Assembly (NCBI GenBank): GCA_945869825.1
Contig: CAMBQF010000001.1
Span: 18,372 to 82,371 of the forward strand
Source of the DNA: Chitinophaga pinensis
Lineage (GTDB): Bacteria; Bacteroidota; Bacteroidia; CAMBQF01
Direction of reading: 5' to 3'
Length of the DNA: 64,000 nucleotides
The notes beneath the pieces were generated by a model. The model did no database searches and was not told the origin of the DNA. It worked only from the letters and a program-made list of their open reading frames with translations. Positions 1 to 64,000 of this stretch are shown here, one piece after another. Numbering within the stretch: position 1 is the first letter of the stretch; every line of letters starts with the position of its first letter. A program made the position numbers and the translations under genes.

Positions 1-450
1 AATAAAAAAGTTGACAACCTGAATAGTAAAATACAAACAGGTGCGGTTTTAAGCATTGCTTTTATTAAAGCCGACGCCATACAGGTGAAAAGTGGAAATG
101 AGATTAGTGTAACCAAAGCGCGCAAAACCGATAAACTGCGTTGCTGCTTTACCGTTAGTAAAAACACACTGGCGGCGGCAGGTTATAAAGACTTTTATTT
201 GCGTGTTATCGACCCATCGGGCACGGTAATACAAAACGATGCTAATTTAGGTGGATCGGGTGAGATAAAGATAAAAGAAGGCACTACGGTAAGTTATACC
301 ACTAAAGCCAGCGTGCTATATGAAAATGAAAACGTAGAAACCTGCGTTTATACATACGGAAAATCAAAAAATTACGACAAAGGCAATTATAAATTTGAGA
401 TATTTTACGAAAACCAGAAAGTTGCCTCTACCAGTATTGCGCTTAAGTAA
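1..450 (+). CDS. hypothetical protein, 5'-partial (open at window edge); C-terminal ~110 aa domain paralogous to C-terminus of next gene
   Basis: Frame 1 open from base 1 through stop at 450; C-terminal domain (KLRCCFTV...DPSGTV...C.Y.YGK...GNYKFEI) aligns with C-terminus of 517..1443 product. Confidence 0.5.
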   Translation, partial: NKKVDNLNSKIQTGAVLSIAFIKADAIQVKSGNEISVTKARKTDKLRCCFTVSKNTLAAAGYKDFYLRVIDPSGTVIQNDANLGGSGEIKIKEGTTVSYTTKASVLYENENVETCVYTYGKSKNYDKGNYKFEIFYENQKVASTSIALK

Positions 451-516
451 TATATAAGTAATATTGCGGCACAAAATTTGACAATTATTTAAGTTTAATT
501 TATAATTACTATTGAA

Positions 517-1443
517 ATGGAAACCTCAAATAATAACGACAATAAGTCGAACAACAAAACCCTGGTCATCATCCTTTTTGCTTTGGTTGGCGTGTTGGGC
601 GGTACTACCGCTTACTTTGGCTACCAGTTAACTCAAAAGCAAGACCAGATTACTGTTTTAACAGAAGAAAAAACGAAAGTAGTAGATGAGAAATCGGCGC
701 TTGAAGACAAGCTGAAAAAACAAATTGCCACATACGACTCTTTATTTGCAGTAAACGCAGATGCGCAGGCTCTTTTAGGCGATGAGCGCGCTAAAGTAGA
801 AGACCTGCTTAAAAAAGTATCAAGCTTACAGGGTAATGCAGGTGCAATGAAAAAATACAAAGCCGAAGCTGAGAAATTGCGCAAAGACCAGGTAGACCTG
901 TTGAAACAGATAAAAGATTTGCAAGACCAAAATGTTGACCTGACAGCAGCTAACGTTACCCTGCACAAAGACCTTACCGAAACCAAGACAGAAAATGCCG
1001 CTTTGGGTACAGAGAATAAACGGTTAAATACTACTGTTGATGTGGGTTCGCGCTTGCGTGCCTATGAGGTTGTTTCTGAGGGCATTAAAGTATCGGGCTC
1101 TGGTAAAGAAAAATCTACCAGCAAGGCAAAGCGCTCTAACAAAATACGCACCTGCTTTACCTTGTTAGAAAATGCCATTGCCCAAAAAGGCAACCGCACA
1201 TTATACATGGTTGTTAAAGACCCATCGGGCCAGGTGCTGGCTACAGGCAATGAGAGTACCTTTACATCCAGCGATGGCAGCACTGTAGTATACTCAGCCA
1301 AAAAAGAGGTTGATTATGACAACGGCAAAGCAGTAGATATTTGTATGTATTTTGGTAAAGATGATATGCCCAAAGGCAAATACGCTGTAGATGTGTATTG
1401 CGATGGTTACGCTATTGGCTCATCAAGCTGCGAATTGAAATAA
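517..1443 (+). CDS. membrane-anchored coiled-coil protein with conserved Cys-containing C-terminal domain (hypothetical)
   Basis: N-terminal TM helix (LVIILFALVGVLGGTTAYFGY), long K/E/L/Q-rich heptad region, C-terminal domain homologous to preceding ORF (KIRTCFTL...DPSGQV...DICMYFGKD...YCDGY). Confidence 0.55.
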   Translation: METSNNNDNKSNNKTLVIILFALVGVLGGTTAYFGYQLTQKQDQITVLTEEKTKVVDEKSALEDKLKKQIATYDSLFAVNADAQALLGDERAKVEDLLKKVSSLQGNAGAMKKYKAEAEKLRKDQVDLLKQIKDLQDQNVDLTAANVTLHKDLTETKTENAALGTENKRLNTTVDVGSRLRAYEVVSEGIKVSGSGKEKSTSKAKRSNKIRTCFTLLENAIAQKGNRTLYMVVKDPSGQVLATGNESTFTSSDGSTVVYSAKKEVDYDNGKAVDICMYFGKDDMPKGKYAVDVYCDGYAIGSSSCELK

Positions 1444-1495
1444 TTGCACCCCTCCCTAAATCCCTCCCCCGGGGTAGAGCGACTTTAAAATACTG

Positions 1496-1530
1496 AAAAG
1501 CCCTTTCAAGAAATTGGAGGGGCTTTTTGT
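1496..1530 (+). terminator. rho-independent terminator after coiled-coil gene
   Basis: AGCCC...GGGGCT stem followed by TTTTTGTT. Confidence 0.45.
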
Positions 1531-1536
1531 TATGCA

Positions 1537-1968
1537 TTACTTAGTGTAGTTTTTTAATGCCATAAGGGTAACTGTAGCTGTGGCGCACAGCTTTTCGTCG
1601 GCGCCTGTTTTGGCAAATACATCAGCATTGCAAATAGTTAGCGTTTTGCCTGCTTTGATAACTCTGGCGCGAGCTATTAATACCTCTCCTTTAGCGGGAG
1701 CCAGCAGGTTTACTTTATACTCTACTGATAGAACAGAAGAGCCTTCTTCCATAGTGCTGAAACCGGCCATTCCTGCCGCGTTATCGGCTATTGTGCCTAC
1801 TATCCCGGCATGAAAGAATTTATTTTGCTGGGTAAGCTCATCGCGGTAGGGTATTTCCATCTCGCAAAGGCCATACTCCAAAGCCGTAATTTTTGCGCCT
1901 ATAAAATTTAGAAATGCTTGTTTTGCAAAGGTGTCGTGAATGACAGCTTTAAAATCGTAGTTGCTCAT
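1537..1968 (-). CDS. PaaI/YigI-family hotdog-fold acyl-CoA thioesterase
   Basis: ~140 aa, hotdog thioesterase-like sequence (HAGIVGTIADNAAG...VEYKVNLLAPA). Confidence 0.55.
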   Translation of the reverse strand: MSNYDFKAVIHDTFAKQAFLNFIGAKITALEYGLCEMEIPYRDELTQQNKFFHAGIVGTIADNAAGMAGFSTMEEGSSVLSVEYKVNLLAPAKGEVLIARARVIKAGKTLTICNADVFAKTGADEKLCATATVTLMALKNYTK

Positions 1969-1980
1969 GCTGCAAAAGTA

Positions 1981-2007
1981 AAGCCCCGCAAGTAATTTGC
2001 GGGGCTT
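1981..2007 (-). terminator. hairpin terminator (AAGCCCCGCAA / TTGCGGGGCTT) downstream of phosphatase-family gene
   Basis: perfect 11-bp inverted repeat with 5-nt loop directly after stop of 2037..3356. Confidence 0.45.
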
Positions 2008-2036
2008 TAATCTATTTTATTTTAATATATATATGC

Positions 2037-3356
2037 TTAGTGCTTACCGTTGCAATTGCTATGGTCGTGGTCTGGAGTAGCAACACCTTTAGGTGCTGTT
2101 TGGTTTATTAAAACCCTTTTGGTTACCTCGTTGCCACCAATATTTAATTTAATAAAGTATATACCATCGGCATTTCCTTCAAAATTAAGTGTAAGCTTGT
2201 TTTGCGATGTTATAACAGATGGCACGTTTACCAATTTGCCTTCGTTGGTATATACAGCATAGTTTACCCTGCTGTTTTTCTTATTTTCAAACCAAAGCGA
2301 AACTAAATCTGATGCAGGGTTAGGGTAAACTGAAACAGATAACTCGGCTGGCTTTTCTGCAACTGATGTAATTGTTTTTAGCCATGATTTACCGTCCAAA
2401 TCCCATGCGGTAACATCTTCAGGGTTAGTGCCTGTATCGTAAATAAGGTGGTGTAGTGCAGTAACGGCAATATCGGTTTGTACTGGTGTTTGGCGTAAAA
2501 TGGCAGTATCTACCGCTTCAACAAAGTAAGGAAAGCCTGTGTATTGGTAGCTGCCGGGGTCGGTACCGGTAATTGTTTGTTGTTGTATAGCATTACCACT
2601 GCCAATCCACCAAATATTGCGCTCAATATCAGTACCGCCACCATGGCCGGTGCCAATGCCACCGTGGTCTGTTGTTATAAGAATTATCCAATCTTCATTT
2701 GCGTAGTTTGGGCGTGCATACAAAGCATTTAAAACGGTTCCCAAATGTCCGTCTACCCCTTCAATAGCAGCCATGTAGCTTGGGTTAGATGGGTTAAATC
2801 CGCTGGCGTGGCCTGCTAAATCTACGGCATCAAAATAAACAAATAATGCATCAAGGTTTTCGTTTGCAAGAGCGGTAACGGCTGCTGCTGCTGTTGGGGT
2901 TCCAGCGCCATCAGGCACTTTAATTTTTTGATCCCAGCCATCATTACTTACCAGATCACTCATTGGGGCCCACTCTGTAACCTGCACGGCATATAGGCTA
3001 GGCTTTAGTTCTTTAGCCCGGGTAACAAAGTAAGGATATTGTGCATAATTGCTACCAGTGTAAGAGTTGCTGGTAACGCCATGTTTGTTTTCCCAAACAC
3101 CGCACATAATATCTGACCAAGATGGGCCAGATACAGTAATGCCACAATGCCAGGCATCAAAAGTATGAAGGCCATTGGCTAAAAGGCCATCAAGGTTAGG
3201 GGTGTTGGCTTGTTGTAAAGCATCAGAACGTGTACCGTCGATGCCAATAACCAATACTTTACGTGGCTGCGATGCAATTGCTGCAAACGAAACAACCAGT
3301 AAAAACGCTGAAAGAGAGAATTTGTATTTCATTTTAGATGTGTGTTTAAAAATCAA
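2037..3356 (-). CDS. alkaline phosphatase / nucleotide pyrophosphatase-phosphodiesterase family protein with C-terminal T9SS sorting domain
   Basis: Signal peptide; VLVIGIDGTRSDAL and ILITTDHGG motifs typical of AP superfamily; C-terminal ~80 aa Por_Secre_tail-like segment (VYPNPASDLVSL...GIYFIKL). Confidence 0.6.
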   Translation of the reverse strand: MIFKHTSKMKYKFSLSAFLLVVSFAAIASQPRKVLVIGIDGTRSDALQQANTPNLDGLLANGLHTFDAWHCGITVSGPSWSDIMCGVWENKHGVTSNSYTGSNYAQYPYFVTRAKELKPSLYAVQVTEWAPMSDLVSNDGWDQKIKVPDGAGTPTAAAAVTALANENLDALFVYFDAVDLAGHASGFNPSNPSYMAAIEGVDGHLGTVLNALYARPNYANEDWIILITTDHGGIGTGHGGGTDIERNIWWIGSGNAIQQQTITGTDPGSYQYTGFPYFVEAVDTAILRQTPVQTDIAVTALHHLIYDTGTNPEDVTAWDLDGKSWLKTITSVAEKPAELSVSVYPNPASDLVSLWFENKKNSRVNYAVYTNEGKLVNVPSVITSQNKLTLNFEGNADGIYFIKLNIGGNEVTKRVLINQTAPKGVATPDHDHSNCNGKH

Positions 3357-6291
3357 ATTTAAAGCCTATTTGTCCGCGCTGGCGGTAATATTCGGTGCGT
3401 ATGGGCCTTTCTTTTTGTCCACGGTAGGTTAAGTCAGGCCAATCAAGCAGATTCATTAACTCAACATATACTGTGTAATGCTTTTTAAAAGTGTACGAAC
3501 CTCCAAAATCAAGAGAATACATAGGGCCTTTAAAAATATCGAAATCGCTATTGTTGTGTATGTATATCAAGTTGCCATTAAGGTCTTTTACAGTAGCCAG
3601 GTTAAGGTCTTTTAAATAAGCACCGGTATAGTTAAATGCTATGCGGGCCTGTAGGTGGTCGTTTTCATAAAACAAAGCCACATTATACAAAAACGGGGTT
3701 TGCTCTGTCATAGCCTGTTTGTTGCTGCGCCCCGGTGCCTGCATACGCGATAAAGAATAGGTTAGATTAGCATTTAAGCCAAATCCACTTAATATGCCAG
3801 GCAAACCAGTAAATTTCCGCACAAATGCCCCTTCAAAACCATACACGAATGATTGATTTGCATTATCGTAACGTTTGGCTACAATACCAATTTGATCAAC
3901 ATACGATGTAGTGATGGCAAATATATGGTTTACAACATATTTATAGTAGCCCCCAACAGAAAACATGCCCTTGTTGCCCCAAAAATACTCATACGTTAAA
4001 TCAAAGTTGTATGAATAGGCCGGCTTAAGCCTGGAGTTTCCATAAGTAAGGTCAAGGTCGTCTATACAATAAGCGCCGGAGCCGGGTTTGGTTTCGGCAA
4101 AATTGGGCCTGTGCATGGTGCGAGAAAATGCACTGCGCAGGTTCATCTTGTCATTAATAGTCCATGTTGCGTTTATTGATGGAAGCACAGACAGGTATTT
4201 AAGGCTGGTGCGGCGTTGTTCAGGCACGTAGTAATAATTGCCTGTGGGCTGGTCAAATGCCAGTGAATCTAAAAGGGTGTCTGAAAGTTCTTGCAGATTG
4301 GTATATTCAAGGCGGGCGCCTGCTACCAGCTGTATCTTACCCAGCTTAACATCGGCCATGCCATAACCGGCATATACCCCTTCGGTATACGTATAGCGGT
4401 TGCCTGCCCAAAACCTGTATTCTGTATTTACAGGGTTCATTTCGTATGGCTTTAGTGTGTCGCCAAGGTTAGGCACAAAATTCAATAATTGGTCTTGGGG
4501 CAAAAACGGGAAAAAGCTGCCTGCATAAGGGCTGCCCAGCTCTCTTAAAAAGCCACCCCGCTCGTCTAATTGTACTGTATTAAAATCGGTAAGCAGGTAA
4601 GGTTGTGGTCGCAGTGGCACGTTTTGCCTCCACTCGTATAAACTTACAAGCCTGGCACCCTCTTTATAGCGGCCTTTAAAACCAAATTGTAGTTTTACAT
4701 CGTTATTTATAACATAATTAAGGTCTACCCGGGCAACAACAGGGTCTCGTTCCCAGGTATCGTTCAACTCTGACCATGAACGGTAAAACTCAAAATCGCC
4801 AGGCTGCAAAGGGTCTGTGCTTTGTGGGTTTATGGGTTGGGGTTGTATGTTGTTATAATCATCACCAGTACCATAGGGATTATCTACCCCTAATAATTTT
4901 GTAACAATTGGCGCAACAGTATTTGGCCCCACAGGGTCGCCATTAAATTCTACAGAATCAACATCTTTATAATACAACAGCGGGCTCATAAACTCTGTAA
5001 AAAAGTACCCGTTTCGGGGGTCTTTATTTTTAAACGGGCGGTTGCCATACCTAAAGCTGTTATGGTACGTAGCCACTTTGGCTGTTACGGTAATTTTGTC
5101 ATTGATTTTAAATTCGCCGTGTACATCGCCACCAAAAAGCTGGCGTATTAACATACCGCTTATGCTTTGCAGCCTTAACCTTGCGCCCGACCCATCGCTA
5201 TAATTAAAACGGGTTTTATATTGGTTTTTATCATCGCTTAAGCGGCCATAAAAAAAGCGGCCACCAATGGTTACTTTGTCGTTAGGCTTATACTCAAATG
5301 CTGCATTGGCACCAATGGTATTGCGCATACCCGAGTAGTCTTTAAGTTCGTAACTGGCAATGCCCTGGTTAAAATTGCTGGCATAAACTACCTTGTATGC
5401 CTGTGCCCCGTAGTAGCGCCCGTAGTACGAACCATCAAGCACATAAGAGAATTTTTTGTTTTTAGATACGTTGCCATACGTAACAGCTGCATTCATTAAA
5501 GGCTTTCCGGCCAGGGTGTTATAACCGCCCCCTATGTTTACTTTAAATGTCTTCTTCTCAACATTAGAGCGGGTTAAAAAATTAATAATCCCGCCAATAT
5601 TATCCGACTCCTGGTCGGGTGTTACTGTGCGCGCAACAACAATATAATCAATAAAATCAGAGGGTAACACTTCAAAATCAAAAGCACGGCTGGCATTTTC
5701 TTCGTCAGATGTTGGCAGCCTGTCGCCGTTTACCAATGTCGCTGTCCAATCTATAGGCGTACCCCTTAATGATACCAGGCTTCCCTCGCCTTTGTCGTTT
5801 TGTACAGATGTTCCTGCAATCCGTTTTACAGCTTCGGCGGCTGTTTTAGAGGGCAATTTAGCTATAGCCTCTGACGACATTACTGATACAACATGCGAAG
5901 ATGTTTTAACCATATTGATGGCCTTATCTTCGCTGCCAATTTTGTAGCTACCCGTTACCGATACTTCTTTTAGCGTTTTAGCATCGGGTTCTAGTTCAAT
6001 GTCGTGCAACTGGGTTGTTGTACCAGCTGTAATAACCACCTCTTTTTGCAAAGGTTTAAAGCCAAGGTAGGTTACTTTTATTATTTGCTTGCCTACAGGT
6101 ATATTGAATAATTGAAATGTACCATCAAAAGCTGTTGTAGTACCTAGCTTTGTAGCTTCAATTATTACTATAGCGCCCGGCAACGATTCTCCTTTACTAA
6201 TCAGCCTGCCAGATAGCGTGCCAGTTTGTGCAGACAATACAACAATACAAAAAGAAAATAGAAATAATATAGTGTACTTAACTTTCGCCAC
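3346..6291 (-). CDS. TonB-dependent outer-membrane receptor (carboxypeptidase-regulatory-like N-domain + plug + beta-barrel)
   Basis: 981 aa, signal peptide, N-terminal CarbopepD_reg-like (SGRLISKGESLPGAIV), plug-like region, C-terminal aromatic terminus (KFDF). Confidence 0.8.
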   Translation of the reverse strand: MAKVKYTILFLFSFCIVVLSAQTGTLSGRLISKGESLPGAIVIIEATKLGTTTAFDGTFQLFNIPVGKQIIKVTYLGFKPLQKEVVITAGTTTQLHDIELEPDAKTLKEVSVTGSYKIGSEDKAINMVKTSSHVVSVMSSEAIAKLPSKTAAEAVKRIAGTSVQNDKGEGSLVSLRGTPIDWTATLVNGDRLPTSDEENASRAFDFEVLPSDFIDYIVVARTVTPDQESDNIGGIINFLTRSNVEKKTFKVNIGGGYNTLAGKPLMNAAVTYGNVSKNKKFSYVLDGSYYGRYYGAQAYKVVYASNFNQGIASYELKDYSGMRNTIGANAAFEYKPNDKVTIGGRFFYGRLSDDKNQYKTRFNYSDGSGARLRLQSISGMLIRQLFGGDVHGEFKINDKITVTAKVATYHNSFRYGNRPFKNKDPRNGYFFTEFMSPLLYYKDVDSVEFNGDPVGPNTVAPIVTKLLGVDNPYGTGDDYNNIQPQPINPQSTDPLQPGDFEFYRSWSELNDTWERDPVVARVDLNYVINNDVKLQFGFKGRYKEGARLVSLYEWRQNVPLRPQPYLLTDFNTVQLDERGGFLRELGSPYAGSFFPFLPQDQLLNFVPNLGDTLKPYEMNPVNTEYRFWAGNRYTYTEGVYAGYGMADVKLGKIQLVAGARLEYTNLQELSDTLLDSLAFDQPTGNYYYVPEQRRTSLKYLSVLPSINATWTINDKMNLRSAFSRTMHRPNFAETKPGSGAYCIDDLDLTYGNSRLKPAYSYNFDLTYEYFWGNKGMFSVGGYYKYVVNHIFAITTSYVDQIGIVAKRYDNANQSFVYGFEGAFVRKFTGLPGILSGFGLNANLTYSLSRMQAPGRSNKQAMTEQTPFLYNVALFYENDHLQARIAFNYTGAYLKDLNLATVKDLNGNLIYIHNNSDFDIFKGPMYSLDFGGSYTFKKHYTVYVELMNLLDWPDLTYRGQKERPIRTEYYRQRGQIGFKFDF

Positions 6292-6587
6292 GTTTTGAGC
6301 TTTTAAAACGCACGAAAGTACCTATTAACTAACAACTTAACAGCAAACAAAGTTTACCGCATTGTTAAGTTATTATTAATCAAACGCTTGTGTAAATTTA
6401 GTTTCCTGTTATGTTTCGGCATTGTTTGCAAAACAATGCCTTTCTGTCACAATCACTATAAACAAGGCTTAAAACATTGATTCTGTTTAATTAATAGGTT
6501 GTGCGGTTAAGATGCAAATGCAGTAACCAAGAGCAAAGTGCATTAGCATTTTTAAAGATTAGTTTAACATTGTGAATTAGAACGCAA

Positions 6588-7262
6588 CTATTTGGCTTGT
6601 TTGTTAAACAGATACCTAAGGCCAATGCTATACATATAAGTGTTTGGAAAAGGGAAAGCGGTATGCGTAAATATGTTGCTTGCTGTTGCATGCTTATCAA
6701 TAAAAGCGTAGGTAAAAGCATAGGTAAATTTAAAATCGGCTTTAAAGTTGTTTCCTATTTTATAATCTAAACCAATACCAGAAAACACATCCATATGCCA
6801 AGCTTTGTTTGTAAATAAATACATACGGCCGCGGCTCATATCATTATCAAAGGCATCAAACTTAGCAACAACCGTATTGCACAAAAGAGTAGGCATTAAA
6901 CCAATTTGCAGATAGGGCCTTATTTTGCCCTTTAAAAAAGAAAATTTGTAAGCAACAGGTATAGCCAGGTAGTTTGTTTTTGTATCGGAATACGGGGCTT
7001 GCACACCAGATTCGCCTTCTTCAGCAAAGCGGTACCCCTTTTTTAAATACAAAACAGAAGCAGCAATACTACCGTGCTTTTTAAAATTATACTGATAGCT
7101 TATGCCTTGCTGAAGACCTGTTAGCTTTTTATAATATTGATTTAGGCCCGATTTTAAAAATGAAAATGTGTTTATACCCGCCTCAAGGCCCAACTCATAT
7201 TTTTGCGCTGTGGCAAACAAACAACTAATTGTAAATAAGAATATCAGGGCCATTTTTTTCAT
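6588..7262 (-). CDS. outer-membrane beta-barrel protein (porin-like, hypothetical)
   Basis: Signal peptide MKKMALIFLFTISCLFATAQ; alternating aromatic/hydrophilic beta-strand pattern. Confidence 0.45.
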   Translation of the reverse strand: MKKMALIFLFTISCLFATAQKYELGLEAGINTFSFLKSGLNQYYKKLTGLQQGISYQYNFKKHGSIAASVLYLKKGYRFAEEGESGVQAPYSDTKTNYLAIPVAYKFSFLKGKIRPYLQIGLMPTLLCNTVVAKFDAFDNDMSRGRMYLFTNKAWHMDVFSGIGLDYKIGNNFKADFKFTYAFTYAFIDKHATASNIFTHTAFPFPNTYMYSIGLRYLFNKQAK

Positions 7263-7561
7263 GCCGAAATATCAAAATAATTAAATCAAACACATATTGT
7301 TACTGATTATCGTTTTATCAAAACCGTATTATTAATTTGTAAATATTTTTTGATTGTAGTAAAAGTGCTATAAATAAAGAAAAGTAAAGATAATTCAGCC
7401 ATCTGTCGGTCAAAAAAAAAGTAGCACTACATTGTTAAAATGTAAATCCAATATCATCTTATTTTTAATTCATCACATTCATATAAAACATAAATAGCGA
7501 TGTTTATTAATTACAATACATTAGCTTAACAATAGTGTTATTATTAACTTCGTTTAGATAA

Positions 7562-8701
7562 ATGGCCAAAAGGAAAAAAATTTTAGTTGCTCCGCTAAAT
7601 TGGGGGCTTGGGCATGCAACACGATGCATACCAATAATTAAAAAACTTAAAGAAAAAGGCTACGAGGTTATAGTAGCAGCATCAGACAGGCCATACCATT
7701 TATTAAAAAAAGAATTTCCGGAGCTTACCCATATTTATTTCCCAAATTATGAGATTGATTACCCTGAAAAAGGGAAAATGGGTTGGCACATGTTCAAAAT
7801 GGCACCAGAGGTATTCAGGCAAACGGGTAAAGAGCACCGAAAATTAAAAAAGATAATAGGGCGGTATAAAATAAAAGGGGTTATATCAGACAACCGCTTT
7901 GGCTTATCAAGCAAACAGGTGCCCTGCATATTTATATCGCACCAGTTGCAGTTAGAAATGCCTAAGGGCTGGGGTGTTTTTAAGCGTTTGGTAAACTGGA
8001 TTAACTTAAGTTACATGAAAAGGTTTGACGCTATCTGGATTCCTGATTTTGAAGGAGAACACAACCTTTCGGGCAGCCTGTCTCATTTTAAACACATACC
8101 CCAAAACACTACTTATTTAGGCTTGCTATCGCGGTTTTCTGAATTGAGTGGTAAGGAAGTAAAAGAAACAGGAAGTTACGACCTACTAATCAGCATATCG
8201 GGGCCAGAACCCCAGCGGACTATTTTGGAAAACAGGCTTACAGAACAAGCGTTGAAACTGCCCTATAAAACACTAATGGTTGTTGGTAAAACAGAGGATG
8301 GAAAAGACAGTGTTGATATAACCGATAAATTTAAAAAAGTAGCCCACCTAAATGCAGAGCGGATGTATAGTGCCATGAGGGATGCCAAATACATTATATG
8401 CCGGTCTGGCTATTCTACCGTAATGGATCTTGCGGCAATTGGCCAAAAGGCTGCTTTTATTCCTACGCCGGGGCAATCTGAACAAGAGTACCTTGCTGAA
8501 AAATATAAAAACGAGGGACTGGCTAATTTTATGGCCCAGGATGTTGTGAGTATAGAACAGCTTATTGCCGAATATGAAAATTATAAGGGTTTTGGCGGAT
8601 TTGATGCAGGGCCTGCTATATTAGATAATTGCCTTGACGTATTTTTGCAGAGGGTAGAAACACATACCCCAATTAAGTATAGCAAAAACAGCGGGTTGTA
8701 A
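7562..8701 (+). CDS. glycosyltransferase, GT1/GT28 (MGT/MurG-like) family
   Basis: N-terminal LVAPLNWGLGHATRCIP motif characteristic of GT-B UDP-glycosyltransferases; ~380 aa. Confidence 0.55.
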   Translation: MAKRKKILVAPLNWGLGHATRCIPIIKKLKEKGYEVIVAASDRPYHLLKKEFPELTHIYFPNYEIDYPEKGKMGWHMFKMAPEVFRQTGKEHRKLKKIIGRYKIKGVISDNRFGLSSKQVPCIFISHQLQLEMPKGWGVFKRLVNWINLSYMKRFDAIWIPDFEGEHNLSGSLSHFKHIPQNTTYLGLLSRFSELSGKEVKETGSYDLLISISGPEPQRTILENRLTEQALKLPYKTLMVVGKTEDGKDSVDITDKFKKVAHLNAERMYSAMRDAKYIICRSGYSTVMDLAAIGQKAAFIPTPGQSEQEYLAEKYKNEGLANFMAQDVVSIEQLIAEYENYKGFGGFDAGPAILDNCLDVFLQRVETHTPIKYSKNSGL

Positions 8702-8725
8702 TTTTCTAATAACGTAATTAATAGG

Positions 8726-9862
8726 ATGACAGGGTACGATATTGCCATTGTAGGAGGTGGGATAAATGGGCTGGCACATGCTTACGCCGCCGCAAAGCGC
8801 GGATTAAAAACCATTGTAATAGAGCAGAATAGCAAACCGCTGGGCGCATCGGTACGTAATTTTGGGCTACAGTTGCCATTGGCACAACCACCGGGAGCCA
8901 ATTATGCATTAGCCCTGAAAAGCCAGGCTATTTGGAGAGATGTTGCGAAGGAGTTTTCTTTTTGGTCTAAACCCAACGGGTTGCTTGTTTTAAGCCTGTC
9001 TGACCTGGAAAATACAGTAATGCATGAGTTTATTTTGCAAGCCGGGGCCATGGGTTATAACGGGCTAAAATTTATCAGTAAAGAAGATTTAAAGTTAGCC
9101 ACAACAAGCAGCCTAAACTATAACACCATTGCAGGGGCTTTATTTAGTGCCGATGAAACTACCATAAACCCTGCCGAAGCTCTGCAAAAAATAGCCTTGG
9201 GGTTGAAAGAAAAATACAGCGTTGACTTTAAGTACAACTGCACGGTACAAAAAATAAGGGGCAGCGTAATTGAGACTAATTTAGGAGAAATTAATGCAGA
9301 ACGGATAATACTATGCACCGGAACAGCCTATACCCAATTTTACCCTGAAGCATTTGCTGATTTAAAGCTTAAAAAATGTAAGCTACAGGTTATGAAGCTG
9401 GAAATAACAGACCCCGCGTGGCATATTAACGAAGCTATAGCCTCGGGCATTTCTATGCTTCATTACAGCTCATTTAGCATGGCCCCCTCTATTAACAAAC
9501 TAAAATTGTTTTACGAAACCCATTACCCGGAGCTTAAAAAATACGGCATCCATATACTGGCTGTTGAAAATAATAACAGAGAACTTATTGTTGGAGACTC
9601 TCACGAATATGACGAGTATGACTTTAACCCCGGAATAAAAACAGAAATAAACGATATTATTTTAGACTGGGCCAACAAGTACCTAAACATAGCCTCTTTT
9701 AAGGTAAAAGAAACATGGACCGGCCAGTATTTGAAAAACATGGGCGGCGATATTTATTGCAGGTTAGCACCCGCAAATAATTTGCGCATAGTAAATGCTG
9801 TTGGGGGGCAAGGCATGACAATATCTTTTGGCCTTGCCGAAGAAACCTTTAACCAGTGGTAA
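8726..9862 (+). CDS. FAD-dependent oxidoreductase (DAO family)
   Basis: N-terminal Rossmann dinucleotide motif DIAIVGGGINGLAHAY. Confidence 0.7.
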   Translation: MTGYDIAIVGGGINGLAHAYAAAKRGLKTIVIEQNSKPLGASVRNFGLQLPLAQPPGANYALALKSQAIWRDVAKEFSFWSKPNGLLVLSLSDLENTVMHEFILQAGAMGYNGLKFISKEDLKLATTSSLNYNTIAGALFSADETTINPAEALQKIALGLKEKYSVDFKYNCTVQKIRGSVIETNLGEINAERIILCTGTAYTQFYPEAFADLKLKKCKLQVMKLEITDPAWHINEAIASGISMLHYSSFSMAPSINKLKLFYETHYPELKKYGIHILAVENNNRELIVGDSHEYDEYDFNPGIKTEINDIILDWANKYLNIASFKVKETWTGQYLKNMGGDIYCRLAPANNLRIVNAVGGQGMTISFGLAEETFNQW

Positions 9863-9864
9863 TA

Positions 9865-11070
9865 TTACTCTACAATTACTTTGGTGCTGTAACTGCCCTC
9901 GCCTGCGCTTAGGTTTAGCAGGTACATACCGGGGGTTAAATGCGGAATGGTAAATGGCATGCTGCCTTTTGGCGATGCTGTTTTAGTATCGCTGGCTACC
10001 TCGCGGCCGGCAAGGTCGTACAGCTTAATGCTAATGGCTTTATTTGCCAGTGCTATTGCCGTAACCTGTATCATATTGCCACCGGCAGCAGGGTTTGGAG
10101 AGCAGCTCATATTTGCATCGGTTAGGGTTTCGCCAACGCTTTCAGGGGTTACAGTTGGGCTACCAATTTGGCCAATAATAAAGGCCCCCAGGTTTAATTG
10201 TGGTTGGGTATAAGAACGGCTTATTGTAAAAGGCTCGTTACCTGTAACGTTACCCAGGTTTTGTAAAAGATTCCAGCTACTATTAATATCGCTATAGTTA
10301 ACAATACCAGCAGAAGCCCCGGTAAAATTAGCCCGTTGGTGACTTTGGTTCCACTGCAGCGTAATGGCAGGAATGCTTCCACCATCAACATCTTCCTGAA
10401 TATCCCAGGTACGGTTTACAAGGTAATCATCTGCCAAAGGAGCGCCTGATAGTCCGTTTTGCAACACATTATTAAATACCTGTGCGCTAAAATTATCTTC
10501 TGTTCCGCTGTTTACAAGCCATGCGGGGTTATAGTTGCCTACAGAGTAACCAATAGGGAAGAAAGCGGTATCGCCTGTGCCAACGTTATTGTATTTAAGC
10601 AAGCCATTATCGCCACAAACTAAAAAACGGTTGTTGCTTGCGCCCAAAACAGCGTTATTAACCGTAGTCATAGTTAGGGTGTTAGGCCCTGATATAATAT
10701 GCCCGTTGATAAAATTAAGGCTGTTTACCCCGTTAACATCGCTCTGCAATTCAAGGCCCAGGGGATTATCCAGTTCAATGCTGCTTATTTCGCCCGTGCC
10801 GATAGTTAACATTTGTGGGTTATTGGTACCATTAAAACGGTATATGCCAGTACCTGTTTGGTTGCTGGCATCGGCAGCCTCAAAATTGCCTGCCACCTCT
10901 AGCGTGCCCTGGTTGTTTACATTGCCTGCGTTTAGGTTGTTAAAGTTTGATGTAAGGGAAATAGTGGCCCCTGCGGCAATATTTATTGTACCCCCATCGT
11001 TTATAAGGTTTTGCGCGTATGCTGAAAAGCCCAGGAAACAAAGGGCGGGTAGTATGTACAATTTTTTCAT
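9865..11070 (-). CDS. T9SS-secreted protein (hypothetical) with C-terminal sorting domain
   Basis: Likely start MKKLYILPALCFLGFSAYAQ (signal peptide); Gly/Asn-rich repetitive beta-rich body; C-terminal T9SS CTD-like segment (CSPNPAAG...KLYDLAGREV...GMYLLNL). Confidence 0.55.
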   Translation of the reverse strand: MKKLYILPALCFLGFSAYAQNLINDGGTINIAAGATISLTSNFNNLNAGNVNNQGTLEVAGNFEAADASNQTGTGIYRFNGTNNPQMLTIGTGEISSIELDNPLGLELQSDVNGVNSLNFINGHIISGPNTLTMTTVNNAVLGASNNRFLVCGDNGLLKYNNVGTGDTAFFPIGYSVGNYNPAWLVNSGTEDNFSAQVFNNVLQNGLSGAPLADDYLVNRTWDIQEDVDGGSIPAITLQWNQSHQRANFTGASAGIVNYSDINSSWNLLQNLGNVTGNEPFTISRSYTQPQLNLGAFIIGQIGSPTVTPESVGETLTDANMSCSPNPAAGGNMIQVTAIALANKAISIKLYDLAGREVASDTKTASPKGSMPFTIPHLTPGMYLLNLSAGEGSYSTKVIVE

Positions 11071-11146
11071 GGCTGTTATACTTTGGCAGTAAACCAAAGT
11101 TACAAAACAAACAGGCATAAAAACAGCCTCGGAACTAACTTTTCAA

Positions 11147-11776
11147 CTATAACCCTATTAAAAACCCAAAGCGGAATAATGGGTTGTTAAACGGGTAGCG
11201 GGGATCGTCGTTAAAATTCCATAATACCGAAAGGGTGGTAAACGCCCTGCGCCCTATGGCCTGCTGGTAGCCCAGGCCTGCAATGTAGCCCGGTACGTTT
11301 ACCCGTTTTTTAATTACACTGCTTGATGCAAAATCCTCCAAATTGAGCACCTCATACTCGCCATGCACAAAAAAGGCATCGCCATTAGAAAACACGTTGC
11401 GGGCAGGCAGCAGACGCACAAAAGCGCGGCCCCCGTAAGTATTAGTTTCAAAAATATAGCTTGATGCGCCATTACTAAGGCGTACCCTGTTGTAAAGGTA
11501 GGTAAAGCCAATACCGCCCATAAACACCTTGCCAACCTCGTAGCAAACCATTGGCGAAAGGTCTATAACCGTATAGGTGCCAAACTGAAGCCCCAAGCCG
11601 CCGCCAACGTAGGTATGGTCGAACCATTTAGGGCGTACAAACTTCTTTTTTTGCGGTTCTGCTTTGTTGGGCTTGGTAGTGCCCGTACTGTCGCTGTCAT
11701 CATATTTAGGCAATTGTGCCATAGCAGATGAGGCAAAAACCACAAGTATGATAAATGTCAATGTTTTTTTAAGCAT
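11147..11776 (-). CDS. hypothetical secreted/outer-membrane protein
   Basis: Signal peptide MLKKTLTFIILVVFASSAMAQ; beta-strand-like C-terminal half. Confidence 0.4.
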   Translation of the reverse strand: MLKKTLTFIILVVFASSAMAQLPKYDDSDSTGTTKPNKAEPQKKKFVRPKWFDHTYVGGGLGLQFGTYTVIDLSPMVCYEVGKVFMGGIGFTYLYNRVRLSNGASSYIFETNTYGGRAFVRLLPARNVFSNGDAFFVHGEYEVLNLEDFASSSVIKKRVNVPGYIAGLGYQQAIGRRAFTTLSVLWNFNDDPRYPFNNPLFRFGFLIGL

Positions 11777-11808
11777 GCAAAACTACTTTTGACAATGTTA
11801 CGCAAAAA

Positions 11809-13659
11809 TTGCACCAATTTGACAGAAAACCCGCTATGAATGCTATGTATAAGCCAAAATTTAATAAATTAGCACAAGAAAATGCCCGGGACCGTTTGAT
11901 GATTGAATACAATGAGGTGATTGATAAACTGCCTCCACATTTAAAGCAGTTTATTGTGGATCAGGATTATAGCCACTATACGCCAATTGACCAGGCGGTA
12001 TGGCGATATGTTATGCGCCAAAATTACTGCTACCTAAGCAAGGTTGCCCACGGCAGCTATGTAGAGGGCCTTCAAAAAACAGGTATTGGTATCGACCACA
12101 TCTCTCAAATGTATGGCATGAACCGCATTCTAAAAGAGATTGGTTGGGCGGCTGTTGCGGTTGACGGGTTTATTCCCCCATCGGCATTTATGGAATTTCA
12201 GGCGTATAAAATTTTGGTAATAGCGGCCGACATAAGGCAGCTGGAACATATACAATACACCCCGGCGCCTGATATTATTCACGAAGCAGCAGGCCATGCC
12301 CCCATTATTGCCGACCCTGAATATGCTGAGTACCTGCGCCTGTTTGGCGAGATTGGCAGCAAGGCATTTTCATCGGCCCAGGATTATGATTTGTACGAGG
12401 CAGTCAGGCATCTTTCTATTATAAAAGAATTCCCTAATGCTACAGCAGAAGAGATTGCTGAGGCTGAACAACGGTTGGAACAGGTATCGGCCAATATGGG
12501 CGAGCCCAGCGAAATGGCGCGTATACGCAACCTGCACTGGTGGACTGTTGAGTATGGTTTGATAGGCAAGCCCGAAGATTGTAAAATTTATGGTGCAGGC
12601 TTATTATCATCTATTGGCGAGAGTGTAAGCTGTATGCAACCCGATGTGAAGAAGATACCTTACACCATAGCAGCAGCAGATACCAGCTTTGATATTACCA
12701 AGCAACAACCCCAATTGTTTGTTACCCCATCGTTTAAACAACTGGTAGAGGTGCTGGAAGATTTTGCTGAAAGCCTTGCCCTGCGCCGTGGTGGTTTGTA
12801 TGGGCTGGAAGTGGCTATAAAATCGAAGAATGTAGGCACGGCAGTATATAGCTCGGGCTTGCAGGTGAGCGGGGTATTTGACGAAGCGATTACCGATAAA
12901 AACAACAACCTGATTTATATACATACCACAGGGCCTACATCATTAGCCTATAAAAATAAAGAGCTTGACGGGCATGGTAAAGTTTACCATGCAGAGGGTT
13001 TTGGGTCGCCGGTAGGAAAGCTAAAAGGCACCAACAAGCCTCTGGAACAACTTACCGAAGTAGAACTGGTGATGATGGGGATTGTAAACGGTTTGCCCTG
13101 CCACCTTGAGTTTGAAAGTGGTGTTGTAGTAGATGGTGTTTTGAGGGAAAAGGAGCAGGTATCGGGCGGAAAAAGCCTGATTTTTGTGTTTGATGATTGC
13201 ACCGTAACTTATGGCGACCGACTTTTGTACGACCCTGACTGGGGCACGTATGATATGGCTGTGGGCGAGAGTATAGTGTCTGTATTTAGTGGTGCTGCAG
13301 ATGTTGAGGCATACAAGCCTACATCGAGGGTGCCGCACGAGTTGACCAAGAAAATTGTATACACCCCTGAACAATTGCGCTTGCAAAAATTATATGGCCA
13401 AGTGCGGGAGATACGCGATACCAAAGGCGACTACAACGCATTGCCAGGAGTATTCAGCATATTAAAAACTGATTTTACCAATGACTGGCTGCTGTGTGTA
13501 GAGTTGTATGAGATATTGAAGGACAGCAACCTATACCCCAACCAAACAGCAGAAATAAAGGCTTATTTAGAGGAGATGAAAACCCGTAAGCCAGAATATA
13601 AAAAGCTTATTGAAGACGGTATACGTCTTACTGATGAGCTTGAACTTACCCACTCGTAA
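11809..13659 (+). CDS. biopterin-dependent aromatic amino acid hydroxylase family protein (phenylalanine-4-monooxygenase-like) with ~270-aa C-terminal extension
   Basis: YTPAPDIIHEAAGHAPIIADPEYAEY and YGAGLLSSIGE match the iron-binding motifs of PAH/TH/TPH catalytic domains (PEPDxxHELLGHVPLL...FGAGLLSS); total 616 aa is about twice a bacterial PhhA. Confidence 0.6.
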   Translation: MHQFDRKPAMNAMYKPKFNKLAQENARDRLMIEYNEVIDKLPPHLKQFIVDQDYSHYTPIDQAVWRYVMRQNYCYLSKVAHGSYVEGLQKTGIGIDHISQMYGMNRILKEIGWAAVAVDGFIPPSAFMEFQAYKILVIAADIRQLEHIQYTPAPDIIHEAAGHAPIIADPEYAEYLRLFGEIGSKAFSSAQDYDLYEAVRHLSIIKEFPNATAEEIAEAEQRLEQVSANMGEPSEMARIRNLHWWTVEYGLIGKPEDCKIYGAGLLSSIGESVSCMQPDVKKIPYTIAAADTSFDITKQQPQLFVTPSFKQLVEVLEDFAESLALRRGGLYGLEVAIKSKNVGTAVYSSGLQVSGVFDEAITDKNNNLIYIHTTGPTSLAYKNKELDGHGKVYHAEGFGSPVGKLKGTNKPLEQLTEVELVMMGIVNGLPCHLEFESGVVVDGVLREKEQVSGGKSLIFVFDDCTVTYGDRLLYDPDWGTYDMAVGESIVSVFSGAADVEAYKPTSRVPHELTKKIVYTPEQLRLQKLYGQVREIRDTKGDYNALPGVFSILKTDFTNDWLLCVELYEILKDSNLYPNQTAEIKAYLEEMKTRKPEYKKLIEDGIRLTDELELTHS

Positions 13660-14339
13660 TGAATATTTTGATAACCGGCGCAGGCCGCGGTATTGGTTTA
13701 GCATGTGTAAAGCAACTGGCTGCCAATGCCAACTATAATGTTGTTGCCGTTTCGCGGAATATAGGTGCTATTGAGGGGCTGGCGTTGCCTAATGTACATG
13801 CTATAGCTGCTGATATTACCCATGCGGAAAACGTAGACGCGCTGGTAAACACCATAACCAACCGTTACGGCAAAATTGATGTGTTGGTAAACAACGCGGG
13901 TCTGCTGGTAAACAGGCCGTTTACTGATTTTACTAATGATGATGCCCGACGCATTTTCGAGGTTAATTTTTTTGCGCCTGCCCGCTTAGTGCAAGTGCTT
14001 ACGCCCCACATAAACCGTGGCGGGCATATAGTAAACATAGGCAGTATGGGTGGCTACCAGGGTAGCCAAAAGTTTGCAGGGCTGGCCTACTACAGCGCAT
14101 CGAAGGCGGCGCTGGCGGTGCTTACTGAATGCTTAGCCGAGGAGCTAAAAGATGCTGGCATACGCATAAATTGCCTGGCGCTGGGCAGCGTGCAAACAGA
14201 GATGTTGCAAGAGGCTTTTCCGGGTTACCAATCGCCGACGGGGGTGGAAGAGATGGCCCACTTTATTACCGACTTTGCCCTGCATAGTGGAAAGCTGTTT
14301 AATGGCAAGGTTTTGCCGGTGAGTGTGACTACTCCGTAG
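13659..14339 (+). CDS. SDR-family short-chain dehydrogenase/reductase (possible pteridine/dihydropteridine reductase)
   Basis: TGAGRGIG Rossmann motif, YxxxK (YYSASK) catalytic motif; start overlaps stop of hydroxylase gene (TAATG), indicating translational coupling. Confidence 0.75.
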   Translation: MNILITGAGRGIGLACVKQLAANANYNVVAVSRNIGAIEGLALPNVHAIAADITHAENVDALVNTITNRYGKIDVLVNNAGLLVNRPFTDFTNDDARRIFEVNFFAPARLVQVLTPHINRGGHIVNIGSMGGYQGSQKFAGLAYYSASKAALAVLTECLAEELKDAGIRINCLALGSVQTEMLQEAFPGYQSPTGVEEMAHFITDFALHSGKLFNGKVLPVSVTTP

Positions 14340-14456
14340 CTTATAGCTTATAGCGTTTAGCTTTATTTTGTTGATTTAGTGTATGTTAAATATAAATCAA
14401 TCAAAAAAAAGAACACGTTCATCAAACAAAACGTAAAGCGGTAGTGTTCTATATTG

Positions 14457-15098
14457 CTATTTCTTATCAGTTTCGGCCTGCTCCTTTTTCAACTTATCAA
14501 TATCGTTGATAAGGGTGGCTATTTCGGTATCTGATGTACCATCGTAATACCCTCGGATGTGGTGGAATTTATCTACCAAAACAAACATTTGGGTATGGAT
14601 AAAATCGTCTTCAATTTTCTGGGTAATGGTGGTATCGGTGCTAAGTAAATAGCTTTCGCGGGCCATATCGTATAAGGCACGTTTATCGCCGGTTAAAAAG
14701 TACCATTGTGTGTTATCGGCATTGTGGCGTTTGGCATACTCCATTAACGCAGGTACTGAGTCTTCCTCAGGCTTAACGGTATGCGACAGGATTTTAAAGC
14801 CTTTATCCCCTTTTATTTTATCTGATACCTTCATCATGTTTTTATTCATAATAGGGCATATAGACTTGCAGGTGGTAAAGAAATATTCAACCACATAGTT
14901 GGTACCCTCTACGCTTTTATCGGTAATGGTATCGCCCAGCTGGTTAACAAACTTAAATGGCTTTACCGAGTGGAATAAGGTATCGCCACGGGTGGTTAAT
15001 TCTTTATCGCCATAAATAGGCAAATAACGTACTTCCTTTTTGTTGGGGGTGCAGGCTGCAAATAATACCACAACAAAAGCAAAAAATAATACTCTCAT
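14457..15098 (-). CDS. SCO1/SenC family copper chaperone
   Basis: Lipoprotein signal, thioredoxin-like CxxxC (CKSICP) and downstream His typical of SCO family. Confidence 0.7.
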   Translation of the reverse strand: MRVLFFAFVVVLFAACTPNKKEVRYLPIYGDKELTTRGDTLFHSVKPFKFVNQLGDTITDKSVEGTNYVVEYFFTTCKSICPIMNKNMMKVSDKIKGDKGFKILSHTVKPEEDSVPALMEYAKRHNADNTQWYFLTGDKRALYDMARESYLLSTDTTITQKIEDDFIHTQMFVLVDKFHHIRGYYDGTSDTEIATLINDIDKLKKEQAETDKK

Positions 15099-15100
15099 TA

Positions 15101-15397
15101 TTACTTAATAAAATCAGTTGGTTTTTTTACAAACTCTTCTTTACAGCCGGTGCCGCAAAAACCATATAGTTTGCCTTTGTAGCTTGCTGTATCTGCAACG
15201 CCTGATGTTATATCCATTTCGCAAACAGGGTCAATTTTAGAGGCTAGTAAAGCCATATCAACAGCCAGTTTACCATCTTCTTTAGGCATAGGTGGTTTTT
15301 GCCCTTCAATTTTTTGGTTTTCGCCTGCTTTAGGCTCTGTTTTTTGGCCGCAGCTTACTATGATAAAACAGGCGGCTATAAATGCTAATGCTTTCAT
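15101..15397 (-). CDS. YHS-domain (TRASH) metal-binding lipoprotein
   Basis: Lipoprotein signal (VSCGQ); C-terminal YGFCGTGCKEEF YHS-domain motif; 3-nt gap to SCO1 gene. Confidence 0.6.
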   Translation of the reverse strand: MKALAFIAACFIIVSCGQKTEPKAGENQKIEGQKPPMPKEDGKLAVDMALLASKIDPVCEMDITSGVADTASYKGKLYGFCGTGCKEEFVKKPTDFIK

Positions 15398-15530
15398 GAA
15401 AAATAATTATGGTGCAAAGGTACTCTATAACTCTATAGCTATCAAAAAAAACAGGTAGCCTCTACATTCAATTTTTTCACTTTTTAGTTTTTCACTTTTA
15501 GTTTTCGCATACCTTTGCGTCAACTTTAAT

Positions 15531-15610
15531 ACAGGGGTGTCCGCCGTTTGGCGAACTGAGAGAGTCCCTTTGAACCTGATCAGGTTAGTACCTGCGATAG
15601 GGAGTATTAG
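15531..15610 (+). promoter_or_regulatory. TPP (thiamine pyrophosphate) riboswitch, THI element
   Basis: ACAGGGGTGTCC...CTGAGAGAGTCCCTTTGAACCTGATCAGGTTAGTACCTGCGATAGGGAG matches THI-box consensus (GGGGUGC...CUGAGA...ACCUGAUCUGGAUAAUGCCAGCGUAGGGA); lies directly 5' of TonB-dependent receptor gene. Confidence 0.85.
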
Positions 15611-15696
15611 GAAGCGCTTACGCACATTCTGTGCGTGTAGTCCTTAGTCCGTATACTACGGATATTCCTGTATTAAGGCAACAAATACAGGCTATC

Positions 15697-17877
15697 ATGA
15701 AAAATCAATTCAAAATTCAGAATGCAAAATGCATAATTGTGCTTGCAATGGCTATTTCAAACTTTGCTATTGCGCAAACGCCGATGAGTAAAACAATCAG
15801 CGACTCGGTAATAGTAGCGGCTACGCGTACCGATGGTAAACAGGGTGTGGCCTATACCCAGGTGAGTAAAGAGGATTTGAAGAAGCAAAACCTTGGGCAG
15901 GATATTCCGGTATTGCTAAACCTAACCCCATCGGTGGTGGTAAGCTCTGATGCAGGTAATGGCGTTGGCTACACAGGCATACGCATACGCGGCAGCGATG
16001 CTACCCGTATAAATGTTACCGTAAATGGTATACCTATGAACGATGCCGAAAGCCATGGTTTGTTTTGGGTTAACATGCCCGATCTTGCATCATCAGTAAA
16101 CTCTATACAAATACAACGCGGGGCGGGCACCTCTACCAATGGGGCGGGGGCTTTTGGTGCCAGTATAAACATACAAAGCAATGTGCTGAATGCAGAACCG
16201 TATGCAGAGGTTAACTCATCGGCCGGGTCGTTCAACACGTTTAAAAATACGGTAATGGTGGGCTCGGGACTTGTTGGTGGCAAATTTACTTTTGATGCAA
16301 GGCTTTCTAAAATAACATCAGACGGGTTTGTAGACCGTGCCGCATCAGACTTAAAATCATTCTTTGTATCAGGAGGATATTATGGCACAAAGACGATTAT
16401 AAGGGCTAATGTGTTTTCGGGCAAAGAACGTACGTACCAGTCGTGGTATGGCATACCCGAAGCGGCGTTGGATACCAACCGCACCTACAACTACTACACC
16501 TATGCCAACCAAACCGATAACTACCAGCAAGACCATTACCAGCTTATTGGCTCGCACAGTATGAACAACAACTGGAACCTCAACCTGGCGCTGCACTATA
16601 CCCGGGGCAAAGGCTATTATGAAGAGTACAGAGGGCAGGATGATTTTGCCAACTACGGCTTGCCCAATTTTCAACTTTCGCAAGATACCATTCCGCCTAT
16701 AACTGTAAGCACAACAGACCTTGTGCGCCAACGCTGGTTAGATAACCATTTTTACGGGCTTACCTACTCTGTAAACTACAAAAGCTACAACCGCTTAAGC
16801 TTTATTTTAGGCGGGGGAGCAAACCAATACCGTGGAGCCCATTATGGCAATATTATCTGGATGCAATATGCCGGCAGCATTCCTAAAGATTACCGTTATT
16901 ATGATAACGATGCAGTTAAAACTGACATTAATGTATATGGCAAAGCCAACTACCATTTTGGCGCGGGCATTAATGCTTTTATCGATTTACAATACCGCCA
17001 CGTAGGCTACTCATTTTTAGGGTTTGATAATAACCTGCAAAATGTGCAGCAAGATGTAAACCTTAACTTTTTTAATCCTAAGGCAGGCATTAACGTGGAG
17101 CTGCCAAGCGATCAGCAGTTATACCTATCAGCAAGCGTAGCGCACCGCGAACCCACGCGCGATGATTTTACCCAAAGCACACCTGCCAGCAGGCCTAAGG
17201 CAGAGCGGATGATAGATACCGAACTGGGTTATAAAAAGCATTGGAAAAACACTATGGTTGGAGCAAACGGTTATTTTATGTATTACCAAAACCAGCTGGT
17301 ATTAACAGGGAGAATTAATGATGTTGGCGCATATATACGCAGCAACATAGACCAAAGCTACCGCGCTGGTATAGAGCTGGAGGGAGCTGTAAACATTGGC
17401 AAAAAAGTGAAGCTTGCAGGTAACTTTACCTTTAGTCAGAACAAGGTGATAGACTTTGCCGAATATATTGACGATTACGACAATGGTGGGCAGGTGGTTA
17501 ACCGTTACAAAAGTACCGATATATCATTCTCGCCAAACATGGTGGGGGCGGCAACCCTTAGCTACGAGCCTGTAAAAAAGCTTGTATTTAGTTTGATTAA
17601 TAAATATGTTAGTCGCCAATACCTTGATAATACGAGCAACAAGGCACGGTCATTAAACCCTTATACCACGCAAGACTTACGCATAAATTACAACTTTAGC
17701 GCAGGTTCAGCAAAAGACATTTCGCTAATATTATCAGTAAACAACCTGCTGAATGCTAAATATGAGCCTAATGGCTATACGTTTAGCTATATATATGGAG
17801 GGCAACAAACCACAGAAAACTACTACTACCCGCAAGCGGGCATAAACGTAATGGGTGGCATAGGCGTAAGGTTTTAG
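15697..17877 (+). CDS. TonB-dependent outer-membrane receptor (riboswitch-controlled; probable thiamine/precursor uptake)
   Basis: Preferred start MKNQFKIQNAKCIIVLAMAISNFAIAQ (signal peptide); plug-like N-terminal region, beta-barrel, C-terminal GIGVRF. Confidence 0.8.
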   Translation: MKNQFKIQNAKCIIVLAMAISNFAIAQTPMSKTISDSVIVAATRTDGKQGVAYTQVSKEDLKKQNLGQDIPVLLNLTPSVVVSSDAGNGVGYTGIRIRGSDATRINVTVNGIPMNDAESHGLFWVNMPDLASSVNSIQIQRGAGTSTNGAGAFGASINIQSNVLNAEPYAEVNSSAGSFNTFKNTVMVGSGLVGGKFTFDARLSKITSDGFVDRAASDLKSFFVSGGYYGTKTIIRANVFSGKERTYQSWYGIPEAALDTNRTYNYYTYANQTDNYQQDHYQLIGSHSMNNNWNLNLALHYTRGKGYYEEYRGQDDFANYGLPNFQLSQDTIPPITVSTTDLVRQRWLDNHFYGLTYSVNYKSYNRLSFILGGGANQYRGAHYGNIIWMQYAGSIPKDYRYYDNDAVKTDINVYGKANYHFGAGINAFIDLQYRHVGYSFLGFDNNLQNVQQDVNLNFFNPKAGINVELPSDQQLYLSASVAHREPTRDDFTQSTPASRPKAERMIDTELGYKKHWKNTMVGANGYFMYYQNQLVLTGRINDVGAYIRSNIDQSYRAGIELEGAVNIGKKVKLAGNFTFSQNKVIDFAEYIDDYDNGGQVVNRYKSTDISFSPNMVGAATLSYEPVKKLVFSLINKYVSRQYLDNTSNKARSLNPYTTQDLRINYNFSAGSAKDISLILSVNNLLNAKYEPNGYTFSYIYGGQQTTENYYYPQAGINVMGGIGVRF

Positions 17878-18042
17878 GGACCTTACCCCTTTTAAGTAAG
17901 GTGGGGGAGGAGTTGGTTATGCGCATATTGTCTTGGCAAAAACTTTGTTTATATTGCCACAGCATTAACTAATACCTATGGAGATACACCGTTTTTTGTA
18001 TAAAAGCGACAAAGCAACCACCTAAATGTTATAGCTTACATA

Positions 18043-18471
18043 TTGGTGTTTATAGCCTTTGTGGCGGGTGTTGAGAGTATACTAACATCAATCATACTGT
18101 TGTTTGCCGCGGCGGTACTGTTTTTATTTCAACGGGGTATAGAGCTTGATTTACGCGATGGAACCTATCGTTTTATTATGGCAGTAGGACCTGTGCGCAT
18201 TGGTAGTTGGGGTAAACTACCTGCGCTAAAATCAATATCGGTATTTAGCACCAATAAAGTCTCTACACTTACCAGCAGGGCTAATAATGAATCGGAATTT
18301 AAAAACAGGGTAATACAGGTAAACCTGATAACAGAGCGCAACCAAAAGATAAAAATACTGGAGGTGGAAAGCAAAGAGCCCGCTTTTTTGCTGGCTAAAG
18401 CTGTTGCTCGCAAGTTGGATGTAAATGTATGGGACGCAACAGAACGCGAAGGCAACTGGGTAGAATTATAA
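18043..18471 (+). CDS. hypothetical membrane protein
   Basis: ORF only; N-terminal TM helix. Confidence 0.3.
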   Translation: MVFIAFVAGVESILTSIILLFAAAVLFLFQRGIELDLRDGTYRFIMAVGPVRIGSWGKLPALKSISVFSTNKVSTLTSRANNESEFKNRVIQVNLITERNQKIKILEVESKEPAFLLAKAVARKLDVNVWDATEREGNWVEL

Positions 18472-18573
18472 GTTTAGAGCGGGACATGTAAAAATATCCT
18501 GTAAAAAGTAACCTAAGTGCTGTTTTTGCGGCTGCAAGGTGCGTATATTTGTATATATAGTAAATAGATAAAC

Positions 18574-18963
18574 ATGAAGCACATAATATTTTCGTTGCTG
18601 GTAATAGCGGCGGTAGCCCTGGGTGGATGCAGGTATGACAAAGCGGATGAACTATACGTGGCCACGCCATGCGACACTTCGGTTTCAATCACATTTTCAG
18701 CATATGTTACGGGTGTTGTAAACGATAATTGCATTAGTTGCCATAGCAACGCCAATAATGTGAGCCTTGGCGGCAGCATAAACCTTGAAGGTTATGATAA
18801 CCTGATAAACTACGTTAATGACGGCCCTGACGGCGGTAGCTTTATGGGTGCCATTACCCACAACCCTAACTACCTTGCTATGCCCCAAAACGAAGCCAAG
18901 TTGGATGACTGTACCATTTTAAAATTGCAGAAGTGGGTTAACAACGGCGCACAGAACAACTAA
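18574..18963 (+). CDS. small lipoprotein with single CXXCH heme-binding motif (putative c-type cytochrome-like)
   Basis: Lipoprotein signal LGGC; NDNCISCHSN motif. Confidence 0.4.
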   Translation: MKHIIFSLLVIAAVALGGCRYDKADELYVATPCDTSVSITFSAYVTGVVNDNCISCHSNANNVSLGGSINLEGYDNLINYVNDGPDGGSFMGAITHNPNYLAMPQNEAKLDDCTILKLQKWVNNGAQNN

Positions 18964-18967
18964 AACG

Positions 18968-19900
18968 ATGAAGAAGATTTTACTATCAATATTTACCGGC
19001 ATTGCCAGTGTTGCTATAGCCCAACCGCCTGCCGACACAACGAATAAAGCTGTTGATTTTGACTCGTTGTTAAACATGGTTGAAGATAGCCAGCCAAAGG
19101 AAAAGCCATTGGTAACAGCTACGTTCAAATCGTCAAGAATAATAAACGGACACTCTGTTGAGTTGGCAAAACCAAAGCATTTAGAGTTCCGTCTATCTCA
19201 CCGTTTTAGCAGCGTGCGCGATGGGCTGGATGGTTTTTTTGGCCTTGATAATGCCAGCACCCGTATAGCCTTGGAATATGGCATAAACGACTTTATGATG
19301 GTTGGCCTGGGTCGTAGTGGTGCCTATAGCAAATCTGTAGATGCATTTTACAAAGCCAAGGTGTTGCGCCAACGCGAAGGCGGTATGCCTATAACGCTTA
19401 CCTTGTTTGGATCGGCGGTGATAAGTACCATAAAAAATAATATCCCTGACTACCGTTTCGACTCGAGGCTAACCTATACCGTACAGGCTATAATTGCATC
19501 AAAAATAAGCGAGAAGCTATCGTTGCAACTATCGCCAACCCTGGTACACCGCAACCTGGTACCCACGGCAGTTTACCCTAACGATTTGATTGCTATTGGT
19601 GTTGGGGGCCGCTTAAAACTATCGCGCAGAATATCATTAAATGCTGAGTACTTTTACCGTGTATTATCATCAGACTACCGCAAGGTAGACCCATACCATA
19701 ACGCACTTGCTATAGGGTTTGATTTTGATACCGGCGGCCATATTTTCTCGCTGCACTTTACCAACTCGCGTCCGCAGATAGAGCCCGGCTTTATTGGCGA
19801 AACCAGCTACAACTGGCTTAAGGGCGACTTTAGCTTTGGCTTTAACATTACCCGCCAGTTTTATTTGGGTAAAAAGAGCAAAGCGCCGCAAGGCTGGTAG
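18968..19900 (+). CDS. outer-membrane beta-barrel protein (hypothetical), co-oriented 5 nt downstream of heme-motif lipoprotein
   Basis: Signal peptide MKKILLSIFTGIASVAIAQ; beta-strand periodicity. Confidence 0.45.
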   Translation: MKKILLSIFTGIASVAIAQPPADTTNKAVDFDSLLNMVEDSQPKEKPLVTATFKSSRIINGHSVELAKPKHLEFRLSHRFSSVRDGLDGFFGLDNASTRIALEYGINDFMMVGLGRSGAYSKSVDAFYKAKVLRQREGGMPITLTLFGSAVISTIKNNIPDYRFDSRLTYTVQAIIASKISEKLSLQLSPTLVHRNLVPTAVYPNDLIAIGVGGRLKLSRRISLNAEYFYRVLSSDYRKVDPYHNALAIGFDFDTGGHIFSLHFTNSRPQIEPGFIGETSYNWLKGDFSFGFNITRQFYLGKKSKAPQGW

Positions 19901-19946
19901 TTACCCCACCCCCTAAAGAGTAAAAATTTGTGTACCTTTAGGTACC

Positions 19947-20813
19947 ATGAAACAGCTCTTACTAATCCTTTTTGGCATTAGCGCATTGGGTGCTTTTGCG
20001 CAGCCCGATACTACAGAGATAAAGAAACTGAAGTACACCAACGTTAAGTTTTATTTAGGGCAGAAGAAGATATTAAAGAACGTACTATCGTACGATATGT
20101 GGTCCATTGGCAAGCTGGATATTTACCCGCCTGTTGCAGACAGCCTGGCTAATTTTTTATTACTGAGAAAGAACATAGTTATTGAGCTGGGCGGCCATAG
20201 CGATTGTGCTAATGCCAAAGAGCCGGGTACAAATGCTGCCAAAGCGGTTAAAGACTACCTGCTAACCAAAGGCGTGCCGGCCGACCGTATACAAACCCGT
20301 GGATATGGAAACGCACTACCTTTAGTAAAATGCCCAGGGGCGGGCGAACCTACAAGTGATACGTATGCAAACCGCCGTGTAGAGGCGCGTATTGTAAACT
20401 TTGTAAAGCCCAATTTTACCTATCAGGATAGCGTTTTGCATAGTGGGCAGGTGATGGTGTTGCGTGATATGCTTTCGTTATTAGTGACAAAAAACAGTTC
20501 GCGAACACACATATTGGAATCAAAGGCAGATACTCTGGCGGTTTTTTTAAATATCTATAAGGGTATTAAAATAGAGGTCGGGGTTCATACGAGTACCGAC
20601 GGGCCGGACGATGTAAACAAAAGGGTTTCTGAAGCAGATGCCAAACTAATTGCCGACTACCTTATTTCTAAAGGAGTTTCCTCAAATAGGGTTGTTCCCG
20701 TTGGCTATGGAGAATCTATGCCAATGGTGCCATGCCCTTCCGATATAAAATGCACCGAAGAACAGCACAATAAAAACCGCAGGGTAGAGTTTAAAATACT
20801 AAGTACTGAGTGA
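19947..20813 (+). CDS. OmpA-family protein with two OmpA-like (peptidoglycan-associating) domains
   Basis: Two copies of OmpA C-terminal signature (NRRVEARIV; NRRVEFKIL), signal peptide. Confidence 0.55.
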   Translation: MKQLLLILFGISALGAFAQPDTTEIKKLKYTNVKFYLGQKKILKNVLSYDMWSIGKLDIYPPVADSLANFLLLRKNIVIELGGHSDCANAKEPGTNAAKAVKDYLLTKGVPADRIQTRGYGNALPLVKCPGAGEPTSDTYANRRVEARIVNFVKPNFTYQDSVLHSGQVMVLRDMLSLLVTKNSSRTHILESKADTLAVFLNIYKGIKIEVGVHTSTDGPDDVNKRVSEADAKLIADYLISKGVSSNRVVPVGYGESMPMVPCPSDIKCTEEQHNKNRRVEFKILSTE

Positions 20814-21560
20814 TTTTTCCACCGCATGGCTTTTGTGTGGCAGAGCCAGTATAGCCTGCATATACAAGCCCATGTAATAAGCCCCTATACCACTGGCTAC
20901 ATGCCATAAAAAGTGGGTGCCCATGGGCAGAATAGCTGTAACGTCTTTATCAATGGTGCGGAATACCAACGCAGCAATCATTAACCCAATGGCTAAAAAA
21001 AGGTAAGTGCTTTTGTATAATCTGCTTTGTACTAAAAAAATAAGGCAGGGGAGGAATATTGTTAAGCCAGCAATAAAGTAAGATATATTGATTATAGCCT
21101 GATTGGTAAGCCGGAAGTACTCTTGCTGCCAGTAGGGTATTGCACGCAGGGCCATTAAGCCCAAAAGCACTATAGATGCTAAGGTCCAGCTTTTTAGCAC
21201 CTTTTGCCAAAACAAAAGGGCTATGGCTAATGATACAATGATAATGGGCATAAAGTCCATAAACACCAGCCAGTATGATGTGCGCAAGCCGTGAAACAAC
21301 GTACTGCCCAACCCGCCAACCAATAGCATAGTAGCACAGAAATAAATAAAAGCTGCGCCTTTATCGCTGCGCTTGGTTTTAAAAAAGAAAAGAAAACCTG
21401 CACCGGCTATAAATAGCGATGATAGAGAGTTCCAGGGCTCGTAAAAAGGTGGGTGGCCGGTTAGCGTTTCGGCATACACAGGGCCATTATCTAAAATCTG
21501 TAATAACATAGTAGTATGCCTTTTAACCAAAAACTGTGCTAATTGTTTGTATAATTGCAA
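20799..21560 (-). CDS. polytopic membrane protein, possibly ceramidase/PAQR-like 7TM hydrolase family
   Basis: EPWNSLSSLF and HFLWH motifs reminiscent of alkaline ceramidase family; ~7 predicted TM segments. Confidence 0.35.
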   Translation of the reverse strand: MQLYKQLAQFLVKRHTTMLLQILDNGPVYAETLTGHPPFYEPWNSLSSLFIAGAGFLFFFKTKRSDKGAAFIYFCATMLLVGGLGSTLFHGLRTSYWLVFMDFMPIIIVSLAIALLFWQKVLKSWTLASIVLLGLMALRAIPYWQQEYFRLTNQAIINISYFIAGLTIFLPCLIFLVQSRLYKSTYLFLAIGLMIAALVFRTIDKDVTAILPMGTHFLWHVASGIGAYYMGLYMQAILALPHKSHAVEKSLST

Positions 21561-21963
21561 TATGAAGTATGTAAAGCCATTACCGTTACTTATTGCATTG
21601 CTTGGTATTGTTTTGGCTTCGCACCTTATAGGCGCATTGGTTAAAATACAACATTGGGTAAAAATAGATAACCTGCTATTCTACAACACTATTCTGCTAA
21701 CTGTTTTGTTTGTTGCTATCTCATTTCTTAGTTCTTACTCTAAAGCTAAACTGCTCTTAAGTAAGCCCTATGCCGCAATGCCCCGTATGCTAAAACGCAT
21801 ATTAAGGGCGGTAATAGCCATTACTATTGTAGGGGCATTATTTAAAATAATGCATTGGAAAGGAGCAGATATGAGCCTTATAATAGGCCTGACATCAGCA
21901 GCCATAGTAATGCTACTTTGGGCAATATGGATAGCTGACAAGGTAAAAAAGATAGACGGGTAA
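21547..21963 (+). CDS. hypothetical membrane protein with internally duplicated 2-TM module
   Basis: Repeats ...ALVKIQHWVKIDN... and ...ALFKIMHWKGADM... each flanked by TM helices. Confidence 0.35.
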   Translation: MYNCNMKYVKPLPLLIALLGIVLASHLIGALVKIQHWVKIDNLLFYNTILLTVLFVAISFLSSYSKAKLLLSKPYAAMPRMLKRILRAVIAITIVGALFKIMHWKGADMSLIIGLTSAAIVMLLWAIWIADKVKKIDG

Positions 21964-22656
21964 TTACGCAGTAACCAACTGCAAAATGCTCTCGAATATA
22001 GCGCGGCCATCGGTGTTGCTAAGCTCTTCGTCAGCGGCACGCTCGGGGTGGGGCATCATACCAAATACATTTTTGCCTGCATTGCACACACCGGCAATAT
22101 TGTCTAACGCACCGTTAGGGTTGCTCTCGGGGGTAATATTACCAGCTGCATCGCAGTAGCGAAAAAGCACCTGCCCATTGTCGTTCAGACGTTTTAGCTC
22201 ATCATTACTAGTGTAAAAACGGCCTTCGCCATGGGCAATAGGTATTTTAAGGGCCTTATCAGGATTCAAACCACGGGTTACCAAGGTGTCCGTGCTTTGC
22301 GGTTTCATGTATATATTTTTGCAAATAAACTTATGGCTGGCATTGTGTAATAAGGCACCGGGGGTAAGGCCTGCTTCGCATAAAATCTGGAAACCGTTGC
22401 AAACACCCATCAAGTAACCTCCACGGTTAGCGTGGTTTATCACCTCATTCATAATAGGCGAAAAACGGGCAATAGCGCCCGAACGTAAATAATCGCCGTA
22501 CGAAAACCCTCCGGGCAGCACTATAAAATCGCAGCCTTTAAGGTCGTGGTCTTTATGCCATAAGCGCTCTACTTTTTGCCCCATAAGGGTTTCAAGCACA
22601 TAAATCATGTCGTGGTCGCAATTAGAGCCGGGGAATGTTACAACGCCAAATTTCAT
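21964..22656 (-). CDS. purQ: phosphoribosylformylglycinamidine synthase subunit PurQ (glutaminase)
   Basis: MKFGVVTFPGSNCDHD...GVCNGFQIL class-I amidotransferase motifs; ~230 aa. Confidence 0.85.
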   Translation of the reverse strand: MKFGVVTFPGSNCDHDMIYVLETLMGQKVERLWHKDHDLKGCDFIVLPGGFSYGDYLRSGAIARFSPIMNEVINHANRGGYLMGVCNGFQILCEAGLTPGALLHNASHKFICKNIYMKPQSTDTLVTRGLNPDKALKIPIAHGEGRFYTSNDELKRLNDNGQVLFRYCDAAGNITPESNPNGALDNIAGVCNAGKNVFGMMPHPERAADEELSNTDGRAIFESILQLVTA

Positions 22657-22735
22657 AATGCAAAGATACAAAATTTAGCCCTTTTCCGCAGCCATAAACA
22701 GCAATATTATGCAGGCTTTGCTGTTTTAACTATAC

Positions 22736-24076
22736 TTGCAAAACCAATTGCCACACAATCAAGACATGAAGATAAAGTCGTTGCCGGGAGTTAAGTTTAG
22801 TTTGATGGCAATTACTGTTATTCTGCTTTACATTTTTACCAATATACGTGCGGGCCAGGCTGGCGACTGGCGCAATACCATACATAACGACGCCAAAGGC
22901 TACTACGCATACCTGCCCGGCGTTTTTATTTACCAGCAACTCAATTTCAACTTTTTTGTATATGCCGACAGCGCACTGCAACTAAACAAAAGCATTTGCG
23001 ACTATAGATTTACTGTTGCCCCGGGTCAAAGGGTTAATAAATACTACGCCGGCACTGCTGTTGCCCAAATACCCTTTTTTATTGTTGCCCACCTGTATGC
23101 CCTTGCCGACCCTGAAACCCGCGCTGACGGTTACTCTTACCCCTATATGTATGGTATTGGCCTTGCTGCCATTTTTTACTGCATACTCGGATTGTTTTAC
23201 CTTGATAAAATACTGCAACACTACAACATAAGCACTGCCAACCGCATTATTACCCTTTGGGCCACCGCATTTGGCACCAATGTGTTTGCCTATACCATAG
23301 CAGAGCCGGGCATGTCGCACGTGTACTCTTTTGCCTTTGTAGCCATATTTGCATACCACCTGCTGCAATGGTTTAAAAACTATGGCACGTTCAACCTTTT
23401 GTATGCCGCTGCCGCATTGGGTATAATACTGCTTATACGCCCTGTAAACATAATAGTAATATTCTTTATCCCCTTTTTGGCGGGTTCTGCAAACAACCTT
23501 ACAACAGCAGCAAAGCTCTGGGCAGCAAACCCGCGCGCCATTGGTATTACCCTCTTACTTCCATTGGCTATCATATCTATACAAATGGTGCTATACGGAA
23601 TTTCAACCAATAATTTTTTTATATACTCTTATGGTAACGAGGGCTTCAACTTTCTCAACCCTAAGGTTTTTGCCATCCTCTTTAGCTATAAAAAAGGGTT
23701 GTTTTTATACACTCCTATAGCATTGGTTGCCCTGTTAGGCACTCTCGTATTTGCCAGGCAAAGTCTGTACAAAGGCCTCAGCTTTTTTATTGCTTTTTCG
23801 GGTATAACCTACGTGCTTTCCTCGTGGTGGTGCTGGTGGTATGGTGGTAGCTTCTCGGGCCGTGCGTTTATAGAGTATTACCCTTTACTTATGATAGGCC
23901 TGGCTACCTTATTAAACACATTGAAAACAAAAATGGCAATTACTGCTGTAATTATTGTTTTACTAACCTTTGTTGCCCAAAACCAGATACAAACATGGCA
24001 ATACAGGCATAGTATATTGCATTGGGACAATATGACGAAAGAGCAGTATTGGCGAACTTTTTTAAAGCTTAAATAA
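22736..24076 (+). CDS. large polytopic membrane protein (possible GT-C-type glycosyltransferase; hypothetical)
   Basis: >10 predicted TM helices; no soluble catalytic domain recognised. Confidence 0.4.
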   Translation: MQNQLPHNQDMKIKSLPGVKFSLMAITVILLYIFTNIRAGQAGDWRNTIHNDAKGYYAYLPGVFIYQQLNFNFFVYADSALQLNKSICDYRFTVAPGQRVNKYYAGTAVAQIPFFIVAHLYALADPETRADGYSYPYMYGIGLAAIFYCILGLFYLDKILQHYNISTANRIITLWATAFGTNVFAYTIAEPGMSHVYSFAFVAIFAYHLLQWFKNYGTFNLLYAAAALGIILLIRPVNIIVIFFIPFLAGSANNLTTAAKLWAANPRAIGITLLLPLAIISIQMVLYGISTNNFFIYSYGNEGFNFLNPKVFAILFSYKKGLFLYTPIALVALLGTLVFARQSLYKGLSFFIAFSGITYVLSSWWCWWYGGSFSGRAFIEYYPLLMIGLATLLNTLKTKMAITAVIIVLLTFVAQNQIQTWQYRHSILHWDNMTKEQYWRTFLKLK

Positions 24077-25091
24077 TGTTCACCTCGCGCTCCAGCTCTA
24101 CCCCAAACTTCTCTTTTACTGATTGCAGCACCTTTTCAGATAAAGCATAAACCTCGTTACCCTTGGCATTGCCGTAGTTTACCAATACTAACGCCTGGTT
24201 TTTATGCACACCGGTATCGCCCTCGCGATAGCCTTTCCAACCACACTGCTCTATCAGCCAACCGGCGGCCAGCTTGTGGCTCTCGCCCGACGGGTATGCC
24301 GGCATATCAGGGTATTGGGCTTTCAGTTCGGCCACCTTTTCAGCACTTACCACAGGGTTTTTAAAAAAGCTGCCCGCATTGCCAATTTGGGCAGGGTCGG
24401 GCAATTTGCTTTGGCGAATATGCACCACCGCATCGCTCACCTCTTTAATGCCCGCATCAGCTTTATCAATGCCCATAGCGTTTAGCTCTGTTTCTATAGC
24501 CCCGTACGATGTGTTTAGCACCGGCTTTTTGCTCAGCTTAAAGCTAACGTGGGTAATAATATACTGGCCCTTTACATCGCGCTTAAAAATACTCTCGCGG
24601 TAGCCAAAGCGGCACTCTTCTTTACCAAATGTGCGGGTTTGCAAAGTCTCAATATGCAAGGCCTCCAGCGATTGGAACGTTTCTTTAATCTCTACCCCAT
24701 ACGCCCCAATATTCTGCATAGGCGCGGCGCCCACACTGCCCGGTATCAGCGACAGGTTTTCTACTCCACCATAGCCGTGCTCAATAGCATACAGCACAAA
24801 TTGGTGCCATGCCTCGCCTGCCCCAACGCGCACAATTACATGCTCATCATTCTCCTCAACTACAGTAAAGCCCTTTATTTTTATATTCAGCACCAGGCCA
24901 TTAAAATCCTGCGTAAGCAGCATGTTGCTACCCCCGCCCATTACCAGCAAGGGCAAGCCTTTTATGGTGGAGTTACTTAAAATCTCTTTTACACCCTCCA
25001 CACTTTCAGCCACCGCATAATATGCTGCCGTAGCCTCTATGCCAAAGGTGTTAAAAGGTTTTAACTGTATGTTTTGTTTTAATTCAATCAT
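24069..25091 (-). CDS. murB: UDP-N-acetylmuramate dehydrogenase (MurB)
   Basis: Start MIELKQN...; FAD-binding PCMH-type domain (LLVMGGGSNMLL). Confidence 0.85.
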   Translation of the reverse strand: MIELKQNIQLKPFNTFGIEATAAYYAVAESVEGVKEILSNSTIKGLPLLVMGGGSNMLLTQDFNGLVLNIKIKGFTVVEENDEHVIVRVGAGEAWHQFVLYAIEHGYGGVENLSLIPGSVGAAPMQNIGAYGVEIKETFQSLEALHIETLQTRTFGKEECRFGYRESIFKRDVKGQYIITHVSFKLSKKPVLNTSYGAIETELNAMGIDKADAGIKEVSDAVVHIRQSKLPDPAQIGNAGSFFKNPVVSAEKVAELKAQYPDMPAYPSGESHKLAAGWLIEQCGWKGYREGDTGVHKNQALVLVNYGNAKGNEVYALSEKVLQSVKEKFGVELEREVNII

Positions 25092-25104
25092 ATTGAAATG
25101 CCTG

Positions 25105-26316
25105 CTATTGCCCCAACTTCGTATCCCACAGTGTTTGGTAAGGGTAACGCTCCATATGCATCCGTTTAGCTTCAATATAAAGCACCTGTTTCAGGTCTTC
25201 TATATTGTCTTTTTCAGTAGCTGATATAAATATCGTAGGACTGTTAAACTTAGCCATATAGCTTTTGCGCAGCTCTTCCAAGGTATAGTTCTCGCGGATG
25301 ATGGGTGTTACCAAATCGGTCTCGTCGCGTTCTACGTGTTGGTAAGCATCAATCTTGTTAAACACCAAAAGCATAGGTTTATCAAGCGCCTTAATGTCTT
25401 TCAGGGTTTGGTTTACAACGCCTATATGCTCTTCAAATGCCGGGTGCGATATATCGACCACATGCATCAAAATATCAGCCTCGCGTACCTCATCCAGGGT
25501 CGATTTAAACGACTCTACCAGGTTGGTGGGCAGCTTACGGATAAACCCTACGGTGTCCGATAGCAGAAAAGGCAAATCCTGTATCACCACCTTGCGTACC
25601 GTGGTGTCTAACGTAGCAAACAGTTTATTCTCGGCAAACACCTCGCTTTTAGCCAGCAGGTTCATCAGGGTAGATTTGCCTACGTTGGTATACCCAACCA
25701 GTGCCACGCGGATAAGCTCGCCGCGGTTTTTACGCTGCGTTTGCATCTGCTTATCAATCAGTTTCAGGCGGTCTTTTAGTAACGATATTTTGTCGCGTAC
25801 AATACGGCGGTCGGTCTCAATCTCTTTCTCGCCGGGGCCTTTCATACCAATACCACCACGTTGTTTTTCTAAGTGGGTCCATAGGCCCGAAAGGCGCGGT
25901 AATAAATATTGGTACTGTGCCAGTTCTACCTGCGTTTTAGCGTGTGCCGTTTGGGCACGGGCAGCAAAAATGTCAAGAATAAGCAATGTCCTGTCCAGCA
26001 CCTTGCACTTAAGCTCGCGCTCAATATTACGTTGCTGCGATGGCGATAGCTCATCATCAAAAATAGCCAGGTCAACCTCGTGTTCCTTTATGTATTCTGC
26101 CACCTGCTGTATCTTGCCCGAACCCATAAAGGTTTTAGAGTCGGGCCTGCTTAGCTTTTGGGTAAAAGTGGCAACAGGGCGTGCCCCTGCCGTCTCGGCT
26201 AAAAAGGCCAGTTCATCTAAATATTCCACCAGCTGTTCGTCGGTCTGCATGCCGGTACTTAAACCAACAAGCACACAGGTTTCGTCTTTTTTAGCTGCGC
26301 TTTTTCTTTCAATCAT
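25105..26316 (-). CDS. hflX: GTPase HflX
   Basis: HflX N-domain plus G-domain (VALVGYTNVGKSTLMN, DTVGF). Confidence 0.85.
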   Translation of the reverse strand: MIERKSAAKKDETCVLVGLSTGMQTDEQLVEYLDELAFLAETAGARPVATFTQKLSRPDSKTFMGSGKIQQVAEYIKEHEVDLAIFDDELSPSQQRNIERELKCKVLDRTLLILDIFAARAQTAHAKTQVELAQYQYLLPRLSGLWTHLEKQRGGIGMKGPGEKEIETDRRIVRDKISLLKDRLKLIDKQMQTQRKNRGELIRVALVGYTNVGKSTLMNLLAKSEVFAENKLFATLDTTVRKVVIQDLPFLLSDTVGFIRKLPTNLVESFKSTLDEVREADILMHVVDISHPAFEEHIGVVNQTLKDIKALDKPMLLVFNKIDAYQHVERDETDLVTPIIRENYTLEELRKSYMAKFNSPTIFISATEKDNIEDLKQVLYIEAKRMHMERYPYQTLWDTKLGQ

Positions 26317-26993
26317 TATTTTTTCAAACTCAGCACAAACTCAGCAAGGGCATCGTATTCTGCAGGCTGTAAGCTGCCGTAGGGGGGCATTTTACCACCG
26401 TTTTGCCCGTTTTTAATAGCCGATTTTATTCCTTCTTTATCAAGGGTTGTTATACTTAAATCTTTGGCGCCACCTATCATGGCTTTGCCGTCTGCCCCAT
26501 GGCAGCTTTTGCAGGGTACCCCGCTAATGTTGTTGTATACATATTCGCCGTGTTTAACAGCATTGTAGCCGGCAGCGGCAGGGTCTGTAACAACGTCACG
26601 TGTTGCTTCAACAGTTGCCTTTAGGGCTGCTTTCTTTTTGTTAGCCTTGTTCATTTCGGCAAGGCCGTATGCGCCAATAATAAAAAGCAGCGCGGTAACA
26701 GCCATGGCTTTGTTGCTCTTTTTAAAACCTATAATGGCTATAGGAATAGACAATGCAACCAGCGTAAACTTAATTATTTGCAATGTGCTTGGGCTGCCTT
26801 TTTCTACCATTAACCAGACGCCCGTAAATAAAAATAAAACGCTGATTATCATTTCAAGAACCTTAGTGCCGGCGGTATATTTTTTAAGCGCTTCGGGCTT
26901 GTTTATCAGTAGTAAAAACGTTTTTATAACGTAGTGTAATAAAAAGATAATTACGGCAACCTTATGGGTAGGAAGGAGTAATGATTGTATCAT
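26316..26993 (-). CDS. membrane-anchored class I c-type cytochrome
   Basis: N-terminal TM helices then CKSCH heme motif and downstream MPPY Met ligand region. Confidence 0.6.
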   Translation of the reverse strand: MIQSLLLPTHKVAVIIFLLHYVIKTFLLLINKPEALKKYTAGTKVLEMIISVLFLFTGVWLMVEKGSPSTLQIIKFTLVALSIPIAIIGFKKSNKAMAVTALLFIIGAYGLAEMNKANKKKAALKATVEATRDVVTDPAAAGYNAVKHGEYVYNNISGVPCKSCHGADGKAMIGGAKDLSITTLDKEGIKSAIKNGQNGGKMPPYGSLQPAEYDALAEFVLSLKK

Positions 26994-27237
26994 AATAGTA
27001 TAATCTGTTGTTGTTGGGCAAAGATAACTGTTTTAAAGGATAAAAGGTTTTACAATGTCTGCCGACGGCGTTCATTTCTTTGCTTGTCCAAAGAAACGAA
27101 CCAAAGAAAAGACACCACGCGCACCAACCTTCATTTTTTAAGCCGCCCCACCGCGGGTCCCAGCGCACAGCCCTGCGGCTAAAAATTCAGGCTCGCACAG
27201 CGCGTGGACAGCCCACCGCACTCTTTAGAGAAGATTA

Positions 27238-27702
27238 TTAGTTGCGAACAAAAGCAACCAATAGTTTCAATTTATAAAACAGGTTAGAAAACTGCAATGG
27301 CACATTCATGGTGGTAATGCCCTCCAGCGTTCCATTCATTTTTTTAAGGCCTTTCAACTCTTCTATTTTATCGGCAATGTTGATGAAAAGCCACTCGCAG
27401 TCTTCGCCAATGTAGCGTTTGTTGCGGGGGTCTTTAATGTGGCTTTCTTTTATTTTGCCTGGCTTTATTGTGCTGAAGATAAACGCCGCTTCGCGGGCTT
27501 TGGTAATACGTTGGTTAGATAGTACCTCTATCAGCTGGTCGTACGTAGCCTTGGTTTTATAGGCGTTTTGAAACTGCTTCAGGTTTAACTCAACCTCGCT
27601 AAGCAACAGCTTTTTGGTAGCATTGCTCTTGGTTACCAGCCCGCCAATATCTTTAAAAAGGCCTGAAACCTCTTTAACAGCAGCAAACCAGGTGATAGCC
27701 AT
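27238..27702 (-). CDS. hypothetical protein
   Basis: ORF only, 154 aa, no recognisable motif. Confidence 0.35.
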   Translation of the reverse strand: MAITWFAAVKEVSGLFKDIGGLVTKSNATKKLLLSEVELNLKQFQNAYKTKATYDQLIEVLSNQRITKAREAAFIFSTIKPGKIKESHIKDPRNKRYIGEDCEWLFINIADKIEELKGLKKMNGTLEGITTMNVPLQFSNLFYKLKLLVAFVRN

Positions 27703-27714
27703 AGGTGGAGATTA

Positions 27715-28743
27715 TTACAACAGGGCGCTTTTAAACTGGCCTAAAAAGCGTACATCGTTTTCCGAATACAGGCGCAAGTCTTTTACCTGGAATTTAAGCT
27801 GGGCTATACGCTCCACACCCATACCAAAGGCAAAACCGCTGTATTTTTTACTGTCTATATCGCAATTTTCTAACACGGCAGGGTCTACCATGCCGCAGCC
27901 CAAAATCTCTACCCAGCCGCTGTATTTGCATATGTTGCAGCCCTTGCCGCCACAAATGGTGCACGATATATCCATCTCGGCACTAGGCTCAGTAAACGGA
28001 AAGTACGATGGGCGTAAACGGATTTTAGTCTCCTCGCCAAACATCTCTTTGGCAAAGTATAGCAGCGTTTGCTTAAGGTCGGCAAACGATACATTTTCAT
28101 CAATATACAACCCCTCTACCTGGTGGAAAAAGCAATGCGCACGGGCCGAAATTGCTTCGTTGCGGTACACCCTGCCCGGCATAATAGCACGGATGGGTGG
28201 CTTTTGGGTTTGCATTATTTTTACCTGCACGGTTGATGTATGCGTGCGTAGCAGCATTTTCTCTTCACCTTCAACAAAAAAGGTATCCTGCATATCACGC
28301 GCAGGGTGCTCTTCGGCAAAATTAAGTGCCGTAAAGTTGTGCCAGTCGTCAACAATTTCGGGGCCTTCTTCTACCGTAAAACCAATATGCGAGAATATCT
28401 CTGAAATACGGTTAAGGATGATAGAAAGCGGGTGCCTTGCGCCGGGCGCAATAGGGTCGGCGGGGCGACTAAGGTCTAAGCCTGCGCCCACGGTACCACC
28501 GGTAGCTTCTACAGCCTCTTTAAGGGCGTTTATCTTTTCGGTAGCCTTGTTTTTAAGCTGATTAAGGTGCTGGCCAACCTCGCGTTTTACTTCGGGGGCA
28601 ACCGTCTTAAACTCATCAAACAAAACCGATATTGAGCCTTTTTTTGATAAATATTTTATGCGTAATTCCTCAGCCTGTTCAGCGGTTTGGGCTGCCAGGG
28701 TATCAATCTCTGCCAATAACTGGTCAATCTTCTCTTTCATCAC
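27715..28743 (-). CDS. pheS: phenylalanine--tRNA ligase alpha subunit
   Basis: Class II aaRS motifs (FRPSYFPFTEPSAEMD, GMGVERIA). Confidence 0.9.
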   Translation of the reverse strand: MMKEKIDQLLAEIDTLAAQTAEQAEELRIKYLSKKGSISVLFDEFKTVAPEVKREVGQHLNQLKNKATEKINALKEAVEATGGTVGAGLDLSRPADPIAPGARHPLSIILNRISEIFSHIGFTVEEGPEIVDDWHNFTALNFAEEHPARDMQDTFFVEGEEKMLLRTHTSTVQVKIMQTQKPPIRAIMPGRVYRNEAISARAHCFFHQVEGLYIDENVSFADLKQTLLYFAKEMFGEETKIRLRPSYFPFTEPSAEMDISCTICGGKGCNICKYSGWVEILGCGMVDPAVLENCDIDSKKYSGFAFGMGVERIAQLKFQVKDLRLYSENDVRFLGQFKSALL

Positions 28744-28766
28744 TCAAACGCCCTGTTGGGCCAACA

Positions 28767-29471
28767 TTATTTTTTATCGGCATACGGCTTGGTAGGGCAT
28801 GTTTTGCCCTGTAGCTTTTTAGCCGCAGCAATACGCTTTTTCAGTTTCTTAACTTTTACAATGTCTATCGACTTTATCATCTGGTCCTCATCGGGCCTGT
28901 CCATGCGGTTACGCTTTTGGCTGATGATTTTGTCTACCACATCCAATCCGCCGGTTACCTCGCCAAAAATAGAGTGTTTGTTATCTAACCACGGGGTAGC
29001 TACAGCGGTAATAAAAAACTGGCTGCCGTTGGTGTTAGGGCCGCTGTTTGCCATAGATAAAAGTCCTTTTTTATCGTGCTTTAGCGATGCGTCAAACTCA
29101 TCTTCAAACGTATAGCCCGGGCCAGCAGTTCCCAATGGCACTCCGGCTTTAGCGCCTTTAGAAAGAGGGTCGCCGCCTTGTATCATAAAGTTAGGTATCA
29201 CACGGTGGAACAATGTGCTATCAAAAAAGTGGGTTTCGCAAAGGCTAACAAAGCTTCCTACGGTGCAAGGCACTTTTTCGGCATATAGCTTAATCATAAT
29301 ATCGCCCTGGGTGGTGTGCATAATAAGGTCGGGGCCAGTGTCTTTAGCAGGCTTGGCCTTTTTTTCTTTCTTTGCTTTTGCTACTGGTGCTTTTCCGGCA
29401 TCTTGTGCAAAACCAACGCTTGTAAATGCCAATAAGGCAAGGGCAATAAAAGAGTATTTAATACTTTTCAT
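28767..29471 (-). CDS. peptidyl-prolyl cis-trans isomerase, cyclophilin type (secreted)
   Basis: [14 protein letters not shown]...[17 protein letters not shown] cyclophilin signature; signal peptide; Lys-rich termini. Confidence 0.85.
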
Positions 29472-29518
29472 AGAAGTGTTTTATTTGAAAAACATGCAAT
29501 TATACGATTTTTAGCCTT

Positions 29519-30394
29519 TTATAGCAATTTTGATACCGCTTGTTTAAGGCTTGCGCGCCAATGCGGAATTTCAATGCCCAGTGCCGCCTTTACCTTACCT
29601 TTATTCAACAGGCTGTAAGCAGGCCTTGCCGATGCGGTAGGGTATTCTTTGGTAAGTATGGGCATAATTTTGCATTTAAGCCCCGCCAGTTCTACAATAG
29701 CCTGGGCAAAATCGTACCAGCTGGTTACCCCCTCGTTACTAAAGTGGTAAATGCCTGTAGGCACTTTTTGTTTATTGTTTAAGGCTGTTATTAGGGTAAA
29801 AATGGCTTTTACCAAATCATCGGCCAGGGTGGGTGTACCTACCTGGTCGTACACCATGTTCAGGGTTTCGCGCTCGGCACCCAAACGTAAAATAGTTTTT
29901 AAAAAATTGTGCCCGTGCACCGAGTATAACCACGAGGTGCGGAACACATACCCATCGCAACCCGAAAGCATCAGGGCCTCTTCGCCCTCGCATTTGGTAA
30001 GGCCATACACCCCCAGCGGATTGGTAAAGTCAGTCTCTACATACGGTACGCTGGCAATGCCATCAAAAACATAATCAGTAGAAACCTGGATAAACTTTGT
30101 TTTGTGCATTTTGCACTCCATAGCCATTAGCTCTACAGCCTTAGCATTTATCAGGCGGGCCAGGGCAGGCTCGCTCTCTGCTTTATCTACGGCAGTGTAG
30201 GCCGAGCAGTTAATAAGGTATTTAGGGGCATGCAGGTTAAAAAAGTATTTCAGGTCGGCAGGTTTGGTAATATCCAAATCGGCCACATCAGTAAACACAA
30301 AATTAAAGCCGGGCATGGTGTGTGCCAGTTCTTGCATTACTGTTCCTAATTGCCCATTGGCGCCTGTTACCGCTATTGTTTTTGCTTTTGCCAT
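29519..30394 (-). CDS. rfbD: dTDP-4-dehydrorhamnose reductase
   Basis: TGANGQLG NAD-binding motif, RmlD-like length and YxxxK. Confidence 0.8.
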   Translation of the reverse strand: MAKAKTIAVTGANGQLGTVMQELAHTMPGFNFVFTDVADLDITKPADLKYFFNLHAPKYLINCSAYTAVDKAESEPALARLINAKAVELMAMECKMHKTKFIQVSTDYVFDGIASVPYVETDFTNPLGVYGLTKCEGEEALMLSGCDGYVFRTSWLYSVHGHNFLKTILRLGAERETLNMVYDQVGTPTLADDLVKAIFTLITALNNKQKVPTGIYHFSNEGVTSWYDFAQAIVELAGLKCKIMPILTKEYPTASARPAYSLLNKGKVKAALGIEIPHWRASLKQAVSKLL

Positions 30395-30788
30395 GTCCTT
30401 TTTTAACCAAATATGGGGGCAAAAATAGTGTTTTTACCCCACTACAATGTGGCAAAAAAACTACTACCTGTTTAACGCGCCAAATAATATGCTTAGTATT
30501 TCATAGCTTACCGTCTTCACTATCTGCTGTACAATTTTATACTTATTGCAAAGCAACAGCCTTGATAGTTCTACTTGTCTCATGCTTTTTTCTGCAGCTC
30601 TAAACCTTATCGTGGTTTATAGTATAACGTATTGGGTTTTCTGATGTGTTGTTTTCACTAATTGTAATTGTTGGCCAACGGAGTACTTATCATTATTTAG
30701 TTGGCTAAATAAATATTTTATATATTCTTAAAACATTTTTAGAGAGCATCTGTTTAACAAAACGTACACAAACTTTAAACAAAAAATT

Positions 30789-31508
30789 ATGGAACATTTA
30801 AAAATTGCAAGCGATAACTATGTCGCATTTACGTTCTTTATCGGAACAATGGCTATGATGGCAGCCTCAGTATTCTTCTTTTTTGAGTTAAACAACACTT
30901 CTCAAAAGTGGCGAACATCGGTGTTGGTATCAGGCCTTATTACATTTATTGCAGCGGTGCATTACTATTACATGAGGGGCTATAACTTGGAAACAGGCGA
31001 GTCTCCTACATTTTTCCGCTATGTTGACTGGATTTTAACTGTTCCGTTAATGTGTGTAGAGTTTTATTTAATTACCAAAAAGGCAGGTGCTAAAATTCAG
31101 TTGCTTTGGAAATTAATATTTGCCTCGTTAGTGATGCTGGTGACAGGTTACTTTGGAGAAACTATTGACAGAGGCAATAGTGTACTTTGGGGTGTAATTT
31201 CTGGTGCTGCTTATTTTTACATTGCTTACCTGATATGGTTTGGTGAAGTTGCCAAATTGGCTCAAACTGCAGGAACACAGGTAGCTAAAGCTACACGCAT
31301 ACTTGCGTGGTTTGTACTAGTTGGCTGGGCAATTTATCCTTTAGGTTATATTTTAGGAACTCCAGGTGGCTTGTTTGGTATGCAATTAGTTAGCGACCCT
31401 GCAGCTGCATCTCATGCAATGGATATTGTATATAACATTGCCGACGCTATCAATAAAATTGGTTTTGGACTGGTAATTTATGCCTTGAGCAGAAGCTCTG
31501 AAGATTAA
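30789..31508 (+). CDS. microbial (type I) rhodopsin, proteorhodopsin/xanthorhodopsin-like proton pump (DTE motif)
   Basis: 7TM; helix C RYVDWILTVPLMCVE (Asp-Thr...Glu at BR85/89/96 equivalents); helix G retinal Lys in DAINKIGFGL. Confidence 0.85.
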   Translation: MEHLKIASDNYVAFTFFIGTMAMMAASVFFFFELNNTSQKWRTSVLVSGLITFIAAVHYYYMRGYNLETGESPTFFRYVDWILTVPLMCVEFYLITKKAGAKIQLLWKLIFASLVMLVTGYFGETIDRGNSVLWGVISGAAYFYIAYLIWFGEVAKLAQTAGTQVAKATRILAWFVLVGWAIYPLGYILGTPGGLFGMQLVSDPAAASHAMDIVYNIADAINKIGFGLVIYALSRSSED

Positions 31509-31592
31509 TATTACTAAGAACAAGAAAAAAACGGGGTGGTATATTTAATAATATGTCACCCTTTTTTATTGCTTTAACCTAAAAGGCATTCC

Positions 31593-33602
31593 ATGAAAAT
31601 ATCAGCAAAAAATCCAGCCTTGCCATTTGATTTTATTTTTATAGGATTAGGTGCTGCAAATTGCTTGTTGCTTTTAAGGCTGCATGATAATGGCTTGCTT
31701 ACAGGTAAAACCATTGCTATTGTTGAACCGGATAGTAAATCAGCTAATGATAGGACTTTTTGTTTTTGGGCTACAGAAGATGATGTAACAAACTTACATG
31801 TAAAACCTTTGGTTAGCAACAGTTGGGACTTTGTAGAAATTGGTGGTATTGCCAAGCAACAAATTAATCCACTGCGCTATTTTCATGTAAAAGGTATCGA
31901 TATTTATAACCAAACAAAAAGTATTCTTAGTGTTAATAATGTTACATTTTTTAACACTCTTTTTAAAGAAAACCCGGAAGTAAAATCAACGTATTATGAA
32001 GTTAGACTGGCTAACGAAACACTTTATGGTTATAAAGTATTTGATAGTCGCCCGCCAATTTTTTTGCCCCCGAAAAAAAACCAAAGCCATTTATACCAAT
32101 CTTTTTATGGCTTAAAAATAAAACTCGCTACAAAAACATTTGATACTTCAGTAATGGTAATGATGGATTTTAACGTCCCTCAAAACAATTTCACACAGTT
32201 TGTTTATGTGTTGCCTTTTTCTGAAGATACGGCATTAATAGAGTTAACACGCTTTGGTACTGAAAAATTGACACAACAGGAAGCTACGCCAATTCTTAAT
32301 GAATACATAGATAGACTGGGAGTTTCTTTTGATATTTTAGAGGAAGAAAGAGGGGTAATACCTATGTCATCATCCGCTTTAAAAAGTGAAGATTTTGGCA
32401 CAAATTGGATAAACATGGGGGCTAGGGCAAATATGATTAAATGCTCTACAGGATATGCTTTTCATGCAATGGCAGAAGATGCCATAACGCAAATGGAAGC
32501 CATTAAAAATAATGTGTTTCCAAAAAGAAAAATGAAAGGGCAAAGGTTTGCTTTTTACGACCGGTTGCTATTAAAAATATTAGATGAAAGTCCTGAGTAC
32601 GGCAAAGTAATTTTTGAAACACTATTTAAAAAAGTACCTATTGTAAAAGTGTTACGTTTTTTAGGAGAGAAAACAAGCCTATCAGAAGAAATTATAATTT
32701 TTTCAAAATTGCCCAAGCGTATATTTATTACAAGCGCTGCAAAAGATATTTTGCAACAGTTTTATACTTTACCTGTGTTAGCGTTGCCTTTTCTGTTCAC
32801 TATTATTACCCTCTTTCTAACGCTTGTCAATCTTCAATATATTTCTTGGGGCATTTTAGGCTTGGGGTTTTTATCGGTTGGCCTGTCTCATGGCGCATTA
32901 GACCACCTAACAGCAAAACCAATCATCAATAAAAAACAACTACTAGGTTTTATTATACGGTATTTGTTTAAGGCCATTGTTTTAGGCCTGGTTTGGTTAT
33001 TTTACCCTGACTTGGCGCTACTTCTATTTATAGCTTACTCTGCCTGGCATTTTGGCCAAGCCGATTTTAAAGAATGGCAATTAAAACAAGGGTGGCAATC
33101 TTTATGCTGGGGCACTATTGCTTTAATGATTATTTTATTCTCTCATTTTGAAGAATTAAATTTAATTCTTTTACAAATACCCAATTTAGAATTTGTAAAC
33201 ACGTTAAAGAATCTTTCTGATAATATAATATGGGCTTTGAATATCCTTTTTATTGTAGGAGGAATTTTATTAGCTGTAATAAATAAATCAAAGCACATAC
33301 TTTTTACTTTAACATATTTATTGCTCTGTAGTATGTTGCCTTTACTTCTTTCATTTGGTATCTATTTTGTTGGCCAACACAGTTTACATGGTTGGCGTCA
33401 TCTTTCTTTAGGTTTGAATGAATCTTCATCACGATTATGGCTAAAGTCTCTCCCTTTTAGTATTGGGGGCGCATTGGTTATTTTATATTTTTTGCTTCTC
33501 TCAAGCTCAAATTATGTAGGTATTTTTTTTATCATTTTATCTTGTTTAAGCATACCCCATGTCTTTAGTATGCATCATTTTTATTCTAAGTTAAAACTAT
33601 AA
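31593..33602 (+). CDS. fusion protein: lycopene beta-cyclase (CrtY-type, FAD) N-terminal domain + Brp/Blh beta-carotene 15,15'-dioxygenase C-terminal membrane domain
   Basis: N-term FIGLGAANCLLLLRL dinucleotide fold and ~380 aa CrtY-like region; C-term polytopic region with Blh His motifs (GLSHGALDHL, WHFGQADF, GQHSLHGWRH, LSIPHVFSMHH). Confidence 0.7.
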   Translation: MKISAKNPALPFDFIFIGLGAANCLLLLRLHDNGLLTGKTIAIVEPDSKSANDRTFCFWATEDDVTNLHVKPLVSNSWDFVEIGGIAKQQINPLRYFHVKGIDIYNQTKSILSVNNVTFFNTLFKENPEVKSTYYEVRLANETLYGYKVFDSRPPIFLPPKKNQSHLYQSFYGLKIKLATKTFDTSVMVMMDFNVPQNNFTQFVYVLPFSEDTALIELTRFGTEKLTQQEATPILNEYIDRLGVSFDILEEERGVIPMSSSALKSEDFGTNWINMGARANMIKCSTGYAFHAMAEDAITQMEAIKNNVFPKRKMKGQRFAFYDRLLLKILDESPEYGKVIFETLFKKVPIVKVLRFLGEKTSLSEEIIIFSKLPKRIFITSAAKDILQQFYTLPVLALPFLFTIITLFLTLVNLQYISWGILGLGFLSVGLSHGALDHLTAKPIINKKQLLGFIIRYLFKAIVLGLVWLFYPDLALLLFIAYSAWHFGQADFKEWQLKQGWQSLCWGTIALMIILFSHFEELNLILLQIPNLEFVNTLKNLSDNIIWALNILFIVGGILLAVINKSKHILFTLTYLLLCSMLPLLLSFGIYFVGQHSLHGWRHLSLGLNESSSRLWLKSLPFSIGGALVILYFLLLSSSNYVGIFFIILSCLSIPHVFSMHHFYSKLKL

Positions 33603-34034
33603 TTGGCCAAGATAATTTTATATAACCGTTTTGTGGTTAAAGCATTGCCTTAATACACCCCGTGTATTTGTATTAAAAATGTTGGACTAAAAATGTGTAT
33701 ATTGCTTGTAACAATGGTAGTTTTAGCCATAGAGCTGTATATGTCTTTTTATTCTTTTACTTTTATTAGTAAACAGCCCCGATTTTTTAATTTTAAAAGA
33801 GTAGAATTGGCGGTGAATTCGGTAGACATTTTAAAACGAGTACTTTATCTTACAGCCACATGGGTTTTGACATAATTCAATGTAAGATTACCAAAAAACC
33901 GATAAATGAGGTTTTACCCACAATAAAACTTTATTTCCAACGTTAGCAGGCATTACAGCGCGCCCGCTTGACAAAGGGGGTATGGATGTTGTATATTCGC
34001 ACTCTTTTAATTTTTACTTATACTCAGATACTTA

Positions 34035-35084
34035 ATGAAATTATCACAATTTAAGTTTCGCGTTCCGCCCGAGTTAGTTGCTGAGCGTCCGGCAAAAAAC
34101 CGTGAAGATGCCCGTTTGATGGTTATTGACCGTAAAACAAAAAAAATAGAACACAAAAAATTTAGCGACGTTTTAGATTATTTTGAAGACGGCGACTGCA
34201 TGATTGTTAACAACACCCGTGTGTTCCCCGCCCGCCTGTATGGCAATAAAGAAAAAACCGGTGCCCAGATAGAGGTTTTCCTTTTACGCGAACTTAACCG
34301 CGAAAGCCGCCTTTGGGATGTTTTGGTTGACCCTGCCCGTAAAATACGTATTGGCAACAAGCTGTATTTTGGCGATAACGACGAGTTGGTGGCCGAGGTA
34401 ATTGACAACACCACATCGCGCGGTCGTACCCTTCGTTTTTTGTTTGATGGCAGCTACGAAGAGTTTAAGCAAACCGTATACGAACTGGGCGAAACCCCAA
34501 TACCTAAATTTATAAAGCGCACCCCCGATGCTGCCGATGCCGAGCGTTACCAAACGGTATTTGCCAAGCACGAAGGTGCCGTTGCCGCCCCAACAGCGGG
34601 CATGCACTTTAGCAAAACGCTAATGAAGCGTTTAGAGATTAAAGGCGTAAACTTTGCCGAGATTACTTTGCACGTGGGCTTAGGTACCTTCCGCACGGTA
34701 GAGGTGGAAGACCTTACCAAACATAAGGTAGACTCTGAAGAGATGGAGATTGACGAAACGGCTGTTAAAATAGTTAACAAAGCCCGCGACGAGCGTAAGC
34801 GTGTCTGTGCTGTAGGTACTACTACCATGCGTGCCATAGAAACATCGGTAACTACCAATGGCCACCTAAAACCGTACAAAGGCTGGACAAATAAATTTAT
34901 TCTTCCGCCGCACGATTTTCAGGTTGCCAACTGTATGATAACCAACTTCCACATGCCACAAACGGTATTGGTAATGATGGTTTCTGCCTTTGCAGGCCAC
35001 GACTTTTTAATGGAAGCCTACAAGCAAGCTGTAAAAGAGAAGTACCGCTTTTTTACCTATGGCGATGCGATGTTGATTTTGTAA
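34035..35084 (+). CDS. queA: S-adenosylmethionine:tRNA ribosyltransferase-isomerase
   Basis: QueA-like sequence throughout ([15 protein letters not shown]...). Confidence 0.9.
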
Positions 35085-35147
35085 TTACAACCCCGTTGTT
35101 AAAATATAAACCCCTGACGAAGAAACGGCAGGGGTTTTTTAATTAAT

Positions 35148-35822
35148 TTGGCGGATATGAACCACGTTGTTATAGTTGCTGGAGGTATGGGTACGCGTAT
35201 GAAGAGCGATACCCCTAAACAGTTTATGCAACTGGCAGGCAAGCCTGTGGCATTTTATTCAATAGAGCGTTTTTACGCCTTTGATAACACCATCAACATA
35301 ATACTTGTGTTGCCAGAGAAGCATGTAAGCGAGTGGAAAGAGCTTTGCGCACAGCACAACTTTACGATACCGCATACCATTGCCCTGGGCGGGCCTACGC
35401 GTTTCCACTCGGTAAAAAGCGGGCTGCATTCTATTGCTGGCACAGAGGGCATTGTGGGCATACACGATGGCGCCAGGCCATTAATCAACCCTGTATTGAT
35501 AAAAGAAGCGTATGCCGTTGCTGAGAAGCATGGCAATGCCGTACCGGCTGTAGCCCCTGCTGAAACGGTACGCGAGTTGCATGGTGCCCAAAGCAAACAG
35601 CTAAACCGCGACCACCTGCGGCTGATACAAACCCCCCAGTGCTTTAAGCTTAGCACCTTAAAACGCGCCTACGATGCCCCGTATAACGAAGTGTTTACTG
35701 ATGACGCATCGGTAGCGGAAGATATGGGCGAGCGCATTCATTTAATTGAGGGCGACAGGGCCAACCTGAAAATTACTACACCTGCTGATTTAACCATTGC
35801 CGAAGCCTTGTTAAACGCATAG
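35148..35822 (+). CDS. ispD: 2-C-methyl-D-erythritol 4-phosphate cytidylyltransferase
   Basis: VVIVAGGMGTRM nucleotidyltransferase motif, IspD length. Confidence 0.85.
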   Translation: MADMNHVVIVAGGMGTRMKSDTPKQFMQLAGKPVAFYSIERFYAFDNTINIILVLPEKHVSEWKELCAQHNFTIPHTIALGGPTRFHSVKSGLHSIAGTEGIVGIHDGARPLINPVLIKEAYAVAEKHGNAVPAVAPAETVRELHGAQSKQLNRDHLRLIQTPQCFKLSTLKRAYDAPYNEVFTDDASVAEDMGERIHLIEGDRANLKITTPADLTIAEALLNA

Positions 35823-35910
35823 TACTTACTTATAATAAACCCAAAAGGCGGCCATTGCTGACCGCCCGCTGGGCATTGTTGCCTATATATTGATTACTCG
35901 CTTTCTGTGG

Positions 35911-36792
35911 TTAGAATAAGAGTGATACACCCATAGTTAAGGGGTACAATTCAGGGCCCTGGTCTTTTAAAAACATTGAGTTTAACGCATAGTTGGCATA
36001 CACACCAATCTTTTTATAACCCATGCGTGCCATGGCAGTAAAACGGAAGGGGCTGGTGTTAAAGCTATCGAAAGTTTTTGGCTTGTTTTTGTCGCCATCT
36101 TCGTAATACACCATTTTTTGGTGAGTACGGTATTTAAAGCCCACCATAGCCCCCAAACTTAGGTGGAAAGCGTTTTTGCCTTTTTTGTCGTTAGCAGCCA
36201 CGGTAAACAACAGGGGTACATTTAGGTAAGCCAGCGCTAGTTTGTTTTTGGTGTAGTTGCGGGTAGTGTCGTAAGTTACAGCCAGCGGGTTCGATTTTGG
36301 GTCCAGCTTAACGCTGGTATCATCAAAACGGAAGTTGTTAAACTCTAAGCCAAAACCAGTAGACATGTAGAAGTTGTTCTTTACAATGGGTAGCTTATAC
36401 TCATAAAGGTTTAAGCCTATAGATACTGACTTGGCGTAATTAAGGCTGTAAGGTGCATCGGCTCCGGTTAACGAGAAGTTACGTTCTGAATTTAACAGGG
36501 TGTTTATACCAATTTCTATACCTGCCCAGGCGTTGGCTGGTTTCTTTTTGCGTTTAGATGGGGTAAATTCACCATTTGGCATACTGTCTAACTCAACAAC
36601 AATGGTAGTATCAGACAATACGGTAACGGTTTTATTGTCGCCTTTTTTCTCTTCTATAATGGTAATGCGGGTATTGCCTAAGTTAATGTTGGTAGTGTCT
36701 TTATTACCTTTAGGTAAAGTATCGTTTTGTGCTTTAGCGCTAATCCCTGCTAAACTTAAAAAGGCGGCTAAAAATATTGCTGAAGCTTTCAT
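35911..36792 (-). CDS. outer-membrane beta-barrel protein (hypothetical)
   Basis: Signal peptide MKASAIFLAAFLSLAGISAKAQ; C-terminal aromatic residue; beta periodicity. Confidence 0.45.
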   Translation of the reverse strand: MKASAIFLAAFLSLAGISAKAQNDTLPKGNKDTTNINLGNTRITIIEEKKGDNKTVTVLSDTTIVVELDSMPNGEFTPSKRKKKPANAWAGIEIGINTLLNSERNFSLTGADAPYSLNYAKSVSIGLNLYEYKLPIVKNNFYMSTGFGLEFNNFRFDDTSVKLDPKSNPLAVTYDTTRNYTKNKLALAYLNVPLLFTVAANDKKGKNAFHLSLGAMVGFKYRTHQKMVYYEDGDKNKPKTFDSFNTSPFRFTAMARMGYKKIGVYANYALNSMFLKDQGPELYPLTMGVSLLF

Positions 36793-36902
36793 AATAAAAC
36801 TGTATTAGGTGTTGCGTTTTCTTTTTAACTGTGTTGTTTGATAGTAAGATGGTTTGGGGTATTAAAAAGTTACAGCAACGTGTAAATTTTTTTAATTTTT
36901 TT

Positions 36903-37973
36903 CTACTCGCCGCGTTTGGGGCGGGTTGTAACAATGGTATAACGGCCAATGCTAAGCGATGAAACTTCGTTATCATTCTTCTCTACACGGCGGAAGTTGG
37001 GTTTAAAACCGGTAATTTTTTCGAAGCCTTTGCTGCCTAAAAAAGCAAGGTCGCTAAGTTCTGGGCCGCGTTTGGTAATAGTATCAAGCCTGTGGGCCAG
37101 TTCCTCATCTTTTACGCCCTCACCAATGTTTTTGCGCAGGCCGGCCATAAGGGTATTAAGCAGGGTTGGTTTCTTTCCCTGTACATCAATGTACGGTACT
37201 GCCATGTATAACGCTACGGGCTGGTCGGTATCTAATGCGGTTGGCTCAAACGGCACCTGCGCCTGTGCATGACTTATATACAACGGCTCGCTCTTGGCGT
37301 AATCAGGGGTATTATTATCAGAGATAATGGTATTGTTTTTAAATGGTGTAATGGTTTTTCTCGGGGCTTGTACCTGTGCAAAAGTATCCAACTGTTCTAT
37401 ATCGCCTTTTACCTTCGGATTTATTGTGATAGTAGGCGTAGTTTTACCATTAATTAGCGCGTTGGCAAATTCAGCAGGCTGTTTGCCGCTGTTTTGCTGG
37501 TATAACCAAAAGCCACCCACCAGCAACGCCACTGCGGCAGCGGCACTCAGGCTTACATACCACAATGGGCGCACAACCGCGCCCTGCTTTAATTTTTCTT
37601 TTCCGGCAAATACAATAGACGTATCAGCAACTAAAACTGTTTGCGCAAAAGCGGCTAGCTCTTTAGTATACTTTTTGTTTGATGCTACAATGGCATCAAG
37701 CTCTTGCTGTTCAGCGGCGGTAAGGCCTTCTTCCAGCTGTTTAACGGCTAAAACATCAAAGCGCGAGGCTTCGGTTTTTTTTAAATTTTCTTTATGGGGA
37801 AATGATATTCCTTCATCATCAAGGGTGGCAAACTCAAGCCCGTCAAGGTCCATGTCCAGTTCGGGGTGTGTAGCCATAAACAGCATCAACTCCTCACGGT
37901 CGGCAGCGCTAATGGTACCCTCTACCATGTCTAGCAGAAAAGCCTCGTAATTATCGTGGTTAATGCGGTTCAT
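36903..37973 (-). CDS. putative anti-sigma factor (membrane-spanning), partner of ECF sigma
   Basis: Immediately downstream of, and overlapping by 1 nt with, ECF sigma gene; single central TM (LWYVSLSAAAAVALLVGGFWLY); N-terminal acidic cytoplasmic domain. Confidence 0.4.
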   Translation of the reverse strand: MNRINHDNYEAFLLDMVEGTISAADREELMLFMATHPELDMDLDGLEFATLDDEGISFPHKENLKKTEASRFDVLAVKQLEEGLTAAEQQELDAIVASNKKYTKELAAFAQTVLVADTSIVFAGKEKLKQGAVVRPLWYVSLSAAAAVALLVGGFWLYQQNSGKQPAEFANALINGKTTPTITINPKVKGDIEQLDTFAQVQAPRKTITPFKNNTIISDNNTPDYAKSEPLYISHAQAQVPFEPTALDTDQPVALYMAVPYIDVQGKKPTLLNTLMAGLRKNIGEGVKDEELAHRLDTITKRGPELSDLAFLGSKGFEKITGFKPNFRRVEKNDNEVSSLSIGRYTIVTTRPKRGE

Positions 37974-38521
37974 TATAATACGTTATCTATACTAACTAAA
38001 TACTCTTTTAAAAAAACGCGTGCCCTGAAGATGTATACCTTCACCTGGCTTTCGCTAAGGCCGGTAATCTCTCCAATGGCAGCATAATCATACCCTTCAT
38101 AATCGCGCAGCATAAGTACGCTGCGTTGCATATCGGGCAGGCGTTGCAGGGCATCACTCAAGGCTTCGTTAGCGCCCGTATATTGCCCGCTATGGGTTTG
38201 GGTGCTTAGGTCGGCCTCGTCTAAATTGGTGCTGCGGTTGCGGCGTATCTTCTCCAGCATGGTATGGTAGGCCGTAGTAAACATATACGACTTTGCCTTT
38301 TCATACTGAATGTTATCAACTTTAACCCAAACTTTTTCAAAAGTGTCTTGTACAACGTCGTGTGCATCGTCTTCATCGCGCATATTTTTAAGCACGAAAC
38401 GATATAAGCCATCGGCATACATATCTACACATTTATTGTATTCAGCGCGGGTCAATGTTAGGGCATTTTGAACATAAGATGGTTTTGCCCACCCAAAAGT
38501 TACAGCATAATAGTAAAACAA
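37973..38521 (-). CDS. RNA polymerase ECF-type sigma-70 factor
   Basis: Region 2 (DAHDVVQDTF) and region 4 HTH (LRDYEGYDYAAIGEITGLSESQVKVYIFRAR). Confidence 0.7.
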   Translation of the reverse strand: MFYYYAVTFGWAKPSYVQNALTLTRAEYNKCVDMYADGLYRFVLKNMRDEDDAHDVVQDTFEKVWVKVDNIQYEKAKSYMFTTAYHTMLEKIRRNRSTNLDEADLSTQTHSGQYTGANEALSDALQRLPDMQRSVLMLRDYEGYDYAAIGEITGLSESQVKVYIFRARVFLKEYLVSIDNVL

Positions 38522-38575
38522 CCATTTAAATATGTAATTGGCTGATTATCAAAACTAATTTTTAACCTTTCGTTT

Positions 38576-40087
38576 TTAGTTTTTCTCTAAAGAAAGCACC
38601 TCTTCCAACATAACACGGTCGTTGTTTAAGCGGGGTACTTTGTGCTGCCCACCCAGTTTGCCTTTAAACTTAAGCCAGTTGTAGAACGTTCCCTCGGGCA
38701 TTACGCGGACAATAGGGTCTTTCAGGGCCATATCTTTATAGCGCTTAGCCTCGTAGTCAGAGTTTACAGACTTTAAAGCGTTATCTAAACACTCACCAAA
38801 ATATTCGGGATTTTCCGGGTGCTTTTCAAACTCAATCAACCACTCGTGCGCACCACTTCCATGGTCGCCCATAAACACGGGGGCGGCAGTATATTCACGA
38901 ATAATAGCCCCTGTTTTTTGGCAGGCAACCGCCAGGGCTTTGTCGGCATTATCCACCATCAGCTCTTCGCCAAAGGCATTGATAAAGCTTTTGGTGCGGC
39001 CCGTTATTTTTATCCGGTAAGGGCTAAGCGATGTAAACATAATGGTATCGCCAATTTTGTAGCGCCACAAACCCGCGTTGGTGGTAATAATAAGGGCATA
39101 GTTGGTATTCAGTTTCACCTCGTGCAGTTGCAGGGTTTTAGGATTATCGCTGGTCAGCTCTTCCATAGGCATAAACTCATAGTACACGCCATAGTCCAGC
39201 ATCAGCAGCAAATCGCCGTTTTTTGTAGTATCCTGTATGCCAAAAAACCCTTCCGATGCATTGTAGGTTTCCAGGTAGTTCATCCCCTCAGGAATTAGCT
39301 TTTTAAACTGCTCGCGGTAGGGGTTAAAGTTTATACCCCCGTGAAAGAATACTTCTAGGTTGGGCCAAACTTCATTTATATTGCTTTTGCCGCTTTTTTC
39401 CAGCACATATTTCAGCAATACCAGCGTCCACGATGGTACACCGGCAATGTTGGTTACATCCTCGTTTATAGTAGCGTTAGATATGGCGTCAATCTTGCTC
39501 TCCCACTCATCCATAAGGGCTATTGAAAGGTCGGGCGTGCGGATGATGTGCACCCAAAATGGCAGGTTCTCCATAAGGATAGCCGATAAATCGCCGTAGT
39601 AGCTAGAGTTTTCAAACTCGCCCATCTGGTGTGTACCGCCAAGAGTAAGGCCTTTTCCACTAAATATATTGGTTTCGGGGTAGTTGTTGCAATAGATGGA
39701 AAGCATGTCTTTGCCGCCTTTAAAATGGCATTCGGCAAGGCTTTCGGCACTTACGGGTATAAACTTGCTTTTATCGCCGGTGGTGCCGCTGCTTTTGGCA
39801 AACCACTTAATATCGGTAGGCCAAAAAACATTTTGCTCGCCCAGGCGCACACGCTCTATATCATCGCGTATATCATCGTAATTGCTAACGGGTACACGGT
39901 TTTTAAAATCGTCGACAGATACAATACTTTTATAATCGTAACGCTGGCCCCAATTGGTATCGCGCCCCGCCTCCATCAGTTTTTTAAACCAATCGGCCTG
40001 CACATCGTGCGGGTATTTCATAAACAGCTCCATCTGGTGGATGCGCTGTTTCATTATCCAAGCTACTACAGAGTTTAATAAGCCCAT
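38576..40087 (-). CDS. GH3 auxin-responsive promoter family protein (acyl-adenylate-forming superfamily)
   Basis: N-terminal region and SSGTTGDKSKFIPV adenylation motif typical of bacterial GH3-family proteins. Confidence 0.65.
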   Translation of the reverse strand: MGLLNSVVAWIMKQRIHQMELFMKYPHDVQADWFKKLMEAGRDTNWGQRYDYKSIVSVDDFKNRVPVSNYDDIRDDIERVRLGEQNVFWPTDIKWFAKSSGTTGDKSKFIPVSAESLAECHFKGGKDMLSIYCNNYPETNIFSGKGLTLGGTHQMGEFENSSYYGDLSAILMENLPFWVHIIRTPDLSIALMDEWESKIDAISNATINEDVTNIAGVPSWTLVLLKYVLEKSGKSNINEVWPNLEVFFHGGINFNPYREQFKKLIPEGMNYLETYNASEGFFGIQDTTKNGDLLLMLDYGVYYEFMPMEELTSDNPKTLQLHEVKLNTNYALIITTNAGLWRYKIGDTIMFTSLSPYRIKITGRTKSFINAFGEELMVDNADKALAVACQKTGAIIREYTAAPVFMGDHGSGAHEWLIEFEKHPENPEYFGECLDNALKSVNSDYEAKRYKDMALKDPIVRVMPEGTFYNWLKFKGKLGGQHKVPRLNNDRVMLEEVLSLEKN

Positions 40088-40278
40088 GCGGCAAATATAG
40101 TTTTATAGGGGATAGGGGGTAGCGCATAGGGGATAGAAATTATCTCTGAATGAATACTTCGCCCAATACTTTAAGAGTTAATATTGCGGGTTTCTTACTT
40201 ACATAAATAGCGTATAACAATAATTTGTTGGGTGTTGACGTTTAATATTTTTGTATATTTGAAATTAGATTTTGTAGC

Positions 40279-41118
40279 ATGAAAAAGTTTTTGCCATTAG
40301 TAGCTGCCGTTTTGCTTTTTGCAGCCTGCGATAAAATAGAAGGCCCATACTCTGAAAAGCCCACGGGCAACGGTAACGATACAGGTGCTGTGCGCCGTAT
40401 TTTGATAGAAGATTTTACCGGTCAAAAGTGTGGCAACTGTCCACGCGCTGCCGAAACTATAGAAAGCCTTCACAATATTTATGGTGCGCAGATTGTTAGC
40501 TATGGCGTGCATGCAGGCTTTTTTGCCGAGCCTAATGTAGCAGGCAGCAAATTTTTGACTGATTATCGCACCCCCGTTGGCGATGAGCTGGACCAGTTTT
40601 TTGGTAACAGCGCGGCAGGCCTGCCTAATGGCATGGTAAACCGTGTGCAAAATGGTGGCAACTATATACAAAGCTATAGCAATTGGGGCACTGTGTTAGG
40701 TCAGCTAATAAACGCGGCACCAGATGCTAAAATAAAAATTACCAATAGCTACAATGCTGCTACCCGCCAGGTAAACACTACGGTAAACACCACCATTCTT
40801 AACGATTTATCAGGCAACTACAAGCTATGTGTTTATGTTACTGAAGACAGCATTGTAAGCTGGCAAAAAGACTACCAGCTTAGCCCACAGGATATTGAAT
40901 TTTATACTCACCGCCATTTGCTGCGCGGGTCTATGAATACCACCTGGGGTACAGCAGTTGGCAGCGGCAGCCTTGTTGCCGGCGATGCCTTTGCTGGCAA
41001 CTTTAGCATGACACTTGATGCCGGCTGGAATGATGCCCATTGCAGTGTGGTGGCTTACCTGTACAATACAGCTACTAAAGAAGTGGTGCAGGTAGAAGAA
41101 AAAAAGATTACACAATAA
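40279..41118 (+). CDS. lipoprotein with thioredoxin-like CxxC motif (Omp28-related family, tentative)
   Basis: Lipoprotein signal (LLFAACD); CGNC motif. Confidence 0.4.
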   Translation: MKKFLPLVAAVLLFAACDKIEGPYSEKPTGNGNDTGAVRRILIEDFTGQKCGNCPRAAETIESLHNIYGAQIVSYGVHAGFFAEPNVAGSKFLTDYRTPVGDELDQFFGNSAAGLPNGMVNRVQNGGNYIQSYSNWGTVLGQLINAAPDAKIKITNSYNAATRQVNTTVNTTILNDLSGNYKLCVYVTEDSIVSWQKDYQLSPQDIEFYTHRHLLRGSMNTTWGTAVGSGSLVAGDAFAGNFSMTLDAGWNDAHCSVVAYLYNTATKEVVQVEEKKITQ

Positions 41119-41122
41119 GCAA

Positions 41123-41740
41123 ATGAGGTTTTTTTTAGTTGTCTGCTGTTTGTTGCTAAGTCTTTTGCTTAGTGGCCAAAGCCGCTTTGGCGGCGGTGCG
41201 TCTTTAGGTTTTACCACCAGCCAGATAACCGGAGACAACCTTACGGGCTTTAACCGTCCGGGTGTTATGGCAGGCGTTTTTGGCACCTATGCCTTTAACC
41301 AGAAAAACTGGTTTGTGGGCGAACTTAATTTTATTCAAAAAGGCAGCTACCAAGGGCCGCGTAAAGATGGTTTTACCAAATACAGCCTTTGCCTAAACTA
41401 TGTTGAGTTGCCATTGCTGTATAGGTTTATGCCACTGGGCAACCACTTTTTGTTTGAGGTAGGTCCCACTTTAGGATATTTGGTAAACTATACCGAACGC
41501 AGCGAACTGGGCGATATAAACCAGGTGGTAAAATTTAGAAAGTATGAACTGGGCATATTGGGCGGCATAAACTATAAAATTGGTAACGGCTGGTTGGTCA
41601 ACTTTAGGGCACAACAATCGGTACTGGCGGTAAGGCCGCACCAGGGCGATGCCACATTCAGGCTAAACGCAGGGCAGTATAATATTTTGCTAAGCCTAAA
41701 CCTGCGTTACGATTTTGGCCTGCGCACCAAAACAGAATAG
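41123..41740 (+). CDS. small outer-membrane beta-barrel protein (OmpW/porin-like)
   Basis: Signal peptide; 8-strand-like beta periodicity; C-terminal aromatic region. Confidence 0.45.
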   Translation: MRFFLVVCCLLLSLLLSGQSRFGGGASLGFTTSQITGDNLTGFNRPGVMAGVFGTYAFNQKNWFVGELNFIQKGSYQGPRKDGFTKYSLCLNYVELPLLYRFMPLGNHFLFEVGPTLGYLVNYTERSELGDINQVVKFRKYELGILGGINYKIGNGWLVNFRAQQSVLAVRPHQGDATFRLNAGQYNILLSLNLRYDFGLRTKTE

Positions 41741-41764
41741 GCAGTTGCCTGTTTGTATATCAAC

Positions 41765-42325
41765 ATGAAGAAACGTATTGCTATAGCCGTAACAGGAGCC
41801 AGTGGTTCTATTTACGCCAAAGTGTTGTTTGATAAGCTGATAAAACTGGGAGACCAGGTTGATGAGGTAGGTGTGGTAATGAGCAAAAACGCCAAAGATG
41901 TATGGCAGTATGAGCTTGGCAATACCGACTATGATAAAACCCCATTTAAGTTTTTTGAAAAGACCGATTTTTTTGCCCCATTTGCGTCGGGCTCATCAAG
42001 CTATAGTGCATTAATTATTTGCCCATGCTCTATGGGCACATTGGGAAGGATAGCCGCAGGGGTGTCTGACGATTTGGTTACCCGCGCTGCCGATGTAATG
42101 CTGAAAGAACGCCGCCGCCTGCTTATGGTAATACGCGATACGCCGTACAACCTTATCCACATAAACAATATGAAAACGCTAACCGAAGCAGGAGGTATTA
42201 TTTGCCCTGCATCGCCATCGTTTTACAGCAGGCCACAAAGCTTTGAAGAGCTGGCCAGCACCGTGGTAGACCGTGTTATAGACCTTGCCGGGTTGAAGCA
42301 GGATACCTACAGGTGGAGCGAGTAG
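41765..42325 (+). CDS. ubiX: UbiX-family flavin prenyltransferase
   Basis: MKKRIAIAVTGASGSIYA flavoprotein motif; ~190 aa. Confidence 0.8.
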   Translation: MKKRIAIAVTGASGSIYAKVLFDKLIKLGDQVDEVGVVMSKNAKDVWQYELGNTDYDKTPFKFFEKTDFFAPFASGSSSYSALIICPCSMGTLGRIAAGVSDDLVTRAADVMLKERRRLLMVIRDTPYNLIHINNMKTLTEAGGIICPASPSFYSRPQSFEELASTVVDRVIDLAGLKQDTYRWSE

Positions 42326-42361
42326 GCCCCCATTCTATAATTTTCTTCTATATTTGGGTTA

Positions 42362-42706
42362 ATGAAAACCTATACACCCATAGTTTTAGCGCTGGTGTTT
42401 GCCACAACAGTTTTAACTTTTAGCGCCTGCCATAACAAGAATAAAGATGTTATAGTTAAGAAAAACTATACTGAATTTAAGGTAGAACGTGGTGTGCTGG
42501 TAGATAACTCTACTTTAGACGGTTGTAAGTGGATGATAAAGCTTGATAACGGCGCCATGCTTAACCCTACCAATTTGGATGCTATGGCCGGAGATAAACT
42601 AGTTGATGGCCGCAGGGTTGCTATACAATATGATGTGATGGATGGCGTTATGACAACTTGCATGAGTGGCAAGGTAGTTAACTTAACTTTTTTGAAAATA
42701 GACTAA
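42362..42706 (+). CDS. hypothetical lipoprotein
   Basis: Signal peptide + Cys (TFSAC). Confidence 0.35.
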   Translation: MKTYTPIVLALVFATTVLTFSACHNKNKDVIVKKNYTEFKVERGVLVDNSTLDGCKWMIKLDNGAMLNPTNLDAMAGDKLVDGRRVAIQYDVMDGVMTTCMSGKVVNLTFLKID

Positions 42707-42710
42707 AACC

Positions 42711-43202
42711 ATGGCCGAAGATAAATTTAAAACATCGTTAGAAGAGGGTAACCACCATATGCTAAACCAACTGGCAGGGCAATGGGCAGGCAATACCAAA
42801 GTATGGTTTGAACCTGGTAAAATAGGCGATGAAAGCACCTACGAAGGTTCTATAAAACCCATTTTAGGCGGTCGCTTTGTGTTGCTGGAATACACAGGCA
42901 GCTTTATGGGCAAGCCTACAGAAGGTATGATGTGGATTGGCTTTAACATTGCCGAACAAAAATATCAAAGTGCATGGATTGATACTGGCCATATGGGTAC
43001 GGGCATTATGCTGTCTGAAGGCGATAACGGCCCTGCCTTTAATGTGTTGGGCAGCTATGGCTACCTGGGCATGGAGCACCGTTGGGGCTGGCGCACAACC
43101 ATAGAGCTTAAAGATGCCAATACGCTGGTAATAACCGCATATAACATAGAACACGGTCAAACTGAACAGCTTGCGCTTGAAACTGTTTATACCCGCAGGT
43201 AG
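42711..43202 (+). CDS. DUF1579-like protein (hypothetical)
   Basis: sequence resemblance only (LAGQWAGNTKVWFEPG...). Confidence 0.35.
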   Translation: MAEDKFKTSLEEGNHHMLNQLAGQWAGNTKVWFEPGKIGDESTYEGSIKPILGGRFVLLEYTGSFMGKPTEGMMWIGFNIAEQKYQSAWIDTGHMGTGIMLSEGDNGPAFNVLGSYGYLGMEHRWGWRTTIELKDANTLVITAYNIEHGQTEQLALETVYTRR

Positions 43203-43302
43203 TTTTAAAACCACGTATGTTGATATACGGGCAACATAACGTATTAAATAAGGCAAGGTAATTGTACTTTTACGCTAATTAAACACCAACAGGCACTATA
43301 CG

Positions 43303-44418
43303 TTGAAAAAGCTATCGCTGGGAAATAAAATAATGCTCTTTCTCAACATAGCAGCGGCTATAGCGCTATTACTATCTTATTTAGCAGCCCGCTACAGCCC
43401 CGCCGACTATTGGCTTTTGGCATTTTTTGGCCTGGGCTACCCCGTTATTTTACTGGTAAACATATTATTTGTGCTGTATTGGTCGGTATTTCTGCGTGCG
43501 CAGGTGCTTATATCGCTTATTACTATATTGATAGGGTTTAGAACCTTTGATAATTTTTACCACGTACAAATTTTTAGTAATAAAAAAACCCAGGCCGAAC
43601 TGGCCGAGCAGCCCGATTCGGTATACAAAATAATGTCGTACAACGTGCGGTTGTTCGATTTGTATAACTGGACCAAAAATACCAAAACCCGCGACCAGAT
43701 ATTTAAGTTGCTGGCAGAAGAATCGCCGGATATTGTGTGTTTTCAAGAGTTTTATTACGAGGATGGGGGCACGTTTAACTCGCTTGATACCATGCAGGGC
43801 TTTATGAAAGCCAAAAACCTGCATGTAGAAATTACCAATACGGTGCAAAAAACCAACCACTTTGGGCTGGCTACGTTTACCCGCTTCCCCATACTTAACC
43901 AAGGCAAAATAACGTTTGATAAAACATCGAATCGGTGTATTTATACTGATATGTTGATAGGGGGCGATACGGTAAGGGTGTACAATATGCACCTGCAATC
44001 TATCCGCTTTGGTAAGGAGGATTACAAGTTTATAGAAGACCTGTCGAACGATAAGCAGGTGGATGAGCTAGAGGGCGCCAAAAACCTTTTATCGCGCATG
44101 AAGAGGGCTTTTATACGCCGGGCGTGGCAGGCCGAGGTTATATCATCGCACATACGGAACTGCCCTTATAAAGTAATGGTGTGTGGCGATTTTAACGACC
44201 CTCCTACATCATACACCTATACCACCATTACACATGGCCTTTATGATGCGTTTAAAATTAGCGGCTCGGGTCTTGGGCGTACGTTTATAGACAGGTTTCC
44301 ATCATTCCGCATAGATTATATTTTGCATAGCAAAGACATTAAGAGCGCCGACTTTGAAACCATTGCCCGCGAGCTTAGCGACCATTACCCTATTACGTGT
44401 TCGTTTAAGGTGCGGTAG
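43303..44418 (+). CDS. endonuclease/exonuclease/phosphatase (EEP) family protein, membrane-anchored
   Basis: N-terminal TM helices; MSYNVRLFD, VCGDFND, LSDHYPI EEP motifs. Confidence 0.65.
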   Translation: MKKLSLGNKIMLFLNIAAAIALLLSYLAARYSPADYWLLAFFGLGYPVILLVNILFVLYWSVFLRAQVLISLITILIGFRTFDNFYHVQIFSNKKTQAELAEQPDSVYKIMSYNVRLFDLYNWTKNTKTRDQIFKLLAEESPDIVCFQEFYYEDGGTFNSLDTMQGFMKAKNLHVEITNTVQKTNHFGLATFTRFPILNQGKITFDKTSNRCIYTDMLIGGDTVRVYNMHLQSIRFGKEDYKFIEDLSNDKQVDELEGAKNLLSRMKRAFIRRAWQAEVISSHIRNCPYKVMVCGDFNDPPTSYTYTTITHGLYDAFKISGSGLGRTFIDRFPSFRIDYILHSKDIKSADFETIARELSDHYPITCSFKVR

Positions 44419-44421
44419 ATA

Positions 44422-44467
44422 ATGAACAGATAAAAAATGGACGCAGCAAACAGGATTGTTCATTTTT
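44422..44467 (+). terminator. hairpin + T6 terminator after EEP gene
   Basis: ATGAACA...TGTTCAT stem followed by TTTTTT. Confidence 0.35.
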
Positions 44468-44543
44468 TATCTTTTTAGTTTTTTAATTAAACCAAATGGG
44501 CAGGTGGTTGTTTATTTGCCCAAACTTATAAAGCACAAATACT

Positions 44544-45005
44544 ATGTCTAAACTTAAGGTAGGCGACAAAGCCCCTGAGATTAATGCGAACGACCATAAC
44601 GGCAAACCTTACTCGCTAAAAAATGCAAAGGGCAAAAAAGTGATATTATACTTTTACCCAAAAGATGATACCCCTGGCTGCACTGCAGAAGCTTGCAACT
44701 TTAGGGATAACTACGCTGCCCTGCAAAAGAAAGGTTTTGAAGTGGTTGGCGTAAGTGTGGATGATGAAAAGAAACACAACAAGTTTATTGATAAATACGA
44801 ATTGCCTTTTACCCTTATTGCCGATACCGACAAAAAGGTGGTACAAGACTATGGCGTATGGGGCCTTAAAAAGTTTATGGGCCGAGAGTATATGGGCACC
44901 AGCCGTGTAACCTTTATTATAGGCGAAGACGGTAAAATAGAACACATAATTGATAAGGTAGAAACCAAAAACAGCACCCAGCAGGTGTTAGATTTGGTTG
45001 GCTAG
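44544..45005 (+). CDS. bcp: thioredoxin-dependent thiol peroxidase (peroxiredoxin Q/BCP)
   Basis: YFYPKDDTPGCTAEACNFRD peroxiredoxin active site. Confidence 0.85.
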   Translation: MSKLKVGDKAPEINANDHNGKPYSLKNAKGKKVILYFYPKDDTPGCTAEACNFRDNYAALQKKGFEVVGVSVDDEKKHNKFIDKYELPFTLIADTDKKVVQDYGVWGLKKFMGREYMGTSRVTFIIGEDGKIEHIIDKVETKNSTQQVLDLVG

Positions 45006-46139
45006 TTTACCCACACCATTACTTAGCTGGCAATCGTAAAACGATGCCTGCAAACCGGTAGCCGCATTGTATTTTGCGGCTACTGTTGTTTTAAACAGTT
45101 CCATTTTAGGGGCATCAACCAGCGCTATTGCACAGCCGCCAAAGCCACCGCCCATCATACGGGCGGCAAGGCAGCCATCGGTTTGCATGGCGGCATTGTA
45201 CAGGCTGTCCAGCTCTATGCCCGTAACTTCATAATCGGTACGGAGCGATTGGTGCGAGCCCATTAGCTGCAAGGCGAATATGCTAAGGTTGTTGGTTTGC
45301 ATGGCATTGCAGGCCATAAGCACCCTGTTTTGTTCGGTAATGCAATGGGCGGCACGTTGTTTTAATATGCCGCTTAGTTCGGCTTGGGCTACATGCAAAG
45401 GCACTGCGCAAAGGTTGGCATAGTTATGCTCTTTGTTGATGATGGCCAGTGCCTCTTCGCACTCGGCTTTGCGTTGGTTATATGCCGAATGGATAAGTGA
45501 GCGCGGCTTGTTGGTGCTCATTATAACCAGTGTATAGTTGCCAAAATCAACGGGAATGTATTCATACTCCAGGGTTTCGCAATTTAGCTTAATGGCATGT
45601 CCTGCTTTGCCCATAGCCACGGCAAACTGGTCCATAATGCCGCAGTTCATCCCCACAAAATTGTTCTCTACCTGCTGGGCAAAAACGGCAATTTCCTCTT
45701 TAGTAAAGGTTGATATTCCAACTTCGGATAATAAGGCAAACAGCGTAAGCACCTCTACCGATGCGGACGATGAAAGGCCTGTGCCTATGGGCAAATTACT
45801 ATCAAACAATAAATTATACCCACCCAATTGAATGCCTTTTTGGCGAAGAAAATCAACACAGCCAATAACGTAGTTTGCCCAGGTATTCCCGGGGGTGTAA
45901 GTTTGCTCTTCGGCAGGGTTTATGGTAAAGGCCCCATCAAAGTTTTGCGACTGGATATTGATCAAGCTATCGGCTCGTTTGCTAATGTAAAGGGTGGTGC
46001 CTAAGCTAATGGCGGCTGGCAATACAAAGCCCCCGTTGTAGTCAATATGTTCGCCAATAAGGTTTATGCGGCCGGGGCAAAAATAGGTGTTGAAGGGCAG
46101 GCCTTTTTCTTCAAAACCTTTAACCAGACTATAAGACAT
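44988..46139 (-). CDS. galK: galactokinase
   Basis: PGRINLIGEHIDYNGG and GLSSSAS GHMP kinase motifs. Confidence 0.85.
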   Translation of the reverse strand: MSYSLVKGFEEKGLPFNTYFCPGRINLIGEHIDYNGGFVLPAAISLGTTLYISKRADSLINIQSQNFDGAFTINPAEEQTYTPGNTWANYVIGCVDFLRQKGIQLGGYNLLFDSNLPIGTGLSSSASVEVLTLFALLSEVGISTFTKEEIAVFAQQVENNFVGMNCGIMDQFAVAMGKAGHAIKLNCETLEYEYIPVDFGNYTLVIMSTNKPRSLIHSAYNQRKAECEEALAIINKEHNYANLCAVPLHVAQAELSGILKQRAAHCITEQNRVLMACNAMQTNNLSIFALQLMGSHQSLRTDYEVTGIELDSLYNAAMQTDGCLAARMMGGGFGGCAIALVDAPKMELFKTTVAAKYNAATGLQASFYDCQLSNGVGKLANQI

Positions 46140-47112
46140 TTTTAACTTCTTCTATTTTTTCGCGCAGCAAAGCGGCTGATTTTTCTAATGAATTGGGGTT
46201 TGTGGCAACGCCTACACCCATTTCTGACGAGGCATACCATTTAATTTTATCCTTATCGCGCAGGGGCGGGTAAAACTCTATATGAAAGCGGTAAAATTCG
46301 CGCGCAAACTCATCGCCACCTTTGTTTACCGGTGCCTGGTGGGTAACCATCATATAGGGGAATGGCCTGTCGTACACCTTGTCAAAAGCAGCGGTAATAA
46401 GCTTAAGCACTTCGGCCAGGCAGGCAACATGTTTAGGCGTAAAACCACTAAGGTTTACGGTTTGGTCTTTGGCTACTACAAATACCCCAAACGGATAATC
46501 AGTAAAGTAGGGCAGGTAAGCAATAAACAAATCATTTTCAAACAAAATGCGGCGGCCATCTTCGCGCTCTACCTTGGTAATAACATCAAAAAGGTTGTAC
46601 CCCTCGGTATGGAAATACTCTATGCAGTTTGATATTTCGAGCTCTATTTTTGGCGGCACCCAAGAGAAGGCATAGAGTTGGCCGTGGGGGTGGCTCATGG
46701 TAACACCTACCTCTTCGCCACGGTTTTCAAACGGAAAAACGTATTCTATTTTAGGGTCGGCGCTAAGGGCGTTGTTACGTTCTATCCACACATCAATAAT
46801 TTGGGCAATATGCGCTATGGTAAAGCTGCCAAAGGTGGCGTTGTGGCTAGGAGAGTAAAGTATTACCTCGGCCTTGCCATAGGCTTCTTTCTGTTTATAT
46901 AGGGGGTGTATGTAATACTCATCAACCGGCAAAGGATTTTCTTTAAGTACAGGAAAATCGTTGTCGTATACCAGAATGTTATAATTGTTGGGAACCTGCG
47001 CGCTACCGGGGCAAAAAGGGCACACACCTTTTGCCAGCGTAGGGCGGTTTTGCCTTGCTGCCGAGTGTATTACCCAGGTGTTTAGCAGTGGGTTATAGCG
47101 TAGTTCTGACAT
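46129..47112 (-). CDS. galT: galactose-1-phosphate uridylyltransferase
   Basis: CPFCPG zinc motif, HPHGQ active site region; overlaps galK start by 11 nt. Confidence 0.85.
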   Translation of the reverse strand: MSELRYNPLLNTWVIHSAARQNRPTLAKGVCPFCPGSAQVPNNYNILVYDNDFPVLKENPLPVDEYYIHPLYKQKEAYGKAEVILYSPSHNATFGSFTIAHIAQIIDVWIERNNALSADPKIEYVFPFENRGEEVGVTMSHPHGQLYAFSWVPPKIELEISNCIEYFHTEGYNLFDVITKVEREDGRRILFENDLFIAYLPYFTDYPFGVFVVAKDQTVNLSGFTPKHVACLAEVLKLITAAFDKVYDRPFPYMMVTHQAPVNKGGDEFAREFYRFHIEFYPPLRDKDKIKWYASSEMGVGVATNPNSLEKSAALLREKIEEVKNVL

Positions 47113-47163
47113 GGTTACAAATATAGTGGATAGCAGGTATTGAAAAAGTAATTATAAAGCTAA

Positions 47164-47574
47164 TTACGCGGCTACGGAGTCGCCAAAAATTTCGGCAAGC
47201 CTGGCCAAAGTCATGGGCTTTGCCATATAGTTTTTTACCAGGCCTGTTGCCATGGCGCGCTTAACGTCACGGTCGTCGGGCGATGAACTAACCATATATA
47301 TAATTACTTCTGCAGAAAGTGTGGGTTGTAGCTTTTCAAACTCATGTAAAAAATCCCACCCATCCATAACAGGCATATTAATATCCAGTAAAACAATTTG
47401 GGGCATGCCAAGGCCCGATACATTGGCATCTTTTAAGGCCTGTAGTGCATCAGCACCATTTGAGAACGAAATAACCTGATTGCAAAAACTGCGTAGGGCA
47501 ATCAGCTTTTTAATGCTGTATACATATATTGAATCATCATCAATAATGTAAGCCGTAGAGGCTATATCCATCAC
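47164..47574 (-). CDS. response regulator (receiver domain only)
   Basis: LLDINMPVMDGWDFL phospho-acceptor region; 136 aa. Confidence 0.7.
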   Translation of the reverse strand: MMDIASTAYIIDDDSIYVYSIKKLIALRSFCNQVISFSNGADALQALKDANVSGLGMPQIVLLDINMPVMDGWDFLHEFEKLQPTLSAEVIIYMVSSSPDDRDVKRAMATGLVKNYMAKPMTLARLAEIFGDSVAA

Positions 47575-47583
47575 AAAAAACAG

Positions 47584-49056
47584 CTAAAAAATAATTTTAA
47601 AAGTGGTACCCACGTTGGGTTCGCTTGATACTTTTATTTCTCCCCCCAGCGCCTCTACTTGATTTTTGGTAATAAACAAGCCAACCCCACGAGCATCGGG
47701 GTTGCCATGAAAGGTGTTGTACATACCAAACAACCTTTGGCCATATTTCTCCAGGTCTATACCGCGGCCATTATCTTTAATGATAAGTGTTGGCCGTCCA
47801 TCTTCTATATTGGTAATAATGTGAATAAACGGAGGCCTTTCGGGATGGCGGTACTTTATGGCGTTTGTGGTAAAGTTGAGCAAAATACTCTCCAGGTAAG
47901 GAGGCACCGACTCTATTGATTTACAATTAGAAAAATCAGTAATAATAGTGGTTTGTGTGGTTTGTATATCGTTTTGCAAAACGGTTACTATTTTTGAATA
48001 TACCTTGTCAAAATCTAACTTACTGCGGGTTAATTTTTGGCTGGTTTGTATTTGTACAATCTGGTTAAGGTTGGTAATGGTTTCGTACAGGGTATGGCCC
48101 AGCCTTTTAATGTAGCCTGTCATTTCAACCCGTTCTTCTTCTGTATCGGCATCTTCCAGTATTTCTGTAACCTTAATAAGGTTGCCGCTATGAGAGCGCA
48201 GGTTGTGGGTAACAATATGGGCAAAGTTTAGCAGGCGCTTGTTTTGCTCTTCAATAGTAGCATAGCTTTTGCGCAACTCTTCTTCTTTTTGCTTACGTTC
48301 TGTAATATCCTGTGTTACGCCCCTAACGCAAATAGTATTGCCATCTTTATCTAAAACAGGTTCGGCTCTTGCATATACCCATTTAACAGTACCATCGGCC
48401 AAAATAAGCCTGTGTTCCGTTTCACAAATTTTGCCATGGTAAAAACATTCTTCCAGCTTTGTAGTTATTTCGGCCCTTTCTTCTTCAGGAATCATTTCAT
48501 GCCTTATTTTAGCCGTAGGCAGGTTACCTTTTTCAAAGCCAAATATCTCATAGCCAGCATCACTCATATAAGAGGCATCGCAACCAGGGGTAAACTCCCA
48601 GGCGGCAATTTTTGCGATTTTTCCAGATTCGTTCAACAAATACTCAGACCGCTCCAACTCTTTACGAAGGGTAATTTTAGAGTGCCTATCGATAATAACA
48701 CCCGACATGTGGATGGCTTTGCCATTAATATCTCGCCTGGCAGAGCCAGAAGTTTCGAACCACTTATACTCCCCACCTTTGGTTTTAAGCCTTATTTCTA
48801 AAATGTAAGGGGTATTGTATTCAATATGGGCCTTAATGGCTTGTTGGATAGGCGCTCTGTCATCTGGGTGTACCAACCCATCTACAAAAGTCCCGAATGA
48901 AGGTTCAACCTCGTCGGGTTCGTAGCCCAACAACTCGTAATAGCTTGAAGACCACCAGGCTTTGCCTGTTTCAATATCCCAATCCCACACACCTGCAACA
49001 ACCCCCTTGGTAATAAGTGCTAATACGTCTTCTTTGTCGTATTGGATTGTATTCAT
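47584..49056 (-). CDS. PAS-domain sensor histidine kinase (cytoplasmic)
   Basis: Two PAS-like segments, HisKA H-box (AHIVTHNLRSH), HATPase_c (DNGRGID...GVGL). Confidence 0.75.
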   Translation of the reverse strand: MNTIQYDKEDVLALITKGVVAGVWDWDIETGKAWWSSSYYELLGYEPDEVEPSFGTFVDGLVHPDDRAPIQQAIKAHIEYNTPYILEIRLKTKGGEYKWFETSGSARRDINGKAIHMSGVIIDRHSKITLRKELERSEYLLNESGKIAKIAAWEFTPGCDASYMSDAGYEIFGFEKGNLPTAKIRHEMIPEEERAEITTKLEECFYHGKICETEHRLILADGTVKWVYARAEPVLDKDGNTICVRGVTQDITERKQKEEELRKSYATIEEQNKRLLNFAHIVTHNLRSHSGNLIKVTEILEDADTEEERVEMTGYIKRLGHTLYETITNLNQIVQIQTSQKLTRSKLDFDKVYSKIVTVLQNDIQTTQTTIITDFSNCKSIESVPPYLESILLNFTTNAIKYRHPERPPFIHIITNIEDGRPTLIIKDNGRGIDLEKYGQRLFGMYNTFHGNPDARGVGLFITKNQVEALGGEIKVSSEPNVGTTFKIIF

Positions 49057-49206
49057 TTAGAGTAAATTATATCGATTATATAGCAATAACAAAAATATAA
49101 GAGTTTTCCGAAATAAAAAACCTTGTTGTTTTTAAAAAATCAGAAAACAAGGGTCTTGAATGGCGTATGCAAAATATTATCTATCATTGCAATAAACCCC
49201 AAAAAG

Positions 49207-50859
49207 ATGCAATTAGGCTTTTTTGATTATGCCATTATAGTACTCTACTTTGTGTTTGTAATAGGTATAGGCTTTGTTATAAAACGCAAAATTAAAACCA
49301 GTGCCGATTTTTTATCGTCGGGCCGTAATATACCGTTGTGGATAACCAGCTTAGCATTTATATCGGCCAACCTGGGGGCACAAGAGGTGATAGGCATGGT
49401 GGCATCGGGCGCTAAGTATGGTATTATGACTGGCCATTTTTACTGGCTGGGCGCTATACCCGCCATGGTATTTTTAGGTGTATTTATGATGCCATTTTAC
49501 TATGGTAGCCTGGCACGGTCGGTACCCGAGTATTTAAAGCTGCGCTTTGACGAAAAGACAAGGGGTTTTAACGCATTATCATTTGCATTGATGACCATAT
49601 TTTCATCAGGTATATCGCTTTATGCATTGGCTATGCTGTTCCAGGCTATGTTGGGTTGGGAGTTCTCCTTCTCTATACTGATAGCCGCAGGTATAGTAAT
49701 GGCCTACACCTTTACGGGTGGGCTTACCAGCGCGGTGTATAACGAGACGTTGCAGTTTTTTTTGATAGTATTGGGCATAGCGCCAGTGGTGTTTATCGGG
49801 CTGCACGAAGTTGGCGGCTGGCAGGGCCTTGTGGCCAACCTGCCCGACAGTATGACCCACACCTGGAAACATATAGCCAGCGAGAGCGATAACGCTATGG
49901 GTGTAAACTGGTGGCAAATGGCTATGGGGCTTGGTTTTGTGCTGTCATTCGGCTACTGGTGTACCGACTTTTTGGTGGTACAGCGCGCCATGATAGCCCG
50001 CAACATGAACGAGGCCCAACGTACGCCTATTATTGCCGCATTGCCCAAAATGCTAATGCCGTTGATAGTAATATTGCCCGGCATGATAGCCGTGGCGCTG
50101 TTTAACTCAGGCTACGATTTGCCATTGCCGCTAAAGCCCGACGGAAGCACCAACTACGACCGTATACTGCCCGATATGATAGCCCATTTTTACCCCAACG
50201 GTTTGTTAGGTTTGGGGTTGACGGCCCTGCTGGCATCATTCATGAGCGGGATGGCAGGTAATGTTACCGCCTTTAATTCGGTGTTTACATTTGATATTTA
50301 TCAAGCCTACATAAAAAAAGGCGCCAGCGACGAGCACTACCTTAGGGTAGGTAAGCTTACTACTATTGTTGGTATTGTTTTATCAGTAGGAACAGCTTAC
50401 CTGGCGCAGCAGTTTAACAACATTATGGACTTTTTGCAGCTGGTGTTTGGCTTTGTAAACGCGCCACTGTTTGCCACCTTCTTTTTAGGCATGTTTTGGA
50501 AACGCACCACAGCCAACGGTGCTTTTTGGGGTTTGATAGCCGGCACTGCGGCTGCTGCCCTAACCCACGGCATAACGCTAGCCGAAAATAAAGGGGCGTG
50601 GCTGGGCAATGTTCACGAGTTTAAATCGACTATGGGGCAGGCATTTATGATTGCCATTGCCGCCTTTACGGTATGTTTTGTGTTTACTGCAGTAATAAGC
50701 CTCTTTACCAAGCCACGGGCCGAAGAGGAACTGAAAGGGCTGGTGTACAGCCTGACGCCCAAACAACAGTTTGAGGGGGTAACATGGTTGAAAAACCCGT
50801 TGATATTAGGTGCTATCATATTGTTTTTAACGCTGCTTATCAATATATTTTTGTTTTAA
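49207..50859 (+). CDS. sodium:solute symporter family transporter
   Basis: Start MQLGFFDY...; SSF signature region (GRNIPLWITSLAFISANLG), ~13 TM. Confidence 0.8.
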   Translation: MQLGFFDYAIIVLYFVFVIGIGFVIKRKIKTSADFLSSGRNIPLWITSLAFISANLGAQEVIGMVASGAKYGIMTGHFYWLGAIPAMVFLGVFMMPFYYGSLARSVPEYLKLRFDEKTRGFNALSFALMTIFSSGISLYALAMLFQAMLGWEFSFSILIAAGIVMAYTFTGGLTSAVYNETLQFFLIVLGIAPVVFIGLHEVGGWQGLVANLPDSMTHTWKHIASESDNAMGVNWWQMAMGLGFVLSFGYWCTDFLVVQRAMIARNMNEAQRTPIIAALPKMLMPLIVILPGMIAVALFNSGYDLPLPLKPDGSTNYDRILPDMIAHFYPNGLLGLGLTALLASFMSGMAGNVTAFNSVFTFDIYQAYIKKGASDEHYLRVGKLTTIVGIVLSVGTAYLAQQFNNIMDFLQLVFGFVNAPLFATFFLGMFWKRTTANGAFWGLIAGTAAAALTHGITLAENKGAWLGNVHEFKSTMGQAFMIAIAAFTVCFVFTAVISLFTKPRAEEELKGLVYSLTPKQQFEGVTWLKNPLILGAIILFLTLLINIFLF

Positions 50860-51056
50860 TGAACCGCTTTACAGACCTCCGTTTTGTTATAGGCCTATTT
50901 ATAGGCATAGTAGGCTTGATATTACTTGCAGCCTCGTTTATAGCGGCACCCCGCAACGATTGGGATAACCAAATGAACCTTTATTCAGGAATTTTTATCT
51001 TAATTGTATCGCTTGGCATGCTTTTAGCTGCATTCCGCCAAAAACAGGTTGAATAA
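50859..51056 (+). CDS. small 2-TM membrane protein translationally coupled to symporter
   Basis: ATG overlaps symporter stop (TAATG); 65 aa, two hydrophobic helices. Confidence 0.4.
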   Translation: MNRFTDLRFVIGLFIGIVGLILLAASFIAAPRNDWDNQMNLYSGIFILIVSLGMLLAAFRQKQVE

Positions 51057-51098
51057 TATCAACCTGAAACATTTATTTTTGCATCAAGTTATACAGGT

Positions 51099-51524
51099 AT
51101 GAAAAAGCACGCCCATTATTTATTTAAATCGAGCATTGTTGCTATTGTGGTAGCTATAACTCTAATATCTTGCGAAACAGGCGACCCCGTGGGCCCTACA
51201 GACGCCCGCGATAATTACCTTGGCCAATGGTTTTGTACTGAAACTCCAGTAAACCCATCGGGCAGCAACGTTACGTTTAACGTTAATATTACCAAAGACG
51301 TAAACGATACCACAAAAATCAAAATAAGCAATTTTAGTAGTTTAACAGGGTTTACGGTAGCAACAGTAAATGGCAACTCTATGTCTATAGCATCGCAAAA
51401 TGTTGATGGCAATACCGTATCGGGCAGCGGAAACTACAGCCCCGGTACTGATAAAATAAACCTGTCGTACGCTGTAAACAACGGGCTAACTAACCAAACG
51501 TATACAGCTGTTTACAGTAAATAA
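51099..51524 (+). CDS. hypothetical lipoprotein
   Basis: Signal + LISCETG lipobox-like. Confidence 0.35.
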   Translation: MKKHAHYLFKSSIVAIVVAITLISCETGDPVGPTDARDNYLGQWFCTETPVNPSGSNVTFNVNITKDVNDTTKIKISNFSSLTGFTVATVNGNSMSIASQNVDGNTVSGSGNYSPGTDKINLSYAVNNGLTNQTYTAVYSK

Positions 51525-51543
51525 TATTTTTTCAGTTCTTATT

Positions 51544-52989
51544 ATGGCAAAACGTTTATTTGCAGCAATTCTATTTTCGCTGGTTCTTACTTCGGCCTTT
51601 GCCCAAACAAAGGGGCATAACCTTACTTTTAAAGTAAAAGGAATTAAAGACAACTATGTGCGCCTGGCTTTTTACCTGGGCGATAAGCAGTATGTTGAAG
51701 ACAGCGCCAGGGCCGATGCCAACGGCGTGGTTAACTTTAAAGGCGATGCGGCATTAGAGCCCGGTATTTACATTTTGGCGTATACCAAAACCAACAAGTA
51801 TTTTGAACTGTTGGTGAACGAAAACGAACAGGAGTTTACCCTGGAAACCGATACGGTAGAGCCTATTAAGCGTATGAAAGTAAAAAACAGCAACGACAAC
51901 CGGCTGTTTTATGAATACCTGAACTTTGTGAACGGCAAGCAAGACCTTGTAAAGCCCTACCAAGATAAGTTTAAAACCTTTAAGGCAACCAATAAAGACT
52001 CTGCCGAGGTATACCGCAAAAAGCTGGCGCAAATAGATAAAGAAGTAAAAGAATATAAGATGCGCATAATGGCTACAGAGCCTAAAAGCTTTTTGGCAAC
52101 AATCTTTAGCGCATCGTGGGAGCCAGAGATACCCGATAACCCCAACCCGAAAGATTCAACATTTGCTTACCGCTACTACAAAGGCCATTTTTGGGATAAA
52201 TTCCCCTTTGCTGATAAGCGCGTGATACGCACACCGGTGCTGCAAAGCAAAATACGCCAGTACCTTGATAAGCTTACGCCCCAAACACCCGACTCTATTA
52301 ACTTATCAGTTAGTTTAGTAGGCGATAAATCGGAGGCTAATAAAGATGTGTTTCATTTTGTGGTTAACTACATGACCAACTACTACGAAACATCAAAAAC
52401 AATGGGCTTCGACGCGGTGTTTGTGCACCTGGCCAAGCGCTACTATTTAACCGGTAAGGCTGACTGGGTAGACTCTACCCAACGCGCTAATATTAAAGAG
52501 CGTGTAATAATATGGGAGCCGATACTTATTGGCAAACCGGCATTGGAACTAACCCTGCCCGATACAACAGGCAAAGAGATTAAGCTATCTACCGTTAAGG
52601 GCGATTTTACCATCCTGTTCTTTTGGGACCCTACCTGCGGGCATTGTAAAAAAGAGGCCCCTAAACTGGTTGACCTATACAAACGTGCAAAATCGCTGGG
52701 TGTTGAGGTGTATGGTATAGCATCGGGCGGAACGATGGAAGATTGGAAAAAGGAGATACGCACCTTTGGCATGAACTGGATAAACGTATACGATGATTTG
52801 GGCTACCGTAAGTATTATGATGTGCAAACCACACCTATGATTTACCTGCTGGATAAAGGTAAAATTATCCGCGCCAAAAAGCTGGATAGCCCGCAGTTGA
52901 ACGACTTTTTAGTGAAGCAATATAAGCTTAAGATACCCCCATCTACCCTGCCAAAAACCAAGGATGATGATGAGCATGAGGGGCACTAG
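51544..52989 (+). CDS. thioredoxin-fold TlpA/AhpC-TSA family thiol:disulfide oxidoreductase with N-terminal extension domain
   Basis: WDPTCGHCKKEAP CxxC motif in C-terminal ~150 aa; signal peptide. Confidence 0.6.
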   Translation: MAKRLFAAILFSLVLTSAFAQTKGHNLTFKVKGIKDNYVRLAFYLGDKQYVEDSARADANGVVNFKGDAALEPGIYILAYTKTNKYFELLVNENEQEFTLETDTVEPIKRMKVKNSNDNRLFYEYLNFVNGKQDLVKPYQDKFKTFKATNKDSAEVYRKKLAQIDKEVKEYKMRIMATEPKSFLATIFSASWEPEIPDNPNPKDSTFAYRYYKGHFWDKFPFADKRVIRTPVLQSKIRQYLDKLTPQTPDSINLSVSLVGDKSEANKDVFHFVVNYMTNYYETSKTMGFDAVFVHLAKRYYLTGKADWVDSTQRANIKERVIIWEPILIGKPALELTLPDTTGKEIKLSTVKGDFTILFFWDPTCGHCKKEAPKLVDLYKRAKSLGVEVYGIASGGTMEDWKKEIRTFGMNWINVYDDLGYRKYYDVQTTPMIYLLDKGKIIRAKKLDSPQLNDFLVKQYKLKIPPSTLPKTKDDDEHEGH

Positions 52990-53100
52990 GGAGTGAATAA
53001 GTGGCGTGTGGCGAAGTTAATGGCCTAAGATTGTTTAGAGATATAGTACAAAAATTAGCTAATTGGTAAATTCTGGTTAGCTATTTTTTTTTGGAATAAA

Positions 53101-53472
53101 CTACCGGCCGATTTTAGAAAAGCCTTGCTGGCGCTCTATATAGTTGGGGTTGTTTACTATAACGGCGAAGAATTTATCAAATTCAACCTCGCTTAAGCGG
53201 CGGGCGGTAGCATGTTGTACCATGTAAAACACCTGGCCATTGCGTATTTTTTTGCGGAAATAATAGGTGCGGCCCGTGCTGAAATCTTTATAATCCTTCA
53301 TGCAGCAAGCCTTAGGCAGGTGTGGAAAGGCCAGGCATAGCAATCCACCAATAAGAGGTGTTAACGCTATGCAAAGCAGCAGCGCAATAGGAAAACCTAT
53401 TTTACGTTCGTACCCTACCGCCACAGCGGTAATGATAGAAACCATAAGGTATATGGGGATAAGGAATTCCAT
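53101..53472 (-). CDS. hypothetical membrane protein
   Basis: ORF with 2–3 TM helices. Confidence 0.3.
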   Translation of the reverse strand: MEFLIPIYLMVSIITAVAVGYERKIGFPIALLLCIALTPLIGGLLCLAFPHLPKACCMKDYKDFSTGRTYYFRKKIRNGQVFYMVQHATARRLSEVEFDKFFAVIVNNPNYIERQQGFSKIGR

Positions 53473-53545
53473 TGGCTAAATATATAAACGCACGAGCCAA
53501 TAAAAAAGTTTAATTTTAAAAATGAACTTAGCCGGCTAAATTATC

Positions 53546-54106
53546 TTATTTTCTCTCAGGTAGAATTCGCTTAATTTTTTCAATATTGTCGGTAGATATA
53601 ATTGTTCCATCCATGAACTCCAATTCAATTCCTGTTATTTGCATATGAGTTATTGAGCTATTATACCAAATGCATTCCCAAGTAGTATCATATCCATAAA
53701 TAGCTCCGGGTTTAATTGGACCAGTAACCCTGACTATTTTATCTGTTTCATTACCTATTTCACTAGATACCATATCTTCTACTGCATTATACGGAGCAAT
53801 TGTAAATCTTGCATATTTAATTGTTTTATCAGATTTATTCTTCCAAATAATGTTTGCATCAACTCCTCCTGCTGAATTTGGTCGAGATGTAAAATATTTT
53901 ATGATGAAAATACTTGATGCTATTTTATCTGCATCTTCATTCTTTTCCTGTTCTACGATTTTTTTTAATTCATTGTAAATTGAATCATGTGTCGCGATAG
54001 AATCGGCTTTAGCTTTTAGATTATCTTCTTCTTTTGGTTTATCGTTTGGTTGGCATGCTATAAGCGTTAGAAATATAATAGAAAAAAATTGGGATAATTT
54101 TTTCAT
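53546..54106 (-). CDS. hypothetical lipoprotein (AT-rich gene)
   Basis: Signal + LIAC lipobox; markedly AT-rich codon usage relative to neighbours. Confidence 0.35.
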   Translation of the reverse strand: MKKLSQFFSIIFLTLIACQPNDKPKEEDNLKAKADSIATHDSIYNELKKIVEQEKNEDADKIASSIFIIKYFTSRPNSAGGVDANIIWKNKSDKTIKYARFTIAPYNAVEDMVSSEIGNETDKIVRVTGPIKPGAIYGYDTTWECIWYNSSITHMQITGIELEFMDGTIISTDNIEKIKRILPERK

Positions 54107-54208
54107 AGATTTAATTTTTGATCTTTAAAATTGTACTTTTCAAAAAATAGTTTGAATATAATTTGTAGATTTTATTAGGTAGTTGTTAATATACACTCAT
54201 GAATTAAT

Positions 54209-54847
54209 CTAAACAACCTTCTTTTTATACTGCTCAATTTCCAGAACTGCCTGGCAAAAGCCCGACTCCTCATCGTGCCTGTTGGAACACACCATAACCA
54301 AGCGGTTTTGCATTTGCGGCAATAGCAGGTTTTTAAACCATTCCACGCCTTTTTTATCCAGGTTGCTGCCGGGTTCGTCCAGCAACAGCAGGGGCGTGTC
54401 AGCCAAAATAGCCATAGCCAGTTTGGCGCGTTGCTTCATACCCGACGAATAGTATTTTAAGGCCTTATTAGCCGCTTTAGGCAACTCTATAAGCTCTATA
54501 ATATCTTTACTGGCAAGGCCGTTTACAAAGGGCTTAAACTTAGCCTGAAAGGCAATGGTCTCGGCCAGTGTAAAATCATCAAACAAACTTTGGTAAGGGG
54601 CACACAGCGATACCAAGCTGTACACAGCATCCTTATCAATCTTCTTCCCATTAAAGGTATAGTCCAATGTGCCTTCTGAGGCATACGAAGAGCCGGCAAC
54701 CATTTTTAAAAACGTAGACTTGCCCGACCCATTGCCACCCAACACCGCCAGCGACTGCCCGCTGGAGAGTTCAAGGCTTAGGCCACGAAAAATCCAATCG
54801 AAATTGTAGCTTTTGCCAACGTTGTTAAGGGTAAGCTGAAGTGCCAT
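54209..54847 (-). CDS. ABC transporter ATP-binding protein
   Basis: Walker A GGNGSGKST, signature-like YSSGMKQR, Walker B LLLDEP. Confidence 0.7.
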   Translation of the reverse strand: MALQLTLNNVGKSYNFDWIFRGLSLELSSGQSLAVLGGNGSGKSTFLKMVAGSSYASEGTLDYTFNGKKIDKDAVYSLVSLCAPYQSLFDDFTLAETIAFQAKFKPFVNGLASKDIIELIELPKAANKALKYYSSGMKQRAKLAMAILADTPLLLLDEPGSNLDKKGVEWFKNLLLPQMQNRLVMVCSNRHDEESGFCQAVLEIEQYKKKVV

Positions 54848-54850
54848 AAT

Positions 54851-55636
54851 CTATTCAGAGAAATAGCCTTTCATAATACCCCGCTTAGAGTTTTTGATAA
54901 ACTCCAGTATCTCGTCGCGCTCGGGTGTAACCAACACATCAGTTTCAATAACCTCAACTGCTTTGGTAACATTCAACCCCCGCACATACAGGTAGCGGTA
55001 TATATCCTGAATCTGGTTAATCTTTTCGGCACTATAGCCCCTGCGGCGCAGGCCTATAGAGTTTACCCCCGCATATTGCAGTGGGTGGCGCGCACCTTTA
55101 ACATAGGGCGGAACGTCTTTATCAATCAACGAGCCCCCTGAAATCATGGTATGCTGCCCGATGTTTACAAACTGGTGCAAGGCGCTAAGGCCGCCAATAA
55201 TGGCATAATCGCCAATAATAACGTGGCCCCCAAGGGTAACGCCGTTGGCTAAAATGGCGTTATCGCCCACAATACAATCGTGTGCAATGTGCACATAGGC
55301 CATAAGCAATACGTTGCTGCCTACTACTGTTTTCCAACGGTCTTTAGTGCCGCGGTTAACGGTAACAAACTCGCGTATAGTGGTATTGTCGCCAATAATG
55401 GCCAGGGTATCTTCGCCCTCAAATTTTAAATCTTGCGGAATGGCCGATATAACAGCCCCGGGGAATATACGGCAGTTTTTGCCAATGCGCGCCCCATCCA
55501 TAATGGTAACGTTAGAGCCTATCCATGTACCAGCACCAATCTCAACATTGCCATGTATAACCGCAAAGGGGTCAATAATAACGCTGGGCGCTATTTTAGC
55601 GGCAGGGTTGATGTATGCCAGGGGCTGTATGCTCAT
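54851..55636 (-). CDS. lpxA: acyl-ACP--UDP-N-acetylglucosamine O-acyltransferase
   Basis: Left-handed beta-helix hexapeptide repeats; LpxA-like N-terminus and length. Confidence 0.9.
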   Translation of the reverse strand: MSIQPLAYINPAAKIAPSVIIDPFAVIHGNVEIGAGTWIGSNVTIMDGARIGKNCRIFPGAVISAIPQDLKFEGEDTLAIIGDNTTIREFVTVNRGTKDRWKTVVGSNVLLMAYVHIAHDCIVGDNAILANGVTLGGHVIIGDYAIIGGLSALHQFVNIGQHTMISGGSLIDKDVPPYVKGARHPLQYAGVNSIGLRRRGYSAEKINQIQDIYRYLYVRGLNVTKAVEVIETDVLVTPERDEILEFIKNSKRGIMKGYFSE

Positions 55637-57045
55637 TATTTACCTGTATTTTTTTCTTTAGTTACCAGCGCCATAAGGTCAGCTTCCATTACCAGTTTAT
55701 TGCCCACAAAGGCTTCGCCGTGCATTTGAACGATACCGCGGCGTATAGGTTCTGTCAAAATCAACTTAAATACCAGCGTGTCGCCGGGCACTACTTTGTC
55801 TTTAAACTTAACTCCGTCTATCTTCAAAAAGTAGGTAGAGTAGTTTTCAGGGTCGGGCACGGTGCTAAGGGCAAGTATGCCACCAGCCTGCGCCATGGCT
55901 TCTATCTGCAATACACCGGGCATTACGGGGTTACCGGGAAAGTGGCCTTCAAAAAAAGGCTCGTTCATGGTAACACTTTTCACCCCCACCACATGGCTTT
56001 CGCCCATGTCAATAATCTTGTCTACCAACAAAAACGGCGGACGGTGCGGCAGTATAGCCATTATACGGTTTATATCGTACAACGGAGTCTCATTAGGGTT
56101 GTAAGCCGGGGCTTGCGTTTTTTGCTTGGCCTGCTTTTTCATTTCGGCCTTTACCAGCTTGGCGAACGATACGTTAGCCGCATGCCCCGGGCGTGTAGCA
56201 AAAACGTGGGCCTTAAGCCTTTTGCCAAGTAGGGCAAGGTCGCCAACAATATCAAGCAGTTTATGGCGGGCAGGCTCGTTATCAAAATGGGTGGTAACGT
56301 TGTTTATGTAGCCTTTGTTAACCTCAATATTAGCCATTTGTGGGAATGCCTTGTGCAGGTAGCCCATGTCGGCTTCGGCCAGGGGGCGGTCGGCAATTAC
56401 AAGGGCGTTGTTTACATCACCGCCTTTTATCAGGTTGTTCTCTATAAGGGCTTTAAGCTCGTGCAGAAAAACAAAGGTGCGGCAGGCCGAAACCTCCGTT
56501 TTAAAATCGGCCAGGTTGGTAAGGGTAGCATATTGCAGCCCCACCACCGGCGATTTATAATCTACCATAACCGTAAGGCGGAAGCTATCGGCCGGTATGG
56601 CCATAATCTCTACACCGCGCTCTGCATCAGTATACGTAATAGTTTCTTTTAGTTCGATGTATTGGCGGTCTGCGGCTTGTTCGGTTAACCCTGCTTTTTC
56701 AAACGCATCAACAAAAGGCTTAGAACTACCATCTAAAATAGGCACTTCCGGGCCGTTAATGTCAATTAGGGCATTATCAATACCTGTACCTGCCAGAGCC
56801 GCCATGCAATGCTCTATGGTAGATATTGACGCACCATCAATAGCAATGGTAGTGCTGCGCTCCAGTGCCGTTACAAAATCAACATCGGCTTTTACGGTAG
56901 GCTTGCCTTCAATATCGGTACGGCAAAAAACAATGCCGTGGTTTTCGGGTGCGGGGTTAAGGGTAATAGTAACCTCTTGCCCAGTATGCAGGCCTTTGCC
57001 GGTAAGGGTAACGGGTGCTGCCAGTGTATGTTGCTTATCGCTCAT
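55636..57045 (-). CDS. lpxC: bifunctional UDP-3-O-acyl-N-acetylglucosamine deacetylase / 3-hydroxyacyl-ACP dehydratase
   Basis: N-terminal LpxC fold (TLTGKGLHTGQ...), C-terminal FabZ hotdog domain (...GHFPGNPVMPGVL); fusion typical of Bacteroidetes. Confidence 0.9.
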   Translation of the reverse strand: MSDKQHTLAAPVTLTGKGLHTGQEVTITLNPAPENHGIVFCRTDIEGKPTVKADVDFVTALERSTTIAIDGASISTIEHCMAALAGTGIDNALIDINGPEVPILDGSSKPFVDAFEKAGLTEQAADRQYIELKETITYTDAERGVEIMAIPADSFRLTVMVDYKSPVVGLQYATLTNLADFKTEVSACRTFVFLHELKALIENNLIKGGDVNNALVIADRPLAEADMGYLHKAFPQMANIEVNKGYINNVTTHFDNEPARHKLLDIVGDLALLGKRLKAHVFATRPGHAANVSFAKLVKAEMKKQAKQKTQAPAYNPNETPLYDINRIMAILPHRPPFLLVDKIIDMGESHVVGVKSVTMNEPFFEGHFPGNPVMPGVLQIEAMAQAGGILALSTVPDPENYSTYFLKIDGVKFKDKVVPGDTLVFKLILTEPIRRGIVQMHGEAFVGNKLVMEADLMALVTKEKNTGK

Positions 57046-57051
57046 GTATCG

Positions 57052-58095
57052 TTATGCCGATTTTGCTTTAAGTTCTTTCAATTCTTTTTCCAGCAGTGCT
57101 ATGCGCTGCATTAAGTCGGGCAATTTACGGAAACCAACGTAAGCACGGCGGTATTCACCAACTGCAAATGCGGGCGAGCCCTGCATTATTTCCCCTTCCT
57201 TATCAATATTGTTGCCAATACCGCTTTGGGCGGCAATTTTAACACCATCGGCAATTACCAGGTGGCCTATTATGCCCACCTGCCCGCCTATCATGCAGTT
57301 TTTACCAATTTTGGTAGAGCCGGCTACGCCCGTTTGCGCAGCAATAACGGTGTTTTCGCCAATCTCTACGTTGTGGGCTATCTGTATCAGGTTATCCAGC
57401 TTTACGCCTTTGCGGATTATGGTAGACCCTAACGTTGCCCTGTCGATAGTGGTATTAGCGCCCACCTCTACATGGTCTTCTATAATTACGTTGCCTATTT
57501 GCGGCACCTTATTATAGTTATTTTCGCTGTTGGGGGCAAAGCCAAAGCCGTCGCCACCAATAATAACGCCTGAGTGCAGGGTAACATTAGCTCCAATTTT
57601 ACATTCGGCATAAACCTTTACGCCCGGGTACAGCACGGTATTATCGCCAATAACCACGTTGTTGCCCACGTAGCTGCCGGGGTATATTTTCACGTTTTTG
57701 CCCAGTTGGGCATTTTCGCCAATGTAGGCAAACGCGCCAAGGTAAAGCCCATCGCCAACGGTGGCGGTGGTAGCTATAAACGATGGCTGCTCTATAGCCG
57801 CCTGTGCCTGTTGGTGCTGGTTGTAAACCGCCAATAGCTTTGCAAACGCCTGGTAAGCATCGGGCACGCGGATTAGCGTTGTGCTAACCGGTTGCTCGGC
57901 CAAAAAATCGGCATTTACAATAACTACCGATGCCTTTGTGGTATAGATGTAATCGGCATACTTAGGGTTGGCAAGAAAGGATAGCGCACCTGGCGCACCC
58001 TCTTCAATTTTAGCAACGGTGCTAACCACAGCCGACGAATCGCCCTCAACGGTTCCTTGTATAAGCTTGGCTATATCGCCGGCGGTAAACTTCAT
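57052..58095 (-). CDS. lpxD: UDP-3-O-(3-hydroxyacyl)glucosamine N-acyltransferase
   Basis: LpxD N-domain + hexapeptide repeats. Confidence 0.85.
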   Translation of the reverse strand: MKFTAGDIAKLIQGTVEGDSSAVVSTVAKIEEGAPGALSFLANPKYADYIYTTKASVVIVNADFLAEQPVSTTLIRVPDAYQAFAKLLAVYNQHQQAQAAIEQPSFIATTATVGDGLYLGAFAYIGENAQLGKNVKIYPGSYVGNNVVIGDNTVLYPGVKVYAECKIGANVTLHSGVIIGGDGFGFAPNSENNYNKVPQIGNVIIEDHVEVGANTTIDRATLGSTIIRKGVKLDNLIQIAHNVEIGENTVIAAQTGVAGSTKIGKNCMIGGQVGIIGHLVIADGVKIAAQSGIGNNIDKEGEIMQGSPAFAVGEYRRAYVGFRKLPDLMQRIALLEKELKELKAKSA

Positions 58096-58173
58096 TAAAA
58101 GCAAAAGTATGAAAAATCAGGGAATAGGGCACAGGGGTTAGGGTGTAGTAAATTAGTAAGGCTAAATAAATAC

Positions 58174-59532
58174 CTAGCCAACAATACCCTCTTTGGGAAT
58201 GATAAGTTTAATGCGCTTGATGCGCCTGTTATCTACCGACTCTATTTTGAATTTATAACCGTTAAAGTCAATCTCCTGGCCACGTACGGGCATGCTACCT
58301 GTTATTTCCAGTATAAAGCCTGCAATGGTTTCGCTTTCGCCTTTGGCTTTGTCAAACTCATCAGACTCTATACCAGTTACACGGTAAATATCGTTTAGCA
58401 GGGTTTTGCCTTCAAAAACAAAGTTATGGTCGTCTAAGCGGGTGTAGGTAATATCTTCCTCGTCAAACTCGTCGTTTATTTCTCCTACAATTTCTTCAAT
58501 AATATCTTCAAACGTAACAATACCGCTGGTTCCGCCATACTCGTCAACCACTACGGCCATGTGTATTTTTTTTGCCTGAAAGTCTTTCAGCAGGTCGTCA
58601 ATCTTCTTATTCTCAGGCACAAAAAAAGGCTTGCGTAACAGGGTTAGCCAGTCAAAATCATCGTGGCGTTGCAGGTGGGGCAATAGGTCTTTTATGTGCA
58701 ATATGCCAATAAGCTGGTCGAAGGTTTCTTTGTAAATAGGCACGCGCGAGTAACCATAATCTTTTACCTGCGCCAGCATCTCATCAAACGATGCGGATGT
58801 TTCTATAGCCTTAACATCAATACGGGGGCGCATTACCTGGGTAACCTCTATATTGCCAAAGTTTACAATGCCCCGTAGTATGTTGTTTTCGTCCTGGTCA
58901 AGGCTGTTTTCGTTGGTCATTTCCAGGGCCTGCGAAAGCTCATCCACCGAGAGGCTGGTGTTTTGTTTTACACGCTTATCTAAAAAGCCAGTACCCTTTA
59001 CCATTAAATAGCTTAGCGGGTTGAATATTTTCTGTATTACAAACAATGGGTAAGCAAAAAAGCGGGCTGTTTTTAGTGGGTTTTGGGTGGCATACACCTT
59101 AGGCATAACTTCGCCCACAAGTAAAATTACAAACGTAACGGCAATAACCTGTATAATAAGCTTGACGGTTTCATTATGAAACTCAAACGAAAGCTCAATA
59201 AGGATGGTAGATAAAACGGCAATGCCTACGTTAACAATGTTGTTGCCAATAAGTATGGTGGCTAATAGCTTTTTGGGCCTTTCCAAAAGTTCTTTTATAA
59301 GGGTAGAGGTGCTACTATCATCATTGTCTAAACTATCAGTATCGGCCGGGCCTAAAGAGAAAAATGCGTTTTCTGAAGCAGAGAAAAACATAGACCCCAC
59401 CAGCAGCAATAGCATAATGAGCCCGATAATAATAATACCGTAAGAGAAGGGCTTAACAGATATTTGCAGTATAACTGCAAACAGGGTTTGATAGGGGTGG
59501 GCTGATAATATACTTATACTACTGTCTTCCAA
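58174..59532 (-). CDS. hemolysin-family protein (DUF21/CNNM TM + CBS pair + CorC_HlyC); GldE-like
   Basis: N-terminal 4 TM domain, tandem CBS-like region, C-terminal CorC/HlyC-like domain. Confidence 0.65.
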   Translation of the reverse strand: MEDSSISILSAHPYQTLFAVILQISVKPFSYGIIIIGLIMLLLLVGSMFFSASENAFFSLGPADTDSLDNDDSSTSTLIKELLERPKKLLATILIGNNIVNVGIAVLSTILIELSFEFHNETVKLIIQVIAVTFVILLVGEVMPKVYATQNPLKTARFFAYPLFVIQKIFNPLSYLMVKGTGFLDKRVKQNTSLSVDELSQALEMTNENSLDQDENNILRGIVNFGNIEVTQVMRPRIDVKAIETSASFDEMLAQVKDYGYSRVPIYKETFDQLIGILHIKDLLPHLQRHDDFDWLTLLRKPFFVPENKKIDDLLKDFQAKKIHMAVVVDEYGGTSGIVTFEDIIEEIVGEINDEFDEEDITYTRLDDHNFVFEGKTLLNDIYRVTGIESDEFDKAKGESETIAGFILEITGSMPVRGQEIDFNGYKFKIESVDNRRIKRIKLIIPKEGIVG

Positions 59533-59584
59533 AATTTAGTGAATTGTACCTAAACAAAGATATAGAAAATCTGCAGGGTGTAAA

Positions 59585-59630
59585 CCAAAACAAAAAAGCT
59601 TATCAAACAAATAATGTTTAATAAGCTTTT
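59585..59630 (-). terminator. rho-independent terminator of ssb
   Basis: 10-bp stem AAAAGCTTAT/ATAAGCTTTT, followed on minus strand by U-rich tract. Confidence 0.5.
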
Positions 59631-59651
59631 AAGTAATTATTTATCAGTGCC

Positions 59652-60098
59652 TTAAAATGGCAAATCGTCGGTAGGGCCTTCTATAGGCGGCGCAGGCTCA
59701 GATGTATTGGTACCAGCGTTGTAAGCAGGTTCTGCTGCTGCTCCACCTTGTTGGTCTTCGCGTCTTTGCAGGCCACCCAGCAGGGTAATATTATCGGCAA
59801 TAATTTCGGTAGTGTAGCGTTTGTTGCCGTCGCGGTCTTCCCAAGAGCGGGTGCGTAGTTTACCCTCAATATATAGTTGCTTGCCTTTGCGTATGTATTT
59901 TTCGGCCAGTTCGGCCAGGCCGCGCCATAAAACAATGTTGTGCCATTCTGTTTGTTCCATACGTTGGCCTTCTCGGTCGCGGTAGGTTTCGGTAGTTGCT
60001 AAAGGAAAAGTAGCCTTGCTTGTTCCATTCTCCATGTGGCGTATTTCAGGGTCTTTCCCAACGTTGCCAATTAAAATTACTTTATTAACTCCTGACAT
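59652..60098 (-). CDS. ssb: single-stranded DNA-binding protein
   Basis: OB-fold N-terminus (KVILIGNVGKDPE), Gly/Gln-rich linker, acidic C-terminal tail DDLPF. Confidence 0.9.
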   Translation of the reverse strand: MSGVNKVILIGNVGKDPEIRHMENGTSKATFPLATTETYRDREGQRMEQTEWHNIVLWRGLAELAEKYIRKGKQLYIEGKLRTRSWEDRDGNKRYTTEIIADNITLLGGLQRREDQQGGAAAEPAYNAGTNTSEPAPPIEGPTDDLPF

Positions 60099-60577
60099 TT
60101 TCTCGTAATTTTTTAATTCAATAAATTAAGCCTTTTGGTATGATATGAAACAAACGTACGGGAAAAAAATTAGCCTTGCAATATAGGGCAGGTAAATTTA
60201 TAAGTGTATATACAAGGGTTTGTAAATAAGCAATTTATAGTTTAAAATGATATTTGGTATTATTGTCCTATGCGGACAGCACTTCCTTTTTGCTTGATCA
60301 AAAAGGAAGCAAAAAATCAACGGCAGCATTTCTCAACGACCCGCTAAGAGGTCGTTCGCTAAACCGCGCAAACTCGTCCTGCGGACTCAAACAGCGCGCG
60401 CTTTGTCCCGCAAGGGCGGAACCGCTCACTTTCTCTGCGGGTCCCCGTTTCGAAACGCTAAGCCGGTCTCTGTCCGTAACCGGACAAAGGTTCTAAATCC
60501 GGGCATGGACAGACCAGCGCACAATGGACATCCCATAAGTTAATAGCCCGTGAAACAACTCTCCCTTTTAAAGGGAG

Positions 60578-60608
60578 TACCTCGCGTAGCGAGGGGAGGG
60601 ATTTTTTT
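60578..60608. terminator. hairpin (CCTCGC-GTA-GCGAGG) + T7; terminator-like on plus strand, immediately after kynU stop on minus strand
   Basis: perfect 6-bp stem with flanking second hairpin CTCCCTTTTAAAGGGAG; T-run on plus strand only. Confidence 0.35.
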
Positions 60609-61893
60609 AAATTACCTCAGAAACGATTTTGGCGAAACGGTAACAATCGCTAAACGAGTTGTACAATGGTACCGGCGCTATGCGGATAACGTTGGGGTTG
60701 CGCCAGTCGGCTATAACACCGTTTGCGGTTAGGGCATCAAACACCTCGCGCCCTTTGTCATTAAATAGCAACGACAGCTGGCAGCCACGCTCCGCAGGGT
60801 TGCTTGGGGTGATGATTTCAAACGCATTAGTAGCGTTTACCTGTTGTAAACAGAACTCCAAATAGGCGGTAAGCTGCTTGCTTTTGGCAGTTAGTGCATC
60901 CATGCCCGCCTCGGCAAATAGTGCTACAGATGCCCTGTGCGCTGCCATAGACAAGATAGGGGCGTTGCTTAGCTGCCAGCCTTCGGCGCTTTCTATCGGG
61001 TTAAAACCCGGCTCCATTTTAAAGCGGTTTTCTTTGTTATGGCCCCACCAACCGGCCATACGCGGCAGGTTAGATTTGTGGTGTTTTTCGTGTACAAAAG
61101 CTCCCGCCACACTGCCCGGCCCCGAGTTTAAGTACTTATAGCTGCACCAGCAGGCAAAGTCTACATTCCAGTTGTGGAGTTCTAAGGCTACGTTGCCGGC
61201 GGCATGTGCCAAATCGAAACCACAGAAAGCACCGGTTTTGTGGGTAGCTTCGGTAATGGTTTTCATATCGTACAATTGCCCATTGTAGTAGTTTACCCCG
61301 CCAATAATAACCACTGCCAACTCATTTGCGTGTTGGTTTATTGTGTCTATTATTTGTTGGGTAGCGGTATAGTAACCATCAGAATAATCAATCTCTATAA
61401 CCGCTTCTTTAGGGTCGAAACCATGCAACCGCGCTTGCGATTCAAAGGCATAACTATCACTAGGGAAAGGTTTTTTCTCGCAGATGATTTTGTAGCGGTC
61501 TTTAGTAGGGCGGTAAAAGCTGGTTAGCAGCAGGTGCAGGTTTACGGTAAGCTGGTTCATTACCACCACCTCGCTTGGCAAGGCACCCACAATGGCGCTT
61601 ACATCGGTAGCAAAGCGTTCGTGGTAGGGCATCCAGTTGCCGCTGGTAATGGTGGTGCCGTTGGCCAGGGTTTTCTCCCGGTTGGTAAAATGGCCTTCTA
61701 CTCCCAGCTCGGCCCAAACATCCAGTTCGGCCTGTATATACTCCCCTAAATTTTTAGGTTGAAGGCCTAACGAGTTGCCGCATAAATACACTGCCGGTTG
61801 CCCGTTGTGTTTAGGTAGTAAAAACTTATCGCGGAAGCTTTTTAGCTTATCGTTAGTGTCTTGTTGTTGGGCAAATTGCTCTGTAAACTCCAT
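60607..61893 (-). CDS. kynU: kynureninase
   Basis: 428 aa with kynureninase-like N-terminus and PLP-dependent aminotransferase class V region. Confidence 0.8.
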   Translation of the reverse strand: MEFTEQFAQQQDTNDKLKSFRDKFLLPKHNGQPAVYLCGNSLGLQPKNLGEYIQAELDVWAELGVEGHFTNREKTLANGTTITSGNWMPYHERFATDVSAIVGALPSEVVVMNQLTVNLHLLLTSFYRPTKDRYKIICEKKPFPSDSYAFESQARLHGFDPKEAVIEIDYSDGYYTATQQIIDTINQHANELAVVIIGGVNYYNGQLYDMKTITEATHKTGAFCGFDLAHAAGNVALELHNWNVDFACWCSYKYLNSGPGSVAGAFVHEKHHKSNLPRMAGWWGHNKENRFKMEPGFNPIESAEGWQLSNAPILSMAAHRASVALFAEAGMDALTAKSKQLTAYLEFCLQQVNATNAFEIITPSNPAERGCQLSLLFNDKGREVFDALTANGVIADWRNPNVIRIAPVPLYNSFSDCYRFAKIVSEVI

Positions 61894-61974
61894 TTTTCTG
61901 AGGTGCTAGCTTCTAGGTGTTAGGTGCTAGGAGCGACGATAAAATGCTAAAACCTAGAACCTAAAACCTAGAAC

Positions 61975-64000
61975 CTATTTTGGGTATTCTATCCTTGCGT
62001 GGTACATATTGCCCAGCATCTTTTTAAATATTTTGCGGGCGGTATCAATATCTTTTAGGGTAATGTCGCTCTCGTTAAACTGCTCGTCTTCAATCATCCG
62101 GTGTATAATGGAATCAACCAGGTTGTTTAACGATTCAGGGTCTTTAGACTTTAAGCTGCGCGAAGCCGCCTCTACCGAATCGGCCATCATAAGTACGGCG
62201 GTTTCTTTACTAAACGGCTTTGGGCCGGGGTAAGAGAACAGTTCTAAATCGACAGCACGATCAGGAAATTTTTTTATGTACGAGTTGTAGAAATACTGTA
62301 CCCGCGTGGTGCCGTGGTGGGTTTCTATAAAGTCGATAATTTGCTGGGGCAGCCTGTTGCGACTGGCAATTTCTACCCCCCGGGCTACATGGTTTACAAT
62401 AATATGGGCGCTTTGGTCAAACTCAATACTATCGTGTGGGTTTACGCCTTCTACCTGGTTCTCTATAAAGTACAGCGGCATCTCCATTTTACCAATATCG
62501 TGGTACAGTGCCCCAGTGCGCACCAGCATAGAGTTGCCACCAATTTTATCTACCGCAGCCTCGGCCAGGTTGGCAACCTGCAACGAGTGTTGGAAGGTAC
62601 CCGGGGCTTTTAGCGCCAGTTCTTTTAATAGCGGGCTATTGGTGTCGGCCAGTTCCAGCAAACGCACATCAGATGTGAAACCAAAAAGTTTCTCGAATAT
62701 GAATATAGACGGGTAGGCAAACAGCACTAACAAGCTGCTGCCAGCAAACCAAACGTAGGGTTTTAAGTAGATGTTGTCAAAGCTACCTTCGTGCAAAATT
62801 TCTATGCCTGTGTAGCCAAGGGCGTACATACCAAATATCATAGCGGCGGCAATAATAAGCTGGCCGCGCTTTTTAAGGCCTACAATGCTAAATAGCGCAA
62901 TAATGCCAGCCGCTAGTTGCAGGAATACAAACTCGAAGCTATTGGGTATGATAAAACCTACCACCAGCACCGTTATAAGGTGTGTATAGAGGGCCACGCG
63001 GGTATCAAAAAACGCCCTTATAATAATGGTAACAATACAGAATGGCACCAGGTAAATGTTCAGTTCATCAAACTGAAGCACTAACCAGCAGGTAAATACC
63101 ATAAGTACAATAATGAAGAAAAGAAACGAAAAGCGGGCATTGTCGCGCACCATCTCTTTACGGAAAAGCCATAAAAACAGCACCAGCAATATAAGGGCCA
63201 TAGATATGACCACGGCTTGCCCAATGCTTACTGCCCAGCTATTGTAATTATCGCCATATTGTTTTTCAGTTTCCAATCGCAGCGACTCCAGCTTCTGGAA
63301 CACCTCATTGTTTACAATATTGCCACGGCGCACAATTACTTCGTCTTTGCTAACAAGCCCCTGTGTTATAGAAATATCATCTTCTAAATCAGCTTTATAG
63401 TCCTGGCTTAGGTCGCTTTCGTAAAAAATATCGGGTTCCAGCTGCTTAGCAATAATGCCAACTACCTCTTGCGGCATATCGGGGTGGCGCCTTAACACCC
63501 AGGCATTTAAAGAGTCTTTTACGGCCTCCATTTTTATAAACGAAGCCAGGGGCCTTTCATCTGCATATTTACCCTCAACAATGGTAATTTCAAAATTGCC
63601 GCGCTTGCCTCTTAAAATGTCATTTTCAGCATAAATGCCGTAGCGGTAAATTTCGTCTATCAGCCTAAGGCCAATGCTCAGGTTTTCGGCTGTGTTAAGC
63701 ACCAGTTTTTCTTTAGAGCGGCGCATAACCATGCCGCTGTCTGCCTGTTCGGCACCCAGTTCTTTTTTAAAGCGGGTTTTAGCTTTATCGTGCACGCCAC
63801 GGCTTATGGTAAAAAAGGGCTTAAAACCCTTACGCACCCCTTCAAACTCATTATCAAGTTCAAGGGTTGATTTGAAGATTGGAAAGCTGAATGGAGCCTT
63901 TAAATCTTCGTATTGCCAGGGTTTGTTTTTTTGATACTCGTACTTAAACTTGCGGCTGTTCGGGAACATCCATACCACCAGCATTACCGTTAGTATAAAC
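61975..64000 (-). CDS. 7TM-receptor HDIG-domain phosphohydrolase (PgpH/YqfF-like), 5' end may extend past window
   Basis: Extracellular N-domain, 7TM block, C-terminal HD domain with LYHDIGKM motif. Confidence 0.7.
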   Translation of the reverse strand, partial: FILTVMLVVWMFPNSRKFKYEYQKNKPWQYEDLKAPFSFPIFKSTLELDNEFEGVRKGFKPFFTISRGVHDKAKTRFKKELGAEQADSGMVMRRSKEKLVLNTAENLSIGLRLIDEIYRYGIYAENDILRGKRGNFEITIVEGKYADERPLASFIKMEAVKDSLNAWVLRRHPDMPQEVVGIIAKQLEPDIFYESDLSQDYKADLEDDISITQGLVSKDEVIVRRGNIVNNEVFQKLESLRLETEKQYGDNYNSWAVSIGQAVVISMALILLVLFLWLFRKEMVRDNARFSFLFFIIVLMVFTCWLVLQFDELNIYLVPFCIVTIIIRAFFDTRVALYTHLITVLVVGFIIPNSFEFVFLQLAAGIIALFSIVGLKKRGQLIIAAAMIFGMYALGYTGIEILHEGSFDNIYLKPYVWFAGSSLLVLFAYPSIFIFEKLFGFTSDVRLLELADTNSPLLKELALKAPGTFQHSLQVANLAEAAVDKIGGNSMLVRTGALYHDIGKMEMPLYFIENQVEGVNPHDSIEFDQSAHIIVNHVARGVEIASRNRLPQQIIDFIETHHGTTRVQYFYNSYIKKFPDRAVDLELFSYPGPKPFSKETAVLMMADSVEAASRSLKSKDPESLNNLVDSIIHRMIEDEQFNESDITLKDIDTARKIFKKMLGNMYHARIEYPK

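Follow-up and report, generated by a model that had tools for sequence, protein, structure and literature searches.

The closest described counterparts of the gene reported here are free-standing enzymes for each of its two halves and a small number of natural carotenoid-enzyme fusions. The C-terminal half shares with Blh of the uncultured marine bacterium 66A03 (Q4PNI0) and with Halobacterium Brp/Blh the profile thresholds, the polytopic all-helical form, the four-histidine pattern (with its spacing compared to Q4PNI0) and the proteorhodopsin neighbour. Free-standing Blh, however, is about 275 aa long, whereas in the fusion a cyclase domain of 376 aa precedes Blh and is covalently linked to its N-terminus. 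The N-terminal half has its counterpart in Pantoea CrtY, with which it shares the motifs DxxxxGxG, TxCF, QSFxG, MD, FxYxLP, LxExT, ExGxxP and TGY as well as the flavoprotein fold; in contrast to the Pantoea enzyme, which lies in a crtE/B/I/Z cluster, the cyclase of the fusion is part of a clade in Bacteroidota whose members are either fused to blh or directly adjoin it. The principle of placing consecutive enzymes of the carotenoid/retinal pathway on one polypeptide is shared with thraustochytrid CrtIBY, fungal CrtYB and verrucomicrobial CrtIB (PMC10284914), and with a four-domain eukaryotic protein of Thecamonas trahens, CrtI-CrtB-CrtYc/d-Blh, in which Blh is likewise C-terminal and follows the cyclase domain (PMC10016063). 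The T. trahens cyclase is, however, of the non-homologous heterodimer-type CrtYc/d, while the two-domain fusion described here comes from bacteria and contains a FAD-type CrtY. A CrtY-Blh fusion is not among the natural fusions given in PMC10284914, and no bacterial one was found described in the full-text literature searched, the coverage of which leaves subscription journals mostly outside. The first-pass annotation of this DNA did not recognise the fusion as a described architecture, but databases already label the family and the architecture is common in uncultured Bacteroidota. Such proteins carry the label 'lycopene beta-cyclase' at JGI, and one member is named 'Brp/Blh family beta-carotene 15,15'-monooxygenase/lycopene cyclase-like protein' at NCBI. 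The CrtY-Blh fusion is a variant of known enzymes.

In the window, i.e. the whole 64-kb stretch of DNA analysed here, translation confirmed the single uninterrupted 669-aa ORF that had been annotated initially (Table 1), and all motifs named at that stage were located in the protein: FIGLGAANC (aa 16-24), GLSHGALD (aa 430-437), WHFGQADF (aa 485-492), HSLHGWRH (aa 596-603) and PHVFSMHH (aa 655-662). Searched together or separately, both halves gave statistically solid domain matches, a cyclase for the N-half and Blh for the C-half, and HMMs back a Blh domain within the C-terminal 290 aa, the point on which the initial assignment had been made to depend. The AlphaFold2 model of the fusion protein (mean pLDDT 88.9, pTM 0.72), together with a fold search, predicts an N-terminal part folded like flavin monooxygenases and geranylgeranyl reductases and, after it, about 10 membrane helices. 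Judged from these sequence features and from the comparisons below, the gene is probably a true bifunctional one, kept by selection, that covers the final two steps in the synthesis of retinal. The window contains another 669-aa ORF (61975..63984, minus strand), which encodes a 7TM-HD receptor; the equal length is coincidental.

Table 1 Coordinates of the fusion gene, its parts and the adjoining upstream features in the window.
Feature	Position	Strand	Basis
Proteorhodopsin gene, 239 aa	30789..31508	+	PF01036, 145 bits, E 3e-42
Intrinsic-terminator-like hairpin (GGGGTGGTATATT...AATATGTCACCC)	31533..31570	+	Terminator scan, sequence
Fusion ORF, 669 aa + stop codon, ATG start	31593..33602	+	Both Pfam domains on one polypeptide: the CrtY-like cyclase, then the junction and first membrane helix, then Blh
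FAD-fold lycopene cyclase domain (CrtY-type, predicted), aa 13-376	31629..32720	+	PF05834, 157 bits
Junction, aa 377-414	32721..32834	+	AF2 secondary structure, hydropathy
Brp/Blh beta-carotene 15,15'-dioxygenase domain (predicted), aa 415-669, polytopic	32835..33599	+	TIGR03753, PF15461

The match of the N-half to PF05834 (Lycopene_cycl; 157.4 bits against a gathering threshold of 23.4, E 7e-46) covers model positions 1-373 of 380 and is thus full-length. The scores against the more specific NCBIfam models remained below their curated cut-offs, with 91.9 bits against 209.5 for the lycopene cyclase family (TIGR01790) and 57.7 bits against 215.2 for CrtY (TIGR01789), and for this reason we refer to the N-half as CrtY-like rather than CrtY. 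As the nearest standalone cyclase relatives also scored under these cut-offs (70-119 bits), the blh-linked cyclases are regarded as a divergent clade. Alignment with CrtY of Pantoea agglomerans, taken as reference from the crtE-idi-crtX-crtY-crtI-crtB-crtZ cluster, was collinear at 24% identity. The N-half carries DxxxxGxGxAN (aa 13-23), TFCF (55-58), QSFYG (169-173), MD (191-192), FVYVLP (203-208), LIELT (215-219), EERGVIP (251-257) and TGY (286-288), and the residues D13, G18, G20, T55, C57, F58, Q169-S170-F171, G173, M191-D192, F203, Y205, L207-P208, L215, E217, T219, E252, P257 and G287-Y288 are invariant in this alignment. Foldseek returned geranylgeranyl reductases, Tet destructases, UbiI and flavin halogenases as top matches of the N-half (probability 1.00, E about 1e-10), and the predicted structure is of the flavoprotein type (glutathione-reductase-type, group-A flavin monooxygenase-like).

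The low scores of the N-half, and of the whole blh-linked clade, against the CrtY equivalog and lycopene-cyclase subfamily models, its distance from a characterised-type CrtY (24% identity) and the promiscuous cleavage of other carotenoids by Blh, reported in a preprint (bioRxiv 10.64898/2026.08.06.743266), would fit a real fusion whose N-domain is not a bicyclic lycopene beta-cyclase but a monocyclase, another flavin-dependent carotenoid/retinoid modifier or a non-catalytic scaffold. A monocyclase would make gamma-carotene, the cleavage of which would give one retinal and one acyclic analogue, while a scaffold would deliver substrate to Blh. Proteorhodopsin, on the other hand, needs retinal, and retinal requires a beta-ionone ring. 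Moreover, the Pfam cyclase model aligned over its full length, and every motif shared with Pantoea CrtY is invariant, among them GxGxAN, which binds the nucleotide, and LxExT with its glutamate. A decayed N-domain is opposed by its strong purifying conservation, which equals that of the Blh half: both are equally constrained, each averaging 61% identity to the window protein. Overall, we consider a function other than bicyclic cyclisation unlikely, though well worth keeping in mind, and favour a lycopene beta-cyclase.

In the C-terminal half, TIGR03753 (blh) matched residues 421-659 with 121.6 bits (124 when the C-half was searched by itself), above the cut-off of 95.25, and PF15461 (BCD) matched aa 426-659 with 98.6 bits against a threshold of 28 (E 6e-28). 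Between aa 397 and 667 the AlphaFold2 model comprises about 10 long helices, mostly with pLDDT above 90, and the hydropathy peaks concur. His433, His486, His518, His596 and His656 are invariant in the 82 aligned fusions, in which His603 is conserved to about 90% and His599 is variable, neither being a clear equivalent of His192, the fifth histidine reported for Blh. The distances separating His433, His486, His596 and His656 (53, 110 and 60 residues) compare with 57, 110 and 68 for His21, His78, His188 and His256 of Q4PNI0, a correspondence drawn by spacing and motif and not by direct alignment. The four conserved histidines are thus spaced like the in-plane histidines of characterised Blh and may likewise serve as iron ligands.

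Between the two domains, the model places a basic amphipathic helix (aa 375-392), followed by a hydrophobic helix, TM0 (aa 397-411), which precedes the first His-bearing Blh helix and lies upstream of the region matched by the Pfam/TIGR Blh models (from aa 421-426). In the split relatives L065, L066, P0252 and P0257, it is the separate Blh that carries TM0, at its N-terminus, and L066 is split at a point that corresponds to aa 385/386 of the fusion. The junction is of fixed length, with zero insertion columns or indels between aa 370 and 420 in the 82 aligned sequences, and its conserved residues include L373, P374, F378, A382 and T403.

These features also bear on the question of whether a lost stop codon or a frameshift merged neighbouring crtY and blh genes in one assembly. 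Adjoining and overlapping split crtY-blh pairs do occur in relatives, and metagenome assemblies do contain frameshifted versions, such as P0248; a continuous ORF of about 670 codons nevertheless recurs in hundreds of independent assemblies at 30-99% identity, from data sets of NCBI, JGI, ENA, Logan and Tara. This recurrence across assemblies and the indel-free junction with its conserved residues effectively refute an artefact, to which we assign a next to negligible probability. Among the 120 top matches listed from the 90% cluster database, all show the two-domain architecture of about 670 aa at 52-100% identity, and their length is about 660-750 aa except for the partial P0090 (428 aa) and P0094 (610 aa). 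Full-length fusions account for 224 of the 283 proteins retrieved and form at least 94 fused clusters at 50% identity, reaching down to about 30% identity, with more than 90 clusters of the 50%-identity library giving one continuous match over aa 11-666. The fusion is carried by 60 GTDB species representatives, almost all of them Bacteroidota MAGs. Matches on plasmids were standalone cyclases of at most 32% identity, with no fused homologue found there, and the search for phage homologues gave zero matches. P0248, which had been considered as another fusion of a cyclase with an unknown C-terminal part, loses its frame after the first His motif and is a frameshifted copy of the same fusion.

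The first-pass annotation had further described Blh and CrtY as normally separate genes. Unfused forms do exist, but among the unfused relatives closest to the N-half, most already sit in adjacent crtY-blh pairs, which often overlap: a separate blh follows five of the seven closest standalone cyclases looked up, either overlapping the cyclase gene or beginning 0-20 bp after it, and one of these five pairs (L066) also has an adjacent rhodopsin gene. The split pairs (L064, L065, L066, L070 and the P0262 contig, all Bacteroidota metagenome contigs) are the closest relatives of both halves and share the cyclase-then-Blh order; they differ from the fusion in forming two polypeptides, with a stop codon and then a start that overlaps or lies at most 20 bp downstream. 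Since the closest unfused relatives are mostly such pairs, we propose that the fusion arose when a pre-existing adjacent crtY-blh pair was joined end to end. In a neighbour-joining tree the split forms fall among the fused ones; as this tree is star-like and without bootstrap support, we draw no firm conclusion on the number of fusion or fission events.

In the rhodopsin encoded directly upstream, the motif of proton pumps is DTE, the spectral-tuning residue (position equivalent to 105) is Met, and the retinal lysine lies in ...AINKIGFG; its best solved relatives are the proteorhodopsins 9jov/9jou (309 bits). The initially noted position of the fusion directly 3' of the rhodopsin gene proved to be the dominant arrangement in relatives as well: of 56 related loci, 37 have a co-oriented rhodopsin gene as the immediate upstream neighbour and five more a convergent one immediately downstream, which makes 42 with an adjacent rhodopsin. 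The Pfam-scanned ORFs of the window (64 kb; most ORFs of at least 180 aa) contained no other carotenoid gene, crtB, crtI, crtE and crtZ all being absent, and the annotated flanks of the related loci L061 and L062 likewise showed none of these four, the regular gene partners of the cyclase domain being blh and rhodopsin. Outer flanks vary among related loci, L061 and L062 being examples of differing flanks, and rhodopsins of 84-99% identity stand beside enzymes that are just 37-90% identical. A functional tie to the downstream ispD (MEP pathway) or queA was rejected, as neither occurs within 10 kb of the fusion in 60 related loci.

In 11 of the 56 loci no rhodopsin was present in the flanks examined (up to 10 kb), where the neighbours are unrelated housekeeping genes. 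Such loci are what one would expect if the fused enzyme served mainly a carotenoid or apocarotenoid metabolism unrelated to rhodopsin, for example signalling or pigment turnover, with the rhodopsin adjacency being incidental. Against this stand the 42 loci with an immediately adjacent rhodopsin, and those without one may have it elsewhere in the genome; to our knowledge, Brp/Blh-family enzymes have no function other than retinal-forming cleavage. We therefore regard a rhodopsin-unrelated role as very improbable and retain retinal supply to the rhodopsin as the preferred function.

The spacer that separates the stop codon of the rhodopsin gene from the start of the fusion ORF contains a hairpin with a preceding A-tract and a following T-run. 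Most rhodopsin-to-fusion spacers of related loci contain an equivalent strong hairpin and T-run with differing stem sequences, the spacers that lack it being a few very short extracted ones (L001, L027, L028). Acting as an intrinsic terminator, the hairpin would probably end most transcripts after the abundant opsin, while read-through may provide a lower-level supply of the fusion enzyme.

As a working model, we propose that the N-terminal FAD-fold CrtY-type domain, presumably cytoplasmic, acts on membrane-dissolved lycopene and closes a ring at each of its two ends, forming beta-carotene, and that the short basic helix and the membrane helix tether the polytopic Blh domain to it. The Blh domain would then cut beta-carotene at the 15,15' bond with oxygen and a histidine-held iron, yielding two all-trans-retinal, which could load the proteorhodopsin encoded directly upstream. 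Thus, the fusion likely carries the route from lycopene via beta-carotene to retinal on one membrane-anchored polypeptide and may couple the two catalytic steps.

A broader reading is offered more tentatively, and we rate it as less likely than not. According to this reading, the blh-linked cyclases, fused or split, would represent a retinal-dedicated lineage apart from the pigment-pathway CrtY, and rhodopsin together with crtY-blh would constitute a minimal two-gene photosystem cassette, which, if true, gives phototrophy to any lycopene-making host, even one without a beta-carotene pathway. In the fused enzyme, beta-carotene would pass directly to the cleavage step, bypassing the free carotenoid pool, and the variable flanks and the contrast between rhodopsin and enzyme identities would be traces of parts of the cassette having been transferred or recombined repeatedly.

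The bacterial FAD-type CrtY-Blh fusion enlarges the short list of natural carotenoid-pathway fusions and comes with natural split counterparts. It is also a candidate single-gene lycopene-to-retinal module for optogenetics or retinoid production, while the conserved terminator between opsin and enzyme genes is proposed as a simple example of how the ratio of an abundant pigment protein to its cofactor-making enzyme may be set. Surveys of retinal synthesis in rhodopsin-bearing MAGs usually seek a gene annotated as blh. The JGI label hides the Blh domain in a large group of Bacteroidota from fresh and marine waters, and fusion-bearing genomes could consequently be mis-scored as dependent on outside retinal.

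The first-pass annotation had described one reading frame joining a lycopene cyclase to a Blh domain, and this was borne out: the frame opens with ATG, runs through 669 codons with 0 internal stops and encodes each of the motifs quoted there. Profile searches of the separate halves and of the whole protein agreed with each other and confirmed the Blh domain in the C-terminal half, whereas the N-terminal half fell below the NCBIfam lycopene cyclase cut-offs (TIGR01790, 91.9 vs 209.5 bits; TIGR01789 CrtY, 57.7 vs 215.2 bits) and is therefore named CrtY-like. Another ORF in the window is likewise exactly 669 aa long but proved to be an unrelated receptor, so that the shared length is a coincidence.

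Features of the window and domain matches of the fusion protein
Feature	Position	Strand	Remarks
616-aa ORF	11809-13659	+	Biopterin_H (aromatic amino acid hydroxylase) match confined to aa 214-323
TPP riboswitch RF00059	15523-15620	+	66 bits; gathering score 54.3
TonB-dependent receptor ORF	15631-17877		directly downstream of riboswitch
Proteorhodopsin gene	30789-31508	+	PF01036, 145 bits; directly upstream of fusion
Strong hairpin	31533-31562		between rhodopsin stop codon and fusion start codon; A-tract before, T-run after
CrtY-Blh fusion ORF	31593-33602	+	669 aa
Lycopene_cycl PF05834	fusion aa 13-376		157 bits, E 7e-46; 373/380 model positions
Beta-carotene 15,15'-dioxygenase PF15461	fusion aa 426-659		98.6 bits
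Brp/Blh NCBIfam TIGR03753	fusion protein		121.6 bits; curated cut-off 95.25
AT-rich non-coding gap	33603-34034		432 bp, fusion gene to queA
Sigma-70-like site	33968-33997		TTGACA-18-TATATT
669-aa ORF	61975-63984	-	7TM receptor with HD hydrolase domain

The CrtY-Blh fusion is a real gene. An artefact is scarcely conceivable, as both Pfam domains occur in 120 of the 120 listed matches from a 90%-identity protein database (52-100% identical), which originate from NCBI, JGI, ENA, Logan and Tara and measure ~660-750 aa, bar two partial entries of 428 and 610 aa. A stop codon or frameshift between the halves, raised earlier as a possible objection, found no support in an alignment of 82 sequences, which contains no insertion columns across aa 370-420. 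Both halves are selectively maintained, each with a mean identity of 61% to the window protein in this alignment, and the junction (aa 377-414) is more variable (45-47%). An exhaustive search of 50%-identity representatives retrieved 613 proteins at E ≤1e-30, and in most of the best 150 of these a single stretch (aa 11-666) was aligned, reaching ~30% identity. Our own domain partition counted 224 full-length fusions among all retrieved proteins and 94 fused sequences from the 50%-representative search. Scanning one genome per GTDB species revealed 60 loci with the fusion, almost all in Bacteroidota MAGs from lakes, ponds and the sea, with Flavobacteriales, Crocinitomicaceae, Vicingaceae, Saprospirales, Cytophagales and Kapaibacteria/Ignavibacteria among the groups; a few loci, on short contigs, are titled as unrelated taxa, probably through binning or labelling noise. 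Plasmid and phage records contained no fusion. The window itself, part of a Bacteroidota genome, has a G+C content of 43% and contains genes for T9SS sorting domains as well as an LpxC-FabZ fusion. One retrieved homologue, P0248 (672 aa), considered as a cyclase with an unrelated C-terminal part, turned out to be the same fusion frameshifted after the first His motif, its tail past that point being Arg/Pro/His-rich nonsense.

An AlphaFold2 model built on the 82-sequence alignment (mean pLDDT 88.9, pTM 0.72) comprises an alpha/beta domain (aa 12-372), a basic helix (aa 375-392, ...KLPKRIFITSAAKD...), a hydrophobic helix ahead of the first His-bearing Blh helix (TM0, aa 397-411) and about nine more long helices. 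Among solved folds, Foldseek placed geranylgeranyl reductases and group-A flavin monooxygenases/halogenases nearest to aa 12-372 (probability 1.00), and the predicted fold is as expected of FAD-dependent CrtY-type cyclases; no solved structure with a sequence relation to either half was found. Although the N-half shares just 24% identity with Pantoea agglomerans CrtY, taken from the canonical plasmid cluster crtE-idi-crtX-crtY-crtI-crtB-crtZ, the family motifs are all invariant in the alignment (D13-x4-G18-x-G20; T55-x-C57-F58; Q169-S-F-x-G173; M191-D192; F203-x-Y-x-L-P208; L215-x-E217-x-T219; E252...P257; G287-Y288). That so divergent a domain does something other than bicyclic beta-cyclisation is the main rival reading, which we regard as improbable. 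The top-scoring relatives of the N-half that stand alone (~390-420 aa, 34-42% identity) lie under the TIGR01790 cut-off too, so it is the clade that is divergent and not the fusion in particular. Alignments of fusions show five invariant histidines in the Blh half (His433, 486, 518, 596 and 656), with His603 conserved to at least 90%. For the Blh protein Q4PNI0, a 2026 preprint describes His21, His78, His188 and His256 as coplanar around a putative iron, His256 being kept in 500 of 500 homologues examined; because the spacings correspond (57, 110, 68 in Q4PNI0 vs 53, 110, 60), His433, His486, His596 and His656 of the fusion were equated with these, a putative mapping drawn from spacing and motif.

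Genomic context of seven standalone N-half relatives revealed a separate blh directly after the cyclase in five (L064, L065, L066, the contig of P0262, and L070), joined by a 1-4 nt overlap or a ~20 bp gap; of the remaining two, L063 has no such partner and L069 is next to a polyprenyl synthase. The L066 pair adjoins a rhodopsin, and its cyclase end and Blh start align with fusion aa 385/386. In most split pairs the separate Blh begins with TM0; in L064 the break falls behind this helix, apparently through secondary fission. Split forms are scattered among fused ones in a neighbour-joining tree of N-domains, and as this tree is star-like and without support values, no number of events is claimed. 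On the simplest reading, the fusion arose by loss of the stop codon between crtY and blh in a pre-existing pair with coupled translation.

Proteorhodopsins are the closest solved structures to the upstream rhodopsin (309 bits), in which RYVDWILTVPLMCVEF yields the proton-pump triad D-T-E and the tuning position is occupied by Met. The placement of the fusion directly after a rhodopsin, as first annotated, recurs widely: of 56 related loci with sufficient flanking sequence, 37 carry a same-strand rhodopsin directly upstream (gap 76-229 bp), five a different, convergent one directly downstream (64% identical to that of the window) and three one farther off, while 11, mostly more divergent fusions, have none in flanks of up to 10 kb. 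A role unrelated to rhodopsin, for which these 11 might be cited, appears very unlikely beside the linkage elsewhere. The subgroup L022 and L030-L034 has the ~64%-identical rhodopsin downstream and convergent instead of upstream. At locus L020, the fusion gene is intact but is directly preceded by just a 39-aa rhodopsin-like stretch (4593-4709, 54% identity), which may represent an opsin that has decayed or diverged strongly. Across loci L001-L062, proteorhodopsin is 84-99% identical to that of the window vs 37-90% for the adjoining enzyme (L055, 93% vs 37%; L060, 94% vs 41%; L042, 94% vs 47%); the opsin is either much more strongly constrained or exchanged independently of its partner gene.

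Both genes form a two-gene unit amid unrelated housekeeping genes, with rmlD, cyclophilin, pheS and others upstream on the opposite strand and queA and ispD downstream. Neither queA nor ispD recurs in related loci; outer flanks are not conserved, and neighbours at L061 and L062 are entirely different. No crtB, crtI, crtE or crtZ was found among the Pfam-scanned window ORFs (most ORFs of at least 180 aa). Only ~22 nt separate the T-run behind the intergenic hairpin from the fusion ATG. The arrangement recurs in most related spacers, except a few very short extracted ones (L001, L027, L028), with unrelated stems (e.g. GGGGTGGTA, GGGATGATAAT, GGGAAGGTAA, AGAAGCCATC, GGGAGACTACC), and thus structure, not sequence, is conserved. 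The fusion is probably expressed via read-through and less abundantly than the opsin, the putative terminator setting its dosage. In the gap before queA, no ORF reaches 80 aa and no Rfam family attains its gathering threshold; the sigma-70-like site there may serve queA. Elsewhere in the window, the TPP riboswitch and adjoining TonB-dependent receptor suggest thiamine-regulated outer-membrane uptake.

We consider it probable that the N-domain makes beta-carotene from lycopene and that the Blh domain cleaves it to retinal for the neighbouring proteorhodopsin. The FAD-type domain would act on the cytoplasmic side at the membrane surface, and the tethered Blh domain, to which beta-carotene may be channelled, would release two retinals that load the opsin. 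Among described proteins, the nearest analogue is CrtI-CrtB-CrtYc/d-Blh of Thecamonas trahens, which has four domains and a cyclase non-homologous to that of the bacterial fusion (PMC10016063); a 2023 inventory of natural carotenoid fusions comprises CrtBY, CrtIBY and, newly, CrtIB, with CrtY-Blh absent (PMC10284914). No description of a bacterial CrtY-Blh fusion was found in the full-text literature searched, which covers a minority of subscription journals. The family is common in sequence data and already in databases under labels ('lycopene beta-cyclase' at JGI; 'Brp/Blh family beta-carotene 15,15'-monooxygenase/lycopene cyclase-like protein' for NCBI WP_457268474.1). Its recognition corrects blh-absent calls in MAG surveys, the fusion is of practical value as a putative single-gene lycopene-to-retinal module, and the natural fused and split pairs can be used to test channelling.

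Follow-up and report, generated by a model that had tools for sequence, protein, structure and literature searches.

A structured intergenic element of variable occurrence between kynU and ssb in uncultured Bacteroidota

The kynU-ssb spacer and its modules

The window, by which we mean the whole stretch of 64,000 nucleotides that was analysed, carries two neighbouring minus-strand genes, kynU and ssb, and the gap between them at positions 60099-60606 is the subject of this study (Table 1). A sequence-only reading had placed here, between kynU and ssb, a GC-rich and structured region without a credible ORF, and in these respects it stands: the gap agrees with the limits of the two genes, the GC content is 0.56-0.59 in the spacer core versus 0.27-0.33 in the spacer flanks, and the DNA folds far better than its shuffled versions. 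The sole sizeable ORF in the spacer, 60254-60496 on the plus strand, was rejected as coding sequence, because its copies differ by indels of 16, 5 and 3 nt and by compensatory substitutions that are paired across helices. Overall, small repeated modules make up the spacer as a mosaic. They are inserted at the TTTAA in which the stop codon of kynU lies, and in the window there are three of them, namely the T module, the M motif and the main element, here called S.

Table 1. Positions of genes, modules and structural parts in and around the kynU-ssb spacer of the window
Feature	Positions	Strand	Description
ssb	59652-60098	minus	orthologues match PF00436
ssb promoter-like site	60151-60185	minus	TTG-N20-TACGTTTG, downstream of S
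right-hand direct repeat ATTTTAAA	60241-60248	minus	candidate target-site duplication; matches ATTTAGAA and ATTTAAAA
element S	60249-60490	minus	limits are where homology among 10 distinct copies starts and stops
hairpin 3	60264-60278	minus	UGUCC-GCAUA-GGACA, terminal, GNRNA-like pentaloop
hairpin 2	60279-60310	minus	12-bp stem, loop AUCAAG
U-tract UUGAUUUUUUG	60310-60320	minus	single-stranded, directly 3' of the rod-closing helix
core rod, helices P2-P12	60321-60468	minus	about 150 nt; covariance model (CM) R1, 150.7 bits
tip hairpin of the rod	60376-60386	minus	
optional side arm of the rod	60405-60423	minus	covaries; present in subtype A, not in B
hairpin 1	60469-60488	minus	UUUGUCCG-GUUA-CGGACAGA
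direct-repeat octamer ATTTAGAA	60491-60498	minus	between the 5' motif (M) and S
M-like 5' motif GUGCGCUGGUCUGUCCAUGCCCGG	60499-60522	minus	consensus GTGCGGGGGTAGTCCACGCCC
T module	60557-60601	minus	about 45 nt; two hairpins directly after the kynU stop
T-module hairpin	60561-60577	minus	CUCCC-UUUAAAA-GGGAG
T-module hairpin	60580-60594	minus	CCUCGC-UAC-GCGAGG
insertion junction ATTTAAAA	60605-60612	minus	overlaps the kynU stop TAA (60607-60609)
kynU	60607-61893	minus	Pfam KYNU_C/Aminotran_5; homologues named kynureninase

The T module resembles a terminator on the minus strand and is probably that of kynU. Its two stems, CTCCC...GGGAG and CCTCGC...GCGAGG followed by T7, had been read as the 3' end of a structured RNA, but they form a separate module beside the kynU stop, which is missing from the orthologous spacer of locus L001, present in L082, and found inverted in L116, where it follows TTTAA at about 120 nt from an S copy. 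On the ssb side of the spacer, the TACGTTTG box of the promoter-like site is kept in the window, L001, L081, L085 and L111, with or without S; we take this site to be of the Bacteroidetes -33/-7 type, on a consensus from prior knowledge.

Along the minus strand from 5' to 3', the roughly 240 nt of S comprise hairpin 1, a branched rod and the U-tract, then hairpins 2 and 3, and finally a short tail rich in A and T, and a conserved TTWAAACC lies just 5' of hairpin 1. Hairpin 1 is retained with other sequences in L106 and L116 (TCAACC/GGTTGA) and in L108 (TGTCCGC/GCGGACA), and it is degenerate in L107. In all S copies, the helix CGGC/GCCG that closes the rod is kept, with UUGAUUUUUU behind it; an equivalent lies 3' of the rods of a sister family, S2. 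Within the unpaired part, GAUUUUUUG is invariant in 10 of 10 S copies and also lies 3' of the unrelated S2 rod; the other unpaired stretches without variation are two bulges, GGG and UAG, and the internal loop CUGUU-G-A/AGUUU at the tip. The loop of hairpin 2 is constant in nine of the ten copies and reads AUCUAG in L116, while the stem of hairpin 3 varies with its pairing retained (CUCC/GGAG, CUAC/GUAG, UGCC/GGCA), and one to three small hairpins resembling hairpin 3 are present in the other S copies.

S is a previously undescribed family whose fold has no Rfam counterpart. Scanning the whole window against Rfam 15 at the gathering threshold, a check that the sequence-only reading had proposed and that took in riboswitches, ribozymes and Bacteroidetes motifs, returned nothing on S. 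At permissive settings, 59900-60800 and the loci L106, L107 and L109 yielded no more than noise across S (E of at least 0.5, scores far below gathering). The models scanned include the IscB-associated HEARO RNA, which gave no match, and presumably also the IS605-orfB motifs. That tmRNA, RNase P, SRP and 6S RNA do not fit was thus seen correctly by eye. The sole match of the whole-window scan is a TPP riboswitch at 15523-15620.

Several other readings of individual parts were tried and rejected. A pseudoknot in which UUGAU, located 5' of the U-tract, would pair with the loop sequence AUCAA is unsupported, since both partners, although invariant in most copies, change in L116 without compensation. 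The GAG-AAA-GUGA loop is not a standard K-turn, because it has unpaired nucleotides on both strands. An ssoA-type single-strand origin was also discarded: the CS-6-like TAGCGT lies at the rod base and not in a loop, and it reads TGGCGT in three of ten copies. The GGGCTAAAGCC hairpin, which lies downstream of some copies, is a distinct REP-like repeat that occurs five times in L040, a Ferruginibacter locus, and is missing from the window, and a REP-like abundance of CCGCANAGG or GTCCAYGCCC was rejected as well, their counts in the window being at chance level.

Covariation and the sense strand of the fold

The minus strand of 60249-60490 folds at -103 kcal/mol (z -5.71) versus -85.3 kcal/mol (z -4.29) for the plus strand, and over 60255-60610 the values are -144.8 (z -5.7) and -121.9 kcal/mol (z -3.2), respectively. 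For S on the minus strand, the single-sequence minimum free energy structure, the centroid and the comparative structure are the same. RNAalifold found six compensatory pairs already from the window and L001 alone. With MAFFT, seven copies aligned into 66 pairs, of which 18 are compensatory and 97.7% of the cells canonical; none of 500 shuffles matched this, and pairing with slid partners fell to 39-48%. The CM alignment of all ten copies, which is fitted to the structure but with which the MAFFT alignment agrees, holds 43 core pairs with 98.8% canonical cells and 20 of the 43 compensatory, again with 0 of 500 shuffles matching; across both alignments, the slid controls were 32-48% paired. The pairing outside the core behaves alike: hairpin 2 has three compensatory stem pairs and a closing pair found as G-C, C-G and U-A, and hairpins 1 and 3 and the optional arm covary too.

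The strand on which this selection acts can be read from the wobble pairs. G·U cells exceed A·C cells by 21 to 2, and two G·U pairs, one at the base of hairpin 2 and one in the core, are invariant in the eight MAFFT-aligned copies (A8), with the core pair becoming A-U in L112 in the ten-copy alignment; together these point to the minus strand. The covariation thus indicates that selection acts strongly on the S fold, and on one strand only, the minus; the selected product would be a structured single strand, most probably RNA, although strand-specific selection could also act on single-stranded DNA.

The sequence-only reading had proposed a structured non-coding RNA transcribed from the plus strand of a single locus. 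A complex fold selected on one strand is borne out, whereas the plus sense is contradicted by the folding energies and the G·U excess, and the single locus by the distribution described below. Among its individual stems, CTTCCTTTTTG/CAAAAAGGAAG (60282-60292 / 60299-60309) and GTCCG-GTTA-CGGAC, which is hairpin 1, are real and conserved. The stem AACGACC/GGTCGTT is a window-specific local alternative that a GAC to GCC change breaks in other copies, and covariation favours the long-range pairing GACCCGC/GCGGGTC in its place. What had been drawn as one stem, CCTGCGG...CCGCAAGG, resolves into two hairpins, the rod tip and the optional arm.

Copies, modules and insertion sites

Copies of S were collected by several routes. 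Scanning the genome collection for KynU gave L001 as the sole close relative (93% amino acid identity), with the order kynU-spacer-ssb kept, and a protein search added graded KynU homologues (88-92% and 73-75%), whose contigs were then compared. Using the spurious ORF across S as a protein query led to the miscalled 'hypothetical proteins' P0121-P0124 and through them to contigs with further copies, and a profile search added P0127 and P0128. In total, 10 distinct S copies were found in at least eight genomic contexts of related uncultured Bacteroidota (the window, L001, L082 copy 2, L105, L106, L107, L108/L109, L110, L112-L115 and L116/L117), in addition to a copy in L082, on its kynU side, that is broken by an S2-like sequence. 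The two S copies of L082 lie less than 4.5 kb apart, and the 64-kb window holds one copy only, so that the copy number per genome may be low.

Elsewhere, S lies between genes for a thiolase and a 7TMR-HD protein, between gcvP and an OMP gene, and between an ATPase and an endonuclease gene, and has YCII, FGGY kinase and DUF349 genes as further neighbours; a consistent gene association was rejected, since the copies flank unrelated genes. In five contexts (L105, L108, L110, L112 and L116), S is antisense to both neighbours. At the thiolase/7TMR-HD site, the flanks are too diverged for exact insertion boundaries. Other searches mark out where S is absent: no copies were found by CM search in 80 Chitinophagaceae or Flavobacteriales kynU loci, blastn of S gave no match in plasmids and phages or, at word size 11, in 5,426 complete E. 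coli genomes, and the sense-frame protein search returned just the L110 copy itself. Exact 18-mer scans gave no match in viral contigs and 19 in metagenome contigs, all of them spurious and due to an unrelated 27-mer.

The copies fall into two subtypes. Subtype A, with the extra arm and a GCGCG stem, comprises the window, L105, L106, L107, L110, L112 and L116, and subtype B, which has no arm and a UCUGU/ACAGA stem, comprises L001, L082 copy 2 and L108. The window and L001 thus carry different subtypes at the same site, and their identity is 100% over 60220-60319 versus 63-73% over the rod, while their flanking genes are 77-99% identical per 100 nt, mostly 80-95%. This contrast in identity, together with the differing subtypes, suggests exchange with other copies and constraint in place.

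Two further modules connect S to S2. The M consensus GTGCGGGGGTAGTCCACGCCC lies 5' of S in L107, L082 copy 2, L105 and L116 and begins S2-type elements (L082:4456-4567), and an M-like variant with its parts reordered lies 5' of S2 in L112; the short S forms of L001, L106, L108 and L110 are without M. S2, which occurs in tandem with S in L112, has a rod unrelated to that of S (CCGCAAAAUU.../...AAUUUUGCGG) followed by the same UGAUUUUUUG and hairpin 2, and its small 3' hairpins resemble those of other S copies. As S2 carries the 3' module of S around a different rod, we regard S and S2, from their sequences, as members of one superfamily, in which the 3' end stays constant, an M-type motif is often found at the 5' end, and the structured cores can be exchanged for one another.

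The kynU-ssb spacer itself is polymorphic for the insertion. It is empty in L111 (158 nt; KynU 92% identical), L081 (about 160 nt; 88%) and L085 (167 nt; 74%), filled in forward orientation in the window, L001 and L082, and filled with an inverted S in L110 (KynU 92%; 135 bits), of which a sister contig has a spacer of about 1 kb. In L001, L110, the window and L082, the common kynU end runs to ...ATTTAA, and exactly behind it the four part into different continuations: S begins with its 5' end or with its 3' end, or an extra module comes first. Both the window and L001 carry ATTTAAAA and ATTTTAAA where the empty L111 site has a single ATTAAAAC, GTAATTAAA flanks the insert of L110 on both sides, the window's junction at the octamer ATTTAGAA, between M and S, recurs as GGATTTAGAACC in L107 at another locus, and the repeats flanking the copies of L107 and L116 are imperfect 8-9-mers. 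These flanking repeats of 8-9 nt are AT-rich and partly imperfect, and in them a sequence-specific target is not separable from the element termini. Comparing the ends by eye across copies revealed no terminal inverted repeats; the sole resemblance of the ends, between the stems of hairpins 1 and 3, occurs in the window and L001 and not in other copies. Furthermore, none of the 40 ORFs scanned, out of the 53 window ORFs of at least 180 aa, encodes a transposase, reverse transcriptase (RT), TnpB or integrase, and no TnpA, TnpB, IscB or RT gene adjoins any S copy.

In comparisons of the orthologous spacer, which the sequence-only reading had advised, the window and L001 pairs covary, while four other relatives have an empty or inverted site. 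S is therefore no feature of the spacer between kynU and ssb, as had been thought, and conservation among relatives, on which the same reading had staked its candidate, is lacking for the locus and present for the element. Since the fold is conserved across scattered copies in related Bacteroidota, S is neither a locus-specific RNA gene nor an ssb leader; judged from the copies, it is a dispersed, insertion-polymorphic family found in multiple contexts and not a single-locus RNA gene.

Weighing the explanations and comparison with known repeats

We consider it probable, though by no means settled, that S is a lineage-restricted, non-autonomous, insertion-polymorphic element whose structured strand is selected and which in the window is co-transcribed with kynU and serves as a terminator or 3'-end structure. 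Because S is co-oriented with kynU and no promoter of its own was recognised, it would be transcribed together with this gene in the window. The 5' flanks of all copies were read for TTTG-N19-21-TAnnTTTG, sigma-70, ECF and sigma-54-like boxes, and none were found. The rod and the U-tract may then work as an intrinsic terminator or as a structure protecting the 3' end, ahead of an independent ssb promoter; in L001, where S directly follows the kynU stop, there is no other terminator, which we count in favour of the terminator reading. The rod hairpin is unusually long and branched for an intrinsic terminator, and covariation extends downstream past the U-tract into hairpins 2 and 3; if these act in the same RNA, the U-tract could not terminate transcription efficiently. 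In addition, read-through from neighbouring genes cannot explain expression in the five contexts in which S opposes both of them. Recognition by a protein, either a host RNA-binding protein or the mobilising enzyme, is the probable role of the conserved unpaired nucleotides and of the constant 3' module.

The antisense contexts bear on a reading that we find unlikely, in which S and S2 are paralogous small-RNA genes, acting in trans or as the RNA of a ribonucleoprotein, with their own promoter perhaps in or near M, the rod and U-tract as terminator, and recombination instead of transposition behind their distribution. Autonomous transcription would be implied by an orientation opposite to both neighbours, and such genes would also account for the complete identity of window and L001 over 60220-60319, which exceeds that of the flanking genes, for the invariance of unpaired nucleotides in loops and bulges, and for the common 5' and 3' modules of S2 around another core, as sRNA families share promoters and terminators. 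Against this, the flanks 5' of hairpin 1 hold no conserved Bacteroidetes-type -33/-7 promoter (TTTG/TAnnTTTG), M is wholly missing from the short forms, one S copy of L082 is broken by an S2-type insertion, and the use of the TTTAA junction both ways with direct repeats is not predicted by simple gain and loss. A further reading has the structure selected as a single-stranded DNA or RNA intermediate that the element needs for movement, with no gain to the host, either IS200/IS605-like (PATE) with a guide-RNA scaffold or SINE-like with a 3' module recognised by an RT, and this reading, which we hold to be quite unlikely, draws on the strand-specific pairing, the subterminal hairpins at both ends in place of terminal inverted repeats, the constant 3' module common to S and S2, the AT-rich TTTAA-type target with 8-9-nt flanking repeats, the short A-rich 3' tails and the existence of long and short 5' forms. 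The short forms, however, all begin at one position, unlike random 5' truncation, IS200/IS605 elements give no target duplication whereas direct repeats are present here, no TnpA, TnpB, IscB or RT was found near the copies or among the 40 window ORFs scanned, Rfam including HEARO gave no match, and a purely selfish insert would not be expected to be better conserved in place than the genes beside it.

Two other readings fare much worse. The co-orientation of S with both genes and the high conservation of the ssb upstream region between the window and L001 would fit a cis-regulatory ssb leader, be it a riboswitch or a long 5' UTR, or else a regulator specific to kynU within its 3' UTR; yet this is very improbable, given that the spacer is empty in three relatives and S inverted in a fourth, that unrelated genes adjoin the other copies, and that the promoter-like box of ssb lies downstream of S and is kept without it. 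The possibility that the region was merely a long ssb 5' UTR, raised by the sequence-only reading against its own candidate, falls with these observations and with the covarying pairs. Hardly credible at all is a small protein-coding gene or its remnant: ORF 60254-60496 does have 'hypothetical protein' homologues, and ORFs have been called across the copies (P0121-P0125, P0127 and P0128), but they lie on either strand in differing frames, have no precomputed Pfam domains on record, and show the indels mentioned above as well as changes paired across helices and not at third codon positions.

Our preferred reading, a non-autonomous element with a selected structured strand, can be extended to a bolder proposal that we regard as unlikely at present, namely that S and S2 represent a new modular class of mobile elements in uncultured freshwater Bacteroidota, with a constant 3' module made of the U-tract, a fixed-loop hairpin 2 and terminal GNRNA-type hairpins, an optional 5' motif, swappable structured rods of about 150 nt, TTTAA-type insertion with 8-9-nt duplications, no terminal inverted repeats, a strand-specific RNA or single-stranded DNA intermediate and an enzyme encoded elsewhere. 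If this is true, bacteria would have in this class their own equivalent of non-autonomous elements that are SINE-like or carry a guide RNA. The family is of interest in several respects: its copies have been repeatedly miscalled as hypothetical proteins (P0121-P0128), which matters for annotation, its 20 covarying core pairs make it a well-supported new fold without Rfam counterpart, and its TTTAA junction is reused precisely both ways without inverted repeats or a nearby enzyme gene. Knowing what recognises the constant 3' module would bring to light either a mobilisation route or an RNA-protein system that is new, and this in a little-studied lineage of phylum level.

Compared with known systems, S shares with the PATEs of IS200/IS605 and the omega/reRNA of TnpB/IscB the lack of terminal inverted repeats, subterminal hairpins, strand specificity and a long structured RNA in a small element, and differs from them in having direct repeats, no HEARO or other Rfam match, and no TnpA, TnpB or IscB nearby. 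MITEs such as Correia/NEMIS of Neisseria are likewise short, non-autonomous and insertion-polymorphic between strains, with an AT-rich target and common ends around a variable interior, and their short flanking duplications have candidate counterparts in S, but S has no recognised terminal inverted repeats, and about 150 nt of internal structure selected on one strand are not needed by DDE-type MITEs. The pneumococcal BOX elements and the BIMEs of E. coli are also hairpin-rich and intergenic and are built from few module types in varied order and number, as is the case here with T, M, S, S2 and the common 3' module; no sequence relation links their modules to those of S, the S core far exceeds boxA, boxB, boxC or REP units in length and complexity, and neither BOX nor REP has flanking 8-9-nt direct repeats or a TTTAA junction. 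The ERIC (IRU) elements of enterobacteria are small dispersed non-coding intergenic rods that exist in long and short forms and in either orientation, vary in presence and act on the RNA with which they are co-transcribed. S resembles them as a small, dispersed, intergenic, non-coding sequence with a long imperfect rod, optional insertions, both orientations and presence or absence at orthologous sites, and is unlike them in having no E. coli sequence match, several domains, strand asymmetry and invariant unpaired nucleotides, in its occurrence in another phylum and in its apparently low copy number. Overall, while there is no common sequence, the behaviour of S by analogy most resembles that of intergenic repeats of the ERIC, BOX/BIME and MITE types.

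A sister family of S and a repeated two-hairpin unit

Besides S, the ~240-nt structured element of the kynU-ssb spacer, we found a second element family, S2, whose rod of ~110 nt is unlike the S rod, while a U-tract and hairpin 2 are common to both families. S2 is preceded by a GTGCGGGGG-type motif and carries at its 3' end small hairpins of the same kind as in other S copies; in L082, a locus with S in forward orientation, an S copy is interrupted by S2. The T module, with the sequence TCCCTCCCC-TCGC-TAC-GCGA-GG-TACTCCC-TTTAAAA-GGGAGAGTT, immediately follows TTTAA at gene ends, occurs in both orientations relative to S, and looks like a portable terminator.

Coordinates of repeats and related features (L, loci from other genomes or metagenomes)
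Feature	Location	Description
S2	L112:445-700 (minus); L082:4456-4567	second element family
T module	window 60557-60601; L116:1800-1855; L082:4296-4345	repeated two-hairpin unit
Insertion	L110:1775-2031	~230 nt, displacing kynU 3' end
Inverted repeat	window 61901-61977	25-nt arms; between 7TMR-HD gene and kynU

ORFs in and around the elements

The insertion in the relative L110 carries a cysteine-containing 65-aa ORF (L110:1812-2009) without assigned family; beyond the insertion, the original kynU end ...TTTCTGAAGTAATTTAA is found again. Public protein collections list 'hypothetical proteins' of 69-174 aa (P0121-P0125, P0127 and P0128) that are wrongly called ORFs; these span S copies and lie on one strand or the other.

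Other repeats and features of the window

The arms of the inverted repeat consist of 7-nt units in tandem, with (AGGTGCT)n opposite (CTAAAAC/CTAGAAC)n, and comparable runs of the CTAGAAC/CTAGGT type lie between genes in L082, L083 and L108. The GGGCTAAAGCC(C) hairpin, absent from the window, is a REP-like repeat in its own right that belongs to genomes of the Chitinophagaceae type (L040, with five sites, L013, L071 and L106-L109).

Elsewhere in the window, a TPP riboswitch (15523-15620, plus strand, 66 bits) lies immediately 5' of a TonB-dependent receptor gene (15631-17877). On the plus strand at 30789-33602, a microbial rhodopsin gene (30789-31508) and a fused lycopene cyclase / beta-carotene 15,15'-dioxygenase gene (31593-33602) form a retinal-based light-harvesting cassette.
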